From Vulcanimicrobiota bacterium (GTDB lineage: Bacteria > Vulcanimicrobiota > Vulcanimicrobiia > Vulcanimicrobiales > Vulcanimicrobiaceae), in the NCBI GenBank assembly GCA_963795855.1, contig CAWCIZ010000002.1:1-64000 (forward strand): a stretch of DNA of 64,000 bases, in the 5' to 3' direction. Below are positions 1 to 64,000 of the stretch, in pieces. Position 1 is the first letter of the stretch. Every line of letters begins with the position of its first letter. The position numbers were made by a program, and so were the translations under genes. The notes beneath the pieces were generated by a model. That model was given only the letters and a program-made list of their open reading frames with translations. It searched no databases and was not told where the DNA came from.

Positions 1-47
1 CGGAACGGGGTGTTCCCAGCTAATGGAAGATCCAGCCGAGCCCGCGC

Positions 48-831
48 TCAGCGCATGTCGACTGAAAGCATCGAAACCGAGCCGCCGTCGATCCCTTCGA
101 CGGGAAACGTCACGCGATCGCCGGGCCGGCGCAGCCCCAAAACGTAGACGAGCGGCAAGTAATGATCCGGCGTCGGCGCCGAGAGCAGCGCGTCGCCGCC
201 GAGGGATTCGTAGTCCACCAAAGGCGCGTCTTCATGGCGCAGGCAGCAAATCGCGAACTTGCGCTTCGAAACGGAGCGCCCAGTCGAACGGCTCGGCGGG
301 ATGCCGTCCCCAAGCGTACGCATGCAAATTGTGCACGACGTTGCCGCTGCCGATTACGAGCACTCCTTCATCGCGCAGCCCGGCAAGACGTCTGCCGAGC
401 TCGTAATGAAAGTGCGGCGGCTGCGTTTCGTCGATGCTTAGTTGAACGACCGGAACGTCGGCGTCGGGAAAGACGTGCGCGAGCACGGACCACGTTCCGT
501 GATCCAATCCCCAAGCGTCGTCGAGCGATACGTGCAGCGGCCGCAGTAAATCCGCGATGCGGCGCGCCAACGCCGGATCGCCGGGCGCCGGATACTGCAT
601 CTCGAACAATTCGCGCGGAAAACCGCCGAAGTCGTGGATCGTGCGCGGGCGTTCCATCGCCGTTACCGCAGTTCGTTCGACGTACCAGTGCGCGGAAATC
701 GCGAGCACGGCTTTCGGTTTCGGAAGCCCGCGGCCGATGGCTCGCCATTTCTTTCCGTACACGTTCTCGCCGATCGCATTCATCGGATTTCCGTGTCCGA
801 AAAAGATCGCAGGCATCGTTGCCTCGGCCAT
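48..831 (-). CDS. ygiD: 4,5-DOPA/LigB-type extradiol dioxygenase (YgiD family), frameshifted near 245
   Basis: MPAIFFGHGNPMNA, SAHW, TIHDFGGFP, WGLDHGTW, GSGNVVHNL in ORF 232..831; C-terminal PTPDHYLPL...SMLS lies in ORF 48..323 (another frame). Confidence 0.88.
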
Positions 832-842
832 GAACGCCTCCT

Positions 843-1391
843 CTACTTTTGCAGCACCGCCTCGACGTTGAGTTCGATGCGAACCTCGTCACTCACCGCA
901 ACGCCGCCGGTTTCCAGCGCCGCGTTCCAGGTCAAGCCGAACTCCTTGCGTTTGATGCTCGTGTGAGCGCTGTACCCGATGCGCTGTCCGCCCCACGGAT
1001 CGCCGCCGCGCCCTTCGAACGTTCCGTTCAAAACGACCTGCCGCGACACGCCGTGAATCGTGAGGTTCCCATACACCTTGAAGTCTTCGGGCGATCCCTC
1101 GATGCGCACGCTCTCAAAGGTCAGCGCCGGGAATTTTTCGACGTCGAAGAAGTCGGCGGATCGCAAGTGCGCATCGCGCTGTTCTTCGCGGGTGTCGACG
1201 GACGCAGCGTCGATGGTCGCCCGGAGAGCGACCGGCACATCGCTGCCCTGCAGGACCTCGACCTGTCCCTCGAACGACGTGAAGCGCCCTCGAACTTTGG
1301 AAATCATGAGGTGGCGTACGACGAATTCTACGGCGGAATGGCTCTTGTCGAGGCCGTAGAGCAGACGTTCTTGAGTTTCTGTAGTAGTCAT
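843..1391 (-). CDS. YceI family polyisoprenoid-binding protein
   Basis: DKSHSAVEFVVRHLMISKVRGRF, RDAHLRSADFFD, GNLTIHG, FGLTWNAALETGG. Confidence 0.93.
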   Translation of the reverse strand: MTTTETQERLLYGLDKSHSAVEFVVRHLMISKVRGRFTSFEGQVEVLQGSDVPVALRATIDAASVDTREEQRDAHLRSADFFDVEKFPALTFESVRIEGSPEDFKVYGNLTIHGVSRQVVLNGTFEGRGGDPWGGQRIGYSAHTSIKRKEFGLTWNAALETGGVAVSDEVRIELNVEAVLQK

Positions 1392-1459
1392 GGTACAGTA
1401 ACTTTTACATACTGACTTACTCTTTACAAGTACGCACCCGAAAGTAGCCGAGTTACCTG

Positions 1460-1846
1460 ATGGATACCACCCTGCTCCCCCTTCCGACCAGCGCCGAGGT
1501 CTACCGCGGCGACTGTCCCACGCGAGCGATTCTCGACCGCATCGCCGACAAGTGGACGACCCTCATCATCGGCATTTTGGCGCAGAGCCGCAGCCGGCGG
1601 TTCAACGAACTGCGGCGCCTCATCGGCGGCATCTCGCAAAAAATGCTCACGCAAACGCTCCGCGATTTGGAACGCGACGGTTTGGTAAAGCGCACGATCT
1701 TCGCGGAAATTCCTCCGCGCGTGGAATACGAACTCACCACGCTGGGAAAGACGCTGTGCGCGCCGATTTCCGCGCTCACAAAATGGGCGCACGATCACAT
1801 CGACGAGGTCAAGCGCGCTCAAACGGAGTTCGACCGGCGTAAATGA
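1460..1846 (+). CDS. HxlR-family winged-helix transcriptional regulator
   Basis: CP..ILDRIADKW, RFNELRR..GISQKMLTQTLRDLERDGLV.R.....PPRVEYELT; divergent from yceI. Confidence 0.93.
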   Translation: MDTTLLPLPTSAEVYRGDCPTRAILDRIADKWTTLIIGILAQSRSRRFNELRRLIGGISQKMLTQTLRDLERDGLVKRTIFAEIPPRVEYELTTLGKTLCAPISALTKWAHDHIDEVKRAQTEFDRRK

Positions 1847-3389
1847 CCGAAGATACCCACGTCGAGCAGGGGCTGCGCCTCGCCATCGTGGTTGCCGGCG
1901 TCAGCATCGCCGCCGTCATGCAGTTTTTGGATTCGACGATCGTCAACGTCGCGCTGCCGATTATCGGCGGCAACCTCGGAGCGACGTTCGACGAAATCGG
2001 TTGGGTCGTCACCGCGTATTCGCTGGCCGCCATTGCCGTCATTCCGCTTACCGGCTGGCTCGCGCTGCGCTTCGGCCGCAAACGCTACTTCATCTTCTCC
2101 ATCGTGGGATTCACGCTTGCGAGCGCGCTTTGCGGCGTGGCTTCAACGTTTCCGGAGTCTGATCTGCGCGCGCGTGGTGCAAGGACTTTTCGGAGGCGGT
2201 CTCGTGGCGACTTCGCAAGCAATTCTGGTTTCGTCGTTCCCTCGTGCGCGGCAAGCGGTAGCGCAGGGCATCTTCGCGCTGATTGCGGTGCTCGGACCCG
2301 GCCTGGGTCCAACCCTTGGCGGGTGGCTCACCGATCAGTACAGACTGGCCGCTGATCTTCTTCATCAATCTTCCGCTGGGGATTTTCTGCATCGCCGCGC
2401 TCGGCACGACGCTGCGCGAATGGCCGTCGGAACGCAAACCCATTGACGTCTTGGGCATTTTCTTGCTCGTGAGCGGTCTCGCGTGCCTGCAGTACTTTTT
2501 GGAGCGCGGCGAGATCAAACAGTGGTTCGACGACCCGGGAATTCGGATTGCTGCCGCATGGGCGCTGATTGGACTCGTTTGGTTCGTCACGCACGCGCTG
2601 CGCACGCAGCATCCCGTCCTCGAATTGCGAACGCTTCGCCACCGCAACCTCGCGCTCGCAGCGCTCGCGACGTTCGCGCTCGGTGCGAATCTCTTCGGAT
2701 CGCTGCTGATACTTCCGCTATACCTGCAAAACGCTCTGGGCTTTACCGCGCTCGGCGCCGGGATGCTGCTGGCGCTGCGCGCGCTGCCGACCGCCGCACT
2801 TGCGCCGCTGAGCACGATCCTGCTGCAGCGAGGCCTCGTGGCGCCGCGCGTCGCTGCCGCGTTCGGGTTCCTCGTCCTAGCAGCCGGAACTTACGGAATC
2901 GCGCAGTCCGTTACGCCGCTGAGCGATTCCCATGCGTTCGTTCCCGCGATGATCTGCATCGGCGTCGCGTTCGCGTTTCTCTGGACGCCGCTGGGCATCA
3001 TTTCGCTGCGCGGTCTGCCCGCTCGCGAACTGGGATACGGTGCCGCGATCTTCAATTTGAGCGCGCAAGTCGGCGGCGCTGTAAGCATCGCAATCGTCAC
3101 CGCGATGCAAGACCGGCGCGACGCGTTTTGGACGAACCGTTTGTCTTCCGGGGTGACGTACCGCAACGTCGCGTTTCAGCAACTGCTGCAGCATGCGAAG
3201 ATGCACGATTTGCTCGTGCGTCTGCAAGCCGGCGTGGCGCAACAGGCGGGCGTGCTGACCTATCGCGATTTGCTGCTGATGCTCGTCGTGCCGGCGATCG
3301 TCGCAATACCGATAATCCTGATGACCCGCGGAACGACGGTTTCCGCCGCGAAGCCCGTTAAATTGGAAGACCGCCCACGGACTGCCTAA
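1843..3389 (+). CDS. DHA2 (EmrB/QacA) MFS efflux permease, two frameshifts (about 2155 and 2340)
   Basis: LDSTIVNVALP, WVVTAY, RFGRKR; RVVQGLFGG, GPTLGGWLTD; WPLIFFINLPLG distributed over three ORFs. Confidence 0.85.
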
Positions 3390-3689
3390 CCGGGCTGTCC
3401 ACCACAATCGCGCGGCAGCGTTCATTCGCAACGACCGAATGCGTCGTCCCGGGAGAAATGACCACCGCTTGACCGGCGCTAACGCGTCTGCGTTCCCCGT
3501 CGAGCGTTAATTCGATCGCGCCGGCGATTACGTGCCAAACTTCTTCGTTCTCGTGCGCGTGCGACTGCACTCCGCGCCGGCATCGATGACGTAATACGCA
3601 AACGTCATCCGGTTCGAGTGAAAGAATCGGCCATGCCAGCCCGGTTTGGGAACGACTTCCGGCAGACTGTCCGGGTCTACGAACGCCAT
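3358..3689 (-). CDS. Cupin-2 domain protein, frameshifted near 3570
   Basis: MAFVDPDSLPEVVPKPGWHGRFFHS joins HAHENEEVWHV..G...PGTTH (cupin His motifs) in another frame. Confidence 0.75.
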
Positions 3690-3693
3690 GTCC

Positions 3694-3739
3694 GCACTAT
3701 AGCATACTTGAAACACTCGTTTCAAGTATGTTACAGTGC
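3694..3739. promoter_or_regulatory. Long palindromic operator between divergent cupin and TetR genes
   Basis: GCACTATAGCATACTTGAAAC-actc-GTTTCAAGTATGTTACAGTGC; perfect 12-bp core arms 3703-3714 and 3719-3730. Confidence 0.75.
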
Positions 3740-3743
3740 GCCT

Positions 3744-4338
3744 ATGTCTCGTACGCCCGACGAGAAACGGCGCGTGGAGTTGCTCGAACGCGTCGTCGAC
3801 TACGTCTACGAAAACGGCGTCTCGCAGACTCTCGCTGCGGCCGCTTGCGGAAGCTGTCGGATGCAGCCCTCGCCTTCTGCTGTATTTCTTTTCCTCGAAG
3901 GAAGATTTGGTTGTGGAAGTTCTGGCCGCCGCAGGCGCGCGGCAACGCTCGCTCGTCGAGCGGCTGCGTATCGAACACATGGCGACGCCGGCGCAGGTTT
4001 GCCGCGAAATTTGGAACGCACTCGCGGATCCGAAGTCCGAACCGGTGTTCCGGCTATTCTTCGAAGTTTACGGTATGGCGCTGCAAGACCGCAGGCGCTA
4101 CGCGGCATTTCTGAAGCGCGTGGTCGCCGATTGGCTGACCCTCATTGCACGGCCGCTCATCGCGGCCGGGTGGAAGCCGGCGCAGGCGCAAGCGTACGCC
4201 ACCGTCATCCTCGCGGGTTTCCGCGGCTATCTTCTGGATTTGTGCGCAACGCGCGATCGCCGGCGCGTGGATCGCGCGGTCGAGATGTGGCTGCACATGC
4301 TCGATGCCGCTGCGCCGCCGAAGGAGATCGCGTCGTGA
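3744..4338 (+). CDS. TetR/AcrR family regulator, frameshifted near 3825
   Basis: MSRTPDEKRRVELLERVVDYVYENG then LSLRPLAEAVGCSPRLLLYFFSSKEDL (TetR HTH) in another frame. Confidence 0.88.
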
Positions 4339-5594
4339 ACGAACGCCGCGCCGCACTCGCGTTCATCTTGATCACCGTATCGTTCGACATGCTGGCTTTT
4401 GGCATTTTGGCGCCGGTTCTCCCCAAACTGGTTCTCACGTTCTTGGGCGGCCATATGGCGGACGCCGCGAAGTGGTTCGGCGTCTTCGGCACCGCGTTCG
4501 CGCTGATGCAACTCGGGTTCTCGCCGGTCCTCGGCATGCTCTCCGACCGCTTCGGAAGGCGCCCGGTCATCATTCTTTCGAACGTCGGAACCGGGGTCGA
4601 CTACATCATCATGGCTCTCGCGCCGACGATTTGGTGGCTGTTCCTCGGCCGCGTAATCGCCGGGATGACGACGTCCAGCATTACGACGGCATACGCGTAC
4701 ATCACCGACGTGACGACGCCCGAGAAACGCGCGGCAGCAATGGGAATGGTCGGCGCGGCGTTCGGCGTCGGTTTCATCGTAGGCCCCGCCATAGGCGGCG
4801 TGCTCGGCAACGTCGATCCGCGCTTGCCGTTCTGGGTGTGCGCCGCTATGAGCGCAGCGAATGCGCTCTACGGCTTCTTCGTTCTGCCGGAATCATTGCA
4901 CGCGGAAAACCGTCAAGCGCAGTTCGCCTGGAAGCGCGCCAATCCGTTCGGCGCGCTCACACTGCTGCGGTCGCATCCGGAACTTTCCAAACTGGCCGTC
5001 ATCAACTTCATCGAATACGTCGCGCATGAAGTGCTGCCGATCGTGTTCACGCTGTACGTCATGTACCGTTACAAGTGGAATCTTGCGCAGGTGGGCTGGT
5101 CGCTCGCCGTGGTCGGACTCAGTATCGCCGTCGTTCAGAGCATCGTCATGCAGCCGGTGGTCAAGCGGCTCGGCGAACGGCGAGCGCTCGTGACGGGTCT
5201 TCTCTTCGGAACCGGGTCGTTCGCGTTGACCGGACTCGCGCCCAACGGGGTCGTCGTGCTGATTGCGATTGCGCTCATGGCATTATGGGGTTTGGCCGGA
5301 CCGCCCGCGCAATCGCTGATGACGCACCGCGTTTCCGTCAGGGAGCAAGGCGAGCTGCAAGGCGCGCTCGGCAGCATGCGCAGCATTGCGATGCTCATCG
5401 GACCGGGGTTGTTCTCGGCGGTGTTCGCGTATTCGATCGACGCAAGAGTGCACGCCTGGCAAGTGCCGGGAGCAGCCTGGTTCCTGGCGTCGCTGCTGCT
5501 CGCCGTCACGGCGGCGCTTGCGATGAACCTCGGCACGTCCGGGGAATCAGCAGCACATGGAACCGTCGGACACTCCGCTGCTCGAGCCGATTGA
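4335..5594 (+). CDS. TCR/TetA-like MFS transporter
   Basis: GTG start with AAGGAG RBS overlapping tetR stop; motif A GMLSDRFGRRPV, GFIVGPAIGG, EQGELQG. Confidence 0.92.
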   Translation: MNERRAALAFILITVSFDMLAFGILAPVLPKLVLTFLGGHMADAAKWFGVFGTAFALMQLGFSPVLGMLSDRFGRRPVIILSNVGTGVDYIIMALAPTIWWLFLGRVIAGMTTSSITTAYAYITDVTTPEKRAAAMGMVGAAFGVGFIVGPAIGGVLGNVDPRLPFWVCAAMSAANALYGFFVLPESLHAENRQAQFAWKRANPFGALTLLRSHPELSKLAVINFIEYVAHEVLPIVFTLYVMYRYKWNLAQVGWSLAVVGLSIAVVQSIVMQPVVKRLGERRALVTGLLFGTGSFALTGLAPNGVVVLIAIALMALWGLAGPPAQSLMTHRVSVREQGELQGALGSMRSIAMLIGPGLFSAVFAYSIDARVHAWQVPGAAWFLASLLLAVTAALAMNLGTSGESAAHGTVGHSAARAD

Positions 5595-5787
5595 ATACGA
5601 AGAGCGTCTGGAACAGGCTCGCACGATCGACGATCCGCTGCGCAGGCACAACGCCGCGGTCGAATTGCTTCGACGTGCGCATCGGGACAAAGCCGCGACA
5701 AGCGATCCGCAATACGACGCCCCCATCCGAAAGCTGCAATCATTCGAACGCGAAAGCGGAGATCGTCTCGCCCGCATGCGTGAGTAG
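5557..5787 (+). CDS. Small hypothetical helical protein
   Basis: 76-aa ORF with protein-like composition; no family recognised. Confidence 0.5.
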   Translation: MEPSDTPLLEPIEYEERLEQARTIDDPLRRHNAAVELLRRAHRDKAATSDPQYDAPIRKLQSFERESGDRLARMRE

Positions 5788-5875
5788 CGAGGGAGCGCGT
5801 TTAGGCCCCTGAACGGCTGCGGTATACAGTAGGCGTAAGTAACGCAAGAGGGTAGTCCAATGGCGTAGACTTAGC

Positions 5876-5908
5876 GGCCGTGGTTTTCGCAACCACGGCC
5901 TTCTCTTT
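5876..5908 (+). terminator. Intrinsic terminator-like hairpin
   Basis: GGCCGTGGTT-ttcgc-AACCACGGCC followed by TTCTCTTT. Confidence 0.65.
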
Positions 5909-5948
5909 GCGTTGAGGACGAGCGCGCGGTTCTGGGTATGCTGCGCGG

Positions 5949-6873
5949 GTGCCCGACATATATGAAGCACTGATCGTCGGCGGCGGCGCAGCCGGGTTGA
6001 GCGCCGCGCTCATTTTGGGTCGTTCGTGCCGCGCGACGCTGGTTCTGGACGACGGACGTCCCCGCAATGCCGCCGCCGATCGGATGCACGGCTTCATCAC
6101 GCGCGACGGAACGCCGCCGCTGGAGTTTCTTGCAACCGCGCGTCAAGAGACTGCAACGCTATGGAGACGTGGAGTTCGTCGAGGCGCACGTTGAAGCGGC
6201 GTCCGGCGCATGCGGCGGGTTCGAGCTTCGTACGAAAAGCGGATCGACGTATCGCGGACGCCGGCTACTTCTTGCGACGGGCGTGTACGATGCCTTGCCC
6301 GCGATAGACGGATTGCGCGAAGCATGGGGACGCAGCGCGTTCGTATGCCCGTATTGCGACGGCTGGGAGATGCGCGGGCGCCGCATCGCGGTAGTCGGCC
6401 AGGGCGACAAGGCCGTGGAACTTGCGCAAGAGCTGTACCAGTGGTCGAAGGACGTGATCGCGTGCACGCAAAACGCGCAGCGGCTCGATCCGGAAATGTC
6501 CCGGTGGCTCGAAGCGGCGGGCGTCGCGCGCATCGATCGCGCCGTGCGCCGCATTCGCGAGCGCGATGGACAGATCGAAGGCATCGTTTTTGAGGGCGAT
6601 CGGTACGAAGCGTGCGATGCGCTGTTCTTGAGCGCCCCGCTTCGGCCGCGTTATCCGCTCGTCGACATGCTCGGGTGCCGCGTGCGCGAGGACGGACAAA
6701 TCGAAATCGACGAGCGAGGCCGCACGACGGTAACGGGCGTGTATGCTGCCGGCGACGCCGTGACGGTCGTGCATCAAGTGGTGCTGGCGGCGGCAAGCGG
6801 CGTCTGTGCGGCAATGGCGCTTAACGAGGACTTGCTGCGTGCCGACGTGAGCAGTCTTACCCGGCGGGTATAG
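5949..6873 (+). CDS. Thioredoxin-reductase-like NAD(P)/FAD oxidoreductase, frameshifted near 6150
   Basis: IVGGGAAGLSAA, LLLATG, CPYCDG, TTVTGVYAAGD. Confidence 0.88.
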
Positions 6874-6880
6874 GTTGCGC

Positions 6881-7084
6881 ATGAACGACTCGAGCATCAA
6901 AGCCAGACTGAAAGCGGCCGCCGAGCGCGCTAAACTTCCAGGCGAGCATGCGACGTCGCACATCATCGAACGCAGCGGTGGAACTGCGACGGTCGGCGTA
7001 ATCTTCAAGAAAGGCCATAAATCGGTCGAAGACGTCATGCACCACGGCTCGTGGTTCACGGACGCGGAGCGAGAAAGCTGCTGA
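6881..7084 (+). CDS. Small hypothetical protein
   Basis: 67-aa ORF directly following the reductase. Confidence 0.5.
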   Translation: MNDSSIKARLKAAAERAKLPGEHATSHIIERSGGTATVGVIFKKGHKSVEDVMHHGSWFTDAERESC

Positions 7085-7191
7085 ACGATACCTTGAAGAG
7101 TTTGGAATTACGCAGCAAACGATCTTCGAGCCGCTAATCCGGTGAGCCGCCGACGCTGTTTAGTCCTACCGGCGCCGGGTACCTCGAACCC

Positions 7192-7788
7192 ATGGCAACA
7201 ACGAATCGGTTAGAAGGCATGCGCGTGGCGATTCTCGCCGCCGACATGTTCGAACAAGTCGAAATGACGGAACCGCGCAAAGCATTGCAGCAAGCCGGCG
7301 CGGAAACGACGCTGGTTTCGCCCAAGAGCGGCGAGCTGCAGGGCGCCAATCACCACGACAAGGGGGATCGCTTCCCCGTCGACGTCACGCTGGACCAAGC
7401 CAATCCCGACGAATTCGATGCGCTGATGCTTCCCGGCGGCGTCGCGAATCCCGACCAACTGCGCATGAACAAAAAAGCGGTTCAGTTCGTGCGCGCGTTT
7501 TTCGACGCCGGCAAGCCGGTTGCCGCAATCTGCCATGCGCCGTGGACGCTGGTCGAAGCCGACGTCCTGCGCGGCAGGCGCATCACATCCTGGCCTTCGC
7601 TGCAAACCGACGTGCGGAACGCGGGCGGCGAGTGGGTGGACGAGGTCAACGTCATTGATCGGAATTTGACGACCAGCCGCAAACCGGACGACCTGCCGAA
7701 TTTTAACGAGGCCATGCTGCACTTGTTCGAAGAGTCGCGCACGCGCGGCGATCTGCGGCAGGCGCACCGCGTAGGATCTCCAGGCTAG
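7192..7788 (+). CDS. PfpI/DJ-1 (YhbO-like) type 1 glutamine amidotransferase-like protein
   Basis: FEQVE, LPGGVANPDQLR, AAICHAPW, TSRKPDDL. Confidence 0.93.
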   Translation: MATTNRLEGMRVAILAADMFEQVEMTEPRKALQQAGAETTLVSPKSGELQGANHHDKGDRFPVDVTLDQANPDEFDALMLPGGVANPDQLRMNKKAVQFVRAFFDAGKPVAAICHAPWTLVEADVLRGRRITSWPSLQTDVRNAGGEWVDEVNVIDRNLTTSRKPDDLPNFNEAMLHLFEESRTRGDLRQAHRVGSPG

Positions 7789-7809
7789 CACACCTCCACG
7801 AGACGAAGA

Positions 7810-7840
7810 GGGGGACTCGCACTGACCCGGCGAGTCCCCC
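7810..7840 (-). terminator. Hairpin between convergent pfpI and pilQ (probable pilus-operon terminator)
   Basis: GGGGGACTCGC-9nt-GCGAGTCCCCC; pyrimidine-rich tail on minus strand. Confidence 0.6.
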
Positions 7841-7857
7841 GAGGCGCCCGCACAGAC

Positions 7858-9240
7858 TCATTTCGACGGCGGCGCGGCGTTCGGGTAGATCACGTGGGGA
7901 GTAATGAGGAAGACGACCTCATCTCGAGTTCGCGTTCTTTGACGATTGCGGAACACCTTACCAAGAATTGGAATGTCGGCGAGAAACGGCACCTCCGTCA
8001 CGGTTTGCGAATCCACGTCGCGCAACAGGCCGCCCAAGACGATCGTTTGGTTATCCTTGACGCGAAGCGTACTATCGACTTTGCGATTTGCGATGACGGG
8101 ATATCCGCCGACGAAGCCCTGAATGGCGCTGTATTCGGGATGCATTTCCGCCGTAACGCTTCCGTCGGGACCGATGGTCGGAGTGAGCCGCAGTTTCACG
8201 CCGACGTCGACGAATTGCACTTGCTGTCCGCCTAGTCGAGCGTCGTAATACACGACCGGATAAGTTTGACCGATCAGCAGGTCTGCTTCTTTGTTATTCA
8301 GCGTCACCAGTTTCGGCGTCGCAAGTATCTGCGCGTGCCCTTTGCTCACCAAAGCGTCGAGGCGCGCGTTTATCGCGAGCGAGTTGCGTGCGAAAGCGTA
8401 CGTCGCTGCGCCGCTGATCGGCTGACCGGACAAGTCGTAGCCGCCGAACGAGAGTCCTACGTCACTTTGCTCGTTGATCGGCTCCAAATCGGCAACGCGC
8501 ACTTCAAATAGCACTTGAGGGCTTGGCACGTCCATGCTCCGCAAAAATCCGGCGGCGGTCTGCTGCACCTCTTCATTGCCGCTGACCACGATGGCGTTCT
8601 GTGCGTCGTCCGCGACGTACGAACCGTCGGGAAGAACGCCCTTGAGCGCTGCTGCGGTTTCGGACGGCTTGAGGAATCGCAACTGATAGACGTGCGCCAA
8701 ATTCGAGGAGTTTGCCGAGTACGCCGGCGTATCGAGCGCCGCAACGAGTTGCTTGGCTCGAGTGACGGTTTCCGCGTCGCCGGTAACGATGACGCTTGCC
8801 GTTCGCCTGTCCGGAACGATGACCGTGCCGTCGGGAAGGCCGGCGGCGATCTCTTTCGCGACGTCTTGCGCGTTTGCATGAGATAGCGCGAGCACCGCAG
8901 TTTTGGCGCCGCGCGGGTCCGCTGCATTTCCGTAGCGCCGGTTCATCGACTCGCTGGTTCCGACGATCAGAATACCGCTCTGACGACGAACCTGGAGGCC
9001 GTGTGATTGCAAGATCGCGCCCAACGCATCCTCGAACGTCACGCCCCGCAGATGCAGCGTTACTTTTTCAGGCCGTATCGACGAATCCGCGACGATGTTC
9101 GTTCCCGATTCGGCCGCCAGCAACGCGATGACGTCGGCAAGCTGCGCGTCATGAACGTCGATCGTTATTCGCGCCGTTTGCGCGGGAGTTCGAATCGTAG
9201 CCGCAAGAACGAGCAAAACGACTGCGATGAAGCGCTTCAT
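7858..9240 (-). CDS. pilQ: Type IV pilus secretin (PilQ/GspD family)
   Basis: Signal peptide MKRFIAVVLL; STN/N domains; LATPKLVTLNNKEA, VGVKLRLTP, VPFLADIPILGKVFR, FLITPHV. Confidence 0.9.
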   Translation of the reverse strand: MKRFIAVVLLVLAATIRTPAQTARITIDVHDAQLADVIALLAAESGTNIVADSSIRPEKVTLHLRGVTFEDALGAILQSHGLQVRRQSGILIVGTSESMNRRYGNAADPRGAKTAVLALSHANAQDVAKEIAAGLPDGTVIVPDRRTASVIVTGDAETVTRAKQLVAALDTPAYSANSSNLAHVYQLRFLKPSETAAALKGVLPDGSYVADDAQNAIVVSGNEEVQQTAAGFLRSMDVPSPQVLFEVRVADLEPINEQSDVGLSFGGYDLSGQPISGAATYAFARNSLAINARLDALVSKGHAQILATPKLVTLNNKEADLLIGQTYPVVYYDARLGGQQVQFVDVGVKLRLTPTIGPDGSVTAEMHPEYSAIQGFVGGYPVIANRKVDSTLRVKDNQTIVLGGLLRDVDSQTVTEVPFLADIPILGKVFRNRQRTRTRDEVVFLITPHVIYPNAAPPSK

Positions 9241-9704
9241 CGCATGTTCTCCGCCAAGGGCAAAATGGCGCCGGTTGCAAGATGCACGCCCGCAGCGTCG
9301 ATGGAACGAACGACGGAGCCCGCGAGCGCGTCGCCCGGCTGCACGATACGCACACGCATTCCGTCGTCGACCAGAGCGCGCGCCGAGGGTCCCAAAACAA
9401 CCGCGGTAACGAGCGGACCGGCAGCAGGCATTGGTTGCCCCTGAACCGCGCGGGTACCGGCAGCCGCAGCGTTCCCTTGACGCGGTTCTTCTGCTTCGAA
9501 CGGATCGCGCTTGACGTAAATCGCCCTTTCGCGCGGAGTTTCCACGATCGGCGATGCGGTCGCCGGCGCGGCAACGGACGGACGTTCGCCGAAAAATTCC
9601 GACGAAGATTGTCCGGCGAGCGGCATCAAGCAGCTCGGAACGGCGCAGAGAATCGCCGCGCACGTCAATAAACCTTTGCGCCGAGAATCACTGAGCGGAA
9701 GCAA
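9237..9704 (-). CDS. PilP-like pilus assembly protein (start approximate)
   Basis: Position between pilO and pilQ; RDPF motif, ALVDDG...VQPGD. Confidence 0.55.
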   Translation of the reverse strand: MLPLSDSRRKGLLTCAAILCAVPSCLMPLAGQSSSEFFGERPSVAAPATASPIVETPRERAIYVKRDPFEAEEPRQGNAAAAGTRAVQGQPMPAAGPLVTAVVLGPSARALVDDGMRVRIVQPGDALAGSVVRSIDAAGVHLATGAILPLAENMR

Positions 9705-10293
9705 TTCGAACCCCCAAACCCTTCTGTGCTCGCAAACGATACAGAACCGCGTGAACGGTCGCATCCAAACGCGGTGGACCGTTTTCCAGGTGTTCCGAGG
9801 AAAGCGCCAACTCGGTGTCCGTAACGCTTATCAGCGTGTCGTGACGCGAGAGATCGGCGATAAAGGCCAGGATGTTCCGGAACCGGCCGTCGAGTCGAAT
9901 AGTCACCGGCATCGATTCTAGCGCGCCCGCATCCTCATTCGCTTCCGCGAATTCCGGCTGAATTTGCACGACCTGCGTACGAAAGGACCGGCTCGATTTC
10001 TCCAGCAGTGCAATGAGATTGGCGGTGCTCGACGCCGCGGAGCCGGTGAGCGAAAGTTTCGCGAGATCTCGCTGCGCGCGATTCTCGAGCACGTGAAGGT
10101 TTCCGGAACGGTCCAAGATCCCGCGGTTCACATCGATCCGGCGGGACAGCGCTTCCGAGCGGCCGTACGAAACGGCGATCGCGTTTTCGTACCGGCTTCG
10201 AACGATCGCGCTTCCGCACAAAAGCACAAGAGCCGCGAGGATCCATACGGCACGGACGTCATCGCCGGCTCGCCGGAAGGAGCGAATGCTCAT
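9688..10293 (-). CDS. pilO: PilO-like pilus alignment protein
   Basis: N-terminal TM, coiled coil, PVTIRLDGRFRNILAFIADL. Confidence 0.75.
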   Translation of the reverse strand: MSIRSFRRAGDDVRAVWILAALVLLCGSAIVRSRYENAIAVSYGRSEALSRRIDVNRGILDRSGNLHVLENRAQRDLAKLSLTGSAASSTANLIALLEKSSRSFRTQVVQIQPEFAEANEDAGALESMPVTIRLDGRFRNILAFIADLSRHDTLISVTDTELALSSEHLENGPPRLDATVHAVLYRLRAQKGLGVRIASAQ

Positions 10294-10850
10294 TGCTGCG
10301 TCCTTTCGACGCGCACTTCATATGCGACGGCCCCATTATGTCCGTCGACCTTTTCTAGTGCCGCCTTCACAAGCGTGGGATTTTTTAGCGCACGCGATTG
10401 CATCAATCCGTGCACGACATCGCCGAGCGCGCCAAGCGTCGCGGCGCCGCCGCGTAACGACAATCCGCCGTTTCCGTCATTCGAGATCTCCGTCAACCAT
10501 GCGTGCCGCGGAAGGCGATTTGCGATGTCCGCGAGCGTCTTTGCGTCGACGTCGCCTGATTCGGCAATGCGCCGTACCTCGCGGTCGAGGTCGATGAGCG
10601 CGCGGACGCGATCGCCATAGAGGTTCCGGCGTTTCAACGCCTGGACGCTCGTATCATATCGCTGTTGAAACGCCGCTTCCGTGCGCACTGCTTCGTTCAA
10701 GCGGCTCGACTCAATCGCCCACACGCCTGCCACGGCTGCGGCGGCGGCGGCAAGTGCCACGAGCGCGTTACCGAAACGCTCCACTGCTCGTCTTCCCGCC
10801 ATTCGGATCGCATCCAGTCCACACGATGAATGCAGATAATCGAACTGCAC
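10290..10850 (-). CDS. pilN: PilN domain protein
   Basis: TM plus coiled coil plus LP..AWLTEI...LSLRGGA; between pilM and pilO. Confidence 0.75.
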   Translation of the reverse strand: MQFDYLHSSCGLDAIRMAGRRAVERFGNALVALAAAAAAVAGVWAIESSRLNEAVRTEAAFQQRYDTSVQALKRRNLYGDRVRALIDLDREVRRIAESGDVDAKTLADIANRLPRHAWLTEISNDGNGGLSLRGGAATLGALGDVVHGLMQSRALKNPTLVKAALEKVDGHNGAVAYEVRVERTQQ

Positions 10851-10851
10851 G

Positions 10852-11814
10852 TCAGCGAGCGTTCCAGAGCGCCAGGCCGGCGGCGAGTGTCCAATCCGGC
10901 GCACCGGAACGTGCGACGTCGTCCGGAAAATACTCGCCGCGCAGCGCATCGCTCACCGGAATTTCGCAAACGACGTTGCTCGCGCACTCGATGTCGCGGC
11001 CCAAACCCGCCAGCCGCGCGGCATTCCCCACCATTGCGACACGGCGAATCGGAGAGCTCGCGCGAGCGCGCTCGATCAGCGCCGCAATGTCGGCAGCCAG
11101 GGCCGCGCGCGCACGGTCGCCCGCGCCCGCGGTGCCGAGAATACGCTTGCGCTTCTCGGCGGTATGGTTGTCGATTGCCAAGTCGCGCTCGATAGCGCGT
11201 GTGATGTCCGCTCCGCCGTTGAAAGCGGCGAACGTCACCGGGCTTCCCTCCCCGGCGACGTGCAAACACGTGCGGTGATACCCAATGTCGATTACGGCGT
11301 CGAATCCATCGAGTACGCGCAACAGCGCGCACGCTTCGTGGTCGATGGCGACGACCTTCAGACGGGCGGCCCGCAAGGTCGCCGTTCGCGTCACGATCGC
11401 CGCCTTGCGCGCCACTCCAATCGCCCAAGAACCGGCGGACGCGTCCACCCGATGAACGCGAACGACCGCCTCTTCCATCGGATAATCGACATGGCGCTGC
11501 GATTCGAACCAGGCAGCGCGGGCGCGTTCGACGGCCGTCATCTTCGGCAGTGCTATCGCGCGCAACAGGGCGTCCGGTTCGCCTATAGCGCAAACGCACC
11601 GGCGCTCGGTCGTGCCGATCTCGGCGACCGCCTCTTCAATCAGCGTAGAGACGTATTCGGCATCGCTTTGCGCATTCGATCCCTGCATTCCGGAGCAGAG
11701 GTCACGGACCGCAACTGCGCGCAGCCGAGCACCCCGCGCCGAGTGCTCCGCTTGAGCGACGCGAATGCGGGTCGCCCCGAAGTCGATGCCCAAAGGCAGC
11801 GTTCCGCGTCTCAT
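10852..11814 (-). CDS. pilM: PilM actin-like pilus assembly protein
   Basis: LGIDFGATRIRV, VIDIG, GGADITRAI, VGNAARLAGL. Confidence 0.85.
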   Translation of the reverse strand: MRRGTLPLGIDFGATRIRVAQAEHSARGARLRAVAVRDLCSGMQGSNAQSDAEYVSTLIEEAVAEIGTTERRCVCAIGEPDALLRAIALPKMTAVERARAAWFESQRHVDYPMEEAVVRVHRVDASAGSWAIGVARKAAIVTRTATLRAARLKVVAIDHEACALLRVLDGFDAVIDIGYHRTCLHVAGEGSPVTFAAFNGGADITRAIERDLAIDNHTAEKRKRILGTAGAGDRARAALAADIAALIERARASSPIRRVAMVGNAARLAGLGRDIECASNVVCEIPVSDALRGEYFPDDVARSGAPDWTLAAGLALWNAR

Positions 11815-12428
11815 ACCGTCGCCCCCGAAAGCAGCGCAGCGGCCATCCCGGCGGCGAGAAAAGGCGCGAAGCGCAGTTCGTCACCGCGCTTACCGCGCTT
11901 GAAAATCACTAGATACGCGCCGCAGACGCCGCCAAGCGCAAATGCGATCGCCAAAGACGCAATGCCGCCTTGTACGCCGGTGCAGCCTCCAATGCAGCAC
12001 GCGAGCTTCACGTCGCCTAAGCCAAGCCCGCGCCCGCGCGTTGCGGCATAGACCGCTGCCAGCGCGCCGCCGGTTGCCGCCGCGCCGCCCGCAAAAGCCG
12101 GCGTGGTGTGCGCGAACGACGTCAGGACGATCATGATCCCAAGACTCGGCATCGTGATCGCGTCGAAAACGTATCCGCATTCGAAGTCGCACGCTGCCGC
12201 TACGACGACTGCGCCGAGCCCGACGCCGAGCAAGGCTTGCGACGCCTGCGCGTGCTGCGTGCCGATGCAGATGCATTCCAACGCGGTTCCGGATATCAGC
12301 AGAGCGAACGGCCGCGCGCCGAAGAGCGAGAGTTCGATCTCGTAATGTCTCGCCGCGCTCAACGCCGCCACCGCGTACGCACAATTCATGGAAACTGCGA
12401 GGCAGCACATCATCGCCGTTTGGCTCAC
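11811..12428 (-). CDS. A24 prepilin peptidase (peptidase domain only)
   Basis: Catalytic Asp motifs ACD and GLGLGDVKL, RFAPFL; no N-terminal tetra-Cys methylase domain. Confidence 0.85.
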   Translation of the reverse strand: MSQTAMMCCLAVSMNCAYAVAALSAARHYEIELSLFGARPFALLISGTALECICIGTQHAQASQALLGVGLGAVVVAAACDFECGYVFDAITMPSLGIMIVLTSFAHTTPAFAGGAAATGGALAAVYAATRGRGLGLGDVKLACCIGGCTGVQGGIASLAIAFALGGVCGAYLVIFKRGKRGDELRFAPFLAAGMAAALLSGATV

Positions 12429-12964
12429 TTCTCATGCTCCGCCAGCGCCGCCAGCGCGGATACGTTTCGCGGGTCTATTCGCAGCGCCGCCTTCCATAAC
12501 AGTCGCGCGGTATTTGCGCTCCCCGAGCGTTCGGCCGCCCATCCGGCGAAAACGTACGAGGTGGCCGAAGCGGACGCGCGAGCCGCTCGCTCGAAATCCG
12601 CCTGCGCCAGTTCGTAGCGCCGCTCGTGCAGATAGCAGAGCGCGCGATCCGAGAGCAATGCAGCATCGCTGCTTCGCACCGACAAGTAGGCATTTGCGAC
12701 GCTGATGCCCGAGGCGAGGGATGCAGGCGTGTGCATTTGGACGCTCAAGAAGACGTACCGATCCGCTGCCGCTTCCAATAGCGGCGCTATCGTTACGGCG
12801 CGCCGATAGTGCTCGAGCGCGCGCAGCGTTTGACCACGGTACAGGCAGTCGTCGCCGCGTATCACCATCGCCTCGGCGATCTGCGTGCGCAGAAGCACTG
12901 CGGCGCAAGCGATCGCAGCGAACGCGACTGCAAAGCGGCGGCAACGCGAGAACTCTGCGTTCAT
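12425..12964 (-). CDS. Membrane-anchored tetratricopeptide repeat protein
   Basis: ALEHYRRAV, AQADFERA, WKAALRIDPRN TPR patterns after an N-terminal hydrophobic segment. Confidence 0.75.
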   Translation of the reverse strand: MNAEFSRCRRFAVAFAAIACAAVLLRTQIAEAMVIRGDDCLYRGQTLRALEHYRRAVTIAPLLEAAADRYVFLSVQMHTPASLASGISVANAYLSVRSSDAALLSDRALCYLHERRYELAQADFERAARASASATSYVFAGWAAERSGSANTARLLWKAALRIDPRNVSALAALAEHEK

Positions 12965-13617
12965 GACAACACCGCGTAATACGCCGCCAGGGAAAGCATG
13001 AGCGCGCCGCTGAGCACGTCGGCGGCGTGACGCAAGGCTCGGCGTTCGAAGAGACCGCTAAGCGCGTCGGCGCCAAACGTCGCGGCAACGAGGGGCAGCG
13101 CGTGCCCAAGCCCAAAACATGCGAGCACGACGGCAGCATACGGGACGCTGCCGCCGGCTGCGGCGTACGCGGCGATCGCAACGACGATCGGCGTACAGCA
13201 CGGCGAAACCACCAGAGCGAACGACGAGCCCAGGACAAAGGCCGACCCCGCGTGGGCATCAACATGCTTGACGTGTCTGCAAGAATCGGGTTCGCGCCAC
13301 AAGGCAATGCAGCCGGCTACGCCCATCGACATCGCGACGACGGCGTATATCCAAGCCGAATAGTCCGCGACGGTGCGCAGCAGATTCGTCATTGCGGCAA
13401 ATGACGCGTAGACGAGAACCAAGCCCGCGATGAACGCGACCCCGAGTTGCCAAGTACGCCGCCGATCTTTGCCCGCCGAAAGGCCGGCTATCGCGAGCAA
13501 CCGCGGCGCCGTGCACGGTCCTAAGCTCGAAACCGCTCCTGCGCAGAACGCGATTGGGGCAGCATAGGCATTCGGTGCCCGCATTGCGGCGAGCGCAAAC
13601 GCTAAGGGATCGAGCAC
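12961..13617 (-). CDS. ccdA: CcdA/DsbD-type transmembrane thiol-disulfide transporter
   Basis: SSLGPC and VSPCCTP catalytic Cys motifs, FGLGHALPL, about 6 TM. Confidence 0.82.
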   Translation of the reverse strand: MLDPLAFALAAMRAPNAYAAPIAFCAGAVSSLGPCTAPRLLAIAGLSAGKDRRRTWQLGVAFIAGLVLVYASFAAMTNLLRTVADYSAWIYAVVAMSMGVAGCIALWREPDSCRHVKHVDAHAGSAFVLGSSFALVVSPCCTPIVVAIAAYAAAGGSVPYAAVVLACFGLGHALPLVAATFGADALSGLFERRALRHAADVLSGALMLSLAAYYAVLS

Positions 13618-13618
13618 G

Positions 13619-14110
13619 CTACTTCCCGGCTCCCGATGACGTCGTCACGCCCTTCGTACTGTCATACTTGAGCGTCGTATCGGTCGGACTAGCGGCGACC
13701 GACGTCAGCGTCGAGGCATCATGCGCGCCCGGGCACCAGATCGCGTAAGAATCGACCCCGCCCGCGGTGGAGGACGTAAACGTGTAGTATCTGCCCGCTC
13801 CGGCGGCCGGATCTTCCGGCGGCTGTCCCAAATAGCCCGCCAAAATTCCGCCGCTGCCGGTTGCAGTGGCGTCGATGGCCGTGTTGGTGCCGGCCGGATA
13901 CGATTGTTTATCGGTGTAGTAGAGTTCGAACGCTGTGGCGATCGTCTTCAAATTACCCATGCACGCCGAGGTAGCGGCCTGCGCACGCGCGTGGGTAAAA
14001 TTCGGTATGAGTATTGCAGCCAGTATTGCGATGATCGCAACGACCACCATCATTTCAAGCAGCGTAAAACCGCGCTGATGCTCGATCTTGTTTTCGACGC
14101 CACTGCTCAT
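13619..14110 (-). CDS. Type IV pilin
   Basis: Class III signal QRG|FTLLEMMVVVAIIAIL; two Cys. Confidence 0.9.
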   Translation of the reverse strand: MSSGVENKIEHQRGFTLLEMMVVVAIIAILAAILIPNFTHARAQAATSACMGNLKTIATAFELYYTDKQSYPAGTNTAIDATATGSGGILAGYLGQPPEDPAAGAGRYYTFTSSTAGGVDSYAIWCPGAHDASTLTSVAASPTDTTLKYDSTKGVTTSSGAGK

Positions 14111-14838
14111 ACGTCGGCGAGTGCCCCGCTGCGCGATCTTTGAGACCACGCCGGCTGCATTTTTTGCAGCGCGGAGCGATGCAATCGGGAGATGTGACGG
14201 CGCGAATAACCGAGCCGCGCCGAAAGCTCCATTTGGCTGTATCCGCGCAAATACAACGCGGCAATGATCGTACGCTCGATCTGCGTAAGGCGCGCGAGCG
14301 CCGCTTCCGCCACGAGGCGATCCTCGCGACCCTCCACGGTGATGCTGCACGAGCGCAACTCGTGCGGCTCGAGCGCGTCCAGCGATTCCGGCACCGCCTG
14401 CGCGCGATACAGCACCAGATCTTCTATTTGCCGCAGCGTGAGTTCCAAGCGCTCCGCGACCTCGTACATCGACGGCTCGCGATGCAGCTCGCGCACCAAT
14501 TGCTCGTGCATTTCTTGATAGCGGCGCTCCAAATCCCGCAGGCGGCGCGGCGCGCGCACGAGCCGTTCGTGATCCCGCACGTAATGCATGAGCTCGCCGA
14601 CGACGAACAGCCATGCAAACGCCTCGAATGGGGTGCGCAGATCGGCGTCATACCGGTTGCAAGCCTTCAGCAGCCCGATCGCGGCTATCTGCTCCAAATC
14701 GGCTCGATCTCCGCCCCGCCGGCAAAATTTTCGCGCGCCCCGCGAGCATAAGTATTGATACTGCGCGAACAGCCGGTCGCGGTTTTCTTGCGTCCGTTCG
14801 TTCAGCCAAAGTTCGAGAGCATCGTCGTATGCGATCAT
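14107..14838 (-). CDS. SigB/SigF/SigG-type sigma-70 factor
   Basis: Region 2 DLEQIAAIGLLKA..RYD...FA...VVGELMHYVRD; region 4 SQMELSARLGYSRRHISRL. Confidence 0.9.
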   Translation of the reverse strand: MIAYDDALELWLNERTQENRDRLFAQYQYLCSRGARKFCRRGGDRADLEQIAAIGLLKACNRYDADLRTPFEAFAWLFVVGELMHYVRDHERLVRAPRRLRDLERRYQEMHEQLVRELHREPSMYEVAERLELTLRQIEDLVLYRAQAVPESLDALEPHELRSCSITVEGREDRLVAEAALARLTQIERTIIAALYLRGYSQMELSARLGYSRRHISRLHRSALQKMQPAWSQRSRSGALADV

Positions 14839-16055
14839 TTGATGTTTCCAATCAGCGTGTAGAGTGGAATGAATACGGCGGACACGATGAATCCGACGGC
14901 GCCGCCGAGTCCCAAGATCAGCAGAGGCTCCAAAGCCGAGCCGAGCGCGCCGAGCATCGTCTCCACCTCCAGTTCGTAATAGTCGGCCGCACGCAGCAGC
15001 ATGACGTCGAGCGAGCCCGTCTCTTCGCCGACGCGCACCATTTGCAGAAAGAGCGCGTCGTACAATCCCGTGCTCGAAAGCGGATCGGAAATGAGCGATC
15101 CGGCTTTGAGCGCTGCCCGCAGTTCCGCGAGGCTCTCACGGTAGCGCGTACTGCCGGCCAAATCAGACACGACGTTCAAAGCAGGCACCAGGGCGACGCC
15201 CGAGCGCAAAAGCGTTCCGAGCATACGCGCGAGGCGCGCCATCATTGCTTTGCGCGCGATCGCGCCGGAAAGAGGAATAGACCAAAGCGCCTTCTCGATT
15301 GCGGCGCTTCCGCGAGGGGTTTGGCGAAGTCGCGCGATCGCGCCGATTCCGAGGACGCACGCGACCATACCGGCCGCCCACAATTGCGGCAATCGTAAGG
15401 CCAGTCCCACGGAAATGAGCAACGACGTCACCGCAGGCAGCGGCACGTGCAACTGCTCGTACATCGAGCGAAACATGGGCACGATGGTGACTACGAGGAA
15501 CAGAACCAGCGCGATGGCCGTGAAGGCAACGACGGCCGGATAGGTGAGCGAAGCGGCAAGGCGTTTACGAGCGGCGTATTCGCGCTCGAGTACCGATGCG
15601 ATGCGTTCGAGCACTTCATCGATCACGCCGCCGAGTTCTCCGGCCTTCACCATGGCGACGAACAGTCCGGGAAACTCGCGAGGGCGATTGGCGAACGCGT
15701 CGCTCAGTGCGGCCCCGTTTTCGATATCCGAAACGACGGAACGCAGGGCTTCGCACAGCCGCGAGTCCGCGCATTCGCGAACCGTGACCTCGAGCGCGCG
15801 CCTCATTGGTACGCCGGCGCGCACGAGGGTCGAGAGCGATCGAAAAAAACTGACGAGCGACTTGCGAGAGACACCGCCCCAATGCACGACAGAAGCGAGG
15901 GTTCCGCGCGCCGTGGCACCGCTTTCGAGCGACGTAATGAACAATTCCCGGCTTCGGAGGCCGGATAGCGCTGCCGACCGCGTGCTCGCTTGCACGGTGC
16001 CGCGAATGAACGCGCCGCGAGCATCGCGTGCGGTGTAGTAATAGAGCGCGGACAT
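14835..16055 (-). CDS. pilC: PilC / T2SS F platform protein
   Basis: VKAGELGG, LTYP, LLRSGV, VGEETGSLD, LEP, FIPLY. Confidence 0.93.
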   Translation of the reverse strand: MSALYYYTARDARGAFIRGTVQASTRSAALSGLRSRELFITSLESGATARGTLASVVHWGGVSRKSLVSFFRSLSTLVRAGVPMRRALEVTVRECADSRLCEALRSVVSDIENGAALSDAFANRPREFPGLFVAMVKAGELGGVIDEVLERIASVLEREYAARKRLAASLTYPAVVAFTAIALVLFLVVTIVPMFRSMYEQLHVPLPAVTSLLISVGLALRLPQLWAAGMVACVLGIGAIARLRQTPRGSAAIEKALWSIPLSGAIARKAMMARLARMLGTLLRSGVALVPALNVVSDLAGSTRYRESLAELRAALKAGSLISDPLSSTGLYDALFLQMVRVGEETGSLDVMLLRAADYYELEVETMLGALGSALEPLLILGLGGAVGFIVSAVFIPLYTLIGNIK

Positions 16056-16059
16056 TGCT

Positions 16060-17142
16060 TTAGGCAGCCGCTCCTGCGTCAACGCGCACTTCGTCCGGCC
16101 GATCCGTCGCAAGCCGCGCGGCACTAGGCGAGATTTCTTTTCCCGCGACCAGACGTGAGAGATCGGCTTCGAGTGTCTGCATCCCGGCGTGCCGGCTCGT
16201 AGCGAGGACGTTTCGCAACTGATGCGTGCGCCCACCGCGAATAATGCTGCGTACCGCGTCGTTTGCAACCAGCACTTCAGCCGCGCAACGGCGTCCCGCA
16301 CCGGACGCGCGCGGGACCAAGCGCAAACAAACGACCCCCGCGATCGCCTGAGCCGCGCGACTACGCGCGTGTTCTTCGCGGCTGCCGTCCAATGCCGCCA
16401 GAACGCGGTCGATAGTCTGCGGCACGTCACCGGTGTGCAGCGTCGAGAAGACGAGATGCCCGGTTTCGGCAGCCGTCAATGCGGCTTGCATCGTCTGAGC
16501 GTCGCGCATTTCTCCGACGAGTATGACATCCGGATCGCTGCGCAACGCACCGCGAACCGCTTCGTCGAAGCTCGTCACATCGCGCCCGAGTTCGCGCTGA
16601 TCGATGAGCGACCGATCCGGCAGGTGTTCGTATTCGATGGGATCCTCGATCGTGATCACGTGCCGGGTTTGCGTTCGATTAATCCGGTCGATCAGCGCCG
16701 CCAGCGCGGTCGACTTGCCGCTGCCGGTCGGCCCGGAGAAAATTACCAACCCGTGCGGCTTTTCCGCGAACTCCGCGACGGCGGCCGGAAGTCCGAGGCT
16801 GTCGCACGTCGGGATTGTCGAGGCCAGAAAGCGAATCGCCAAACATGGGCCGCTAGCTGTCCTGTACGCGTGAACCCGGACGGCGCCCACACCTTCGAAT
16901 CTGCGCGCGACCGACGCATCGCCCGTTTCTGCGAGCTGCATCTGCGCGCCGCTATCCAGAACGGACTCAATCAGTGCCTGCAGTTCTTCCTCGCCGGTTA
17001 GGAGCGTCTGCTGAGGTTGCAGCGCGCCGTCGATTCGAAGCACCGGCGCACTGCCCGCGCGCAAATGCACGTCGGAGGCATTCCGCATCCGGCCGACGCG
17101 CAGTATCTCATCGAGCCGAACCGTTGCGAGCGCGCACGTCAT
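16060..17142 (-). CDS. pilT: PilT retraction ATPase
   Basis: ASDVHL, GPTGSGKST, TIEDPIE, LRSDPDVILVGEMRD, AAETGHLVFSTLHT, GMQTLE. Confidence 0.93.
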   Translation of the reverse strand: MTCALATVRLDEILRVGRMRNASDVHLRAGSAPVLRIDGALQPQQTLLTGEEELQALIESVLDSGAQMQLAETGDASVARRFEGVGAVRVHAYRTASGPCLAIRFLASTIPTCDSLGLPAAVAEFAEKPHGLVIFSGPTGSGKSTALAALIDRINRTQTRHVITIEDPIEYEHLPDRSLIDQRELGRDVTSFDEAVRGALRSDPDVILVGEMRDAQTMQAALTAAETGHLVFSTLHTGDVPQTIDRVLAALDGSREEHARSRAAQAIAGVVCLRLVPRASGAGRRCAAEVLVANDAVRSIIRGGRTHQLRNVLATSRHAGMQTLEADLSRLVAGKEISPSAARLATDRPDEVRVDAGAAA

Positions 17143-18591
17143 GCCGCTTCTTCCACAACCAGCACGCGGCGAAGTTCGTCCAAACTCGTTTCGCCGTGCA
17201 GCACGTGGCGTACGCCCTGACTTACCATCGGCTCATACCCGCACTCACGGGCGGCATCCGCCAGCGCCACGCTCGACCCACCGGCCGCGACGATTCGCCG
17301 CAGAGCGTCGTTGAACACCAGCAGTTCGAAAATTGCGATCCGTCCCGCATAGCCGCCTCCATTGCAGCGCGCGCACCCGGTCGCACGATACAGTGACGTG
17401 CGCGCGGGGATTCCAAAGTCGCGCGCCGGTTCGGCGTTGACGGCATACGCCGTCCGGCAGTGCCGGCAGAGACGGCGAACCAATCGCTGCGCAACCACAG
17501 CGGAAAGACCGGCAGAGAGCGTCTGTCGCGACACGCCCAATTCGACAAGCCGGTCGATGGCTTTCGGAGCGTCGTTGCTGTGCAGTGAAGTAAGCACGAG
17601 CTGGCCGCTCAGCGATGCGGACGCCGCAACGGCCGCAGTCTCCTCGTCGCGCATTTCGCCGACCATGATGACGTTCGGATCTTGCCGTAAGAACGCGCGG
17701 ACCGCGGAAGCGAACGTGACGCCGGCCTTCGCGTTTACCTGCACCTGCGCCATTCCGGGCAGCCGAACCTCGACCGGATCTTCGATGCTGCACAAACTTT
17801 GCGAGTCGACGTTGCGCTCGGCCATGCTTGCGTACAGCGTCGTCGTTTTTCCGCTGCCCGTGGGTCCGCACGCGACGACGAAACCATGCGGAGCATGAAT
17901 GACGCGTCGAAATGCGGCTATGCTGATTTCGGGCATTCCGAGCATCTCGAGCGTCGGAACCTGCGCGTGATGATTCAGCAAACGCACGACGAGTTTTTCA
18001 CCGAATATCGTCGGCATGGAGTCTGACGCGGGCGTCCACCGATCCCTGCCCGCCGCGCTCGATGACGTACCGTCCGTCTTGCGGCTGCCGCTTGTCCGCG
18101 ATGTCCATTCCCGCGAGCAACTTCATGCGTGATGCGACGCGCCCGTACAGCTCGGGCGGCAGAGCGCACAAATCGCGGAGCGTCCCATCCACCCGCTGGC
18201 GTACGCGTCCGGCGCCGTCGACGCCGGGCTCGATGTGAATGTCCGACGCACCGTGTTCGATCGCGGCATCGTGGATATCGTCCACCGCGCGAACTGCCGG
18301 CGCATCATCGCCGGCCTCCTGCGCGTAGAGCGATGACAGCTCGGCACGGATTGCTTCCCGCGGCGCGCGATACGCGCGCACGTGCATTCCCGTCACAAGT
18401 CGCACCCGGTCGATAACGTCGCGGTCGTCCGCGTCCGGAAGCGCGATCGTGAGTTGGTTCCCTTCGGCCGACAGCGACAGCACGTCGTGGCGCAGGGCAA
18501 GCACACGCGGAATTCTCCGCAGTGCATCCGCGTCGGGCACCACCGACGCCACATCGACCGAATCAACGGTTCCGTAATCGGTTGCAGTCAC
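17139..18591 (-). CDS. pilB: PilB/GspE extension ATPase, frameshifted near 18020
   Basis: ASDIHIEP, MDIADKRQPQDGR in 17998..18591; GPTGSGKTT, LRQDPNVIMVGEMRD, tetra-Cys in 17139..18017. Confidence 0.9.
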
Positions 18592-18807
18592 ACCCGCTCC
18601 CCTACCGGTTTTTACGACGACAACCCGCCGAATCGTAAATCCGGCGGTAATAGCAATTTTTTACCACATCATGTCAACACTTTGGACACGCGGCGGACAC
18701 ATTGGGAGCTTAATGTCCGCGTTTTGGTGAATGCGGGCACATTGTAGGGCCTGAACGCCGCTTCATAGCCTGCGTTGACGGGCGGCGCCCCGGGGAATAC
18801 AGGGGAG

Positions 18808-19698
18808 ATGAGAAAAGCGACCGTTATCTGCCGCCTGAGTTCGCGTCACGGATTGGCATACTACCAGCGTCTGCAGCGAGAACTTCCCGCACGCGGGGTC
18901 GACATCGTGGAAACGCACATGGTTCGGCGGCGGAAAGCACTGAAAAAACGCATTCGGCAAGCGGTAAAATCGGGTGCCGAACTCATCATCGTCATCGGCG
19001 GCGACGGTACCCAGACGGCCGCCGTGGCCGAGTTGGCGCACCGAGAGTGCGCGTTGGCGGTCGTTCCTGCGGGCACGGGGAACAGTTTCGCGTTCAGTCT
19101 CGGCATCAAAGACGATCTCGACGCGGCAATCGAAACCATCGCCGCCGGCAAAGAGATTCGAGTCGACGTCGGCATCGTGAACGGGACGTACTTCGCAAAT
19201 TTCGCGACGATCGGTCTCATCGCGGATGCGGCCAACCGAACGCCTCGCGGACTCAAGCGTGTCATGGGCCCCATCGCTTACGGCATCGCCGCGATTCAGT
19301 CGTTCATGCATGACAAGCCGTTCGAGTTACGCGTGAAGTGGAAAAAAGAACGTTTGAAGATCGTGACCCATCAAGCGATCGTCGCAAGCGGCAGGTACTT
19401 CGGCTGGCAGCCCGTTACGCCGGATGCGACGCTGCGCAGCGGCGACCTCGCATTCTTCGCAGCCGCGGGCGAGAAAGCGCAAGACGTCATCACGACCAAC
19501 GCGGCGCTGCTTCTCGGCGATCACACCAATCTCGAGCGCGCGCATTACTTTTCGGCGCCGAAAGTTACGATCAAAACCAAACCGAAACAGCCGCTGAACA
19601 TCGACGGCCACGCGCTCGGAATGACCCCGGCGAAGTTTCGAATCGCCCCGAAGGCGCTGCGGGTGCTCGTGCCGCAAGACTTTCATCCGAAATCGTGA
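18808..19698 (+). CDS. YegS/DAGK family lipid kinase
   Basis: IGGDGT, PAGTGNSFA, NIDG. Confidence 0.9.
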   Translation: MRKATVICRLSSRHGLAYYQRLQRELPARGVDIVETHMVRRRKALKKRIRQAVKSGAELIIVIGGDGTQTAAVAELAHRECALAVVPAGTGNSFAFSLGIKDDLDAAIETIAAGKEIRVDVGIVNGTYFANFATIGLIADAANRTPRGLKRVMGPIAYGIAAIQSFMHDKPFELRVKWKKERLKIVTHQAIVASGRYFGWQPVTPDATLRSGDLAFFAAAGEKAQDVITTNAALLLGDHTNLERAHYFSAPKVTIKTKPKQPLNIDGHALGMTPAKFRIAPKALRVLVPQDFHPKS

Positions 19699-20309
19699 GT
19701 GCGGATCTCCGGTTCGCAGCGGCGGCGGTCGCCCTCTTCGCGCTTTTTGGCGCTTTAGGCGCCGCCGTTTCCAAACGCCCCCTCTCACGCGCAGACGCGG
19801 GCGCGGTGTATTTTCGCGGGCAGATCACGCGGACCGCGCTCGTGTTCACGATCTCCGGGCGCGCGCGCGCGATGACGGCAGCCTGTATCGCCGCTATCGC
19901 GGCGTTCGCGCTGCTGCATCGGTCTATCGCGATTCCGGTGGTGATGGCCGGCTCGCAACTCTTTTCGCAAATCGTGGTGGAGTGGACGAAGGCCCTGTTC
20001 AAACGCGTTCGCCCCGATTACTGGCTGGTAGGTCTGGATGCGGGGCACTCCTACCCGAGCGGCCACGCAACGACAGCAATGGTGTTTTTCGTCGGCTGGG
20101 CCGTCATATTAGCCATGGGCACGCTTCCTCTCGAGATCAAATATGCCGGTGCCGCGGTGCTCGTCTTGTGGGCCGCGGCCATCTGCTGGTCGAGGCTTGC
20201 GCTCGGCGCGCATTATCTGAGCGACGTGTGCGGCGGCGTGCTCTTCGGCGCAGTCTGGTTGTGCGCGCTGAGCGCGCTTTCAGACCATTTTCATGTCGCT
20301 CTGAGATAA
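19695..20309 (+). CDS. PAP2 family phosphatase
   Basis: KxxxxRxRP, SYPSGH, SRxxLGAHYLSDV. Confidence 0.92.
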   Translation: MSADLRFAAAAVALFALFGALGAAVSKRPLSRADAGAVYFRGQITRTALVFTISGRARAMTAACIAAIAAFALLHRSIAIPVVMAGSQLFSQIVVEWTKALFKRVRPDYWLVGLDAGHSYPSGHATTAMVFFVGWAVILAMGTLPLEIKYAGAAVLVLWAAAICWSRLALGAHYLSDVCGGVLFGAVWLCALSALSDHFHVALR

Positions 20310-20318
20310 GCCGGGTAA

Positions 20319-21611
20319 ATGCTCGCCGTGCGCATTCGAGCCGTTGCATTGGTCGTCGGGATTCTGTGTACGGCGCTCGGAGCCGGCGCTCTCGTACGTG
20401 CGGCGACGGTCGCGGTGAATGCGCCGGGCGACTGGACGCAATTCCGTCTGCAAAATACGAATAACGCTGCGCTTTCCGGAACGCTGAAAACAGCGTGGAG
20501 CAAGAACACCGGCGGCGGTTTCTCGTCGTCGCCGACACTCGCCGGCGACGTTTTGTACGTCGGCGACAACAACGGATTGCTGAGTGCGATCGATCCGCAA
20601 ACCGGCCGCACGCTCTGGAGTTATCGCGTCTCCAACCCAATCATGTCGGCGCCGATCGTCTACGGAAACGCAGTCATCGTCGGCGAGGGAGACGAAAATA
20701 GCGCGCAAGGTTCTTCACCGTCGCATCCGATTCGCGTCGGTAAGCCGCCGAGCGCGCTGCTCGCATTCAACCGCCGAACCGGTTCGCTGCTCTGGAAAAT
20801 TCCTCTGCGCGGCAGCGGTATGCCGACACCCGCGGTGATCGGCGGCGTGCTCGTGCATCACAACGGCGCCGGATATGTGTTGGGCGTCGTTCCCGCGAGC
20901 GGCCGCGTACTTTACGATCGCAATCTGCATTCGATCGCTTCGATGGTCGGCGCGCTGCCGATGCCCGGCGGGCGGTTCGTAACGACGGGCGTAGACGCAA
21001 ACGCGGTATGGATGCTCAGCGCGAAAGATGGCTCGGTCGTCTGGAAATCGCCGCTCTCGCCGATGGCGTCGGGCATCGGCGATTGTCCACCGGTTACCGA
21101 CGGCTCGCGGATCTACTGCAACTACGTAATGCCGCCGACCACTGCAACGCCCGTGCAGACGGAACGTTCGGCGCGCTTCCGCGCGTATGCAATCGACGCG
21201 AAAACCGGGCGCAAAGTGTGGGACGTCGAACTCGAGCGCGGCATCTTACCTAAGCGCAACGAGGCGGCGATCCCGCTGCTCGCGGACGGCATGCTGTACA
21301 TGGGAAGTTCGCTTTCCTCGACGATGCACGCGATCGATGCGCGAACGGGCGCGGTCAAATGGCGCATCACCACGCATGGTCCAGTCAAAGGGGGAATCGT
21401 CGACGTCGCCGGAACGCTCTATTTCGGCGATCTCGGCGGATACTTATGGGCGGCGAACGCGGCAAACGGCGCCGTCGTCGGCGTGAAAAACATGCACTCC
21501 GCGTTCAACGTCGGATCGCCAATCGTTGCCGGTCAGACGCTGATCATCGGCAGCAGGGGCGGAACGATTCTCGCATTGCCCATTTCGAGCATTCGCTCCG
21601 CGCACGACTGA
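20319..21611 (+). CDS. Exported PQQ-binding-like beta-propeller protein
   Basis: Signal peptide; repeated AIDxxTGxxxW motifs. Confidence 0.85.
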   Translation: MLAVRIRAVALVVGILCTALGAGALVRAATVAVNAPGDWTQFRLQNTNNAALSGTLKTAWSKNTGGGFSSSPTLAGDVLYVGDNNGLLSAIDPQTGRTLWSYRVSNPIMSAPIVYGNAVIVGEGDENSAQGSSPSHPIRVGKPPSALLAFNRRTGSLLWKIPLRGSGMPTPAVIGGVLVHHNGAGYVLGVVPASGRVLYDRNLHSIASMVGALPMPGGRFVTTGVDANAVWMLSAKDGSVVWKSPLSPMASGIGDCPPVTDGSRIYCNYVMPPTTATPVQTERSARFRAYAIDAKTGRKVWDVELERGILPKRNEAAIPLLADGMLYMGSSLSSTMHAIDARTGAVKWRITTHGPVKGGIVDVAGTLYFGDLGGYLWAANAANGAVVGVKNMHSAFNVGSPIVAGQTLIIGSRGGTILALPISSIRSAHD

Positions 21612-21627
21612 AGCGCGGGGAGGCTCG

Positions 21628-22980
21628 CTAAAAATCCGTGTCGGGCGGACCGTCGTCCGGCATATCTTCGAAAAAGGCCGCTTGCCGAAGCGCGGCGATA
21701 CGTTTGAACGGCGGCGGCTGCTGTGTGAAATCGAAGCAGTCGCGCAGCGCGTCTGAGCGCTCGTCGGTCGTATGCAGCGACGGCAGGTCGAATACGGTTT
21801 CCTCGAACTTCACGATACTGCCGAACTCGTGCTGCACGTGCGAGACGTAATGCCGCTTGGCCCATGGTGAAATCACGATCATCGGAACGCGAAAGCCCAG
21901 GCCCATGCGATCGAGTTGCGGCGGCGTGACATGGTCGTACCATCCGCCCCAATCGTCCCAAACGACGATAATCGCGGTCGTGTTCCACAGCGGGCTGCGG
22001 CCGATCGTATTGACGATGGATGAAACCCATTCCGGACCGTACACCGCGCCCTCGATGCCCAAATCGCGCGGGCTCCGCTGCGCGGGAAACGGATGATCCG
22101 AATTGCGTGCGGTCGGCACGACCCACGTAATGTTCGCCAAGTCGCCGCGGCGCGCATCGCGCAGCACTTCCGTTTCGGGCGAAACCACATTTCCCCAGTA
22201 CGGCGAATACCGAATATGCCGTATGGCATCGAAGGCCGACCAGATATTGCCGAGCTCGTCCAAACCGGGAGCGTAGTAGCGCCACGTGACGCCGAGGGGC
22301 ATCGCGATATCTGCCAGCGTTTCGAAGTTGTAGCACGGCCACGGCCCCGGCACTTCCTCGCCGTTCGGCGCGATCATCGTCACGCGCGCCGTGAGCGGCG
22401 AGTCGCAGCCCCATGCAAAACGCGTCGTCTCCATTTCGTTCGGATTGTTTGCAGCGAATTCGGATTGGCCGGAAATCAAGTACAGGTGCGCCGGAAAGGT
22501 AGGACCCGTATTCGATTGAAACATTCGATCTGCAAACGTGTACTGCTCGCCCATTTCGAAGTACGGCTGCACCTCGGACTGCGGGACGTACGCGTAAGGG
22601 AAATCGGGGTCTTGACGCGGCAGCGTATCGACGCGATCCCAACCGTCCATTGCTCCGTTGTCGTATTCCTGCACGAACGCTTTGTGCTGGTGATCGACGT
22701 CGGCGCCGTATGCTAGACTCACCGGATGCAGTTTCACGGGGCCCGTGTGCGATTGGCCGTAGTTCGCCGTATCCGCACCGGGAAATCCGTGAAATAAATT
22801 GTCGACGCTGCGGTTTTCCTGAATCACCACGACGACGTGTTTGATGTGCGCGCGCAGCTGCGTGACATACTCCAGTTCCGCGCGCCGCTTGATGTTGATC
22901 GGTTTGGCGAGACCTTGTCCGCACATCGACAAGACGCAGGCGAGGGCCAGGGCGCTTGTGAAAAACCGTCCGCGATTCAT
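21628..22980 (-). CDS. Phosphoesterase / phospholipase C family exported enzyme
   Basis: [45 protein letters not shown]. Confidence 0.9.
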
Positions 22981-23831
22981 CCAGTGGAGTGTACCCGCCG
23001 ACGTTCCGATCGCTCCTTCAAGGCTTTCGTGAAGTCGGCGCCGACGAGCAGCACCGACGCGGAAAAATACAGCCAGATCAAGATCGCAGCGAGAGCGCCC
23101 GCGTCCGCGTACGGCGAGCGGCCGTCCATTTGGCCGAGATAGACTGAAAGTGCGAATTGTCCCCGCTCGTAAAGCACCGCACTCACGAACGATCCAATCC
23201 AGACTTTTCGCCACGGAATGTCGACCGGCGGCAAGTACGCGAAGATGAACAAGAACACAAATGTGAGCACGACGATCGTCACGCCGATGACGAGTGCCTG
23301 ATACAACAGGCCTTGCGCGAGATTCAAGCGGTGCGTGTGCGCGGTCAGCGCGTGCACTGCCGCGCCGGCAAACAGCAGCACGACGAGCACGAACGAAAGC
23401 CCGTAGATCGCCGCGAACTGCGGGGCGTGGCGTTTCACGTCCTTGCCGGCTTGACGCTGATCCCAGACGACGTTTAACGCTTGCTGCAGCTGAAACGCCG
23501 TAGCGGCAATCGCTCCCACGAAAATGACGATGCCGGCAGCGAGCGCGATCCATGCATCGTGCGCGGACGTCGCGGCGTGCACGACTTGCTCGAGCATTTG
23601 TGCGTTGTGCTGTCCCGCGATGTGTCCCGTCTGGCCGCGCGTTTGCGCCCCGGCCGAGCCGTGGCTCAAAATCTTCGCCGCGGCATAGACGGCAACCAAG
23701 CCGAGACCGGCTAACGCAAGCGCGCCGTAAAACGCGAGGGAAGCGGCCATCTCCGCCGACCGATGGCGGTTCCACTGGCCGAAGGTGCGTTTGACGAGAT
23801 CCCACAGCGTGCGGGCAACGGAGCGGAGCAT
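22977..23831 (-). CDS. YihY/BrkB membrane protein
   Basis: [31 protein letters not shown]. Confidence 0.88.
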
Positions 23832-23906
23832 ACCGGCTCTATTCCCGAAACGCGCGGCGCCCCGGAGAAGATCCGGGGCGCCCGAGCGAGATCGTTCGAA
23901 AAACGC

Positions 23907-24980
23907 TTAGCCTCGATACCGCAGGAACGCCGGAACGTCGATGTCCTCCATGTTCAGCGGCGCCACCGCTTCGATCTTCGAGTCGGCGAAATTGAAGCCG
24001 CTGTTGGCGCGCGCGTAGCTGCGCGACTGTCCGAACCCGGCCGCCAACACCGTCACGCGCACCTTGCCGGACATCGTCGGATCGATGCTCGCACCGAAGA
24101 TGATCTGCGCGTCGTTGTCTACGGCTCTGCTGATCATTTCCGCCGCTTCGTTTACTTCGTACATTGCCATGTCCGTGCCGCCGGTAATGTTGAAGATCAC
24201 GCCGCGCGCGCCTTCGATCGTCGTCTCCAAGAGCGGCGAGGCGATCGCCTTTTGCGCGGCGTCCGCAGCGCGATGCTCGCCGGAGCCCTCGCCGATGCCC
24301 ATCATCGCGCTTCCGGCGTCCGTCATGATCGTTTTCACGTCGGCGAAATCGAGATTGATAAGACCGGGCTGCGTGATGAGGTCGGAAATACCCTGAATGC
24401 CTTGGCGCAGCACGTCGTCGGCATACGAAAACGCTTCGTTGAGCGGCGTGCGCTTCTCGATGACTTGCAGTATGCGCTCGTTCGGAATCGTGATCAGCGT
24501 GTCGACCTTGGCCTCGAGCTCCGCAATGCCTTGCTCGGCGGCCTGCATGCGCTTGCGCCCTTCGAAAGCAAACGGTTTCGTGACGACCGCGATCGTGAGC
24601 GCGCCGGTTTCGCGCGCGATTTCCGCGATCACCGGCCCTGCGCCGGTTCCAGTGCCGCCGCCCATGCCTGCGGTGATGAAGACGAGGTCTGCGCCGTCGA
24701 TGATCATCGCGAGATCTTCGCGCGAATCTTCGGCGGCTTCACGCGCGAGCGTCGGGTTCGCACCGGCGCCGAGGCCTCGCGTGAGGTTGCTTCCGATTTG
24801 CACGGTATTCTCGGTGAGCGCGTTGCGCAGCGCTTGCACATCCGAGTTCACCGCAAAAAACTCGACGCCGGACAAACCGGATTCGACCATGCGGTTTACG
24901 GCATTGCAACCGCCGCCGCCCACACCAATCACTTTGATCGTTGCGGCGTGTTCCGGGACGTAGCGCTTCGCATCAGCCAT
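23907..24980 (-). CDS. ftsZ: Cell division protein FtsZ
   Basis: [31 protein letters not shown]-terminal DVPAFLR. Confidence 0.98.
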
Positions 24981-25027
24981 GGTTAGGGTTTCCTCCGTAA
25001 AAAGTGAAGGTTGCGAGGGTTGCTCTT

Positions 25028-26245
25028 CTAGTTCCACAAGTCGCCGAGCCAAGCGCGCAGCTTCGTGAAGATCGAAGGCACGCGCTTGACGTATTCGTGA
25101 TGGTCGACGCCGCCGTTCGGGCCGAACAGCACGAGACCGATTGCGGTTGCGTATTCCGGTTGTTTGAGCGCATCGGTCAGACCCGCGACGGCGCTCGGCA
25201 AACCGAGGCGCACGGGCAGCCCGAACACGTCTTCCGCGAGGGGTTCGATGCCGCGCAGATGCGCGCCGCCGCCGGTGACGACGACTTCGCCCAGAACCAG
25301 ATCGCGCGGCACGTTTTCGACGATCTTCTGCTTGGCCATACGGAACGTTTCGATGACTCGCGGCACGACGATTTGGCGAAGTTGCGCGTTCGTCGCGTCC
25401 TTCGTGCCGCGCCCGTCGAGCGTTTTCACCGGAAAGGTTTGGGTTGCGTCGCCGTCGGCGCCGCCCGCGCCGTACGCCCGTTTGATCTGTTCCGCTTCCG
25501 CGCTCGTCGTCTTCAATCCCAGCGAAATGTCGTTCGTGAGGATGTTGCCGCCGACCGGAATCGTCGACGTGTAAATTGCACCGCCGTTGGAATAAACCGC
25601 GATGTCGGTAGTGCCGCCGCCGATGTCCAGCAGCACCACGCCGACTTGCTTTTCTTCCACGAGGAGCGTCGCCGCGGAACTTGCGAGCGGCTCGAACACA
25701 AGGCCGGCACTCTCGAGACCCGCCCGGTGCACGCATTTGAGGACGTTCGTGATGAACGACGTCCCGCCCGTGATGATGTGCGTGTCGACTTCGAGCCGGC
25801 CGCCCGCCATACCGACGGGATCTTCGACGCCGTCTTGTCCGTCGACCGTAAAATACCGGGGCAGCGCGTGAATGATCTGCCGGTCCGCCGGGAGATTGAT
25901 GATCTTGCTTGCATCGATGACGCGACGAACGTCGCTCAGCCCGACTTCCCGATCGTCACTTTGCACGGCGACGACGGCGCGATTGTTCGTGCTGCGAATA
26001 TGTTCGCCGGTGATCGCCACGAACACGTCCTGAATGTGCACGCCCGCCATGCGTTCCGCTTTTTCGGTCGCCGCCTCGATCGCTTTGATCGTTTCTTCCA
26101 AATCGGTCACGACGCCCTTGCGCATGCCGAGGGACGGTGCTTCCCCGTAACCGATGATTTCGAGGCCGCTCGGACCGTCCGCAGCGACGATGGCGCAGGT
26201 CTTCGTCGTGCCGATGTCCAGGCCGGCGACGGTCTCTTGCTTCAT
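25028..26245 (-). CDS. ftsA: Cell division protein FtsA
   Basis: [31 protein letters not shown]-terminal amphipathic helix. Confidence 0.97.
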
Positions 26246-26491
26246 TCGCAACCGCGCTGCGCCGAACCGCGCCTTCTTTTTACTGCCGACATGTCCGCTC
26301 CCGAATGCGCCGTGTTCCCCAATATATAGTATATGGCTCAGCAAAACCCTACTACGGATAGCGGGTCTTGGCAAAGATATGCCATGGTTATGTGGGCGCC
26401 GCATCTCTCCTTGCGAGCAACCTGTGGGCAAGCGCGAATCGTCGCCGGCCATACTCAAACTTTTGGCCCATGCGCCGACATAAAACCTGAT

Positions 26492-28573
26492 ATGGTTCAA
26501 AAGCGCACGAGCCTCGAACGCGGGCTTACTTCTGCCTTTCTCATCGTCATCGCCATCGTGGCGATTTCCATACCGGTGACCGTCTGGGCGATGAACGGGA
26601 TCACGACGCAAGCGCAAGTCTTGCACGACACGATCATCCGAGGCGAACTCGCGTACGTCAAAGTGGCATCGGACGCCGACACGCTGCGCGCGGCCTCCAT
26701 CGACGCCGCGACCAATCCCAATGCGGCAAAAGCGCTCGCGTCGCTCGGAAAAGCAAAGGCGATGGTTGCGCAGTTTCCGGAAGACGCGCGCAAGATGGGC
26801 GGTATGACCGGCGCAGATCCCGCAGTGAAACCGCTTGTGGAACGATTCGTCGGCAAGAAAAGCTCGGACGGAACGGTGAGCGGCGGAAGCGCAAGCACGT
26901 ATGATTTTCAGGCGCTTGCGGCCGTTGGGCTACTCGCCCAAGGCAAGAAAGCGGAAGCGCTCAAACAGGTTCAAGGCGTGGCATCCGCGGCGTTCGATCG
27001 GCAGGCCGCCGATGGCGAGGCTCTTCTCACGTCGCTGAAAACGAATTCGGATCTGCGTTTCGGCGCGCTGCTGCGCGCGCGTAATTTTGCGCTCGCGCTC
27101 TCACTCGCCGCCGCGCTGCTCGCGGCGCTGGTCGCGTTTTTAGCGATGGCCTGGTTTCGGCGCAGCATGGACGCGGGTCTCGGCCGTTGTTTGGACGTGT
27201 TCGAAGCGATGGGCCGCGGCGATCTCACCGCACGCGTCGGCTGGCAAGGCCGGGATTTGCTTGGGCGTCTGGGTTTCGCGGTCGATCAGCTCGGCGAACG
27301 CCTCTCGCAGATCATTTCCACGATTCAGCACGCCGTGCTTACGGTGCAGAGCGCGAGTTCCCACACGAACGACACGGCGCGTCAAGTCGAAGCCCGGGTC
27401 GCCGAAGAACTCGCGACGCTCGCGCGCGCTGCGGAGTTTTCCGTCTCGGTGCGCGGGACCGCGGGGACCGTCGCGGATAACGCGGAGCAAGTGGCGCGCC
27501 GCGTCACCGATATTTCCAGCGCGGTCGCGCAGATGACGGCGTCCATTCAAGAGATGGATCAAAACCTGCTGAATTTGGCCACGGTCGTCGAACAAGCCGT
27601 TACGAACACGCAAGAAATGTCCGCTTCCATCGTGCAGGTCGCCGGCAACGCCGAGCGCGTGCGTCAGGAATCCACCAGCACCGATAAGCAGGTTCGAGAA
27701 GGCCGCAATGAAGTCACGGAGCTCTCCAAAGGCATGTCGAGCATCAGCGACACCGTCGCCGACGTCGTAGCCGAAATGCAGAGCCTCGACCAAGCTTCGC
27801 GTCAAATCGGCGAAATTCTCGGCTTAATCGAAGAGATCGCCGACCAAACGAATCTGCTCGCGCTCAACGCCGCGATCGAAGCGGCGCGCGCCGGCGAACA
27901 TGGCCGCGGCTTTGCCGTCGTCGCCGACGAAGTCCGCAAACTCGCAGAGAATTCTGCCAGTTCGACCAAGCAGATCGGCCAGCTCGTCGCCGATATTCAA
28001 CGCCGTACCACTGCGGTGCTCGACCGAACGGCGCGCGCGAACAACTTGGTGCAAAACAACGCCGCGTCGGCGCGTACGGTCACCGAGATGATCGAAACGA
28101 TTAGCCGCCGCGTAACCGACATGGCGCAACTCGTCAGCGAGATCAGCATCGCTACCACCGAACAAGCCCGCGCGTCCGAAGAGCTGGCCAAGGCAAGCGA
28201 ACAAATGGGCGCGATGACGCACGAGGCGGCGGCAACGATGCGCGAACAGGCGATCACCTCGAATCAAATTCTCGAGAGCGTTTCCGAGATCGAAGCGCGC
28301 ACGGGGCAAGTCGCGCAGGCGTCCGGAGAACAGCAGAGCGCCATCGAGTCGCTCGGCCAGACCATCGGCCGCACCTCGGAACTGGGCCGCGCCAACGCCG
28401 GAGCGGTCACCGAAGTCGCGGGACAGACGGCGGAAGTGCTCTCCGAGGCCTCGTCGCTTCACGAACTCGTCGGTCAATTCCAAGTCGGTGCGAACGGCCA
28501 CGCCGCGCTGGCCGACCGCGAAAAGCCCAGCCAGGCACTAGAAGACCAAGGGTCTCTTGCGCTATCATCTTAG
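26492..28573 (+). CDS. Methyl-accepting chemotaxis protein
   Basis: TM-periplasmic-[44 protein letters not shown]. Confidence 0.95.
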
Positions 28574-28641
28574 GCGTATAACTGGCACGGTGGAGTGCCG
28601 GTCTATTTACCGTCGACTTCGGCCCCCTGAACGGAGAAATC

Positions 28642-28929
28642 GTGCGTAAACTTCTGCCTCTGCTTGCACTCATTGCGGCGCTCGCCGCTCCGGCCGCAGC
28701 CGTGGCCGGTAATACGGTGGATCCTTCACTCATTCCCGACGGCACGTATACGGCGACCGTGGAAAAGGTCGTCGATTCCAAGCATATTCTGGTCAAACTC
28801 GATAACGGCATGGAAGCGAGCCTGACGACGAACCGGGGTAACGTAGACTTTTCGAAAGTCACGGCCAACGACCGCATCATGATGTCGCTCATCAAAGGCA
28901 TGGTCGCGGTGTACGCCAAGAAATCGTAG
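28642..28929 (+). CDS. Small exported hypothetical protein (OB-fold-like)
   Basis: GGAG RBS, signal peptide, beta-rich 95 aa. Confidence 0.75.
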   Translation: MRKLLPLLALIAALAAPAAAVAGNTVDPSLIPDGTYTATVEKVVDSKHILVKLDNGMEASLTTNRGNVDFSKVTANDRIMMSLIKGMVAVYAKKS

Positions 28930-28952
28930 CCCGGCTGCCGGCGCACAATTGA

Positions 28953-28985
28953 AAGCGGTCCCGCGCACGCGGGGCCGTTTTTTTT
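28953..28985 (+). terminator. Intrinsic terminator
   Basis: CGGTCCCGCG/CGCGGGGCCG stem followed by T8. Confidence 0.85.
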
Positions 28986-29024
28986 GCACGGAGGCGCGCC
29001 AGCTGACGCGCTGAACGTCTCGGC

Positions 29025-32000
29025 ATGAGCAGGACGTTCTATGTCATCCTCGCGCTTTTTGCGCTTTCAGCACTTCCGGCCGTGTCACGAGCTCAAACGC
29101 CGTACATCTTTCAAAACCCAACGCTCGGCCGAACGCAAATCGCGTTCGAGTGGGGCGGAGATATTTGGACGGTTTCGCGTTCCGGAGGACAAGCGCATCG
29201 CCTCGTCACCGGATTCAATCTGGAAGGCGCGCCGTATTTCTCTCCGGACGGCTCCCAGGTTGCGTTCACCGGCAACTACGACGGAAATGTCGATGTGTAC
29301 GTCGTGCCGTCGTCGGGCGGCGAGCCGCGAAGGCTCACGTATCATCCCGGCGCGGACGTCGCCGTCGGATGGACGCCGGATGGCCGCAGCGTGCTCTTTC
29401 GATCCGGGCGCGCGAGTCTACGCCGACGAGAACATGCTCTATACCGTTCCGTCGGGCGGCGGCTTTCCCAAGGCGTTGCCGCTTGCAATGGCGGAGGAGG
29501 GCTCGTATTCGTCCGACGGTTCGCACATCGCGTACGTGCCGACGGCGCAGTGGGAACCGCAGTGGCAGCACTACCGCGGCGGACAAACCACACCGATTTG
29601 GATAGCGGATCTCTGGAACTCGAGCGTCGTGAAGATTCCGCGCCCGAACTCGAACGACCGTAATCCGATGTGGGTCGGAAACACCATCTATTTCATTTCG
29701 GATCGCGACGGGCCGGCCACGCTGTACGCCTACGATCCGGCGGCGCGCTCCGTTCGCCGCGTCCTGAAAAACGACGGCTTCGACATACTCTCCGCAAACG
29801 CGGGACCGGGCGGCATCGTGTACGCGCAGCTCGGTTCGCTGCACGTGTATGACGGCGCGACCGGCGAGCAGCATCCCGTTTCCGTTTCGATGGCGGCCGA
29901 CATGCCGCAACTGCGCCCGCATTGGATGAAGGTCGGCGAGCACATCGAGAACGCCGCCATTTCGCCCAGCGGAGTGCGCGCAGTCTTCGAAGCGCACGGG
30001 GATATCTTCACCGTCCCCGCCGAACATGGGGACGTACGCAACGTCACGCAAACGCCGTCGATCGCCGATCGCGATCCGGCGTGGTCCCCGGACGGCCGTT
30101 GGATTGCGTATTTTTCAGATCGTTCCGGTGAATACGCCCTGCACGTCAAAGATCAACGCGGCGTTCTGCCGGCACGCGTCATACCTTTGCCGAATCCATC
30201 CTTCTTCTACACGCCGGTGTGGTCGCCGGACAGTAAAAACATCGCCTACAGCGACAAGCATGGAAATCTTTGGTATGTGAATGTCGAGCACCCGACTCCC
30301 GTGCACGTAACGACGGCGCCCTTCGAAACTTTTGGCGCGCAAACGTTCAACGCCTCATGGTCGCCGGACAGCCGCTGGATCGCGTACAACAACGAGCTTT
30401 CGAATTTCCTGAATGCGGTTTTCGTGTATTCGCTCGAAGATCGCCGCTCGACGCAAATTACGGACGGCATGAGCGACAGCCGCAATCCCGCCTTCGATAA
30501 GGACGGCAAGTACCTCTACTTTCTCGCGAGCACGAACACCGGGCTTACGTCGAGCGGGCTCGACATGACCAGCGATCAGCGCCCGACGAGCAGCAGCCTT
30601 TACGCTGCGGTGCTGCAAGATACGACGGCCACGCCCGTCAAGCCGGAAACTGGAGACGAACCGGTAGAAGACGAACCGGCGCCGGCCGCTTCGGCGAAAC
30701 CCATATCCGAGCATGCAGCCGCGCGCGCTCACGACGTTCGAATCGATTTCGGCGGAGTGCTGCAGCGTATCGTGGCGTTGCCGCTGCCGGAAGCCAATTA
30801 CGTCGATCTGCAAGCCGGTGCGGCAGGCGAGCTTTATCTCGTTCAAGCGCCGCTCACCACCGTCGACGAGGCTCCGCCGCGTTTGAGCGTCCTCAAATTC
30901 GACATGAAGTCACGCAAAGCCGTGCCGCTGGTGCAGGGCGTGAGTGCCTTTACACTCTCACACAACGGCAAGAAAATGCTGCTCGAGCAAAGCGGCCACT
31001 GGTCGATCGTCGCGACCGACGGGCCGCCCAAACCCGGCGAAGGGCAGATCGACACGGACGCGATGGAAGTCTTTTCGCAGCCGCGCGCGGAGTGGGCGCA
31101 AATGTATCGCGAAACGTGGCGTATCGAACGCGACTTCTTTTACGACAAGCATTACGGCGGTTTGAATCTTGCCCAAACCGAGCACCGGTTCGCGGAATTT
31201 CTTCCGGGCCTGGGCTCGCGCGACGATCTCGCAGTTCTCACGCGTGAAATGCTGAGCTGATCTTTCGACCGGACATATGTTTGTGAGGGGTGGAACGGAA
31301 CCGCCGATGCAGCGCGTCGACACCGGCTTGCTCGGCGCCGACTACACCATCGAGAACGGACGCTATCGATTCTCAAAGATCTACGACGGCGAGAACTGGA
31401 ATCCGCAACTGCAAGCACCCCTTACGCAGCCGGGCGCGACGGTTCACGAGGGCGACTATTTGCTCGCGGTCAACGGCCGGCCGCTGCACGCGGGCGATAA
31501 CATCTACGAGGCGTTCGAGGAAACCGCCGGCAAGCAAACGATCATCACCGTCGCAGGAGCCGCCGATGGAAAAGATGCGCGGGAAATCACGGTAACGCCG
31601 GTCCGGAGCGAATTCGCGCTTCGCAACTATGCTTGGATCGAACGGAACCGGCGTGAGGTCGATCGGCTGAGCGGCGGAAAGCTCGGGTACGTCTATTTAC
31701 CGGACACCGGGTACGGCGGCTTCACGAATTTCAACCGCTACTTCTTCTCGCAAGTCGACAAACAGGGCGTGATTCTCGACGAACGCTTCAATCACGGCGG
31801 TCAGGTCGCGGACTACATCATCGACATCCTTTCCCGCAAACCCATGAGCATGCTCGTTCCGCGCGACGGAAAGATCACGCTCGATCCGCCGCTCGCCATC
31901 TACGGACCGAAGGTGATGATCATCAATCAATACGCGGGTTCCGGCGGCGATGCGATGCCGTGGTACTTTCGTAAGGCGCACATCGGCCCGCTCGTAGGCG

Positions 32001-32293
32001 TTCGGACGTGGGGCGGTCTGGTCGGCATTGGCGGCTATCCGCCGCTCATCGACGGAGGCAGCGTCACGGCGCCGCGTATCGCGATCGGCGGCTTGAGCGG
32101 GCACTGGGAGGTCGAGGGACACGGTATTCCTCCCGATGTCGAAGTCTGGCAAGATCCGCGGCTCGTGCGTGACGGGCACGATCCGCAGCTGGAAGCGGCA
32201 GTGAACACGGCTATGCGCATGCTGCGCGAACACCCGCTGCCGCATTACACACCGCCGCCCTACCCGAACCATCACGAGAAGGTGCCGCGGTAG
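29025..32293 (+). CDS. Tricorn protease homolog (S41B), frameshifts near 29410 and 31260
   Basis: Signal peptide; PD40 WSPDG repeats; TGH; PDZ; DERFNHGG; catalytic AGSGGD; RTWGGLVG. Confidence 0.92.
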
Positions 32294-32303
32294 CGGCTAA
32301 AGT

Positions 32304-33047
32304 TCAGGGCTTGTAGACGACGACCGGCGTGCCGGGCGCTCGCAGATCCACTGCGGCGAGTTTCTTCCCGCTCGCGCTGACCTGCGAGATGATCGGATCG
32401 ATCAGGGGCGTCTTCTTCTGCAAGTCGGCGTCGTCACCGAGCAGCAGCGCGATGCCGCCGCGCGTCGACGCGACGAGATCGCCGAATTTGTCGTATCGCA
32501 GCGATTGCACCGCAACGTGGCCGCCAGCAAGCGCGTCGTAATCGTCCGCGAGACGCTCCGCTTGCGCGTCGCGCACGAATTGCCCCGTGCGCGGCATGCT
32601 CTTTGCTTTGACGGAGATGAGCGGTAAGTCCGACCCCCCGTCCGCATTTTGCAGTACCCGCAAGTCGCGATCGACGAGCACGTGCTGCGAATGTATTTCG
32701 AGCACCGCGAAGGGCCGGCGTTCCGTAATCGCGATCGTGACCGAAGCCGGAAGCGAGCGGTGCACGCGCGCGGTTTTGACGTACGGAATCGCTTCGATTC
32801 GTTCGGCTGCGCTGCCGGCGTTCTGCAGCCACACGTTTTCGTGTGGAACGATTTGCGCGCGCGAGAGAATTTCCGTTGCCGGAACCACGCGATTGCCGAC
32901 GACCGCAACGCGTCCGGGGTAGAATCCGGGCCATGTAGCGGCCCGGTATGCGCCGGCTGCCGCCGCGGCTATCACGACGACGAACAGCACCCAAAACGGA
33001 CGAAGCCGCGCGCCCGCCGATTTCTTTCTGCGCTTCCCGCCGCTCAT
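32304..33047 (-). CDS. ftsQ: FtsQ/DivIB cell division protein
   Basis: Basic N-tail, TM, POTRA (VVGN...IPYVKTARVHRSLP...ITER), C-terminal VDLR. Confidence 0.85.
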   Translation of the reverse strand: MSGGKRRKKSAGARLRPFWVLFVVVIAAAAAGAYRAATWPGFYPGRVAVVGNRVVPATEILSRAQIVPHENVWLQNAGSAAERIEAIPYVKTARVHRSLPASVTIAITERRPFAVLEIHSQHVLVDRDLRVLQNADGGSDLPLISVKAKSMPRTGQFVRDAQAERLADDYDALAGGHVAVQSLRYDKFGDLVASTRGGIALLLGDDADLQKKTPLIDPIISQVSASGKKLAAVDLRAPGTPVVVYKP

Positions 33048-33844
33048 GCCAGCACGAACCGTTCGACGGCTTCGGCGACGCCGTCGTTCTCGACGTCCCC
33101 GACGACCGCGTCGGCCACTTCGCGCAGCTCACGCGGTGCCGAGCCCATCGCGACGCCGAAGCCGGCCGCCTGTAAAAGCGGCGCGTCGTTCCAGGAGTCG
33201 CCGATTGCGAGCACCTCGTTCATCGGAACGCCCAACTGCCGCGCCACGATCTCGAGCGACTTTCCTTTGTTCACCTTGGAGTTCATCACTTCGATGAACC
33301 ACGGAATACTCCGCGTGACGTACGCGCGATCTTTGCAGAGTTCGCGTATTCTCGGCAATTGCTCGACGACGCGCTGCGGTTCGGCGATGATGCACGCCTT
33401 CGTGGCGTCCCAGGTTTCGAACGTGCGGGCGAGCGAGGGAACGACGATGGGTTCGACCCCTGAGATTTTTGCATACAAGTCGGAGTACCGGTTACGCTCC
33501 TCGCAGTAGTAGCGGTCGTTCGCATAGAGCTGAACGTGCAACCCGTTTTCGCGCGCGTAGCATTCCAACTCGAGCGCCTCGGCGTTCGGAAGCGGGACGT
33601 CCTGCAGCACGTCGTCGGTTTGCGGATCGATAACCGCGGCGCCCTGATAGCACACGACCGGCGCGGTGAATTGCAACTGCCGCACGAACGGCAACGCGGC
33701 GCGGTACATGCGGCCCGTCACGATGCAGCCTTGAACGCCGCGCTCGCGCATGCGCTCGATGGCGGACAGCACGCGCGGCCGAAGGAGCAGCTCTTCGCCG
33801 AGCAGCGTCCCATCCAGGTCGAATGCGACGAGCCTATACGGCAT
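33044..33844 (-). CDS. Cof-type HAD-IIB hydrolase
   Basis: DLDGTLL, VTGR, NKG, AIGDSWND. Confidence 0.93.
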   Translation of the reverse strand: MPYRLVAFDLDGTLLGEELLLRPRVLSAIERMRERGVQGCIVTGRMYRAALPFVRQLQFTAPVVCYQGAAVIDPQTDDVLQDVPLPNAEALELECYARENGLHVQLYANDRYYCEERNRYSDLYAKISGVEPIVVPSLARTFETWDATKACIIAEPQRVVEQLPRIRELCKDRAYVTRSIPWFIEVMNSKVNKGKSLEIVARQLGVPMNEVLAIGDSWNDAPLLQAAGFGVAMGSAPRELREVADAVVGDVENDGVAEAVERFVLA

Positions 33845-35129
33845 TTCGACGAATGGCGGCGCTCCGCGCATGCTGGGGCAAGCCTTCGAATTCCGCGAGT
33901 GCGGAGAGGATCGCCGCATCGGCGGTCATGCGCGCCTCGCTGTTTTCGACGACGCTGAAACTGCGCACGAAGTCGTGCGTGCTCAGCCCGGACGAAAATC
34001 GGGCAGCGCCCGACGTCGGCAGCACGTGGTTCGTCCCGGCAATATAGTCGCCGCTTGCGACCGGCGTGTTGGCTCCAATGAAAACTGCTCCCGCGCGCCG
34101 GATGTGCGGAAGGTACGTTTGCGGATCCTGAACTTGCAGCGAAAGGTGCTCCGGGCAAAATCGCTCCACCGCTTGATACACGTGTTTGCGTTTTCGCGCG
34201 TGCACCAAGTACGCGTTTCGTTCGAACACGGCCGCTATGATCTCACCGCGCGGTAGCGCGGCTGCGTCGATTGTTTCCAGCGCCCGAGCGCAGCCTTCGA
34301 GCACCTCGTACGATTCCGAAACGACTGCGACTCTGGCCAGCGGATCGTGCTCGGCTTGCGCGAGCATTTCCGCGACGACGAAATCCACATTCGCCGTTTC
34401 GTCGGCGACCACGAGCACCTCCGACGGTCCCGCAAGCCCGTCTATGGCGCAAGCTCCGAACACTTGACGTTTCGCCTCGGTCACCCACACGTTGCCGGGA
34501 CCGACGATTTTGTCGACGCGGGTGATGGACTCGGTTCCGAACGCCGCCGCGGCGACGGCTTGCGCCCCGCCCACCGCATACAACTCGTCGACGTCGCAGA
34601 GCCAGCATGCGAAGATAACTGCCGGAGCGATTTTGCCGTCTCGCTGCGGCGGCGTAAGCACGATCGTGCGCGACACGCCGGCGATCTTCGCCGGGACGAC
34701 GTTCATGATCACCGACGACGGCAACGCCGCCGTTCCGCCGGGAACGTACGCCGCTACGGAATTCAACGGCCGATACCGCAACGCATACTGCGTGCCGTCC
34801 TCGTCGACGTATTCCACGTCGTCGCGCAACTGCCGGCGATGAAACGCCTCGACGCGTTCGCGCGCAAGCGCCAAGCCTTCGACGATTTCGTGCGGGACCA
34901 GGCCGCGCGCATGCTCGTACATTGGGATGGGCACCCGCAGCTTGCTGATGTCGTACGCAGGGTCGTCGAAGCGGCGCGTGTATTCCACGAGCGCCGCATC
35001 GCCGCGCTTTCGGACTGCCGCAACAATCTCCGCGACGCCGGACGTCACCTGAGCGGGCGGTTCCCAACCGCCTCGGTACAATCCGGCGAGTGCGCGGCGA
35101 TCGGATGCTTCGACGATCGAGAGCTTCAC
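33834..35129 (-). CDS. hisD: Histidinol dehydrogenase
   Basis: YVPGG, GGAQA, KIVGPGN, AGPSE, QAEHD, GDYIAGTNHVLPT. Confidence 0.96.
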   Translation of the reverse strand: MKLSIVEASDRRALAGLYRGGWEPPAQVTSGVAEIVAAVRKRGDAALVEYTRRFDDPAYDISKLRVPIPMYEHARGLVPHEIVEGLALARERVEAFHRRQLRDDVEYVDEDGTQYALRYRPLNSVAAYVPGGTAALPSSVIMNVVPAKIAGVSRTIVLTPPQRDGKIAPAVIFACWLCDVDELYAVGGAQAVAAAAFGTESITRVDKIVGPGNVWVTEAKRQVFGACAIDGLAGPSEVLVVADETANVDFVVAEMLAQAEHDPLARVAVVSESYEVLEGCARALETIDAAALPRGEIIAAVFERNAYLVHARKRKHVYQAVERFCPEHLSLQVQDPQTYLPHIRRAGAVFIGANTPVASGDYIAGTNHVLPTSGAARFSSGLSTHDFVRSFSVVENSEARMTADAAILSALAEFEGLPQHARSAAIRRNAV

Positions 35130-35761
35130 GCGCCGTTCGTTCCCATGCGGTCGATCAAGTCGCGCAGTTGCGCGTACTTGGCTCGAAATCGTACCGGATT
35201 GACGACCAAACGCGCGCTCGAGGGCGCGATGTCGTCGACGACGACCATGTCGTGCTCGCGCAGCGTCTTTCCCGTTGCGACGAGATCGACGATAACGTCC
35301 GAAAGCCCGACCAGCGGGCTGAGCTCGACCGATCCGTGCAGAGCGATGATCTCGCAGGGCAGATCGCGCTCCGCGAAATAGGCCTGCGCCGAGCGTTTGA
35401 ACTTTGTAGCCACACGCAAAAACGTCGGATACCGCGCGCCGGCGTGATAGTTGTCGATGCGTCGAGCGGCTACGACGAGACGGCACGCGCCATATTCCAA
35501 ATCCGCGACCTCGCTCACCGATCGATCCGTCTCCCAAAGCACGTCTTTGCCGACGATGCCGCAGTCCGCCGCGCCGAACTCCACGTAGGCCGGGACGTCG
35601 GTCGGACGCAGCAGGAGCAGTTCGGCTTTTCCGTCGTTGCTGGTAAGGGTGAGACGCCGTCCGCTGCGCGCGGGAACGTCGATTCCCGCCGCCCGAAGTC
35701 TGGCCGCCGTCTCCTCATACAGCGCGCCTTTGGGCACGGCGATGACGAGCCGCTCACTCAT
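35126..35761 (-). CDS. hisG: ATP phosphoribosyltransferase, short form
   Basis: AVPKG, ATKF, GSVE, DLVATGKTL; about 211 aa. Confidence 0.95.
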   Translation of the reverse strand: MSERLVIAVPKGALYEETAARLRAAGIDVPARSGRRLTLTSNDGKAELLLLRPTDVPAYVEFGAADCGIVGKDVLWETDRSVSEVADLEYGACRLVVAARRIDNYHAGARYPTFLRVATKFKRSAQAYFAERDLPCEIIALHGSVELSPLVGLSDVIVDLVATGKTLREHDMVVVDDIAPSSARLVVNPVRFRAKYAQLRDLIDRMGTNGA

Positions 35762-36908
35762 CCGCATCCTCGTCGACGGCGACTTCTTCGACGCCGGCTT
35801 CACCGGCGATGATGACCCGCGGTATGCGTTTGTGCCGCGCGTAGGCGAGCAACTCGTCGCGGTCGCAATTGCGCACGTCGGCGCGCACGCGCAGGCCGTT
35901 TCTGCGCTCGCGCGCCGCGATCTCGTCGGACCCGCTCACCAGCACGTCGACTTCATTGCGCGGGCGTTCGTCCTCACGCCTTCGCTCGAGTGCGAGCAGA
36001 ATACGCTCCACGCCGACCATCCAGCCGACGGCGGGCACGTCGTAGCCGAAACGCGGCAGCAGCGAATCGTAACGCCCTCCGCCGCAGAGCGAGAAACCCA
36101 GATCCGTGATGTATCCCTCGAACACGAATCCGGTGTAATACTCCAAATCGCGCAGCAGCGCGAAATCGACGTTGATGCGGTCCCCGTAGCCCAGCGCCGA
36201 TGCGCGTTTTAGGATGCAATCCAGGCGCCGCAACGCGGCGATCGATTCGGGAGTTTTGCACATGGAGCGCATCGCGTCCAGCATCTCGCCGCGGCCGCGC
36301 GTCATCGTCAAACGGCGAATGGTATCGTCTTCGATCGCTACGACGTTCCGGTCGGCGATCAGTTTCTTGTAGCGGCGCAGTTCGTCGCCTTCGTGTCCCG
36401 AACACTGTAAAATGCCGTCGACGATGGCGGCGTCGTTGACGTCGAAGCGCGCATCGGTGAGCCCGACGGCGTCGAGCGTTTCGATGGCCATGAAGAGCAC
36501 TTCTGCTTCGGCGTCGACGCCGGGTCCGCCGATGAGTTCCGCGCCGGCTTGCGTGAACTCTCGCATGCGCCCGAGTTGCGGCTCTTCATAGCGGTAGCCG
36601 GTCGCGATGTACGAGAGACGCAGCGGCAGCGTCGCATTGCGCAGACGCGCGGAAACGACGCGCGCTATCGGCGTGGTCATTTCCGTGCGAAGCGCGAGTT
36701 GCGAACCGAGGGGATCCGTGAAACGAAACGTCTGCTGCATCAGCTTCTCGCCCAGTCCGCGTTCGAGCGACTCGTAACTCTCGAACGTCGGCGTGAGCAT
36801 CTCCGCATACGACCACGTGCGAAACACGCGGCGAATGCTTTCTTCGATCTCGCGTTTGTACGCGAACTCTTGCGGGAGCCAATCTCGCACGCCCGCAGGC
36901 AGCCTCAA
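35754..36908 (-). CDS. hisZ: ATP phosphoribosyltransferase regulatory subunit
   Basis: LPAGVRD, LRTEMTTPIAR, REFTQAGAEL, YYTG, GGGRYD; adjacent to short hisG. Confidence 0.93.
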   Translation of the reverse strand: MRLPAGVRDWLPQEFAYKREIEESIRRVFRTWSYAEMLTPTFESYESLERGLGEKLMQQTFRFTDPLGSQLALRTEMTTPIARVVSARLRNATLPLRLSYIATGYRYEEPQLGRMREFTQAGAELIGGPGVDAEAEVLFMAIETLDAVGLTDARFDVNDAAIVDGILQCSGHEGDELRRYKKLIADRNVVAIEDDTIRRLTMTRGRGEMLDAMRSMCKTPESIAALRRLDCILKRASALGYGDRINVDFALLRDLEYYTGFVFEGYITDLGFSLCGGGRYDSLLPRFGYDVPAVGWMVGVERILLALERRREDERPRNEVDVLVSGSDEIAARERRNGLRVRADVRNCDRDELLAYARHKRIPRVIIAGEAGVEEVAVDEDADE

Positions 36909-39900
36909 TCCGGAAATCCCTCCGAGACGTTGTCCGAGCCGAACACGCGAACCAGTTCGGAGCGCACGCGCCGATCCGGCGCAATCCCGCGAGATAAACG
37001 CTGCGTACGCCGGCCGATGCGCGCCATGACGGGTACCGTGCCCGGCCATTCGTCCAGGATCGCCGCAAGCCGATCAACCTGCTCGCGGTTGGAGACGACG
37101 ACATGCCACCCCGCCGGCGCGGCGGTATATGCCGGACGTTCGAACGGCAGCACTTCGTTTGCGCTTACGGAAAGGTCGACGGGCGGGTCTTCACCCGTCG
37201 CCCCCCGCCGCTCGCGCATGCGCAGCCGGCCTTTCACGATCAGAATGCGATCTTGCTCGAAGAGCGCGCTGACTTGCGGATAGAGCTTGGCGAACACGAC
37301 GACTTCCACGGCGCCGCTCGTGTCCTCGAGCTGTGCGATCAGGATCTGCTGGCCCGCCTTGGTGAGGGTGCGTCGAACGGAAATAACCATTCCCGCGACG
37401 ACGACGAAACTGTCATCCTCTCGGCCGCGCAAGTCTTTCACGGCGATCGCGCCCGTCCGCGCCAAAGCATCTGCGACGTCCGCCAAGGGGTGGCCGGAAA
37501 CGAAAATACCGAGTGTTTCCTTTTCCCACTGCAGCGTTTGCATGGTATTCGGCGGCGGAACGAGCGGAAGCGTTGGGCTCAGTGCCGCGGCCACGGCAGG
37601 CGCGTCGCCGAAGAGCGAGACCTGCCCGAGTTCCGCGTCTCGCGATTCGGCGGCCGCGATGTCGAGCGCCGTGTCGAGCGCGGCGATCTTTTGCGCGCGG
37701 TTGCCGGGCAGACAATCGAGTGCGCCGCATTTGATGAGCGCTTCGAATACGCGGCGGTTCACCTGCTTGTCGTCCACGCGCTTGGCGAGATCGAACAAAT
37801 CCTCGAAAGGACCGCCGGTCTCCCGCGCCTCGAGAATGATTTGCACCGCACCCTCGCCTATGCCCTTGACCGCGGAAAGGCCGAAGCGAATCTTGTCCCC
37901 GACGACCGCGAAATCGGTCCGCGACTGATTCACGTCGGGCGGCAGCACGGAAATGCCCAGCTTCTTCGCCTCGTCGATGTACTCGACGAGTTTATCGGTC
38001 TTGTCTTTCACGGACGACATCAGCGCGCTAAAGTACGGCAACGGATGGTTCGCCTTGAGATACGCGGTTTGGTACGCAACCCACCCGTATGCGGCGGCAT
38101 GGGACTTATTGAATCCGTAACCGGCGAACGGCTCGATGAACTCGAAGATCTTTTGGGCGAGGTCTTCGTCGATGTCCGAATGCTCTTTGCAGCCGTCGAT
38201 GAATTTTTGGCGGTAGACGGGAATTTTTTCCTTTTGCTTCTTGCCCATGACCTTGCGCAGTTCGTCCGCTTCTCCCATGGTGAACCCGGCAAGATCGCGC
38301 GCCATTCGCATGACGCTCTCCTGGTAACAGGCGATGCCGTAGGTTTCTCCGAGAATCGGTTCGAGCTTCGGATGCAAGTACTTGGGCTTCTGCCGCCCGT
38401 GCTTGACCGCGATGTACTCCGGAATCCACTCCATCGGGCCAGGCCGATAGAGCGCGACCAGCGCGATGATATCGTTGAAGTCGGACGGCCGCAGCTCCGT
38501 ACAAACGCGTACCATGCCGTCGGATTCGAGTTGGAAGACGCCCATCGTCTCGCCGCGGGACAGCATGTCGTAGGTGCGCCGATCGTCGTCCGAGATCTTC
38601 GCGATGTCGAAACTCGGATCGGTCGTGCGCCGGATCTCGTCGACCGCGTTCTTCATGACCGTCAGGTTGCGCAGCCCAAGGAAGTCCATCTTGAGCAAAC
38701 CGATCTTTTCGGCCCACACCATGTCGTACTGCGTATTCACGCCGGTGTCGCTCGTTGCGAGAGGAGCGTACTCGACCAGCGGGCCCGGCGAAATGACCAC
38801 GCCCGCCGCATGCGTGCCGGCGTTGCGCGCAAGCCCTTCGATCGCTTTTGCGGTGTCGAGCAGCCGGCGGATTTCCGGGGACATCGCGTACAAACTCTTG
38901 AGTTCCGGGATTTGCTCGATCGCTTGCGCTATCGACATCCCCCCGGGGCCGGAGGGGATCATCTTGGCGACACGGTCGACGTCGGGCAGCGGTACCGCCA
39001 AGGCGCGTCCCGCGTCGCGAACGGCCGCGCGCGCAGCCATCGTACCGAACGTGACGATCTGCGCGACGCGGTCCTCACCGTATTTTTCGGTGACGTATTT
39101 GATGACGTCGTCTCGGCGCTCGACGCAGAAGTCCGTGTCGATATCCGGCATCGAAATGCGATCGGGGTTCAAAAACCGCTCGAAAATCAAGTTGTACTTG
39201 AGCGGATCGAGATCCGTAATCTTCAAGCAGTACGCTACCACGGAACCTACTGCGGAACCGCGCCCCGGCCCGACCGGTATATCGTGATCCTTCGCATACT
39301 TGATGAAGTCCCAGACAATCAGGAAGTACGAGGCGAAGCCCATCTTCAAGATGACGTCCAGCTCGTATTCGAACCGCTCGCGCAGCGCGGCGTCGCCGGC
39401 GGCGCGCTCCTCGCCGTAGCGATCTCTCAGGCCCTGCTCGCATATCGCGCGCAAGTATTCTTCAGGGCTGGTCTCGCCGCCGCGATCTTCTTGCGGCACC
39501 GGAAACGCCGGCAGATGGTAGATCTTCTCGGGAATGCGAATGTCGACTCGCTTGGCAATTTCCAAGGTATTGTCGCACGCTTCCGGCAGATCGGCCCACA
39601 GCTCGCGCATTTCGGCATCGCTCTTGACGTAGAATTGATCCGAATAAAATTTCATCCGGCTCGTATCCGAGACCGTCTTGCCCGTGCCGATACACAGCAG
39701 CACGTCGTGCGCCGGCGCATCGTTCTGCTTGAGGTAGTGCGAGTCGTTCGTAGCAACCAGCGGAACGTTCAGGTCCCGGGCGACGCGCACGAGCCCCTGA
39801 TTGATGACCTCCTCTTCGGGCATCCCGTGACGCATGACTTCGATGTAAAAGCGGTCGCCGAAAATGTCCACGAACGTCTGGGCGGCGGCCTTCGACTTCT

Positions 39901-40348
39901 CGTATTCGTTTTTCAGCAGCGGCGCAGCGACCATGCCGGACATGCACCCGGAAAGGACGATGAGCCCGCGGTTGTGCTTTTCGAGCAGATCCAGGTCGAT
40001 GCGCGGCTTGTAATAATAGCCCTCGAGGAAGCCCTTGGAGATCAGCGCGGTTAAGTTTCTGTAACCCTCGACGTCGGCCGCCAACAGCGTAACGTGCGCT
40101 TCTTCGCGCACGCTCCGGTCGAAACGCCCGCGCGGAGCGATGTAGGCCTCGCAGCCGATGATCGGGGTGAGTTTGAAATCGCGCGCGGTGTAGTAAAACT
40201 CCATGGCGCCGTACATCACGCCGTGGTCGGTCAGGGCGACCGCCGGGCTGCCGTCGCCCGCGGAGCGTTCGCAGAGCGATTCTACGCGGCAAGCTCCGTC
40301 CAGGAGCGAGTACTCACTATGGACATGAAGATGAACGAACTGGCTCAC
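36905..40348 (-). CDS. dnaE: DNA polymerase III alpha subunit
   Basis: FVHLHVHSEYSLLDG PHP, GRGSAVGS, MPDIDTDF, LKMDFLGL, YGFNKSH. Confidence 0.98.
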   Translation of the reverse strand: MSQFVHLHVHSEYSLLDGACRVESLCERSAGDGSPAVALTDHGVMYGAMEFYYTARDFKLTPIIGCEAYIAPRGRFDRSVREEAHVTLLAADVEGYRNLTALISKGFLEGYYYKPRIDLDLLEKHNRGLIVLSGCMSGMVAAPLLKNEYEKSKAAAQTFVDIFGDRFYIEVMRHGMPEEEVINQGLVRVARDLNVPLVATNDSHYLKQNDAPAHDVLLCIGTGKTVSDTSRMKFYSDQFYVKSDAEMRELWADLPEACDNTLEIAKRVDIRIPEKIYHLPAFPVPQEDRGGETSPEEYLRAICEQGLRDRYGEERAAGDAALRERFEYELDVILKMGFASYFLIVWDFIKYAKDHDIPVGPGRGSAVGSVVAYCLKITDLDPLKYNLIFERFLNPDRISMPDIDTDFCVERRDDVIKYVTEKYGEDRVAQIVTFGTMAARAAVRDAGRALAVPLPDVDRVAKMIPSGPGGMSIAQAIEQIPELKSLYAMSPEIRRLLDTAKAIEGLARNAGTHAAGVVISPGPLVEYAPLATSDTGVNTQYDMVWAEKIGLLKMDFLGLRNLTVMKNAVDEIRRTTDPSFDIAKISDDDRRTYDMLSRGETMGVFQLESDGMVRVCTELRPSDFNDIIALVALYRPGPMEWIPEYIAVKHGRQKPKYLHPKLEPILGETYGIACYQESVMRMARDLAGFTMGEADELRKVMGKKQKEKIPVYRQKFIDGCKEHSDIDEDLAQKIFEFIEPFAGYGFNKSHAAAYGWVAYQTAYLKANHPLPYFSALMSSVKDKTDKLVEYIDEAKKLGISVLPPDVNQSRTDFAVVGDKIRFGLSAVKGIGEGAVQIILEARETGGPFEDLFDLAKRVDDKQVNRRVFEALIKCGALDCLPGNRAQKIAALDTALDIAAAESRDAELGQVSLFGDAPAVAAALSPTLPLVPPPNTMQTLQWEKETLGIFVSGHPLADVADALARTGAIAVKDLRGREDDSFVVVAGMVISVRRTLTKAGQQILIAQLEDTSGAVEVVVFAKLYPQVSALFEQDRILIVKGRLRMRERRGATGEDPPVDLSVSANEVLPFERPAYTAAPAGWHVVVSNREQVDRLAAILDEWPGTVPVMARIGRRTQRLSRGIAPDRRVRSELVRVFGSDNVSEGFPD

Positions 40349-40420
40349 CGGACGGCTGTGGATCCTCTGCTGCTTCGAGTAATGCTAAAGAAACGAACGA
40401 CCTAAGACGTTACAGTAATC

Positions 40421-41584
40421 GTGGGCCCTAACCTGTCCGCGGCAGGCGCCCAGCCTGTCCCAGACGCCCCGGAAACGGCCGAACTCCTCGCGGAGATCGA
40501 GCGCCTGCGCTCGCGCATTGTCATGCTCGAAGCGGAACGGGACGAGTTGGCGCAACAGAACGCCGAGCTCTTCGTACTGCAGCAAGTCTTCTCCACGATA
40601 AATTCCACGCTGGACATCAACGACATTCTCTCGATGGTCCTGCGCGGGGTTACCGAGGCGCTGAAATTCAATCGCGTCATCCTGTTCGAGATCGACGAGC
40701 ACGGTGACGTCGTCCGTCGTCTGGAAGGAGACGCAACCGGCGCGGTGCTGCACGCCGCCGATGCGTACGACTACTTGCCGAACTCGACGCTGCAAGACGT
40801 GGCGCGCGGCGTGCTGCAAGTAGCATTCGGGCACGAATCGGATCCCGATCGCCCGCTTTCGGACACACAGGGATCGTACTGCATCGCCCCACTGGTCGCG
40901 CGGGACGTCGTGCGTGGAATGCTGTACGTCGATCGCTCGCCCAGCGATACGATCACGGAGCAGCAACTGCGCGTGCTGCTCGACTTCGCTGCGCAAGCGG
41001 CAATCGCCGTCGAAAACGCGCGGCTGTACGAAGAGACGCGCCGGCTATTGGAAGAAACGCAGCGTTTGGCACTGACGGACACGCTTACGGGCATCCCGAA
41101 CCGCCGGGCGCTCGACGAGATGCTGGACCGCGAATTGCACACGTCCGATCGGTACGACACGCCCTTTGCCTTCATGATCTTGGATCTCGACGACCTCAAG
41201 AAAATCAACGACTCCGGCGGACACAGCTTGGGAGATTTGGCGCTCAAGCGTTTTGCCAACGTGTTGCGCAGGACGGCGCGTAAGGGCGACATCGTGGCGC
41301 GCTATGCCGGCGACGAATTCGTCGTCGTCATGACGAAGACCGATCGCGACGCGGCGCAGCGCGGCGTCGAACGCGTGCAGGCCGCACTCCGGCGTAACGG
41401 GCTGCAGAGCTCCATCGGCGTTTCGATGTTTCCCCTCGACGGGACTGAAGGCCAGACCCTATTCTTTGCCGCCGACGAAGCGCTGTATCACGCCAAACAA
41501 GGCGGCAAGGACACGTACCGGTTCTTCGACCGCAAAGCCAGCCTGGCCGCGGCCTCGGCGAAAGCGGCTGCGCAAGCGGATTAG
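40421..41584 (+). CDS. GAF-GGDEF diguanylate cyclase (AGDEF variant)
   Basis: GAF; TDTLTGIPNRR, KKINDSGGH..GD, I-site RKGD, RYAGDEF, ADEALY.AK. Confidence 0.92.
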   Translation: MGPNLSAAGAQPVPDAPETAELLAEIERLRSRIVMLEAERDELAQQNAELFVLQQVFSTINSTLDINDILSMVLRGVTEALKFNRVILFEIDEHGDVVRRLEGDATGAVLHAADAYDYLPNSTLQDVARGVLQVAFGHESDPDRPLSDTQGSYCIAPLVARDVVRGMLYVDRSPSDTITEQQLRVLLDFAAQAAIAVENARLYEETRRLLEETQRLALTDTLTGIPNRRALDEMLDRELHTSDRYDTPFAFMILDLDDLKKINDSGGHSLGDLALKRFANVLRRTARKGDIVARYAGDEFVVVMTKTDRDAAQRGVERVQAALRRNGLQSSIGVSMFPLDGTEGQTLFFAADEALYHAKQGGKDTYRFFDRKASLAAASAKAAAQAD

Positions 41585-41619
41585 CCCGTTCGGCCCTCTA
41601 CAACGAAAGCGCCCGCACG

Positions 41620-41844
41620 CTACAGTAATAATCGGCGCCAGTATGCTTCCGGCGCCTCGAGGCGTTGTATTTTATGCATCGGACTGCGGCTACTCGTATC
41701 AAGCGGCTGGCGAACGCATTGGGCGCCGTCTCCGCGCCGCTCGGACGCCTGATTGATTTTGCAGCCGACGCGGAATGCTCCGGCAACGACCGCGGCTTTA
41801 TCGAAGTGGAGGGCGTTGCCGCCCTCGTCCGTCCACACGCTCAC
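41620..41844 (-). CDS. Possible small hypothetical protein
   Basis: 74-aa ORF in an otherwise empty gap; no family recognised. Confidence 0.3.
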   Translation of the reverse strand: MSVWTDEGGNALHFDKAAVVAGAFRVGCKINQASERRGDGAQCVRQPLDTSSRSPMHKIQRLEAPEAYWRRLLL

Positions 41845-42021
41845 TCCCTGGGCAGTCCCACCTCCACCTTAGCGAGCAAGTAAGCGCCCGTAAAGTTTCT
41901 CGAAAGATCGCTTGCCGTGGGTGCAACTGCCCATGACGATGCGCTGGCCGCTTGCTAGGATATGCATGAAAACAGCGACCGTTTATACGTCGCTTCACTT
42001 GTATGTTCGCAGGAAAGAGCC

Positions 42022-42396
42022 GTGGACGATAAACGACGGGCCGTCTATACACGATTGGTGCAAGCCTCACTGCTGATCGACGAGGCTGCCAGCCAGTCAA
42101 ACCGGGCGGCTACACTTGCGGCGAACGCCAAAGATCCGATCGCCCGAATCGCCGAAGGCGTCGCGGAACTTCGCGATTTGGCCGGCTCGCTCGAAGAGAT
42201 CAGCCGGACCGCCGGTCTGCTGGACGCAAGCACGTCGGAGCGGCTCGGCACCGCTTCACGCGCGGCCGGTCGGTTGGCGTGCGCGCTGCTCAGCGAAACC
42301 ACGCGCGCGCGGGCCGGACTCGATACGATGCACACTTCCGTTCAACGCTCTTCCGAATGCACGCAGAAAGCTTCGACGCTCATCAAAGTAGCGTGA
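42022..42396 (+). CDS. Hypothetical Ala/Leu-rich coiled-coil protein (start approximate)
   Basis: AGGA RBS before GTG; heptad-like pattern. Confidence 0.55.
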   Translation: MDDKRRAVYTRLVQASLLIDEAASQSNRAATLAANAKDPIARIAEGVAELRDLAGSLEEISRTAGLLDASTSERLGTASRAAGRLACALLSETTRARAGLDTMHTSVQRSSECTQKASTLIKVA

Positions 42397-42806
42397 AGGA
42401 CGCGGCGCTCCTCACGGAGCTGCTGCACGCGCTGGTCGAAAGCAGCACCGGCAGCGATCATGCCGCGTCGAATCTTGCCGACGTTCTGCGCTGCAGCGAA
42501 ATGCTGTGCGAACAAGCCCTGACCGTCGAGCGCGTGTTCAGCGCGCTGCGCGCGCATTTCGAAGGGTTGGCGCAATTGCATACGTCGCTGTCTTCGCATC
42601 TCTCGCTCGAGCAAACCGCTCGTTTGGACGCGGCCGTCACGGAGTTGCGCGGCAAAATCGGTCTTGCCGTCGGGGCGCTGCGCCGGTGGAATTTGGGCGT
42701 GCAAAATTCCCGGGAGACGGCCCGAGCGGCGAACACTTCCATGGCCTCGGTGCGGACGGCCATGGCAGCGGCTGCGGCAGCCGCCGAGCATCTGCTCGTG
42801 CTCTAG
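42393..42806 (+). CDS. Hypothetical coiled-coil protein
   Basis: GTGA overlap with previous ORF; helical Ala/Leu-rich. Confidence 0.55.
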   Translation: MKDAALLTELLHALVESSTGSDHAASNLADVLRCSEMLCEQALTVERVFSALRAHFEGLAQLHTSLSSHLSLEQTARLDAAVTELRGKIGLAVGALRRWNLGVQNSRETARAANTSMASVRTAMAAAAAAAEHLLVL

Positions 42807-42910
42807 CCGGTGACGGCTGCGCTTGCCCCACCCTGACTAAGGTCGTGTGGGGGTACACTGAAGCAGAGTAGTATAAAAGAAGCTCGTTTTTAATACCCCG
42901 AAAGGTCCAC

Positions 42911-44596
42911 GTGATCAAGCACGACGTCGTCGTCATCGGTGGCGGCTTGGCCGGCATGCGTGCTGCTGTCGAGGCAGCCGAGCGCGGTGCCGACGTCGCC
43001 ATCGTCAGCAAGATGCACCCGGTGCGCAGTCATTCCGGCGCTGCGCAAGGCGGCATCAACGCTGCTTTGGGAAACCGCGAAGAGGACACGCCGCAGAACC
43101 ACGCCTTCGATACGGCCAAGGGTTCGGATTATTTGGGCGATCAGAACGCGATCGAAGCAATGTGCGAAGACGCGCCGCGCCAGATCATCTGGCTCGAGCA
43201 CCGCGGCTGCATTTTCTCGCGGATGCCCGACGGCCGCATCGCCCAGCGCCCGTTCGGCGGCGCCGGCTCGCCGCGCACGTGCTATTCCGCGGACGTCACC
43301 GGCCTGGTCATTCTGCACACGCTTTGGGAACAGCTCGAGCGCTTCAACGTCAAAGTGTACGAAGAGTATTTCTGCACGGCGCTCTGCATCGAAGACGGCG
43401 TCGGAACCGGGGTGGTCGCGTACAACATGCGTAACGGCGAACTCGAGCTGATCAACGCCAAAGCGACGATTTTTGCGACCGGCGGTACGGGCCGTATGTA
43501 CATGAAAACGACGAACGGCTACGCATCCACGGCCGACGGTTTGGGCATCGCCTTTCGCGCGGGCATTCCCATCATGGACATGGAATTCGTGCAATTCCAT
43601 CCGACCTCGCTCAAAGAAAACGGCGTGCTCCTTTCCGAAGCGGCGCGCGGCGAAGGCGCGTATCTGCTCAATGCCGCCGGCGAGCGCTTCATGTTCAAAT
43701 ACGCGCCGAACAAAGGAGAACTCGCATCTCGCGACGTCGTCTCGCGCGCCGAATGGACCGAGATTTTGGAAGGCCGCGGCGTCGACGGTTGCGTACTGCT
43801 CGATTTGCGTCACCTTGGCCGCGAGAAGATTCTCGAACGGCTGCCGCAGATTCGCGAACTGGCGTTGGACGCCACCGGTAAAGATGCGATCGACAGCCCC
43901 ATCCCGATTCTGCCCGGCATGCATTATACGATGGGCGGCATCGAAACCGACATCGACGGCGCGACGCGCGTCCCCGGCGTTTATGCGGCCGGCGAATGCG
44001 CTTCTCCGAGCGTCCACGGCGCGAACCGCCTCGGCGGAAACTCGCTGCTGGAAACGATCGTTTTCGGCGCGCGCAGCGCGAAGCACGCGGTGGAGTACAT
44101 CAAATCGGCGGGCAACGTCCGTCCGTCGGAGCGCACGCTCCAAGCCGAAAAAGATCGCTTGAACAAATGGCTCTCCAAGAGCGGCGGCACGCGCGCTCCG
44201 CAGTACCGCGCCGCGATGAACCGCACGATGAGCGAGAACTGCTTCATCTTCCGCAACGAGGCGCAATTGCAGAAGGCGGTGGACGAATTGCTCGACGTCC
44301 GCAAGCAGTTCGACCAAAACGTGTACGTCATGGACAAGTCAAAGACGTTCAACACCGACTTGGTGAACACGATGGAGACGGACTTCCTTATCGACGCCGC
44401 GATGTGCGTCGCGAATGGAGCGCTGGCGCGGCAAGAATCCCGCGGCGCGCAGGCGCGCACCGACTACCCGGAGCGCGACGACGACAAATGGATGGTGCAC
44501 ACCTTGGCATGGCGCCAGGACGGCCAAAATCCGAAGCTCGACTATTCGCGAAGCGTCACCATCACGAAGTGGCAGCCTCAGGTGAGGACGTATTAA
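42911..44596 (+). CDS. sdhA: Succinate dehydrogenase/fumarate reductase flavoprotein
   Basis: GGGLAG, RSHSGAAQGG, QFHPT, SEAARGEG, HYTMGG, HGANRLGGNSL. Confidence 0.96.
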   Translation: MIKHDVVVIGGGLAGMRAAVEAAERGADVAIVSKMHPVRSHSGAAQGGINAALGNREEDTPQNHAFDTAKGSDYLGDQNAIEAMCEDAPRQIIWLEHRGCIFSRMPDGRIAQRPFGGAGSPRTCYSADVTGLVILHTLWEQLERFNVKVYEEYFCTALCIEDGVGTGVVAYNMRNGELELINAKATIFATGGTGRMYMKTTNGYASTADGLGIAFRAGIPIMDMEFVQFHPTSLKENGVLLSEAARGEGAYLLNAAGERFMFKYAPNKGELASRDVVSRAEWTEILEGRGVDGCVLLDLRHLGREKILERLPQIRELALDATGKDAIDSPIPILPGMHYTMGGIETDIDGATRVPGVYAAGECASPSVHGANRLGGNSLLETIVFGARSAKHAVEYIKSAGNVRPSERTLQAEKDRLNKWLSKSGGTRAPQYRAAMNRTMSENCFIFRNEAQLQKAVDELLDVRKQFDQNVYVMDKSKTFNTDLVNTMETDFLIDAAMCVANGALARQESRGAQARTDYPERDDDKWMVHTLAWRQDGQNPKLDYSRSVTITKWQPQVRTY

Positions 44597-44689
44597 ATGG
44601 CGCTGCATCATAGACTCCGCGCCCCCCAAGCACTCGAGGCGCACACATCTACTGCTAGCGCAAACACTCCCCGAGGGCGCCGCAATGGC
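44596..44689 (+). repeat. 88-bp insert flanked by AATGGC direct repeats, reading as a 31-aa coupled mini-ORF (44597..44692)
   Basis: AATGGC at 44596-44601 and 44684-44689; removal restores a TAA-ATG junction. Confidence 0.5.
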
Positions 44690-45644
44690 TAAGATCAAAC
44701 TCGACATCTTCCGCTTCGACGAAGCCGTCGACGACGTTCCGCATCGCGATCTCGTCGAGGTCGACGTACCGGAAACGACGACCGTTCTCGACGCGCTCGA
44801 GGAAGCCAAAGCACAGGTCGACGGATCGATCAGCTTCCGCCGCTCGTGCCGCTCGGCGATTTGCGGCTCGTGCTCGATGAATATCAACGGTGTGACGGGA
44901 CTGGCGTGCAAAACGCCGTGCAACACCGTCATGGACGATGACGGCGCGATTCACATCGATCCGATGCCGAACTTTCAGCCGATGCGCGATCTCGTCGTGC
45001 ACATGGACCCGTTCTGGGACAAATACACGCGCCTCAAGCCCTATCTGCAGCCTGCGGACAAGGACGAGGAGCATCAAACGGAGCGCCGCGTCAGCCCCGA
45101 GGACATGAAGAAACTCGTGGATGTGGCAAACTGCATCATGTGCGCTACGTGCTACGCGCTTTGCCCCGTGGTCAGCGTCGATCCGGCGTTTGCCGGGCCC
45201 GCCGCAATCGCATACGCCTACCGCTTCATCGAAGACGTCCGCGACGGCCAGCGCACCGAACGCCTCGCGCAAATAAACGAAGATTATTTGTGGCTCTGCG
45301 CCCACTGCTATGCGTGTTCGTACTGCCCCAAACACGTCGATCCGCACTGGCGCATCGTCGACGTCAAGCGCGCAACCATCAAGGATCGCGTGATGATGAA
45401 CGAACGCGGTCCGCGCCATGCGCTGGTCGTGAACAAAACGGTCAAGCAGACCGGCATGCTCGCCGAAACCGAACTGATCATAGGCACCATCGGCCGGTTC
45501 AACATTCGCGGACTGCTCAAAACGGTGCCGCTCGGCTTGCGCATGGCGGCCAAAGGCAAGATGCCGCCGCCGTTCCTCAAACCGATCCCCAAGGTCGACG
45601 AAGTACGCACCATATTCGAATCCTTGGAGGTCCCCGTCGGCTAA
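44685..45644 (+). CDS. sdhB: Succinate dehydrogenase Fe-S subunit with C-terminal extension
   Basis: SCRSAICGSC, CIMCATCYALCP, CAHCYACSYCP. Confidence 0.94.
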   Translation: MAKIKLDIFRFDEAVDDVPHRDLVEVDVPETTTVLDALEEAKAQVDGSISFRRSCRSAICGSCSMNINGVTGLACKTPCNTVMDDDGAIHIDPMPNFQPMRDLVVHMDPFWDKYTRLKPYLQPADKDEEHQTERRVSPEDMKKLVDVANCIMCATCYALCPVVSVDPAFAGPAAIAYAYRFIEDVRDGQRTERLAQINEDYLWLCAHCYACSYCPKHVDPHWRIVDVKRATIKDRVMMNERGPRHALVVNKTVKQTGMLAETELIIGTIGRFNIRGLLKTVPLGLRMAAKGKMPPPFLKPIPKVDEVRTIFESLEVPVG

Positions 45645-45645
45645 T

Positions 45646-45826
45646 ATGAATCGTAATCTTTCAAGCGCAGTGCCTTGTCTCGGACGGAGCGCCTGTTAAA
45701 TGAATCGAATCTTTCAAGCGCAAACCTCGGGGAGAGCTGTGCGTTATGCGCAGACCTCCGGCGCCCGCTTTTGGGGGCCCCGGCTTCGCCGGGGGGCGCG
45801 CAGTCTCGGACGGAGCGCCTGTTAAA
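45646..45826 (+). repeat. Tandem REP/MITE-like units (54 and about 127 bp) with shared ends
   Basis: ATGAATCG(T)AATCTTTCAAGCGCA and GTCTCGGACGGAGCGCCTGTTAAA each occur twice; unit 2 has a hairpin-rich core. Confidence 0.75.
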
Positions 45827-46777
45827 ATGAGCACCACTTTACTACCCGAAGAGCAGCCGAAGAATCTGCACCGCCGCTCGCACAGCGCGGAGACCAAACG
45901 CTACGGGTTCTTCCCGGGCTGCGTCGCAAAAGAGTCCTGCAAAGAGCTCTTCAACTCGACGATGCTGCTCGCGGACAAATTGGGCATCGAACTCATCGAA
46001 CTCACGGCGGCGTCGTGCTGCGGTGCGTCCGTCGTCAACGACACGAACCGCGATATCGCGCGCGTGCTTAACGCGCGCACGTACGCGCAAGCGGAAGCAC
46101 TCGGACTCGACGACATCATCACAATCTGCTCGACGTGCACCGGTCACATGCGCGCCGCCAACAAAGAGTTGCTGGATTCCGAAGAAAAATTAACTCACGC
46201 GAACTCGATTCTCGGCAAGTTCGGCGCGAAGTACGACGGCGGCGTGATGGTGCGCCACCTGCTGTGGATGCTCATCGACGACATCGGTCTGGACAACTTG
46301 CGCAAGATGGTCGTACGGCCGCTCAACGGTTTGAAGGTTGCGCCGTTCTACGGGTGCCACATCATCCGGCCGGAGAGCGTGAACGGCTGGGAATCCGCTC
46401 GTAATCCACACTCGCTCGAAGACGTCATAGATGCGCTTGGCGGCGAACCGGTCGATTATGCCGGCAAGACTCGCTGCTGCGGATTTCACATCCAGCTCGA
46501 AAAAGACGGCGTGGCCGCATCGATGGTCGGCCAAAACATGCGCATGGCCAAAGACAAGGGCGCGGAGGCGGTCATCACGCCGTGTCCGCTCTGTCATCTC
46601 GCACTCGACGGGTATCAGCAGGATGCCGCCTCGCGCTGGGGACGGACCGATCTTCCGACGTTCCATCTGCCGCAATTGGTCGCGTACGCGCTCGGCGTTC
46701 CGGCGGAAAAGCTCGGCTTGAACAAGCATCTGATCGACCCGCGCGGCGTGATGGTCGAACGCGATCTCATCGCGTAA
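45827..46777 (+). CDS. HdrB-like CCG-domain subunit (type E SDH anchor)
   Basis: FFPGC, SCCG, CSTC, PFYGCH, RCCG, TPCPLC, HLPQLVAYALG. Confidence 0.88.
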   Translation: MSTTLLPEEQPKNLHRRSHSAETKRYGFFPGCVAKESCKELFNSTMLLADKLGIELIELTAASCCGASVVNDTNRDIARVLNARTYAQAEALGLDDIITICSTCTGHMRAANKELLDSEEKLTHANSILGKFGAKYDGGVMVRHLLWMLIDDIGLDNLRKMVVRPLNGLKVAPFYGCHIIRPESVNGWESARNPHSLEDVIDALGGEPVDYAGKTRCCGFHIQLEKDGVAASMVGQNMRMAKDKGAEAVITPCPLCHLALDGYQQDAASRWGRTDLPTFHLPQLVAYALGVPAEKLGLNKHLIDPRGVMVERDLIA

Positions 46778-46913
46778 GCGCACCCTTCTCAAGCGCCGAT
46801 AGGTCGGACTTCCCACGCGCCGGTGAGGCCGGCCGACCGGCCCATCCAATTCATTCGCTGCGTCCGCTTTTGGAGTATGATGGCCCGGCACCACCCCCGG
46901 TGCGGGAGGTCAG

Positions 46914-47753
46914 ATGTCTGTCCTCAGTTCCGTCGCGCCCTCGATTCCGAAGAGCCCGCGCTTTCCACGCAATATCGCCGAGCGAATCGTCAATCGGTAT
47001 CGGATGCAAGCCGCAGCCGCGCGGCTTCGCAGACTTCCGCCCGACGAACGGGGAGAACGCTACGTCGACTATGGCTGGCTCAAACTGCTTTTCAGCGACG
47101 ACGGCGATAAGCAAGAGCTGTACTATCACGCGCATTCGAGCGAATATTACGCAAATGATTTTCCGATCTATTCGAAACTCTTGAAACCCGGCGACGTCGC
47201 AGTCGACGTTGGAGCGAATCTTGGGTGGACGGCAGTGCTCATGGCGTCATTCGTCGGGAGTGCCGGACACGTTTTCGCTTTCGAACCGGCGAAATCGATC
47301 TTCGCCAAATTGCTGAAGACGATCGCTGCGAACGGACTCGAGGCGGTGATCACGCCGCTCAACCTCGCTTGCGGAGGCGAGGCGGGCTGCTGCATGCTGA
47401 ACCGCGTTTCGACGTCGTCGGGCAACAGTTCGATCGTGAACGCCGCCCCCGGCGCGCAAACGGAATCGATTGACGTCGTACGCCTTGACGACGTTGCCGA
47501 ATTAAAGGAGCAAAGGATCACGCTCATCAAAATCGACACGGAAGGATACGAACCCATGGTGCTCGCGGGGTCGGCAGCGCTCATCGCAAGGGAGAAGCCG
47601 TTGATATACTTGGAGATGGGCGGCGACTATTTGCAATCGACGTTGGAATCGCGGCGCATCCTCGAAGCATTCGGCTATCGGCTCAACTCGCCCAAAGATG
47701 TGGACTGGAGCAGAGTCGGAAACGGTTCGAACTTCTTGGCCGTTCCGGTTTGA
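46914..47753 (+). CDS. FkbM family methyltransferase
   Basis: VDVGANLG, VFAFEP, IKIDTEGYE. Confidence 0.92.
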   Translation: MSVLSSVAPSIPKSPRFPRNIAERIVNRYRMQAAAARLRRLPPDERGERYVDYGWLKLLFSDDGDKQELYYHAHSSEYYANDFPIYSKLLKPGDVAVDVGANLGWTAVLMASFVGSAGHVFAFEPAKSIFAKLLKTIAANGLEAVITPLNLACGGEAGCCMLNRVSTSSGNSSIVNAAPGAQTESIDVVRLDDVAELKEQRITLIKIDTEGYEPMVLAGSAALIAREKPLIYLEMGGDYLQSTLESRRILEAFGYRLNSPKDVDWSRVGNGSNFLAVPV

Positions 47754-47769
47754 AAAATCGGACGGGCGG

Positions 47770-48119
47770 ACTACGCCGTTACCACGTTTTGAACGCAGCG
47801 ATTCAAGCATCGCATCGCGCATGAAGTGCACCATTTGTGCCTGATTGAAGCACTCCGTATAACAGTCAGCTCGGCAGGGAAGCGGCTCACAGTCATCCCC
47901 CACCACGATTGGAGCTTACTCACCGTCTCAATTGGCGTATACCGTGAAAAAGCCGTCCTCGTCGTATCTCACGAGGGCGGCTTTGCGGCGTTGCGGTTGT
48001 AGCGTTTTTTCGACTCGTGCGCTTCGGCTTGGGCGCAGATTTTGCGCGGGGCCTTTCAACGGCATGAGGCAGGCCTTTTTCGTCGTTTTCGTTTCATCGC
48101 AGGAACCTCCGCGTATAGT
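47770..48119 (-). pseudogene. Decayed copy of the two small genes at 50275..50728
   Basis: Colinear similarity with two internal deletions and frameshifts. Confidence 0.85.
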
Positions 48120-48268
48120 ATGGCGTCATTCGTCGGGAGCGCAGGACACGTTTTTGCTTTCGAATCGGCGAAATCGATGCCTCGCCAAATTGCTAAAGAC
48201 GATCGCATGCGAACGGGCTCGACGCGGTGATCGCGCCGGTCAAACCTCGGTTGCGGAGGCGGGCCGGC
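48120..48268 (+). pseudogene. Diverged fragment of the FkbM gene (copy of about 47241..47388)
   Basis: ATGGCGTCATTCGTCGGGAG...TTGCGGAGGCG aligned, with indels. Confidence 0.85.
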
Positions 48269-48367
48269 CTAACGGATGGGTCAAGTCCAAACAAAATTTT
48301 ATTTCACTCGACTCACCGTCTGTGCTGGCCTCGTGAACGGTGCGACGTCGCAATTAGCCGCATTCCG

Positions 48368-48535
48368 CTAGGCTTGCGCAACCAGTCTTTTAAGGTGGGC
48401 GGCCAGAACGTCAACGGCTTCGCTCGTGGGCGGTTCGTTGCGTTCCCGCCGCAAAATTCCGGAGGCGATGTTTTGCGCATCAATCTTAGTGAGAAAGCGC
48501 TCTTTCTCAATGATATCTTTAGCGGCCTCGTTCAC
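48368..48535 (-). CDS. Small hypothetical protein (55 aa, below ORF-track cutoff)
   Basis: MNEAAKDIIEKERFLTKIDAQNIASGILRR...LKRLVAQA; possible true start at ATG 48563 via a 1-nt frameshift. Confidence 0.4.
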   Translation of the reverse strand: MNEAAKDIIEKERFLTKIDAQNIASGILRRERNEPPTSEAVDVLAAHLKRLVAQA

Positions 48536-48559
48536 CCGTAGCCATACTCGCAGTCTGCG

Positions 48560-48820
48560 TCATGTGAGTTCAGTCCCACACTCCACGGCGAACATTTCGG
48601 CGCACGGAAAACGGCGTATCTTTACGAACCCGCAAGCACGAAACTGCTCCTCAACCGAAGTTGCGTCGTGTGGGCTCGTGATGTAGGTCACAACGCTGCG
48701 GCCTTCATCGATCGCGAGATTGTAATAGTGCGCCGCATCGGAGGATATCCCCAGGTCTTTAAAATGATCCCTACTGCGCGCATCCAGTAGATACGGGTTC
48801 AGGGCCAATGTCGTTCCCAT
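48560..48820 (-). CDS. Small hypothetical protein (start uncertain)
   Basis: Protein-like C-terminal half of ORF 48560..49087 (FKDLGISSDAAHYY). Confidence 0.45.
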   Translation of the reverse strand: MGTTLALNPYLLDARSRDHFKDLGISSDAAHYYNLAIDEGRSVVTYITSPHDATSVEEQFRACGFVKIRRFPCAEMFAVECGTELT

Positions 48821-49454
48821 CCCGGGTACGTTGGTGCCGTGCGATCCCGATGCAACCGGTGAACCGCGAAATGGAATAAAATGGATTCGTGAACGTGCGG
48901 GGATTTGGCGCACGCGCTCTGTACTAAACAGCGTTGTGCGGCTGGGTTCCAGACCGGCACGTTGTGCCAATATCTTTTCGACTCCGCTTCGTCGGCTATG
49001 CGCGCGATTGCGGCGATAAGAACGTCCGGCATAAACTCTCTCTAAGGTACGGCGTACGGTCAGTGATTTGCCGGACATGGTCAGCACCTATGTTCCCGTA
49101 AGTATGCTCTCGAATCGCCGAAATAGCAAATAAACGCGCCGCAGTAAGATCTATCGAGATTCGATAATCCATGATATCGATTACGCGTGTTCGCAGACGC
49201 GAGTGCCCATCTTGTTTCGGTGCTCTTGATTAGCGTCGCCCCGGATGACTGCGCATATCTCGTCGAGCAAGGCGCGGATTTGATGAAGCATAAGCACGAC
49301 CTGCCGGCGTTCCCTGAGGGCGATACTACTTATCACCTACTGCCGCGCCGGCCGAACGACTTCGTCAAGGGCGAGATTGACGTTCTCAAGCAGAAGGCCT
49401 GTAAACCTTGCGGATTACAGGCCTTTGCGATTTTTTCACCCGATCGACTAACAG

Positions 49455-49910
49455 CTACGGCGTTTTTGTGTAGACCATCGCGGGCTCGCGATGAGCAACG
49501 CTGCGGCCCTCGTCGAGATCCAGCAGGTCAGGCCACGTCGTTACATCGGTCCGATCGGGAGCGATGCGAGTGCGTAGTGCAGTGAAATGCTGAAGTGATT
49601 CGCCCTTGGGAACGCTGGTCATCCAGCGTTGGTTAAAGGAAGCAAGTTCGTCCGGCGATTTCTTCCCGACGAAGCCTTTTATGTAGCCCTCGATCTCCGT
49701 ATCGCTCTTCGCGACCTTCAGGAATTCCAGAAAATCTGAGGCTTTCATGCCAAGAAACTCGAACAGGCCTTCATCCATTGCGGAAGGGTACTCGTACTCC
49801 CCTATGGTTCCGTGCGCTAACGCTTTGGCTTTATCGGTGGTTCGCGCCAGTTGCACAAGGCCGAGGAGTTTCTCTCGAACGCTGCGCGGCGTTGTTTGGG
49901 TGAGATTCAT
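49455..49910 (-). CDS. DUF5069-like protein
   Basis: PRSVREKLLGLVQLARTTDKAKA...GEYEY..MD...FLG...DLDEGR. Confidence 0.75.
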   Translation of the reverse strand: MNLTQTTPRSVREKLLGLVQLARTTDKAKALAHGTIGEYEYPSAMDEGLFEFLGMKASDFLEFLKVAKSDTEIEGYIKGFVGKKSPDELASFNQRWMTSVPKGESLQHFTALRTRIAPDRTDVTTWPDLLDLDEGRSVAHREPAMVYTKTP

Positions 49911-50274
49911 CTATTCCATACTTTCAGAATTGTTATTCCGACTGTACGAACCGCGCGACTGCAATTAAGTTGCGAAAACGAAGAATGCAACGTATTAGAG
50001 GGTTTCGCAATGCTTTGTCGGCGGCTTCCGCTCGCTTTAAAAAGTCGGCCAACGTTCACTGAAGCTAATCCGACTCCCGCGCACGATTGCAGTTTAGAGA
50101 TCGGCGTCTTGACTCATCCGTCGCTCGTATTCGACTTCAACCCTTTTAGGCGCGATTCAATCTAATTGCCCAAATCGGCATGCCATTATAACTCGTTTTA
50201 GTGTGCGCGAACCGCCTCGTATGGCGTGCCGTCTTTTTAATCGCTTGAGGCAGCTGCGGGATCGGACCGCTCGG

Positions 50275-50496
50275 CTATGCCGTTACCACGTTTTGAACGA
50301 CGACGTGCACGGATGCAACCCCGCGCGGCTCGATTTGAATTCGTTCCCCGTCGAAGACGATGATCGGCTGGCTCTTACGCAGCGATTCAAGCATCGCATC
50401 GCGCATGAAGTGCGCGATCTGCGCTTGATTGAAGCACTCCGTAAACGTCCGGCCGTCGTGCAGCGTAACAGTCAGATCGGCAGGGAAGCGGCTCAC
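50275..50496 (-). CDS. Small hypothetical protein
   Basis: GGAGG RBS, GTG start overlapping upstream TGA; homologous decayed copy at 47.8 kb. Confidence 0.65.
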   Translation of the reverse strand: MSRFPADLTVTLHDGRTFTECFNQAQIAHFMRDAMLESLRKSQPIIVFDGERIQIEPRGVASVHVVVQNVVTA

Positions 50497-50705
50497 AATC
50501 TCATCCTCCAATACGATTGGAGTGTACCGCCCCGCTCAATGGCGTATACCGTGAAAAAGCCGCCCTCGTCGTATCTCGCGAGGGCGGCTTTGCGGCGTTT
50601 GCGGTTATAGCGCTTTTTCGATTCGTGCGCTCCGGCCGGGCGCAGATTTTGCGCCGGACCCATCCTCGGCACGAGGGCGGGCTTTTTTCGTCGTTTTCGT
50701 TTCAC
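50493..50705 (-). CDS. 70-aa highly basic protein, candidate ArfA/BrfA-like ribosome-rescue factor
   Basis: GGAGG RBS 7 nt before GTG; HESKKRYNRKRRK motif; internal intrinsic terminator. Confidence 0.6.
   Translation of the reverse strand: MKRKRRKKPALVPRMGPAQNLRPAGAHESKKRYNRKRRKAALARYDEGGFFTVYAIERGGTLQSYWRMRL
50551..50591 (-). terminator. Intrinsic terminator inside the basic ORF
   Basis: Minus strand AAAGCCGCCCTCG-10nt-CGAGGGCGGCTTTTTCAC. Confidence 0.8.
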
Positions 50706-50730
50706 GCGGAAACCTCCGCGTCTAGTATAC

Positions 50731-52395
50731 ATGCCGGGCCAAGCTGTCCCGATCAGCGAACCGGTCGGCGTGAACCAGCTCGATGGCGCGCTTCGCGAAC
50801 TCGACGCGTCGAAAGACGCGTGGGCGCGCCTGCGAATACCGGAAAAGATCGCGCTGCTCGAGGATTTGAAACGCGCCGTTCACCGGGAGGCTACCCAGTG
50901 GGTCGAACTGGCTTCCCGAGCCAAGGGCTTGGCCCCCGGTTCACCGCTCGAGGGTGAGGAATGGATTTCCGGACCCTGGGCGGTGCTGTATGCCATCAAT
51001 CGCTACCTGCGTACGCTGACGGGCATCCGAACCTTCGGACATTCGCCGGTTCCGAAAGCGCAAGCGCGGCGCGACGGGCGAATCACGGTGAGCGTCTTTC
51101 CGCGCACGCCGTACGACCGTCTGCTGCTGAGCGGGATCTCCGCCGAAGTTTGGATGCAGCCCGGCATAGATGCAGACGATGTCACGCGCGACGCCGCATC
51201 TTTTTACGCGCAAACCCAGCCGCATGGGCGTGTCGCGCTCGTTCTGGGGGCCGGCAACATTGCAAGCATCGCGCCGCTGGACGTGCTCTACAAATTGCTC
51301 GCGGACGGCTGCGTGTGCATGCTCAAAATGAATCCGGTCAATGCCTATCTCGGGCCAATCTTCGAGCGCGCATTCGCCTCGTTCGTCCAAGCCGGATACG
51401 TACGCTTCGCGTACGGCGGTGCCGACGTCGGCCGACATCTTTGCTCGCACGAACTCGTGCGGCAGATTCACGTCACCGGCAGCGCGGCGACCTACAATGC
51501 GATCCTCGCCGGCACGGACCGGCATAAGCGCATTACCAGCGAGCTCGGTAACGTCAGCCCGACGATCGTTCTTCCCGGTCCGTGGAGCGACGACGATCTC
51601 GCGTTTCAGGCAGAGAACATCGCGACGCAAAAAGCGCATAACGCCGGATTCAATTGCATTGCCGCGCAAGTGCTCGTTCTGCCGAAGGCCTGGAAACATT
51701 CGCACGCTCTGCGCGATCGGATTACCGCGATTCTGGATAGCATGGAACAGCGCCCGGAGTATTATCCGGGCGCCGAGCAGCGCCGCGCTGCGCTCGGCGG
51801 TGCGGGCACGCGGCTGCGGAGCATCGCGCACGTCGATCCCGCGCAGACGGACCACGCCGCATTCAAAAGCGAAGCATTCTGTGGCCTCCTGGCTTGCATC
51901 GAACTTCCCGGACAATTCGAAGAGTACGTACGCAGCGCCGTCGCGTTCGCCAACGACCGGCTCTATGGAACGCTCGGCGTAAACCTGATCGCGCACCCGG
52001 AAACGATGAAACGCTGGAGCAGCGCGTGTGACGATGCCATCGCTTCACTGCGCTACGGATGCGTCGGCGTGAACTGCTGGACCGCCGTCGGCTATTTCAT
52101 CACGGAGACGCCCTGGGGCGCATACCCGCGTCACACCGCCGGCGACCCGGGCAGCGGGGTCGGCGTCGTGCACAACTCCTATTTTCTCGCGGCCACGGAA
52201 AAGAGCGTGATCCGCGCGCCGTTTTTTCCGTTTCCGCGCGGGCTGCGCCACAGATCGTTTTCCGTGCTGCCGCGGCCGCCGTGGTTCGTCACGAACCGCA
52301 TGCAGGCGCAAATCGGTCGAGCGCTCTGCGATTTCGAACTCAGTCCCTCACCGGCACTGGCCATCGCGATCGCGCGCTTGGCGATGCGCGGTTAG
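50731..52395 (+). CDS. Aldehyde dehydrogenase family protein
   Basis: LGAGN, KMNPVN, HVTGS, SELGNVSP, NAGFNC, EAFC. Confidence 0.9.
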   Translation: MPGQAVPISEPVGVNQLDGALRELDASKDAWARLRIPEKIALLEDLKRAVHREATQWVELASRAKGLAPGSPLEGEEWISGPWAVLYAINRYLRTLTGIRTFGHSPVPKAQARRDGRITVSVFPRTPYDRLLLSGISAEVWMQPGIDADDVTRDAASFYAQTQPHGRVALVLGAGNIASIAPLDVLYKLLADGCVCMLKMNPVNAYLGPIFERAFASFVQAGYVRFAYGGADVGRHLCSHELVRQIHVTGSAATYNAILAGTDRHKRITSELGNVSPTIVLPGPWSDDDLAFQAENIATQKAHNAGFNCIAAQVLVLPKAWKHSHALRDRITAILDSMEQRPEYYPGAEQRRAALGGAGTRLRSIAHVDPAQTDHAAFKSEAFCGLLACIELPGQFEEYVRSAVAFANDRLYGTLGVNLIAHPETMKRWSSACDDAIASLRYGCVGVNCWTAVGYFITETPWGAYPRHTAGDPGSGVGVVHNSYFLAATEKSVIRAPFFPFPRGLRHRSFSVLPRPPWFVTNRMQAQIGRALCDFELSPSPALAIAIARLAMRG

Positions 52396-52772
52396 GAGCC
52401 GTTCTGCACGGACAGCTCCCAACGGTAGCCGTCGGGATCGTGGAACCATAAGCCCATATGAGGCGAACCGGGCGCCTCCGGACCGATCTCGTCACCGGGG
52501 TCCTCGAGGTCGACGCCGTTATTCTTGAGCGAATCGAGCGCAGCGCGAAGCGTCTGCATGTCTTTGACATGAAAGGAGATGTGATCGATCGCTTCGGGCG
52601 CGGGCGTACCTTGGAACAGTACCATTGTGATCGCGTCGTTCGTCAATCCAACGCCGCCCTCGAACCGAAACATCTCCTGCAGGTCGAAATTGCGAGTCCA
52701 AAACGCCGCGGTGGCATCCGGATCTTTTACCGCGAGGCTGAAATGCCCGACGACACCTAAGTGCACTTTCAC
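52392..52772 (-). CDS. VOC/glyoxalase family protein
   Basis: H.SL.VKD, DHISF, FHDPDGYRWEL. Confidence 0.9.
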   Translation of the reverse strand: MKVHLGVVGHFSLAVKDPDATAAFWTRNFDLQEMFRFEGGVGLTNDAITMVLFQGTPAPEAIDHISFHVKDMQTLRAALDSLKNNGVDLEDPGDEIGPEAPGSPHMGLWFHDPDGYRWELSVQNGS

Positions 52773-53275
52773 GGAGCTGCTTTCTCATAGCGCATCAAAT
52801 CGCGCTTGTACGCGCGGATGATGCGATCGTAACGCATGTCCAACCGGTTCGCAACGGCCACCGACGGCGCATTGAACCGATCGATCAGCGCGTACAACCG
52901 GGCGATCCGCAACTCTCCGAACGCGAAATCGAGCACTCCGCGCGCGGCCTCGGTCGCGAAGCCGCGCCCTTGATAGGCGCTATTGAAAATCCACGCTATC
53001 TCTATGTCGGGCTCGTATCCCGGTATCTGCGTGATGCCGCACTCGCCGATGACGCGGTGATCGGCCTTGTGCACGACGGGCCAAATGCCGTAGCCTTGTT
53101 GCTCGTCCCGCTCGATCATGCGCAGCAAAAGCCGCTGTGTCTGCTCCGCGCTTAGCGGGCCGCAGGGAATGAAGCGCATGGTTTGCGCGTCGCCGTAGAT
53201 CGCGTTCGCATCTTCTAAGTCGCGCGGTACATGCCATTTACGGATCAGCAAGCGCTCCGTTTCGATGAAACTCAC
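52769..53275 (-). CDS. RimJ/RimL-type GNAT acetyltransferase
   Basis: IETERLLIR, YQGRGFATEAA, NAPS. Confidence 0.9.
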   Translation of the reverse strand: MSFIETERLLIRKWHVPRDLEDANAIYGDAQTMRFIPCGPLSAEQTQRLLLRMIERDEQQGYGIWPVVHKADHRVIGECGITQIPGYEPDIEIAWIFNSAYQGRGFATEAARGVLDFAFGELRIARLYALIDRFNAPSVAVANRLDMRYDRIIRAYKRDLMRYEKAAP

Positions 53276-54423
53276 TGCGCGCCGGCAGCTCGCAGCATCT
53301 GCACGACCCGGTCCACGGGAAGGCCATACACCGTTACGCCCCCGCGTCCGCTCATCGTCTTCGCGCTGAACAGCGCGTCGTAGATCGCCCCTTCCGTAGC
53401 TTCTGCGGTGGCGCGATAAAGCGCGTTCAGCGTATCGCTCCGCTCCACGATCGGAATCTTAGGAGCCGCGATATCGAAGTTTCCCGTGCGATCGAAGACG
53501 TAACCGGTGCTGAATGCCAGGAAGAGATCGCCGCTGCCCACGTCGCTCGTCAAGCCGGTGCGCGCCATGCCGAGTGCGGCACGCAGCGCAATCGCACGCA
53601 ACTGACGCGAATCCAAAGGCGCGTCGGTCGCAACGATGATGATGATACTGCCCGAAGCCATGCGCCCGTGCATTGCAACCGGCTTGGGAAACGTCATCTT
53701 GTATTCGTTCTTCAAGCGTTCGCCGACGTGCACGCCGTCGATAGTCAATTGCTCGCGCGTCGAGCCGGTGTTGTCGTTGACGAGCACGCCGACGGTATAA
53801 CCGCCGAGCGACTTCGGCAACACGCGCGATGCGGATCCGATGCCCGCCTTGAATCCGAACGCTTTCATCCCGGTGCCGGCGCCGACGCTGCCTCGCGCGA
53901 ACTGTCCCGGTTTCGCGGAGTCGAGCATCTGCACGACGTCGTGTGCGGTGACGGGGCGAGCTTGAATGTCCGTGAGCAATTGATCGTCGCACTCTGCGAC
54001 GACGGGAAGCGGCACGTCGTCGCGCACGCCGATCTGCGGATGTTTTTCGATTTGCCAACTCACCACGCCGTCGTCGGCGCGCCCGATGTCGAGCGTGTCC
54101 GTAAGCACGATCGGTTCTTCCAGATAACCCGCTTCGTTGACCCAATGCGTTCCGGTCATCTCGCCGTTGCCGTTGAACGGCACCGCCGCAGCGGAAACTT
54201 TTCGGTTCCAAGGGTCCGCATTCGGCAATATCGCCGTGGCGCCGGTGCGAATGTCTCGGCCCTCGACTTTTGTCAGATGTGCGACGAGAACGCCTGGAAC
54301 GTCCGTAATGCCGTCGAGCGGCCCGGCGGCGAACGATCCGAACCGGAAGGGTATAGCCGCAGAAGCGGCTGCACTCGCGGCGAGCACCATGGTACAGACA
54401 AGTGCGATGATCACGCGTCCCAT
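53272..54423 (-). CDS. DmpA-like P1/S58 aminopeptidase, exported
   Basis: ITDVPGVLVAH, NGNGEMTG, GSVGAGTG, FKAGIGSASR, G|SIIIIVATDAP. Confidence 0.9.
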   Translation of the reverse strand: MGRVIIALVCTMVLAASAAASAAIPFRFGSFAAGPLDGITDVPGVLVAHLTKVEGRDIRTGATAILPNADPWNRKVSAAAVPFNGNGEMTGTHWVNEAGYLEEPIVLTDTLDIGRADDGVVSWQIEKHPQIGVRDDVPLPVVAECDDQLLTDIQARPVTAHDVVQMLDSAKPGQFARGSVGAGTGMKAFGFKAGIGSASRVLPKSLGGYTVGVLVNDNTGSTREQLTIDGVHVGERLKNEYKMTFPKPVAMHGRMASGSIIIIVATDAPLDSRQLRAIALRAALGMARTGLTSDVGSGDLFLAFSTGYVFDRTGNFDIAAPKIPIVERSDTLNALYRATAEATEGAIYDALFSAKTMSGRGGVTVYGLPVDRVVQMLRAAGAQ

Positions 54424-54516
54424 GGCGCAGGAGATTAGGCCTATCGGCCGCACCGGCCCTGCAGGCTCGCTCTAGCGCCCTACCTAAGTCCCGATCTTTA
54501 CTACCATAGAGGGAGT

Positions 54517-56088
54517 ATGGCCATACTGACGGTTCCCGAGAAGTTCAAAGCCGCGCACGTGTACGAGAATCTCTCGATCGCGGAGCTCGTCGAACACGCG
54601 CTTCGCCGCGGCGAAGGCGCTCTGGGAAACGACGGTCAGCTCATCGTCGACACGCGCCCCCACACGGGCCGATCGCCGAAGGACAAATTCTTCGTCAAAG
54701 AACCTTCGAGCGAAACCCACATCGATTGGGGCGAAACGAACCGCCCGATTAGCCCGGACGTTTTCGATGCGCTTTGGGAACGCGTCGGCGCGTATCTTTC
54801 CGAACGCGAGGTCTACTCGCTGGATTGTTACGTCGGGGCCGACGAACGCTATCGGCTACCCGTGCGCGTCGTGACGGAGTTCGCGTGGCACAACCTATTC
54901 GCGCGCGACCTTTTCATCGTTCCCGACAACGTGCCGAAGGATTTCATCCCCGAGTTCACCGTCGTCGACGCCGCGCTGTTTCAAGCCGATCCGCAGCGTG
55001 ACGGAACGAACTCATCGACGTTCGTCCTGGTCAACTTCGCCAAGCGTATGATTCTAATTGGCGGGACCCGGTATGCGGGTGAGATCAAGAAGTCGGTATT
55101 CACGGTCATGAACTACCTGCTTCCGCTGCGGCAAACATTGCCGATGCATTGCTCGGCCAACGTCGGCGCCGACGACGGCGTCGCGATCTTTTTCGGCTTG
55201 TCGGGTACCGGCAAGACGACGCTTTCGGCAGATGGTCACCGCCCGCTCATTGGAGATGACGAGCACGGATGGTCGGCGGACGGCGTGTTCAATTTCGAAG
55301 GCGGGTGCTACGCAAAGGTTATTCGCCTCTCACAGAAAGCCGAACCGGAGATTTGGGCGGCGTCGCACCGATTCGGAGCGGTGCTCGAAAACGTCGTGTA
55401 CGACCCTCGTACGCGCCTGCTCGACTTGGACTCCGACGAGAAGACCGAAAACACCCGCTCCGCTTATCCGATCGAATTCATTCCGAATATCGTCCCCGGC
55501 AGCAAAGGCGGCCATCCGAATACGATCGTCATGCTGACGGCCGATGCGTTCGGCGTGCTTCCGCCCATCGCGAAGCTCACCAAAGAGCAGGCGATGTACC
55601 ATTTCCTATCCGGCTACACGGCGAAAGTAGCGGGAACGGAGCGCGGCGTCACGGAACCGCAGGCGACGTTTTCCACGTGTTTCGGTGCTCCGTTCATGGT
55701 GCATCATCCGACCGTGTATTCGCGCCTGCTCGGCGAGCGCATCGACAAACACGGCGTGCAGTGCTGGCTCGTAAATACCGGCTGGAGCGGCGGCCCGTAC
55801 GGTGTCGGCAAACGAATGGCGATCGGTTACACGCGTGCGATGGTGAATGCCGCGATCGAAGGATCGCTTGCAAACGTCCGGTTCGAAACCGAGCCTTTTT
55901 TCGGCTTGTCAATCCCGCTCGCCGTTCCGGGCGTGCCGGCAGAGGTGCTCAACCCGCGAAACATGTGGCTGGATGCCGCTGCCTACGACGCGCAAGCCAA
56001 GAAACTTGCGCTATTGTTCGCCAAGAATTTCGAAAAGTTCGAACGGCACGCCCTTCCCGGCGTACGCGCAGCCGCAGTCAAGCCGTAA
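54517..56088 (+). CDS. pckA: PEP carboxykinase (ATP)
   Basis: [43 protein letters not shown]. Confidence 0.97.
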
Positions 56089-56103
56089 GCGCAAGCGCGC
56101 GGA

Positions 56104-56559
56104 TCATCGGCCCGTATACGCGGACGGCGATGGCGATCCGATGCCGACGGCTTTGAAGAGAATTCGCTTCGCGCGACGCCCGTCGAATTCTCCGTAGTGC
56201 ACGCGCTCCCACGTGCCGAGATCTAGTTTACCGCCGGTCACCGGAACGATCACCTGATGACCGAGAAGCATGCGTTTGAGATGCGCATCCGCGTTGTCCT
56301 CGCCGGTGAGATGGTGCTTATACCCGGGCTTTCGCGGCGCGAGTTCTTCGAGCCACGCCATGATGTCTTCCCAAAGCCCGGACTCGTGATCGTTGACGAA
56401 GATACTGGCCGTGATGTGCATCGTGCTCACCAGTACGAAACCGTCGAACAACCCCGCCTTCTTGCGTACCTCTTCAACGCGATCGGTGATGTCGAGGATT
56501 TCGTACCGCTTCCTCGTCGTGATGGTCTGGTGCTCCGTAAAAGCAATCGGATCTTTCAT
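56104..56559 (-). CDS. yjbQ: YjbQ/UPF0047 family protein
   Basis: H.TAS, NADAHLK, LDLGTWE...EFDG. Confidence 0.9.
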   Translation of the reverse strand: MKDPIAFTEHQTITTRKRYEILDITDRVEEVRKKAGLFDGFVLVSTMHITASIFVNDHESGLWEDIMAWLEELAPRKPGYKHHLTGEDNADAHLKRMLLGHQVIVPVTGGKLDLGTWERVHYGEFDGRRAKRILFKAVGIGSPSPSAYTGR

Positions 56560-56633
56560 GTGATTCTAAGCATACTCCCTGCCGCGGATGCGTTAGAGTG
56601 TAAACACCTTATTTCCAGGAGTTGAACCATCCA

Positions 56634-57047
56634 GTGAAGACCCTTCGTTCTCTTCTTCTTCCCGCGGCACTGAGCGTTGCGCTCGTCGCGCCGCTCGCGG
56701 CGTTCGCGCAGCAGGCTGCCCCGGCCCCTGCGGCAGGAGCCGCGCAAAGCGGCCATCACCATGGCCGCCACGGCTTCATGCGCATGCTGCACGGCGTCAC
56801 GCTCAGCGATCAGCAGAAAACGCAAATCAAGCAAATCGTTCAGCGATTCCGTCAGGCGCATCCGCGCGGAAGCCGCCCCGGCGTTCAAGCGCGTCAGCAA
56901 ATGCGCACGCAGATCATGAACGTCCTCACCCCTGAGCAGCGTACGCAGGTTCAGCAAAACATCCAACAGATGCGTGCTCGGCACCGGCACGATGCCGGCG
57001 GGTCCGCCCAGCCCACTCCCCGCCCGTCCCAGCCTCCCATCAAGTAA
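56634..57047 (+). CDS. Spy/CpxP (LTXXQ) periplasmic chaperone-like protein
   Basis: Signal peptide; LSDQQK and VLTPEQR motifs. Confidence 0.82.
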   Translation: MKTLRSLLLPAALSVALVAPLAAFAQQAAPAPAAGAAQSGHHHGRHGFMRMLHGVTLSDQQKTQIKQIVQRFRQAHPRGSRPGVQARQQMRTQIMNVLTPEQRTQVQQNIQQMRARHRHDAGGSAQPTPRPSQPPIK

Positions 57048-57059
57048 TGCGGCGCGGAG

Positions 57060-57518
57060 TTATCGCAAACAGATAGCTCCGCTCTCTTCGATCTCGAGTT
57101 GCAGCGCGCGCAGGGACGCCACGGGGCGCACGTCGCCGAATTGGAACGCGAACTCGCGGCCCTTCGACACCGCAATCACCGTCATGCCCGCGGCCACGCC
57201 GGCCGCGATGCCTTGGCGGCTGTCTTCCACGACCAGACATTTTTCGGGAGCAACCCCGACGCGTTCCGCGGCCAGCCGGTAGCAGTCCGGTGCCGGCTTG
57301 TTTCGCTCGACGTCGTCCGCTGAAACCAACACGCCGGGCTTCGGCAGTCCCGCCTCGGTCAATAACGCCATCGCAAGACCGGTAGGGCACGACGTCACGA
57401 CGGCCCACCGGCACGCCGGAAGTTGCTCAAGCAGTTCGCGAGCGCCGTCGATGGCTTTCGCCCGCTCGGTGACGAGCGTTCCGAAGAGGTCGAACAGCAC
57501 CGCATCAAAGCGCTCCAC
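57060..57518 (-). CDS. Short HAD-IA hydrolase (YfbT-like, capless)
   Basis: FDLFGTLV, WAVVTS, KPAPD, VEDS..GI.AG..AGM. Confidence 0.8.
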   Translation of the reverse strand: MERFDAVLFDLFGTLVTERAKAIDGARELLEQLPACRWAVVTSCPTGLAMALLTEAGLPKPGVLVSADDVERNKPAPDCYRLAAERVGVAPEKCLVVEDSRQGIAAGVAAGMTVIAVSKGREFAFQFGDVRPVASLRALQLEIEESGAICLR

Positions 57519-57569
57519 GTTCGCCTCTTCGCGGATGAGTTGCGCGCTCTTCTCGCGTACTTGCGCCAG

Positions 57570-58817
57570 ATGAGGAGCGGAGACACTCTTGCAATTCTGG
57601 TCGGAGGCGGCCCGGCACCCGGCATCAACGGCGTCATCGCGTCCGCGGCAATCGAAGCAATCAACAACGGCTTGCGCGTTGTCGGGATCTACGACGGCTA
57701 CTATCATCTTGCAAAAGGCGATCCGTCGCACACTATCGAGCTCGGGCTGGACGACGTCTCCACGATTCACTCGACGGGCGGCTCGATTTTGCGGACGTCG
57801 CGCACCAATCCGGCAAAAGATCGAGCGACGCTCGATTCGTGCGTTCGCGCACTGACGGAAATGGGCGCGCGGTACCTCATCGCGATTGGCGGCGACGATA
57901 CGACGTACGGTGCGACTCGAATTGCAGAACTGGCCGAGGGACGGATCGGCGTGGCAACCATCCCGAAAACGATCGACAACGACCTGCCGCTTCCGGACGA
58001 CGCGCCGACGTTCGGTTTTGAAACGGCGCGCTCGGTTGCAACCGGAATCGTCGAATCGCTGATGGTCGACGCCCGCACGACGAGCCGCTGGTATCTCGTG
58101 ATCAGCATGGGACGCAAATCCGGCTCTCTTGCGCTGGGTATGTGCAGAGCCGCCGGCGCGCACCTGGCGGTCATTCCGGAAGAGTTCCCGGGCGACGAAG
58201 TGGATCTGGAGGCGGTCGTGGATACAATCGCGGGCGCGATCGTGAAGCGGCGAGCCGAGGGCCATCCGAATGGGGTCGCGGTCATCGCCGAAGGAATTAC
58301 CGAACACCTCTCCCAGAAGCAGCTTGCGGCGTTTGAAAACGTTCCGCGCGACGCGTACGGCCATATTCGGCTGGCGGACGTTCCTTTGGGCGCAATCTTA
58401 CGCGATGCCGTGCGCACGCGCCTAGCCGGCATGGGCGTCGATGCAACGGTCGTTACGAAAGACATCGGTTACGAACTGCGGTGCGCGAAACCGGTTCCTT
58501 TCGACGTCGAATACACGCGCGCGCTCGGTTATGGCGCCGTACGGTATTTGCTCGACGGCGGCAGCGGCGCGCTGATCGCCGTGTCCGGCGGGCGAGTACG
58601 TCCGGTTAAACTTGCGGAGTTGCAAGATCCGAGCACCGGACGAGTTCGGGTGCGCATGGTCGACGTCACGAGCGAATCGTATCGCGTCGCACGCGCGTAC
58701 ATGACGCGGTTGGAACCGCCGGATTTCGAGGAGCCGGATCTTACAAGACTGGCTGCTCAGACGAATCTTTCCGCCGCGGACTTTCGAAAGCGTTTCGCCG
58801 ATGCGGTGCTTGCATAA
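57570..58817 (+). CDS. pfp: Pyrophosphate-dependent phosphofructokinase
   Basis: GGGPAPGIN, GGDDT (PPi-type Asp), PKTIDND, MGR, GYELR. Confidence 0.9.
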   Translation: MRSGDTLAILVGGGPAPGINGVIASAAIEAINNGLRVVGIYDGYYHLAKGDPSHTIELGLDDVSTIHSTGGSILRTSRTNPAKDRATLDSCVRALTEMGARYLIAIGGDDTTYGATRIAELAEGRIGVATIPKTIDNDLPLPDDAPTFGFETARSVATGIVESLMVDARTTSRWYLVISMGRKSGSLALGMCRAAGAHLAVIPEEFPGDEVDLEAVVDTIAGAIVKRRAEGHPNGVAVIAEGITEHLSQKQLAAFENVPRDAYGHIRLADVPLGAILRDAVRTRLAGMGVDATVVTKDIGYELRCAKPVPFDVEYTRALGYGAVRYLLDGGSGALIAVSGGRVRPVKLAELQDPSTGRVRVRMVDVTSESYRVARAYMTRLEPPDFEEPDLTRLAAQTNLSAADFRKRFADAVLA

Positions 58818-60093
58818 AGCACTTGGCGCGCTGTGCGCTTCGCTCTCGCCGGCAATCCTGGCGCTGAGTGCATGTGGGGGCGCGGGCGGCTCGGCAACAG
58901 GCGCTCCGAGCGTTGCGCCTTCCGCCGCCGGCCCCGCGCCGCAAAGCTGCGCGGCAAGCGGCACGCCCGCGCCGACTCCAACACCGGCAGGGCCGTCACC
59001 GCAGCCCGCGCCCGGCCTCACCGTCCCTGCGGGATTCACCATCGACATCATCGGTCGCGTCAACGGTGCGCGAGAACTTGCCGCAGCGCCAAACGGCGAT
59101 TTGTTCGTCGGAACGAATGGCTCCAGTATTTACCTGATTCGCAATGCCGAAGGGCAAGCCGCAAACCCCGCCGTTTTTGCCGGCATGGGAGATTCGCCGG
59201 CCGCCGGTGTCGCGCTGTCGGTGTCGCCGCCGAACTGCGCCCTCTACGTCGGTACGCAATTCGGCGTCTACCGCATTCCGTACGTCATCGGCGACACGAC
59301 CGCGCGCGCGACGCCGCAAAAAATCGCGGAAGTGCGGCCTGGCGGCTCGAGCGATCACTCCACGACGTCGGTTGCGATTGCGAACGGCGCATTATATGCA
59401 AGCGTCGGATCCTCGTGCAACGCATGCGCTGAAACCGACCCCACACGAGCGACGATTCAACAATTCCGCTTAGACGGTACGGGTGCCGGCGCAAAAGCCG
59501 TCCACATTCGCAACGCGATTGCGCTTGCCGTGAATCCTGCGACGCAGACATTGTGGACGGGCGACGCTGGACAGGACGACCTTCCCTTCGGTCATCCGTA
59601 CGAGTTCTTCGATGCGGTAACGCTTCACACGGGAACTGCAAATTACGGATGGCCCGATTGCGAAGAAAACCATCACGCGTATACGCTCGGCGCGAACTGC
59701 ACTTCCGTCGTCATTCCGTTGGTTGCGCTTCCGGCATATGAAACGCCGATCGGTGCGGTGTTCTATCCAACGAATCAAACGGGTCCGTACGCGTTTACCT
59801 CGCACTATCGCGGCGGCGCGTTCATTGCCATGCATGGTTCGTGGCATACGGGCTCCGGCGGCGCGTACGCCGCCGCTCCGCTGGTTGCGTTCGTTGCAAT
59901 GACCGGCGACACGCCGCAGACTCCCGTGAACTGGAGCGATCCGGCCGCACAGTGGACGGCGTTCGTAAGCGGCTTTCAAACGCCGGACGGCACGACTCGC
60001 ATAGGGAGACCCACGGGGCTGGCGGTTGGTCCGAGCGGAAGTTTATTCGTGGCGGACGACCAAACCGGGAACATCTACCGTATCCGGCCATGA
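58801..60093 (+). CDS. Sorbosone/sugar dehydrogenase-like beta-propeller lipoprotein
   Basis: Lipobox LSAC, SVGSSCNAC, IRNA, YGWP, HGSW, GRPTGL. Confidence 0.85.
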   Translation: MRCLHKALGALCASLSPAILALSACGGAGGSATGAPSVAPSAAGPAPQSCAASGTPAPTPTPAGPSPQPAPGLTVPAGFTIDIIGRVNGARELAAAPNGDLFVGTNGSSIYLIRNAEGQAANPAVFAGMGDSPAAGVALSVSPPNCALYVGTQFGVYRIPYVIGDTTARATPQKIAEVRPGGSSDHSTTSVAIANGALYASVGSSCNACAETDPTRATIQQFRLDGTGAGAKAVHIRNAIALAVNPATQTLWTGDAGQDDLPFGHPYEFFDAVTLHTGTANYGWPDCEENHHAYTLGANCTSVVIPLVALPAYETPIGAVFYPTNQTGPYAFTSHYRGGAFIAMHGSWHTGSGGAYAAAPLVAFVAMTGDTPQTPVNWSDPAAQWTAFVSGFQTPDGTTRIGRPTGLAVGPSGSLFVADDQTGNIYRIRP

Positions 60094-61178
60094 TGATCAT
60101 TCCACCCGGCTTCACCGCCGCACAAATCGCTACCGTGCCCGATGCGCGGGAATTGGCGCTCTCCCCGTCCGGCGATCTCTACGTTGGAACGAGCGGAGCG
60201 AACGTGTACGTCGTACGCCGCGCCGAAGACGGCGTTCCGGATTCGGCGCGCGTGTACGTAACGATTGACGATGCCCCAACCGCAGGCGTCGCTTACGGAA
60301 ACGGAACGTTGTACGTAGGTTCGGAACACGGCGTGTGGCGCGTGCAAAACGGTCATGCGGTCAAACTTGCGTCCGTTCGCAGCGGCAGCCCGCCGGCCGG
60401 AAGCGACGGCGACGTCCACGTGACGACATCCGTCGCGATTGACGGCACCACCCTGTATGCGAGCGTCGGATCCTCGTGCAACGAGTGCGTCGAAACGGAC
60501 CCGACTCGCGCTACCGTCGGCAAGATCGAAGGTGGGCGTTACGTCCCCATTGCGAAGCGTATTCGCAACGCAATCGCACTTGCGATCGATCCGGCGACGC
60601 ATGCGCTGTGGGCGTCTGACGCCGGGCAAGACGAATTACCGCCCGCACATCCGTTTGAATTTTTCGATGACGTCAGCTCGCGCGCGCAAGAAGTCGACTA
60701 CGGCTGGCCCTACTGTTACGAAAATCACCGTCATAAACCCGGTACGAGTGAGAATTGCGCGAACGTCGCCGTTCCCGATGTCGTGTTTCCCGCTTACGAA
60801 ACGCCTATCGGCGCGGTGTTCTATCACCCGAACGCGCATGCACGCTATGCATTTCCGGCGCGCTATTTTGGCGGAGCGTTCGTGACGTTGCACGGCTCGT
60901 GGCATGGCCCCGCACAAGGTTTGTCCGGATACGTCGCGCCGCGGGTGGTGTTCGTCCCCATGCGAAACGGAAAGCCGGCAACCCCCGTGGATTGGAACGA
61001 TCCCTCGAAGCAGTGGACCCTCTTCGCCGGGGGCTACCAAGTCGGCGGGAGCATGCAGCGTACCGGCCGGCCGACAGGGATTGCCGTCGGACCGCAAGGC
61101 GATCTCTTCATCGCTGACGGCCAAACGGGCGCGATCTATCGCATCCGCTCAAAGCGGGTACCAGGAACGCATGGCTGA
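60090..61178 (+). CDS. Tandem paralog of the sugar dehydrogenase, no signal peptide
   Basis: ATGA overlap; same motifs SVGSSCNEC, HGSW, GRPTGI. Confidence 0.85.
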   Translation: MMIIPPGFTAAQIATVPDARELALSPSGDLYVGTSGANVYVVRRAEDGVPDSARVYVTIDDAPTAGVAYGNGTLYVGSEHGVWRVQNGHAVKLASVRSGSPPAGSDGDVHVTTSVAIDGTTLYASVGSSCNECVETDPTRATVGKIEGGRYVPIAKRIRNAIALAIDPATHALWASDAGQDELPPAHPFEFFDDVSSRAQEVDYGWPYCYENHRHKPGTSENCANVAVPDVVFPAYETPIGAVFYHPNAHARYAFPARYFGGAFVTLHGSWHGPAQGLSGYVAPRVVFVPMRNGKPATPVDWNDPSKQWTLFAGGYQVGGSMQRTGRPTGIAVGPQGDLFIADGQTGAIYRIRSKRVPGTHG

Positions 61179-61359
61179 GATTTTCGGAAAAGGCGGTGAG
61201 AGCGTCACCGTAAGCGGATACTACGAATGTTCCGATTGCGGACATCGAGAGAAATTCGAACGCGGCGCGACGTTCCCGCCGAACCATCACCAAGACAAGC
61301 CGTGGACGCTCTATCAAGCGACTGAGGAGCTTCCGGCGCAGCAGACGTCTAAGAGCTGA
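61171..61359 (+). CDS. Small zinc-ribbon/YjzC-like protein
   Basis: GE...SGYYECSDCG......G.TFPP....W. Confidence 0.7.
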   Translation: MAEIFGKGGESVTVSGYYECSDCGHREKFERGATFPPNHHQDKPWTLYQATEELPAQQTSKS

Positions 61360-61996
61360 ACACCCGCGCTGCAGCGGCTGCAATTTCCGGGTAGGCGCGC
61401 CGCGCGATTTCCGCATATCCGAAATCGTTCGGATGGAAGCCGTCTTCGCAGAGATACTCGACGCCTGGGCAGAGCGGCGCGTTCGTGAATTCGAACAGAT
61501 CGATGAACCCGACGCCGCTGGACTGCGCTATGCGGCGCATGCGTTCGTTCAGACGCGCGCACAGACGCTCGATCGGCGCTTTGAGCAGCCGCGGCACGCC
61601 CACCGTACGCGTGACGTCCGGCATACCGCCCGCGACTAGTTGTGCCTGCGGCGCCGCTTGGCGAATGGCGTCGAGCAAATGCTGGAATCGCCGAACGATG
61701 ATCAGCACATCCCGGGTGTACCGGAGGTCATTCGCCGCCGCCATCACCAGCACAACGTCCGCAGGTACGCCGCGCAGCTTCGGAACCTGCTGACGTAAAA
61801 CGTCCCCCATAGTTGCATGGGGGACGGCGAAATTGAAAAGTGTGCTTGTCGGCCGCTCGGCCCGAAGCTGCGCGTGGAGCACGCTTGCGAGCCCCGCCTC
61901 CTCCGTAGATGCACCGAGGCCATGGGGGAGGCTGTCGCCAAGAACGGCCATGGTCACGGGTTCAGGATTGCGGAGCGGCTGGGTTAAGGCGTGCAT
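61349..61996 (-). CDS. SGNH/GDSL hydrolase
   Basis: LGDSL, AND, DGFHPN. Confidence 0.9.
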   Translation of the reverse strand: MHALTQPLRNPEPVTMAVLGDSLPHGLGASTEEAGLASVLHAQLRAERPTSTLFNFAVPHATMGDVLRQQVPKLRGVPADVVLVMAAANDLRYTRDVLIIVRRFQHLLDAIRQAAPQAQLVAGGMPDVTRTVGVPRLLKAPIERLCARLNERMRRIAQSSGVGFIDLFEFTNAPLCPGVEYLCEDGFHPNDFGYAEIARRAYPEIAAAAARVFSS

Positions 61997-62149
61997 GGGA
62001 CCGGAAACCTCCTCACTGCTATAATGCCCGCTGACCGGCCATTTACAACGCAGGCCTTTCGTACGGCCGATCGGGTCCGCGAGGAGCCGAGCGCCGAACG
62101 GCGGAAGCCCATTGACCTAACCGAACCGCCTGCCTGCCGGAGGCGCCTC

Positions 62150-62326
62150 ATGGAACAAGCGATCCTGCACCTCGCCCACATCGCGGCATGGGTGTTCTTC
62201 ATCATCTTCATCTTGGCACTGATCGGCATTATCGCGATCGTGCGATGGGTGCTCAATCTCTTCCGCCGGACGGAAGCCGCCGTGGAGAGCGGCGTCGAGC
62301 GCGTCGAGGGCTCACTGCACCGTTAG
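62150..62326 (+). CDS. Small membrane protein
   Basis: GGAGG RBS; single long hydrophobic segment. Confidence 0.7.
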   Translation: MEQAILHLAHIAAWVFFIIFILALIGIIAIVRWVLNLFRRTEAAVESGVERVEGSLHR

Positions 62327-62344
62327 TGCTGCGTCAGCGCCGTA

Positions 62345-62662
62345 TCAGACGCCCTTGCCGAAGAGGTGACAATCCAAGCGTAGCCGCACGCAGTTCAGTT
62401 GAATCAGGCGCAACATGAGCTCGTCGCGCAGTGCAACCCCTTGGCGCCGGCGTATCATCCCTTTGCTCTGCAACTGATGCGCATACGTTTTGCGCGAATC
62501 CAGGTGGTGGTCCACCATCCACCGCGCGCGATCGATCTTTTCGTTATCGTAGATCTCGATCAACAGCCGGCCGATGATTTGCGCAGGTCCTTCGATGAGA
62601 ACCATATACGGCCAAATCTCGAACTCCATGGTCGGCGGATCGTAACGTTCTGACGGTTGCAT
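62345..62662 (-). CDS. Hypothetical protein
   Basis: Protein-like C-terminal 105 aa of ORF 62345..63016, downstream of the rRNA terminator. Confidence 0.55.
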   Translation of the reverse strand: MQPSERYDPPTMEFEIWPYMVLIEGPAQIIGRLLIEIYDNEKIDRARWMVDHHLDSRKTYAHQLQSKGMIRRRQGVALRDELMLRLIQLNCVRLRLDCHLFGKGV

Positions 62663-62721
62663 TAGTCTTTGTATCGGTCGCCGCAAAAGCGCACCACAGA
62701 GCCGAATGGCCCGACCGAATG

Positions 62722-62756
62722 CAAAAAGCCCGCGGCTATTACACCGCGGGCCTTTT
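62722..62756 (-). terminator. rRNA operon terminator
   Basis: GCCCGCGG/CCGCGGGC stem with T tract on minus strand just after 5S. Confidence 0.8.
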
Positions 62757-62766
62757 GTGATTCTAA

Positions 62767-62882
62767 TCTGGCGCCGACCTACTTTCGAGGGACCCTGCGG
62801 TCCGACTATCATCGGCGCTGGCGGGCTTAACTGCCGTGTTCGGGATGGGAACGGGTGGAACCCCGCCGCTATGAGCGCCAGA
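62767..62882 (-). rRNA. rrf: 5S rRNA
   Basis: Reverse complement contains CCCGTTCCCATCCCGAACACGGCAGTTAAGC, GCCGATGATAGT, GAAAGTAGGTCGGCGCCAG. Confidence 0.97.
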
Positions 62883-62975
62883 AACTTGATCCCTCCGTCA
62901 CGCCGAGCCGGAGCTCCAGGCTGACGACGAAGGAAAGCTGCATACAGAAGAACTTCCAGTGCCAAACGTGAAGAC

Positions 62976-64000
<1,025 letters not shown>

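Follow-up and report, generated by a model that had tools for sequence, protein, structure and literature searches.

A conserved small basic protein gene of Vulcanimicrobiaceae with an in-frame hairpin: a candidate ribosome-rescue factor predicted to be made from a nonstop mRNA

A gene for a small basic protein, carrying a strong RNA hairpin inside its reading frame, was identified in the window, by which the whole analyzed stretch of 64,000 nucleotides of Vulcanimicrobiota DNA is meant. By analogy with known systems, the protein is proposed to be a ribosome-rescue factor that recruits a release factor, a function to which a probability of roughly 0.6 is given. For the window copy, a nonstop mRNA from the sense strand is considered quite probable.

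The candidate ORF is located on the minus strand (50493..50705), with a GTG start at 50705, 70 codons and a TGA ending at 50493. It is preceded by a Shine-Dalgarno (SD) site, GGAGG (50713..50717, minus strand), which is separated from the GTG by a 7-nt spacer, and by TATACT (50724..50729, minus strand) 6 nt 5' of the SD, a hexamer resembling a −10 promoter element and predicted to act as one. On the other side of these signals an aldehyde-dehydrogenase-family gene (PF00171; 50731..52395, plus strand) is transcribed divergently. A GGAGG followed by a 70-codon ORF had been claimed in the first-pass annotation; both are present and our own translation agrees with the earlier one, with a start that is GTG and not ATG. 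At this start (50703-50706) the window has one A fewer than the ATG of the pseudogene copy described below, and most homologs start with ATG; the GTG could be genuine or could be an assembly slip. Residues 1-39 contain 17 K/R and 1 D/E. Residues 1-51, up to the U-run, are conserved, and residues 52-70 form an unconserved tail. The expression signals are found in relatives as well: GGAG or GAGG is present in 91 of the 95 scorable hairpin-bearing homologs, and a TAnnnT hexamer within 18 nt 5' of the SD was found in 76 of 89 (background 4.9%), in 57 of these 76 at 6-7 nt from the SD.

Folding predicts a 13-bp hairpin with a perfect stem within codons 39-50 of the ORF (50556..50591, minus strand; 5' arm 50591-50579, 3' arm 50568-50556, loop of 10 nt). 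The stem is composed of 10 core pairs and 3 A-U pairs formed with the U-run, UUUUU followed by CAC (50554..50558, minus strand). The RNA 3' end is predicted 7-8 nt past the stem base, at codons 51-52, and the stop is codon 71, which leaves a gap of 19-20 codons. The earlier claim of a perfect 13-bp stem with a U-tract near codon 51, about 20 codons before the stop, was thereby confirmed in the sequence. The hairpin has a folding energy of −32.5 kcal/mol (z = −5.74), and none of 200 shuffles was equally stable. A consensus terminator scan with a loop limit of 8 skipped it because of its 10-nt loop. In a genome-wide scan with a strict rule for hairpin-plus-TTTT sites, which the window hairpin passes with a 10-bp stem, only 50 sites were found in the host genome; 16 of them follow a called gene by at most 100 nt, 11 fall within called genes and 23 lie elsewhere. 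Since such sites also occur inside genes, the observation in a single genome is insufficient alone. Only 16 of the 2539 called genes of the host, which encodes Rho, have a strict site within 100 nt after the stop, and classical U-run terminators therefore seem to be rare there. Rfam gave only a weak tmRNA match on the hairpin (8.1 bits, E 3.5), which is at chance level.

Loci for comparison were taken from the best 80 of 97 and the best 80 of 120 relatives; after deduplication 139 loci including the window were obtained, and 137 after removal of two truncated ones. Over codons 11-35 of the candidate, mean pN was 0.19 compared with a pS of 0.60, and pN was below pS in 135 of 136 comparisons with the window copy. 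It is almost certain that the candidate is a real conserved gene. A non-coding RNA with a chance ORF was ruled out by the low pN relative to pS and by the conserved SD and start. The invariant core, G-P-x-x-N-L-R-P-A-G-x-H, is proline-rich. At the other end of the protein, L047, L120, L124, L137, L145, L149, L157, L077 and related loci, which include members with and without the hairpin and have differing neighbors, share a terminal V-D, in many cases as D-V-D or N-V-D.

In a survey for which genomes of at least 90% completeness were requested, and in which the unpublished genomes G014 and G036 enter the genome tallies only, the family profile A3 matched 89 of 191 Vulcanimicrobiaceae genomes, nearly always as a single copy per matching genome, and 0 of 73 genomes from the other 17 families of the phylum. 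With this profile the gene was not found in 102 of the 191 Vulcanimicrobiaceae genomes. Its restriction to Vulcanimicrobiaceae in the phylum survey bears out the first-pass description of a lineage-specific gene. Close homologs carry the labels Ca. Baltobacteraceae, Vulcanimicrobiota or Eremiobacterota. A few loci have other NCBI labels, which are doubtful given that L079 and L083 fall within the Vulcanimicrobiota on the neighbor-gene tree. A search of 1.84 billion representatives yielded 117 proteins at E <= 0.001. The distant relatives, mostly of 40-70 residues, keep G-x-x-x-N-x-R-x-x-G-x-H followed by a basic stretch, and four stop-bearing ones are found on viral contigs (L205-L208). In tblastn searches against GenBank phages, no matches were obtained with the window protein and the L205 protein, and three chance-level records with the L192 protein; neither E. 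coli ArfA nor L192 brought up further relatives in viral scans. No informative match to the window protein was found in Pfam, NCBIfam, PHROGs (best E 0.21), Rfam, PDB sequences or Foldseek. A literature search found no publication on the family, and the phylum was not mentioned among the matches listed; most subscription journals were outside the scope of this search, so the family has possibly been published.

To be counted as hairpin-bearing, a locus had to fold into a stem of at least 9 bp and at most −15 kcal/mol over codons 37-53, which 100 of the 137 loci did. Four of these (L084, L163, L168, L169) have a different stem, followed by no more than 2 T within 8 nt, and were dropped by eye, giving an in-frame hairpin at 96 of 137 loci and 41 loci that fail the test. 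Two of the 41, L073 and L121, look hairpin-bearing by eye and were counted as such on the tree only. At all 96 hairpin loci a stop codon lies 3' of the stem.

Covariation was analyzed in a set of 77 sequences comprising the window, 74 of 85 hairpin stretches, L076 and L078; the stretches came from a rule that requires TTT (86 of 138 loci) and misses the KAAF/EAAF subgroup, and the 11 omitted stretches are mostly of the shifted-arm type. Among these selected homologs, 8 of 12 pairs had changed on both sides. Cells changed on both sides numbered 65 compared with 21 in shuffles, none of 500 shuffles being as high, although this shuffle count is no probability and the 95% pairing of the set is inflated, because the rows are related and were picked for having the stem. 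The covariation score was 0.250, compared with at most 0.169 for slid partners. Two observations do not depend on this choice of rows. In a second subgroup with a shorter loop, the shifted 3' arm encodes KAAF or EAAF in place of EDGF and still pairs. Compared with synonymous recodings, the stems had a median z of −2.8, with 80 of 100 below −2 and the window copy at −4.2. As these comparisons indicate, the hairpin is under selection as an RNA structure.

Conservation of the protein ends at the U-run. Among the 76 E-x-G-F-type loci, the most frequent residue accounts for 96% at G and 92% at F, partly by class definition; after F the values are 24%, 23% and 39%, and then at most 21%. The drop lies right behind the U-run. 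Half of these loci reach a stop within 11 codons from G, and ORF lengths range from 49 to 359 codons with the hairpin vs. 50 to 63 without it. Conservation of the hairpin and of residues 1-45 but not of the tail had been suggested as a check. The conserved residues 1-51, the conserved hairpin and the free tail agree with it, and 41 of 137 loci fail the hairpin test. Many members have only UUU or UUC as U-run, and in 10 of 100 hairpin loci the stop begins at most 9 nt from the stem end, where it could be transcribed.

In the proposed mechanism, a promoter just 5' of the strong SD would give a short, well-translated mRNA; the signals for this are conserved and their activity is predicted from them. 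The hairpin and the U-run would end the RNA at about codon 51, either through intrinsic termination or through processing of the stem, as is suggested by selection on the structure and the lost constraint on the tail, and an RNA ending there is a message without a stop codon. For the window copy, intrinsic termination is the simplest route to this 3' end. RNase III and Rho are both encoded in the host, and for E. coli arfA both cleavage and termination are described (PMC3989581), so that either could make the end. Ribosomes would then stall at the end of the mRNA and, by analogy, tmRNA-SmpB would add the tag (A)ANTEYALAA, with the proposed result that the protein is destroyed as long as trans-translation copes.

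A tmRNA could be identified in the host at G000:C2:618701-619056 (L197; Rfam 120 bits), with a reading frame interpreted as ANTEYALAA; this tmRNA was not detected by ARAGORN. SmpB and an RqcH-like NFACT protein are also encoded. Only two RF-1-domain genes, RF1 and RF2, were found in this genome, which is 86% complete. ArfA (PF03889) was found in 0 of 265 phylum genomes, with a control search that was positive in E. coli, and ArfB in 2 of 265 and in 0 of the 191 Vulcanimicrobiaceae. A repertoire of tmRNA, SmpB and RqcH in which neither ArfA nor ArfB was found resembles that of B. subtilis, which according to PMC11633108 combines trans-translation, BrfA and RqcH.

The evidence for truncation is silent on what the protein does. 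A protein made from a nonstop mRNA under tmRNA control might have another role, such as ribosome silencing or storage, help in RQC, or RNA binding under translation stress. Consistent with this are the lack of detected homology to ArfA and of the KH motif, the presence of RqcH as an already available second rescue route (PMC11633108), and the stop-bearing relatives on the viral contigs L205-L208. However, ArfA and BrfA, the two characterized small basic proteins of such a layout in the literature consulted, are both rescue factors, and production solely upon failure of trans-translation would fit rescue best. A role other than release-factor recruitment is considered unlikely.

A different explanation starts from the hairpin itself, which is symmetric, with a T count in the 8 nt behind the stem of 4.1 in sense and 4.4 in antisense direction, and which may also terminate convergent neighbors. 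It might be mainly a bidirectional terminator or stabilizer for the convergent neighbor, while the gene is read to its real stop, the tail drifts since only residues 1-40 matter, and the product is an ordinary small basic protein that binds ribosomes or nucleic acids. Of the 96 hairpin loci, 7 have no called downstream gene; in the other 89 this gene is convergent in 53 cases and co-directional in 36. The T-runs on the two strands are of equal length, and hairpin-less forms with real stops occur at four places on the tree described below. In L019 (1483-1707) and L111 (2959-3153), moreover, the gene is found between rpsM and rpsK, co-directional inside a ribosomal-protein cluster, where full termination would require a new promoter, but in L111 a TAGAAT hexamer lies 3' of the gene. 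The hairpin is, however, equally strong at the 36 loci without a convergent neighbor. Its strength shows no dependence on orientation, with −25.2 kcal/mol for co-directional (n = 36) vs. −26.1 kcal/mol for convergent neighbors (n = 56), which makes a role in terminating the opposite gene less likely without eliminating it. In addition, the codon position of the hairpin is constant while the neighbors vary, and read-through would yield tails of up to ∼300 unconserved residues. This explanation is regarded as quite unlikely, and a nonstop mRNA is preferred.

The neighborhood of the gene differs between loci. Its commonest neighbor is the divergent aldehyde dehydrogenase gene, present with at least 330 aligned residues in 62 of 136 other loci, and the downstream genes belong to many families (CCG-domain protein, glyoxalase-like, DoxX, ORF2 and others). 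Besides L019 and L111, the gene of L180 (1995-2170) is found antisense between rpsO and pnp. Such ribosomal-protein neighborhoods are a weak hint of a link to translation; most neighbors are unrelated to it.

In the window, the candidate is followed by the conserved ORF2 (73 aa; 50275..50496, minus strand), the GTG of which overlaps the candidate stop codon. ORF2 homologs were identified in 28 of 136 other loci, 5' or 3' of the candidate, and ORF2 was not found in the remaining 108, some of which are short contigs; L035 has a further broken ORF2 piece. No Pfam family was found for ORF2, and its best ESM Atlas score of 0.88 is a lead only. Its co-directional position, the overlapping GTG and the homologs at 28 loci would suit a leader peptide with the hairpin as attenuator of the downstream gene, here ORF2. 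This is very unlikely: in 53 of 89 loci a convergent gene follows, the downstream genes represent many unrelated families, ORF2 lies upstream in 5 loci, and the stop/start overlap is not conserved. Varied families and orientations, together with equal hairpin strength, argue against an attenuator of a single operon. That the protein is a toxin kept in check through tmRNA tagging, or with ORF2 as its antitoxin, for which tight control by hairpin or SD loss (suggesting harmful excess) and the small neighbor ORF2 at some loci could be cited, is most improbable in view of a single copy in nearly all matching genomes, a stable chromosomal neighborhood, the 108 of 136 loci (some of them short contigs) where ORF2 was not found, and a window protein without any family match pointing to a toxin.

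The candidate and part of ORF2 recur as a pseudogene copy, here called copy B, at 47793..48121 (minus strand), with 81.7% identity over 355 columns. It contains GGAGG at 48110-48106, an ATG at 48097, a premature TGA at 48058-48056, and a hairpin at 47984-47949 with one mismatch (z = −3.63). A working paralog was ruled out by a frameshift and a stop after 13 codons. The decayed copy had been described as keeping the RBS, the hairpin and an ATG at the same start position; all three are indeed kept, but the distance from SD to start is 1 base longer. At the place expected for the −10 box, copy B abuts a partial duplicate of an FkbM methyltransferase gene (48120..48270, plus strand; 88.7% identical to 47241-47388), which replaces its upstream region. 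The stretch 46914-50260 appears to be an insertion between an sdhA-sdhB-CCG-domain operon and the candidate gene and contains the FkbM methyltransferase gene, its partial duplicate, copy B and a DUF5069 gene (49455-49910). In many relatives, the CCG-domain gene and the candidate gene face each other directly.

The 41 hairpin-less loci differ from the others in several respects. An SD was found in only 5 of them. The last ten residues have a net charge of −2 or less in 32 of 41 loci without vs. 17 of 96 with the hairpin, and a C-terminal D or E is found in 25 of 41 vs. 12 of 96. On a quick IQ-TREE tree of the neighboring dehydrogenase (63 rows with at least 330 aligned residues), the hairpin state changes 4 times, and three of the changes are nested among hairpin-bearing rows; three of the four hairpin-less lineages are without SD, and L145 retains it. 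As the independent changes are few, a Fisher test overstates the case. Full-length ArfA is stabilized by two C-terminal aspartates (PMC3989581), and by this token the acidic-tailed hairpin-less members look stable. By analogy, we infer that the hairpin-less members are weakly made, stable versions of the protein, and the association suggests that in lineages losing the hairpin, initiation may have become weak and the product a stable protein ending in acidic residues. Rescue factors with an ordinary stop codon have a precedent in ArfT (PMC6299226). Homologs lacking the in-frame terminator had been named beforehand as counting against the proposal; 41 of 137 loci fail the hairpin test, though seemingly as a differently regulated form, and 96 of 137 keep the hairpin.

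In L077, L082, L085, L096 and related loci the start of the hairpin-less gene adjoins or overlaps the end of a GNAT acetyltransferase gene, and the same members have a TACGCT-like hexamer just 5' of the ATG; these starts could reflect either translational coupling or a leaderless mRNA. A Phd/YefM antitoxin gene is found 3' of the hairpin-less gene in L085 (3192-3479), L096, L101 and L154.

It is tentatively put forward, at somewhat less than even odds, that these genes form a fourth family of rescue factors that recruit a release factor, after ArfA, ArfT and BrfA. It would be a branch of a wider group of small H-x-K-K-x-Y-x-R-K-type proteins of bacteria and phages, in which control flipped several times between an SD with nonstop/tmRNA feedback and a real stop with no SD and a stabilizing acidic tail. 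Further small rescue factors beyond the reach of sequence search have been predicted (PMC6881298 and the 2021 review PMC8012679), and the present family is a concrete candidate, in a phylum where ArfA and a bacterial family where ArfB was not found. Assays are feasible with short synthetic genes and the host's own release factors, both encoded in its genome; cognate factors are important here, because such systems function poorly between species (PMC6881298). If the fourth-family proposal is true, the family would comprise naturally occurring regulated and constitutive forms of a single rescue factor. The hairpin-less relatives make it possible to ask directly if weak constitutive expression can stand in for tmRNA feedback. 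If active, a protein without KGKGS and KH would reveal the true requirements for sensing an empty mRNA channel.

Among the known rescue factors, the candidate was compared with ArfA (E. coli b4550; PF03889) by sequence. They have in common a similar length, a stem-loop in the 3' part of the ORF, a dispensable tail, an unstructured N-terminus and a Y-x-R-K segment in a basic stretch. For the E. coli arfA mRNA, PMC3989581 reports RNase III cleavage, with premature termination as a second route. No PF03889 match was obtained at E <= 1 for the window protein, 80 close or 73 distant members, and hhalign gave a probability of at most 0.07% with an ArfA alignment whose shallow depth (20 sequences, 80-93% identity) limits sensitivity. 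An ArfA/BrfA-like identity had been claimed by the first-pass annotation; the profile comparison with ArfA found no measurable homology, and the supposed ArfA likeness of the KK..Y.RK.K segment shrinks to five aligned columns (RYNRK vs. SYMRK). The [YF]-x-R-[KR] motif itself is missing from 26 of 137 members. Unlike ArfA, the candidate has neither KGKGS nor KH. KGKGS, the motif of the ArfA mRNA-channel segment (PMC6299226), is absent from the consensus of alignments A2, A3 and A5. The Lys-His motif common to ArfA and BrfA, which contacts U534 of 16S rRNA (PMC6881298), was found as KH after the Y-x-R motif in just 2 of 137 members, and RH in 6 of 137.

An AlphaFold2 monomer model predicted coil for residues 1-29 and a helix for residues 30-48 (mean pLDDT 70.6, pTM 0.30). 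No β-strand was predicted, whereas ArfA and BrfA add a short β-strand to RF2. A complex prediction for residues 1-51 with host RF2 (313 residues, N-terminal part missing) scored 0.00 against a mark of 0.32, which is evidence neither way. Profiles A3 and A5 matched no PDB chain at E <= 10 in a chain set in which ArfA finds itself and which may lack the BrfA chain of 6SZS.

One clear link to an outside protein was found. The basic protein of the viral-contig locus L192 (1926-2096) aligns with the family in hhalign (93%, E 2.6e-7, 30 columns); it has no in-frame hairpin by folding and no real match to ArfA (hhalign 0.85%). DUF7230 (PF23876) came up as an ESM Atlas lead (score 0.90, 12% of members), matched 1 of 73 distant members at E 0.0067, below the cut-off of 27 bits, and had no match at E <= 1 in the host genome. 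With respect to ArfB and the class I release factors, the candidate is without GGQ and has no PF00472 match. The hairpin-less members resemble Francisella ArfT, which according to PMC6299226 is a small basic protein whose gene has its own stop codon without a preceding terminator. ArfT is described there with ∼40 residues and a KKGGSTNKK segment, and by this description the window gene differs in having the hairpin and no such segment.

The layout resembles that of BrfA (YqkK) of B. subtilis, which according to PMC6881298 is likewise basic, of ∼70 codons, with an in-ORF intrinsic terminator and a narrow range; its host, too, has trans-translation and RqcH. For BrfA, two N-terminal helices with a conserved Arg25 are described, and the candidate is modeled with coil at residues 1-29 and one helix at 30-48; it also lacks KH and is hairpin-less in ∼30% of members. 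The PDB profile searches gave no sequence match to BrfA. As far as sequence profiles can tell, the candidate is not a member of ArfA or BrfA. It is like these two factors in layout, size and charge: an in-ORF stem-loop before the stop with an unconserved tail in the window gene and at 96 of 137 loci, and a small size (51 residues to the U-run) with a strongly basic segment.
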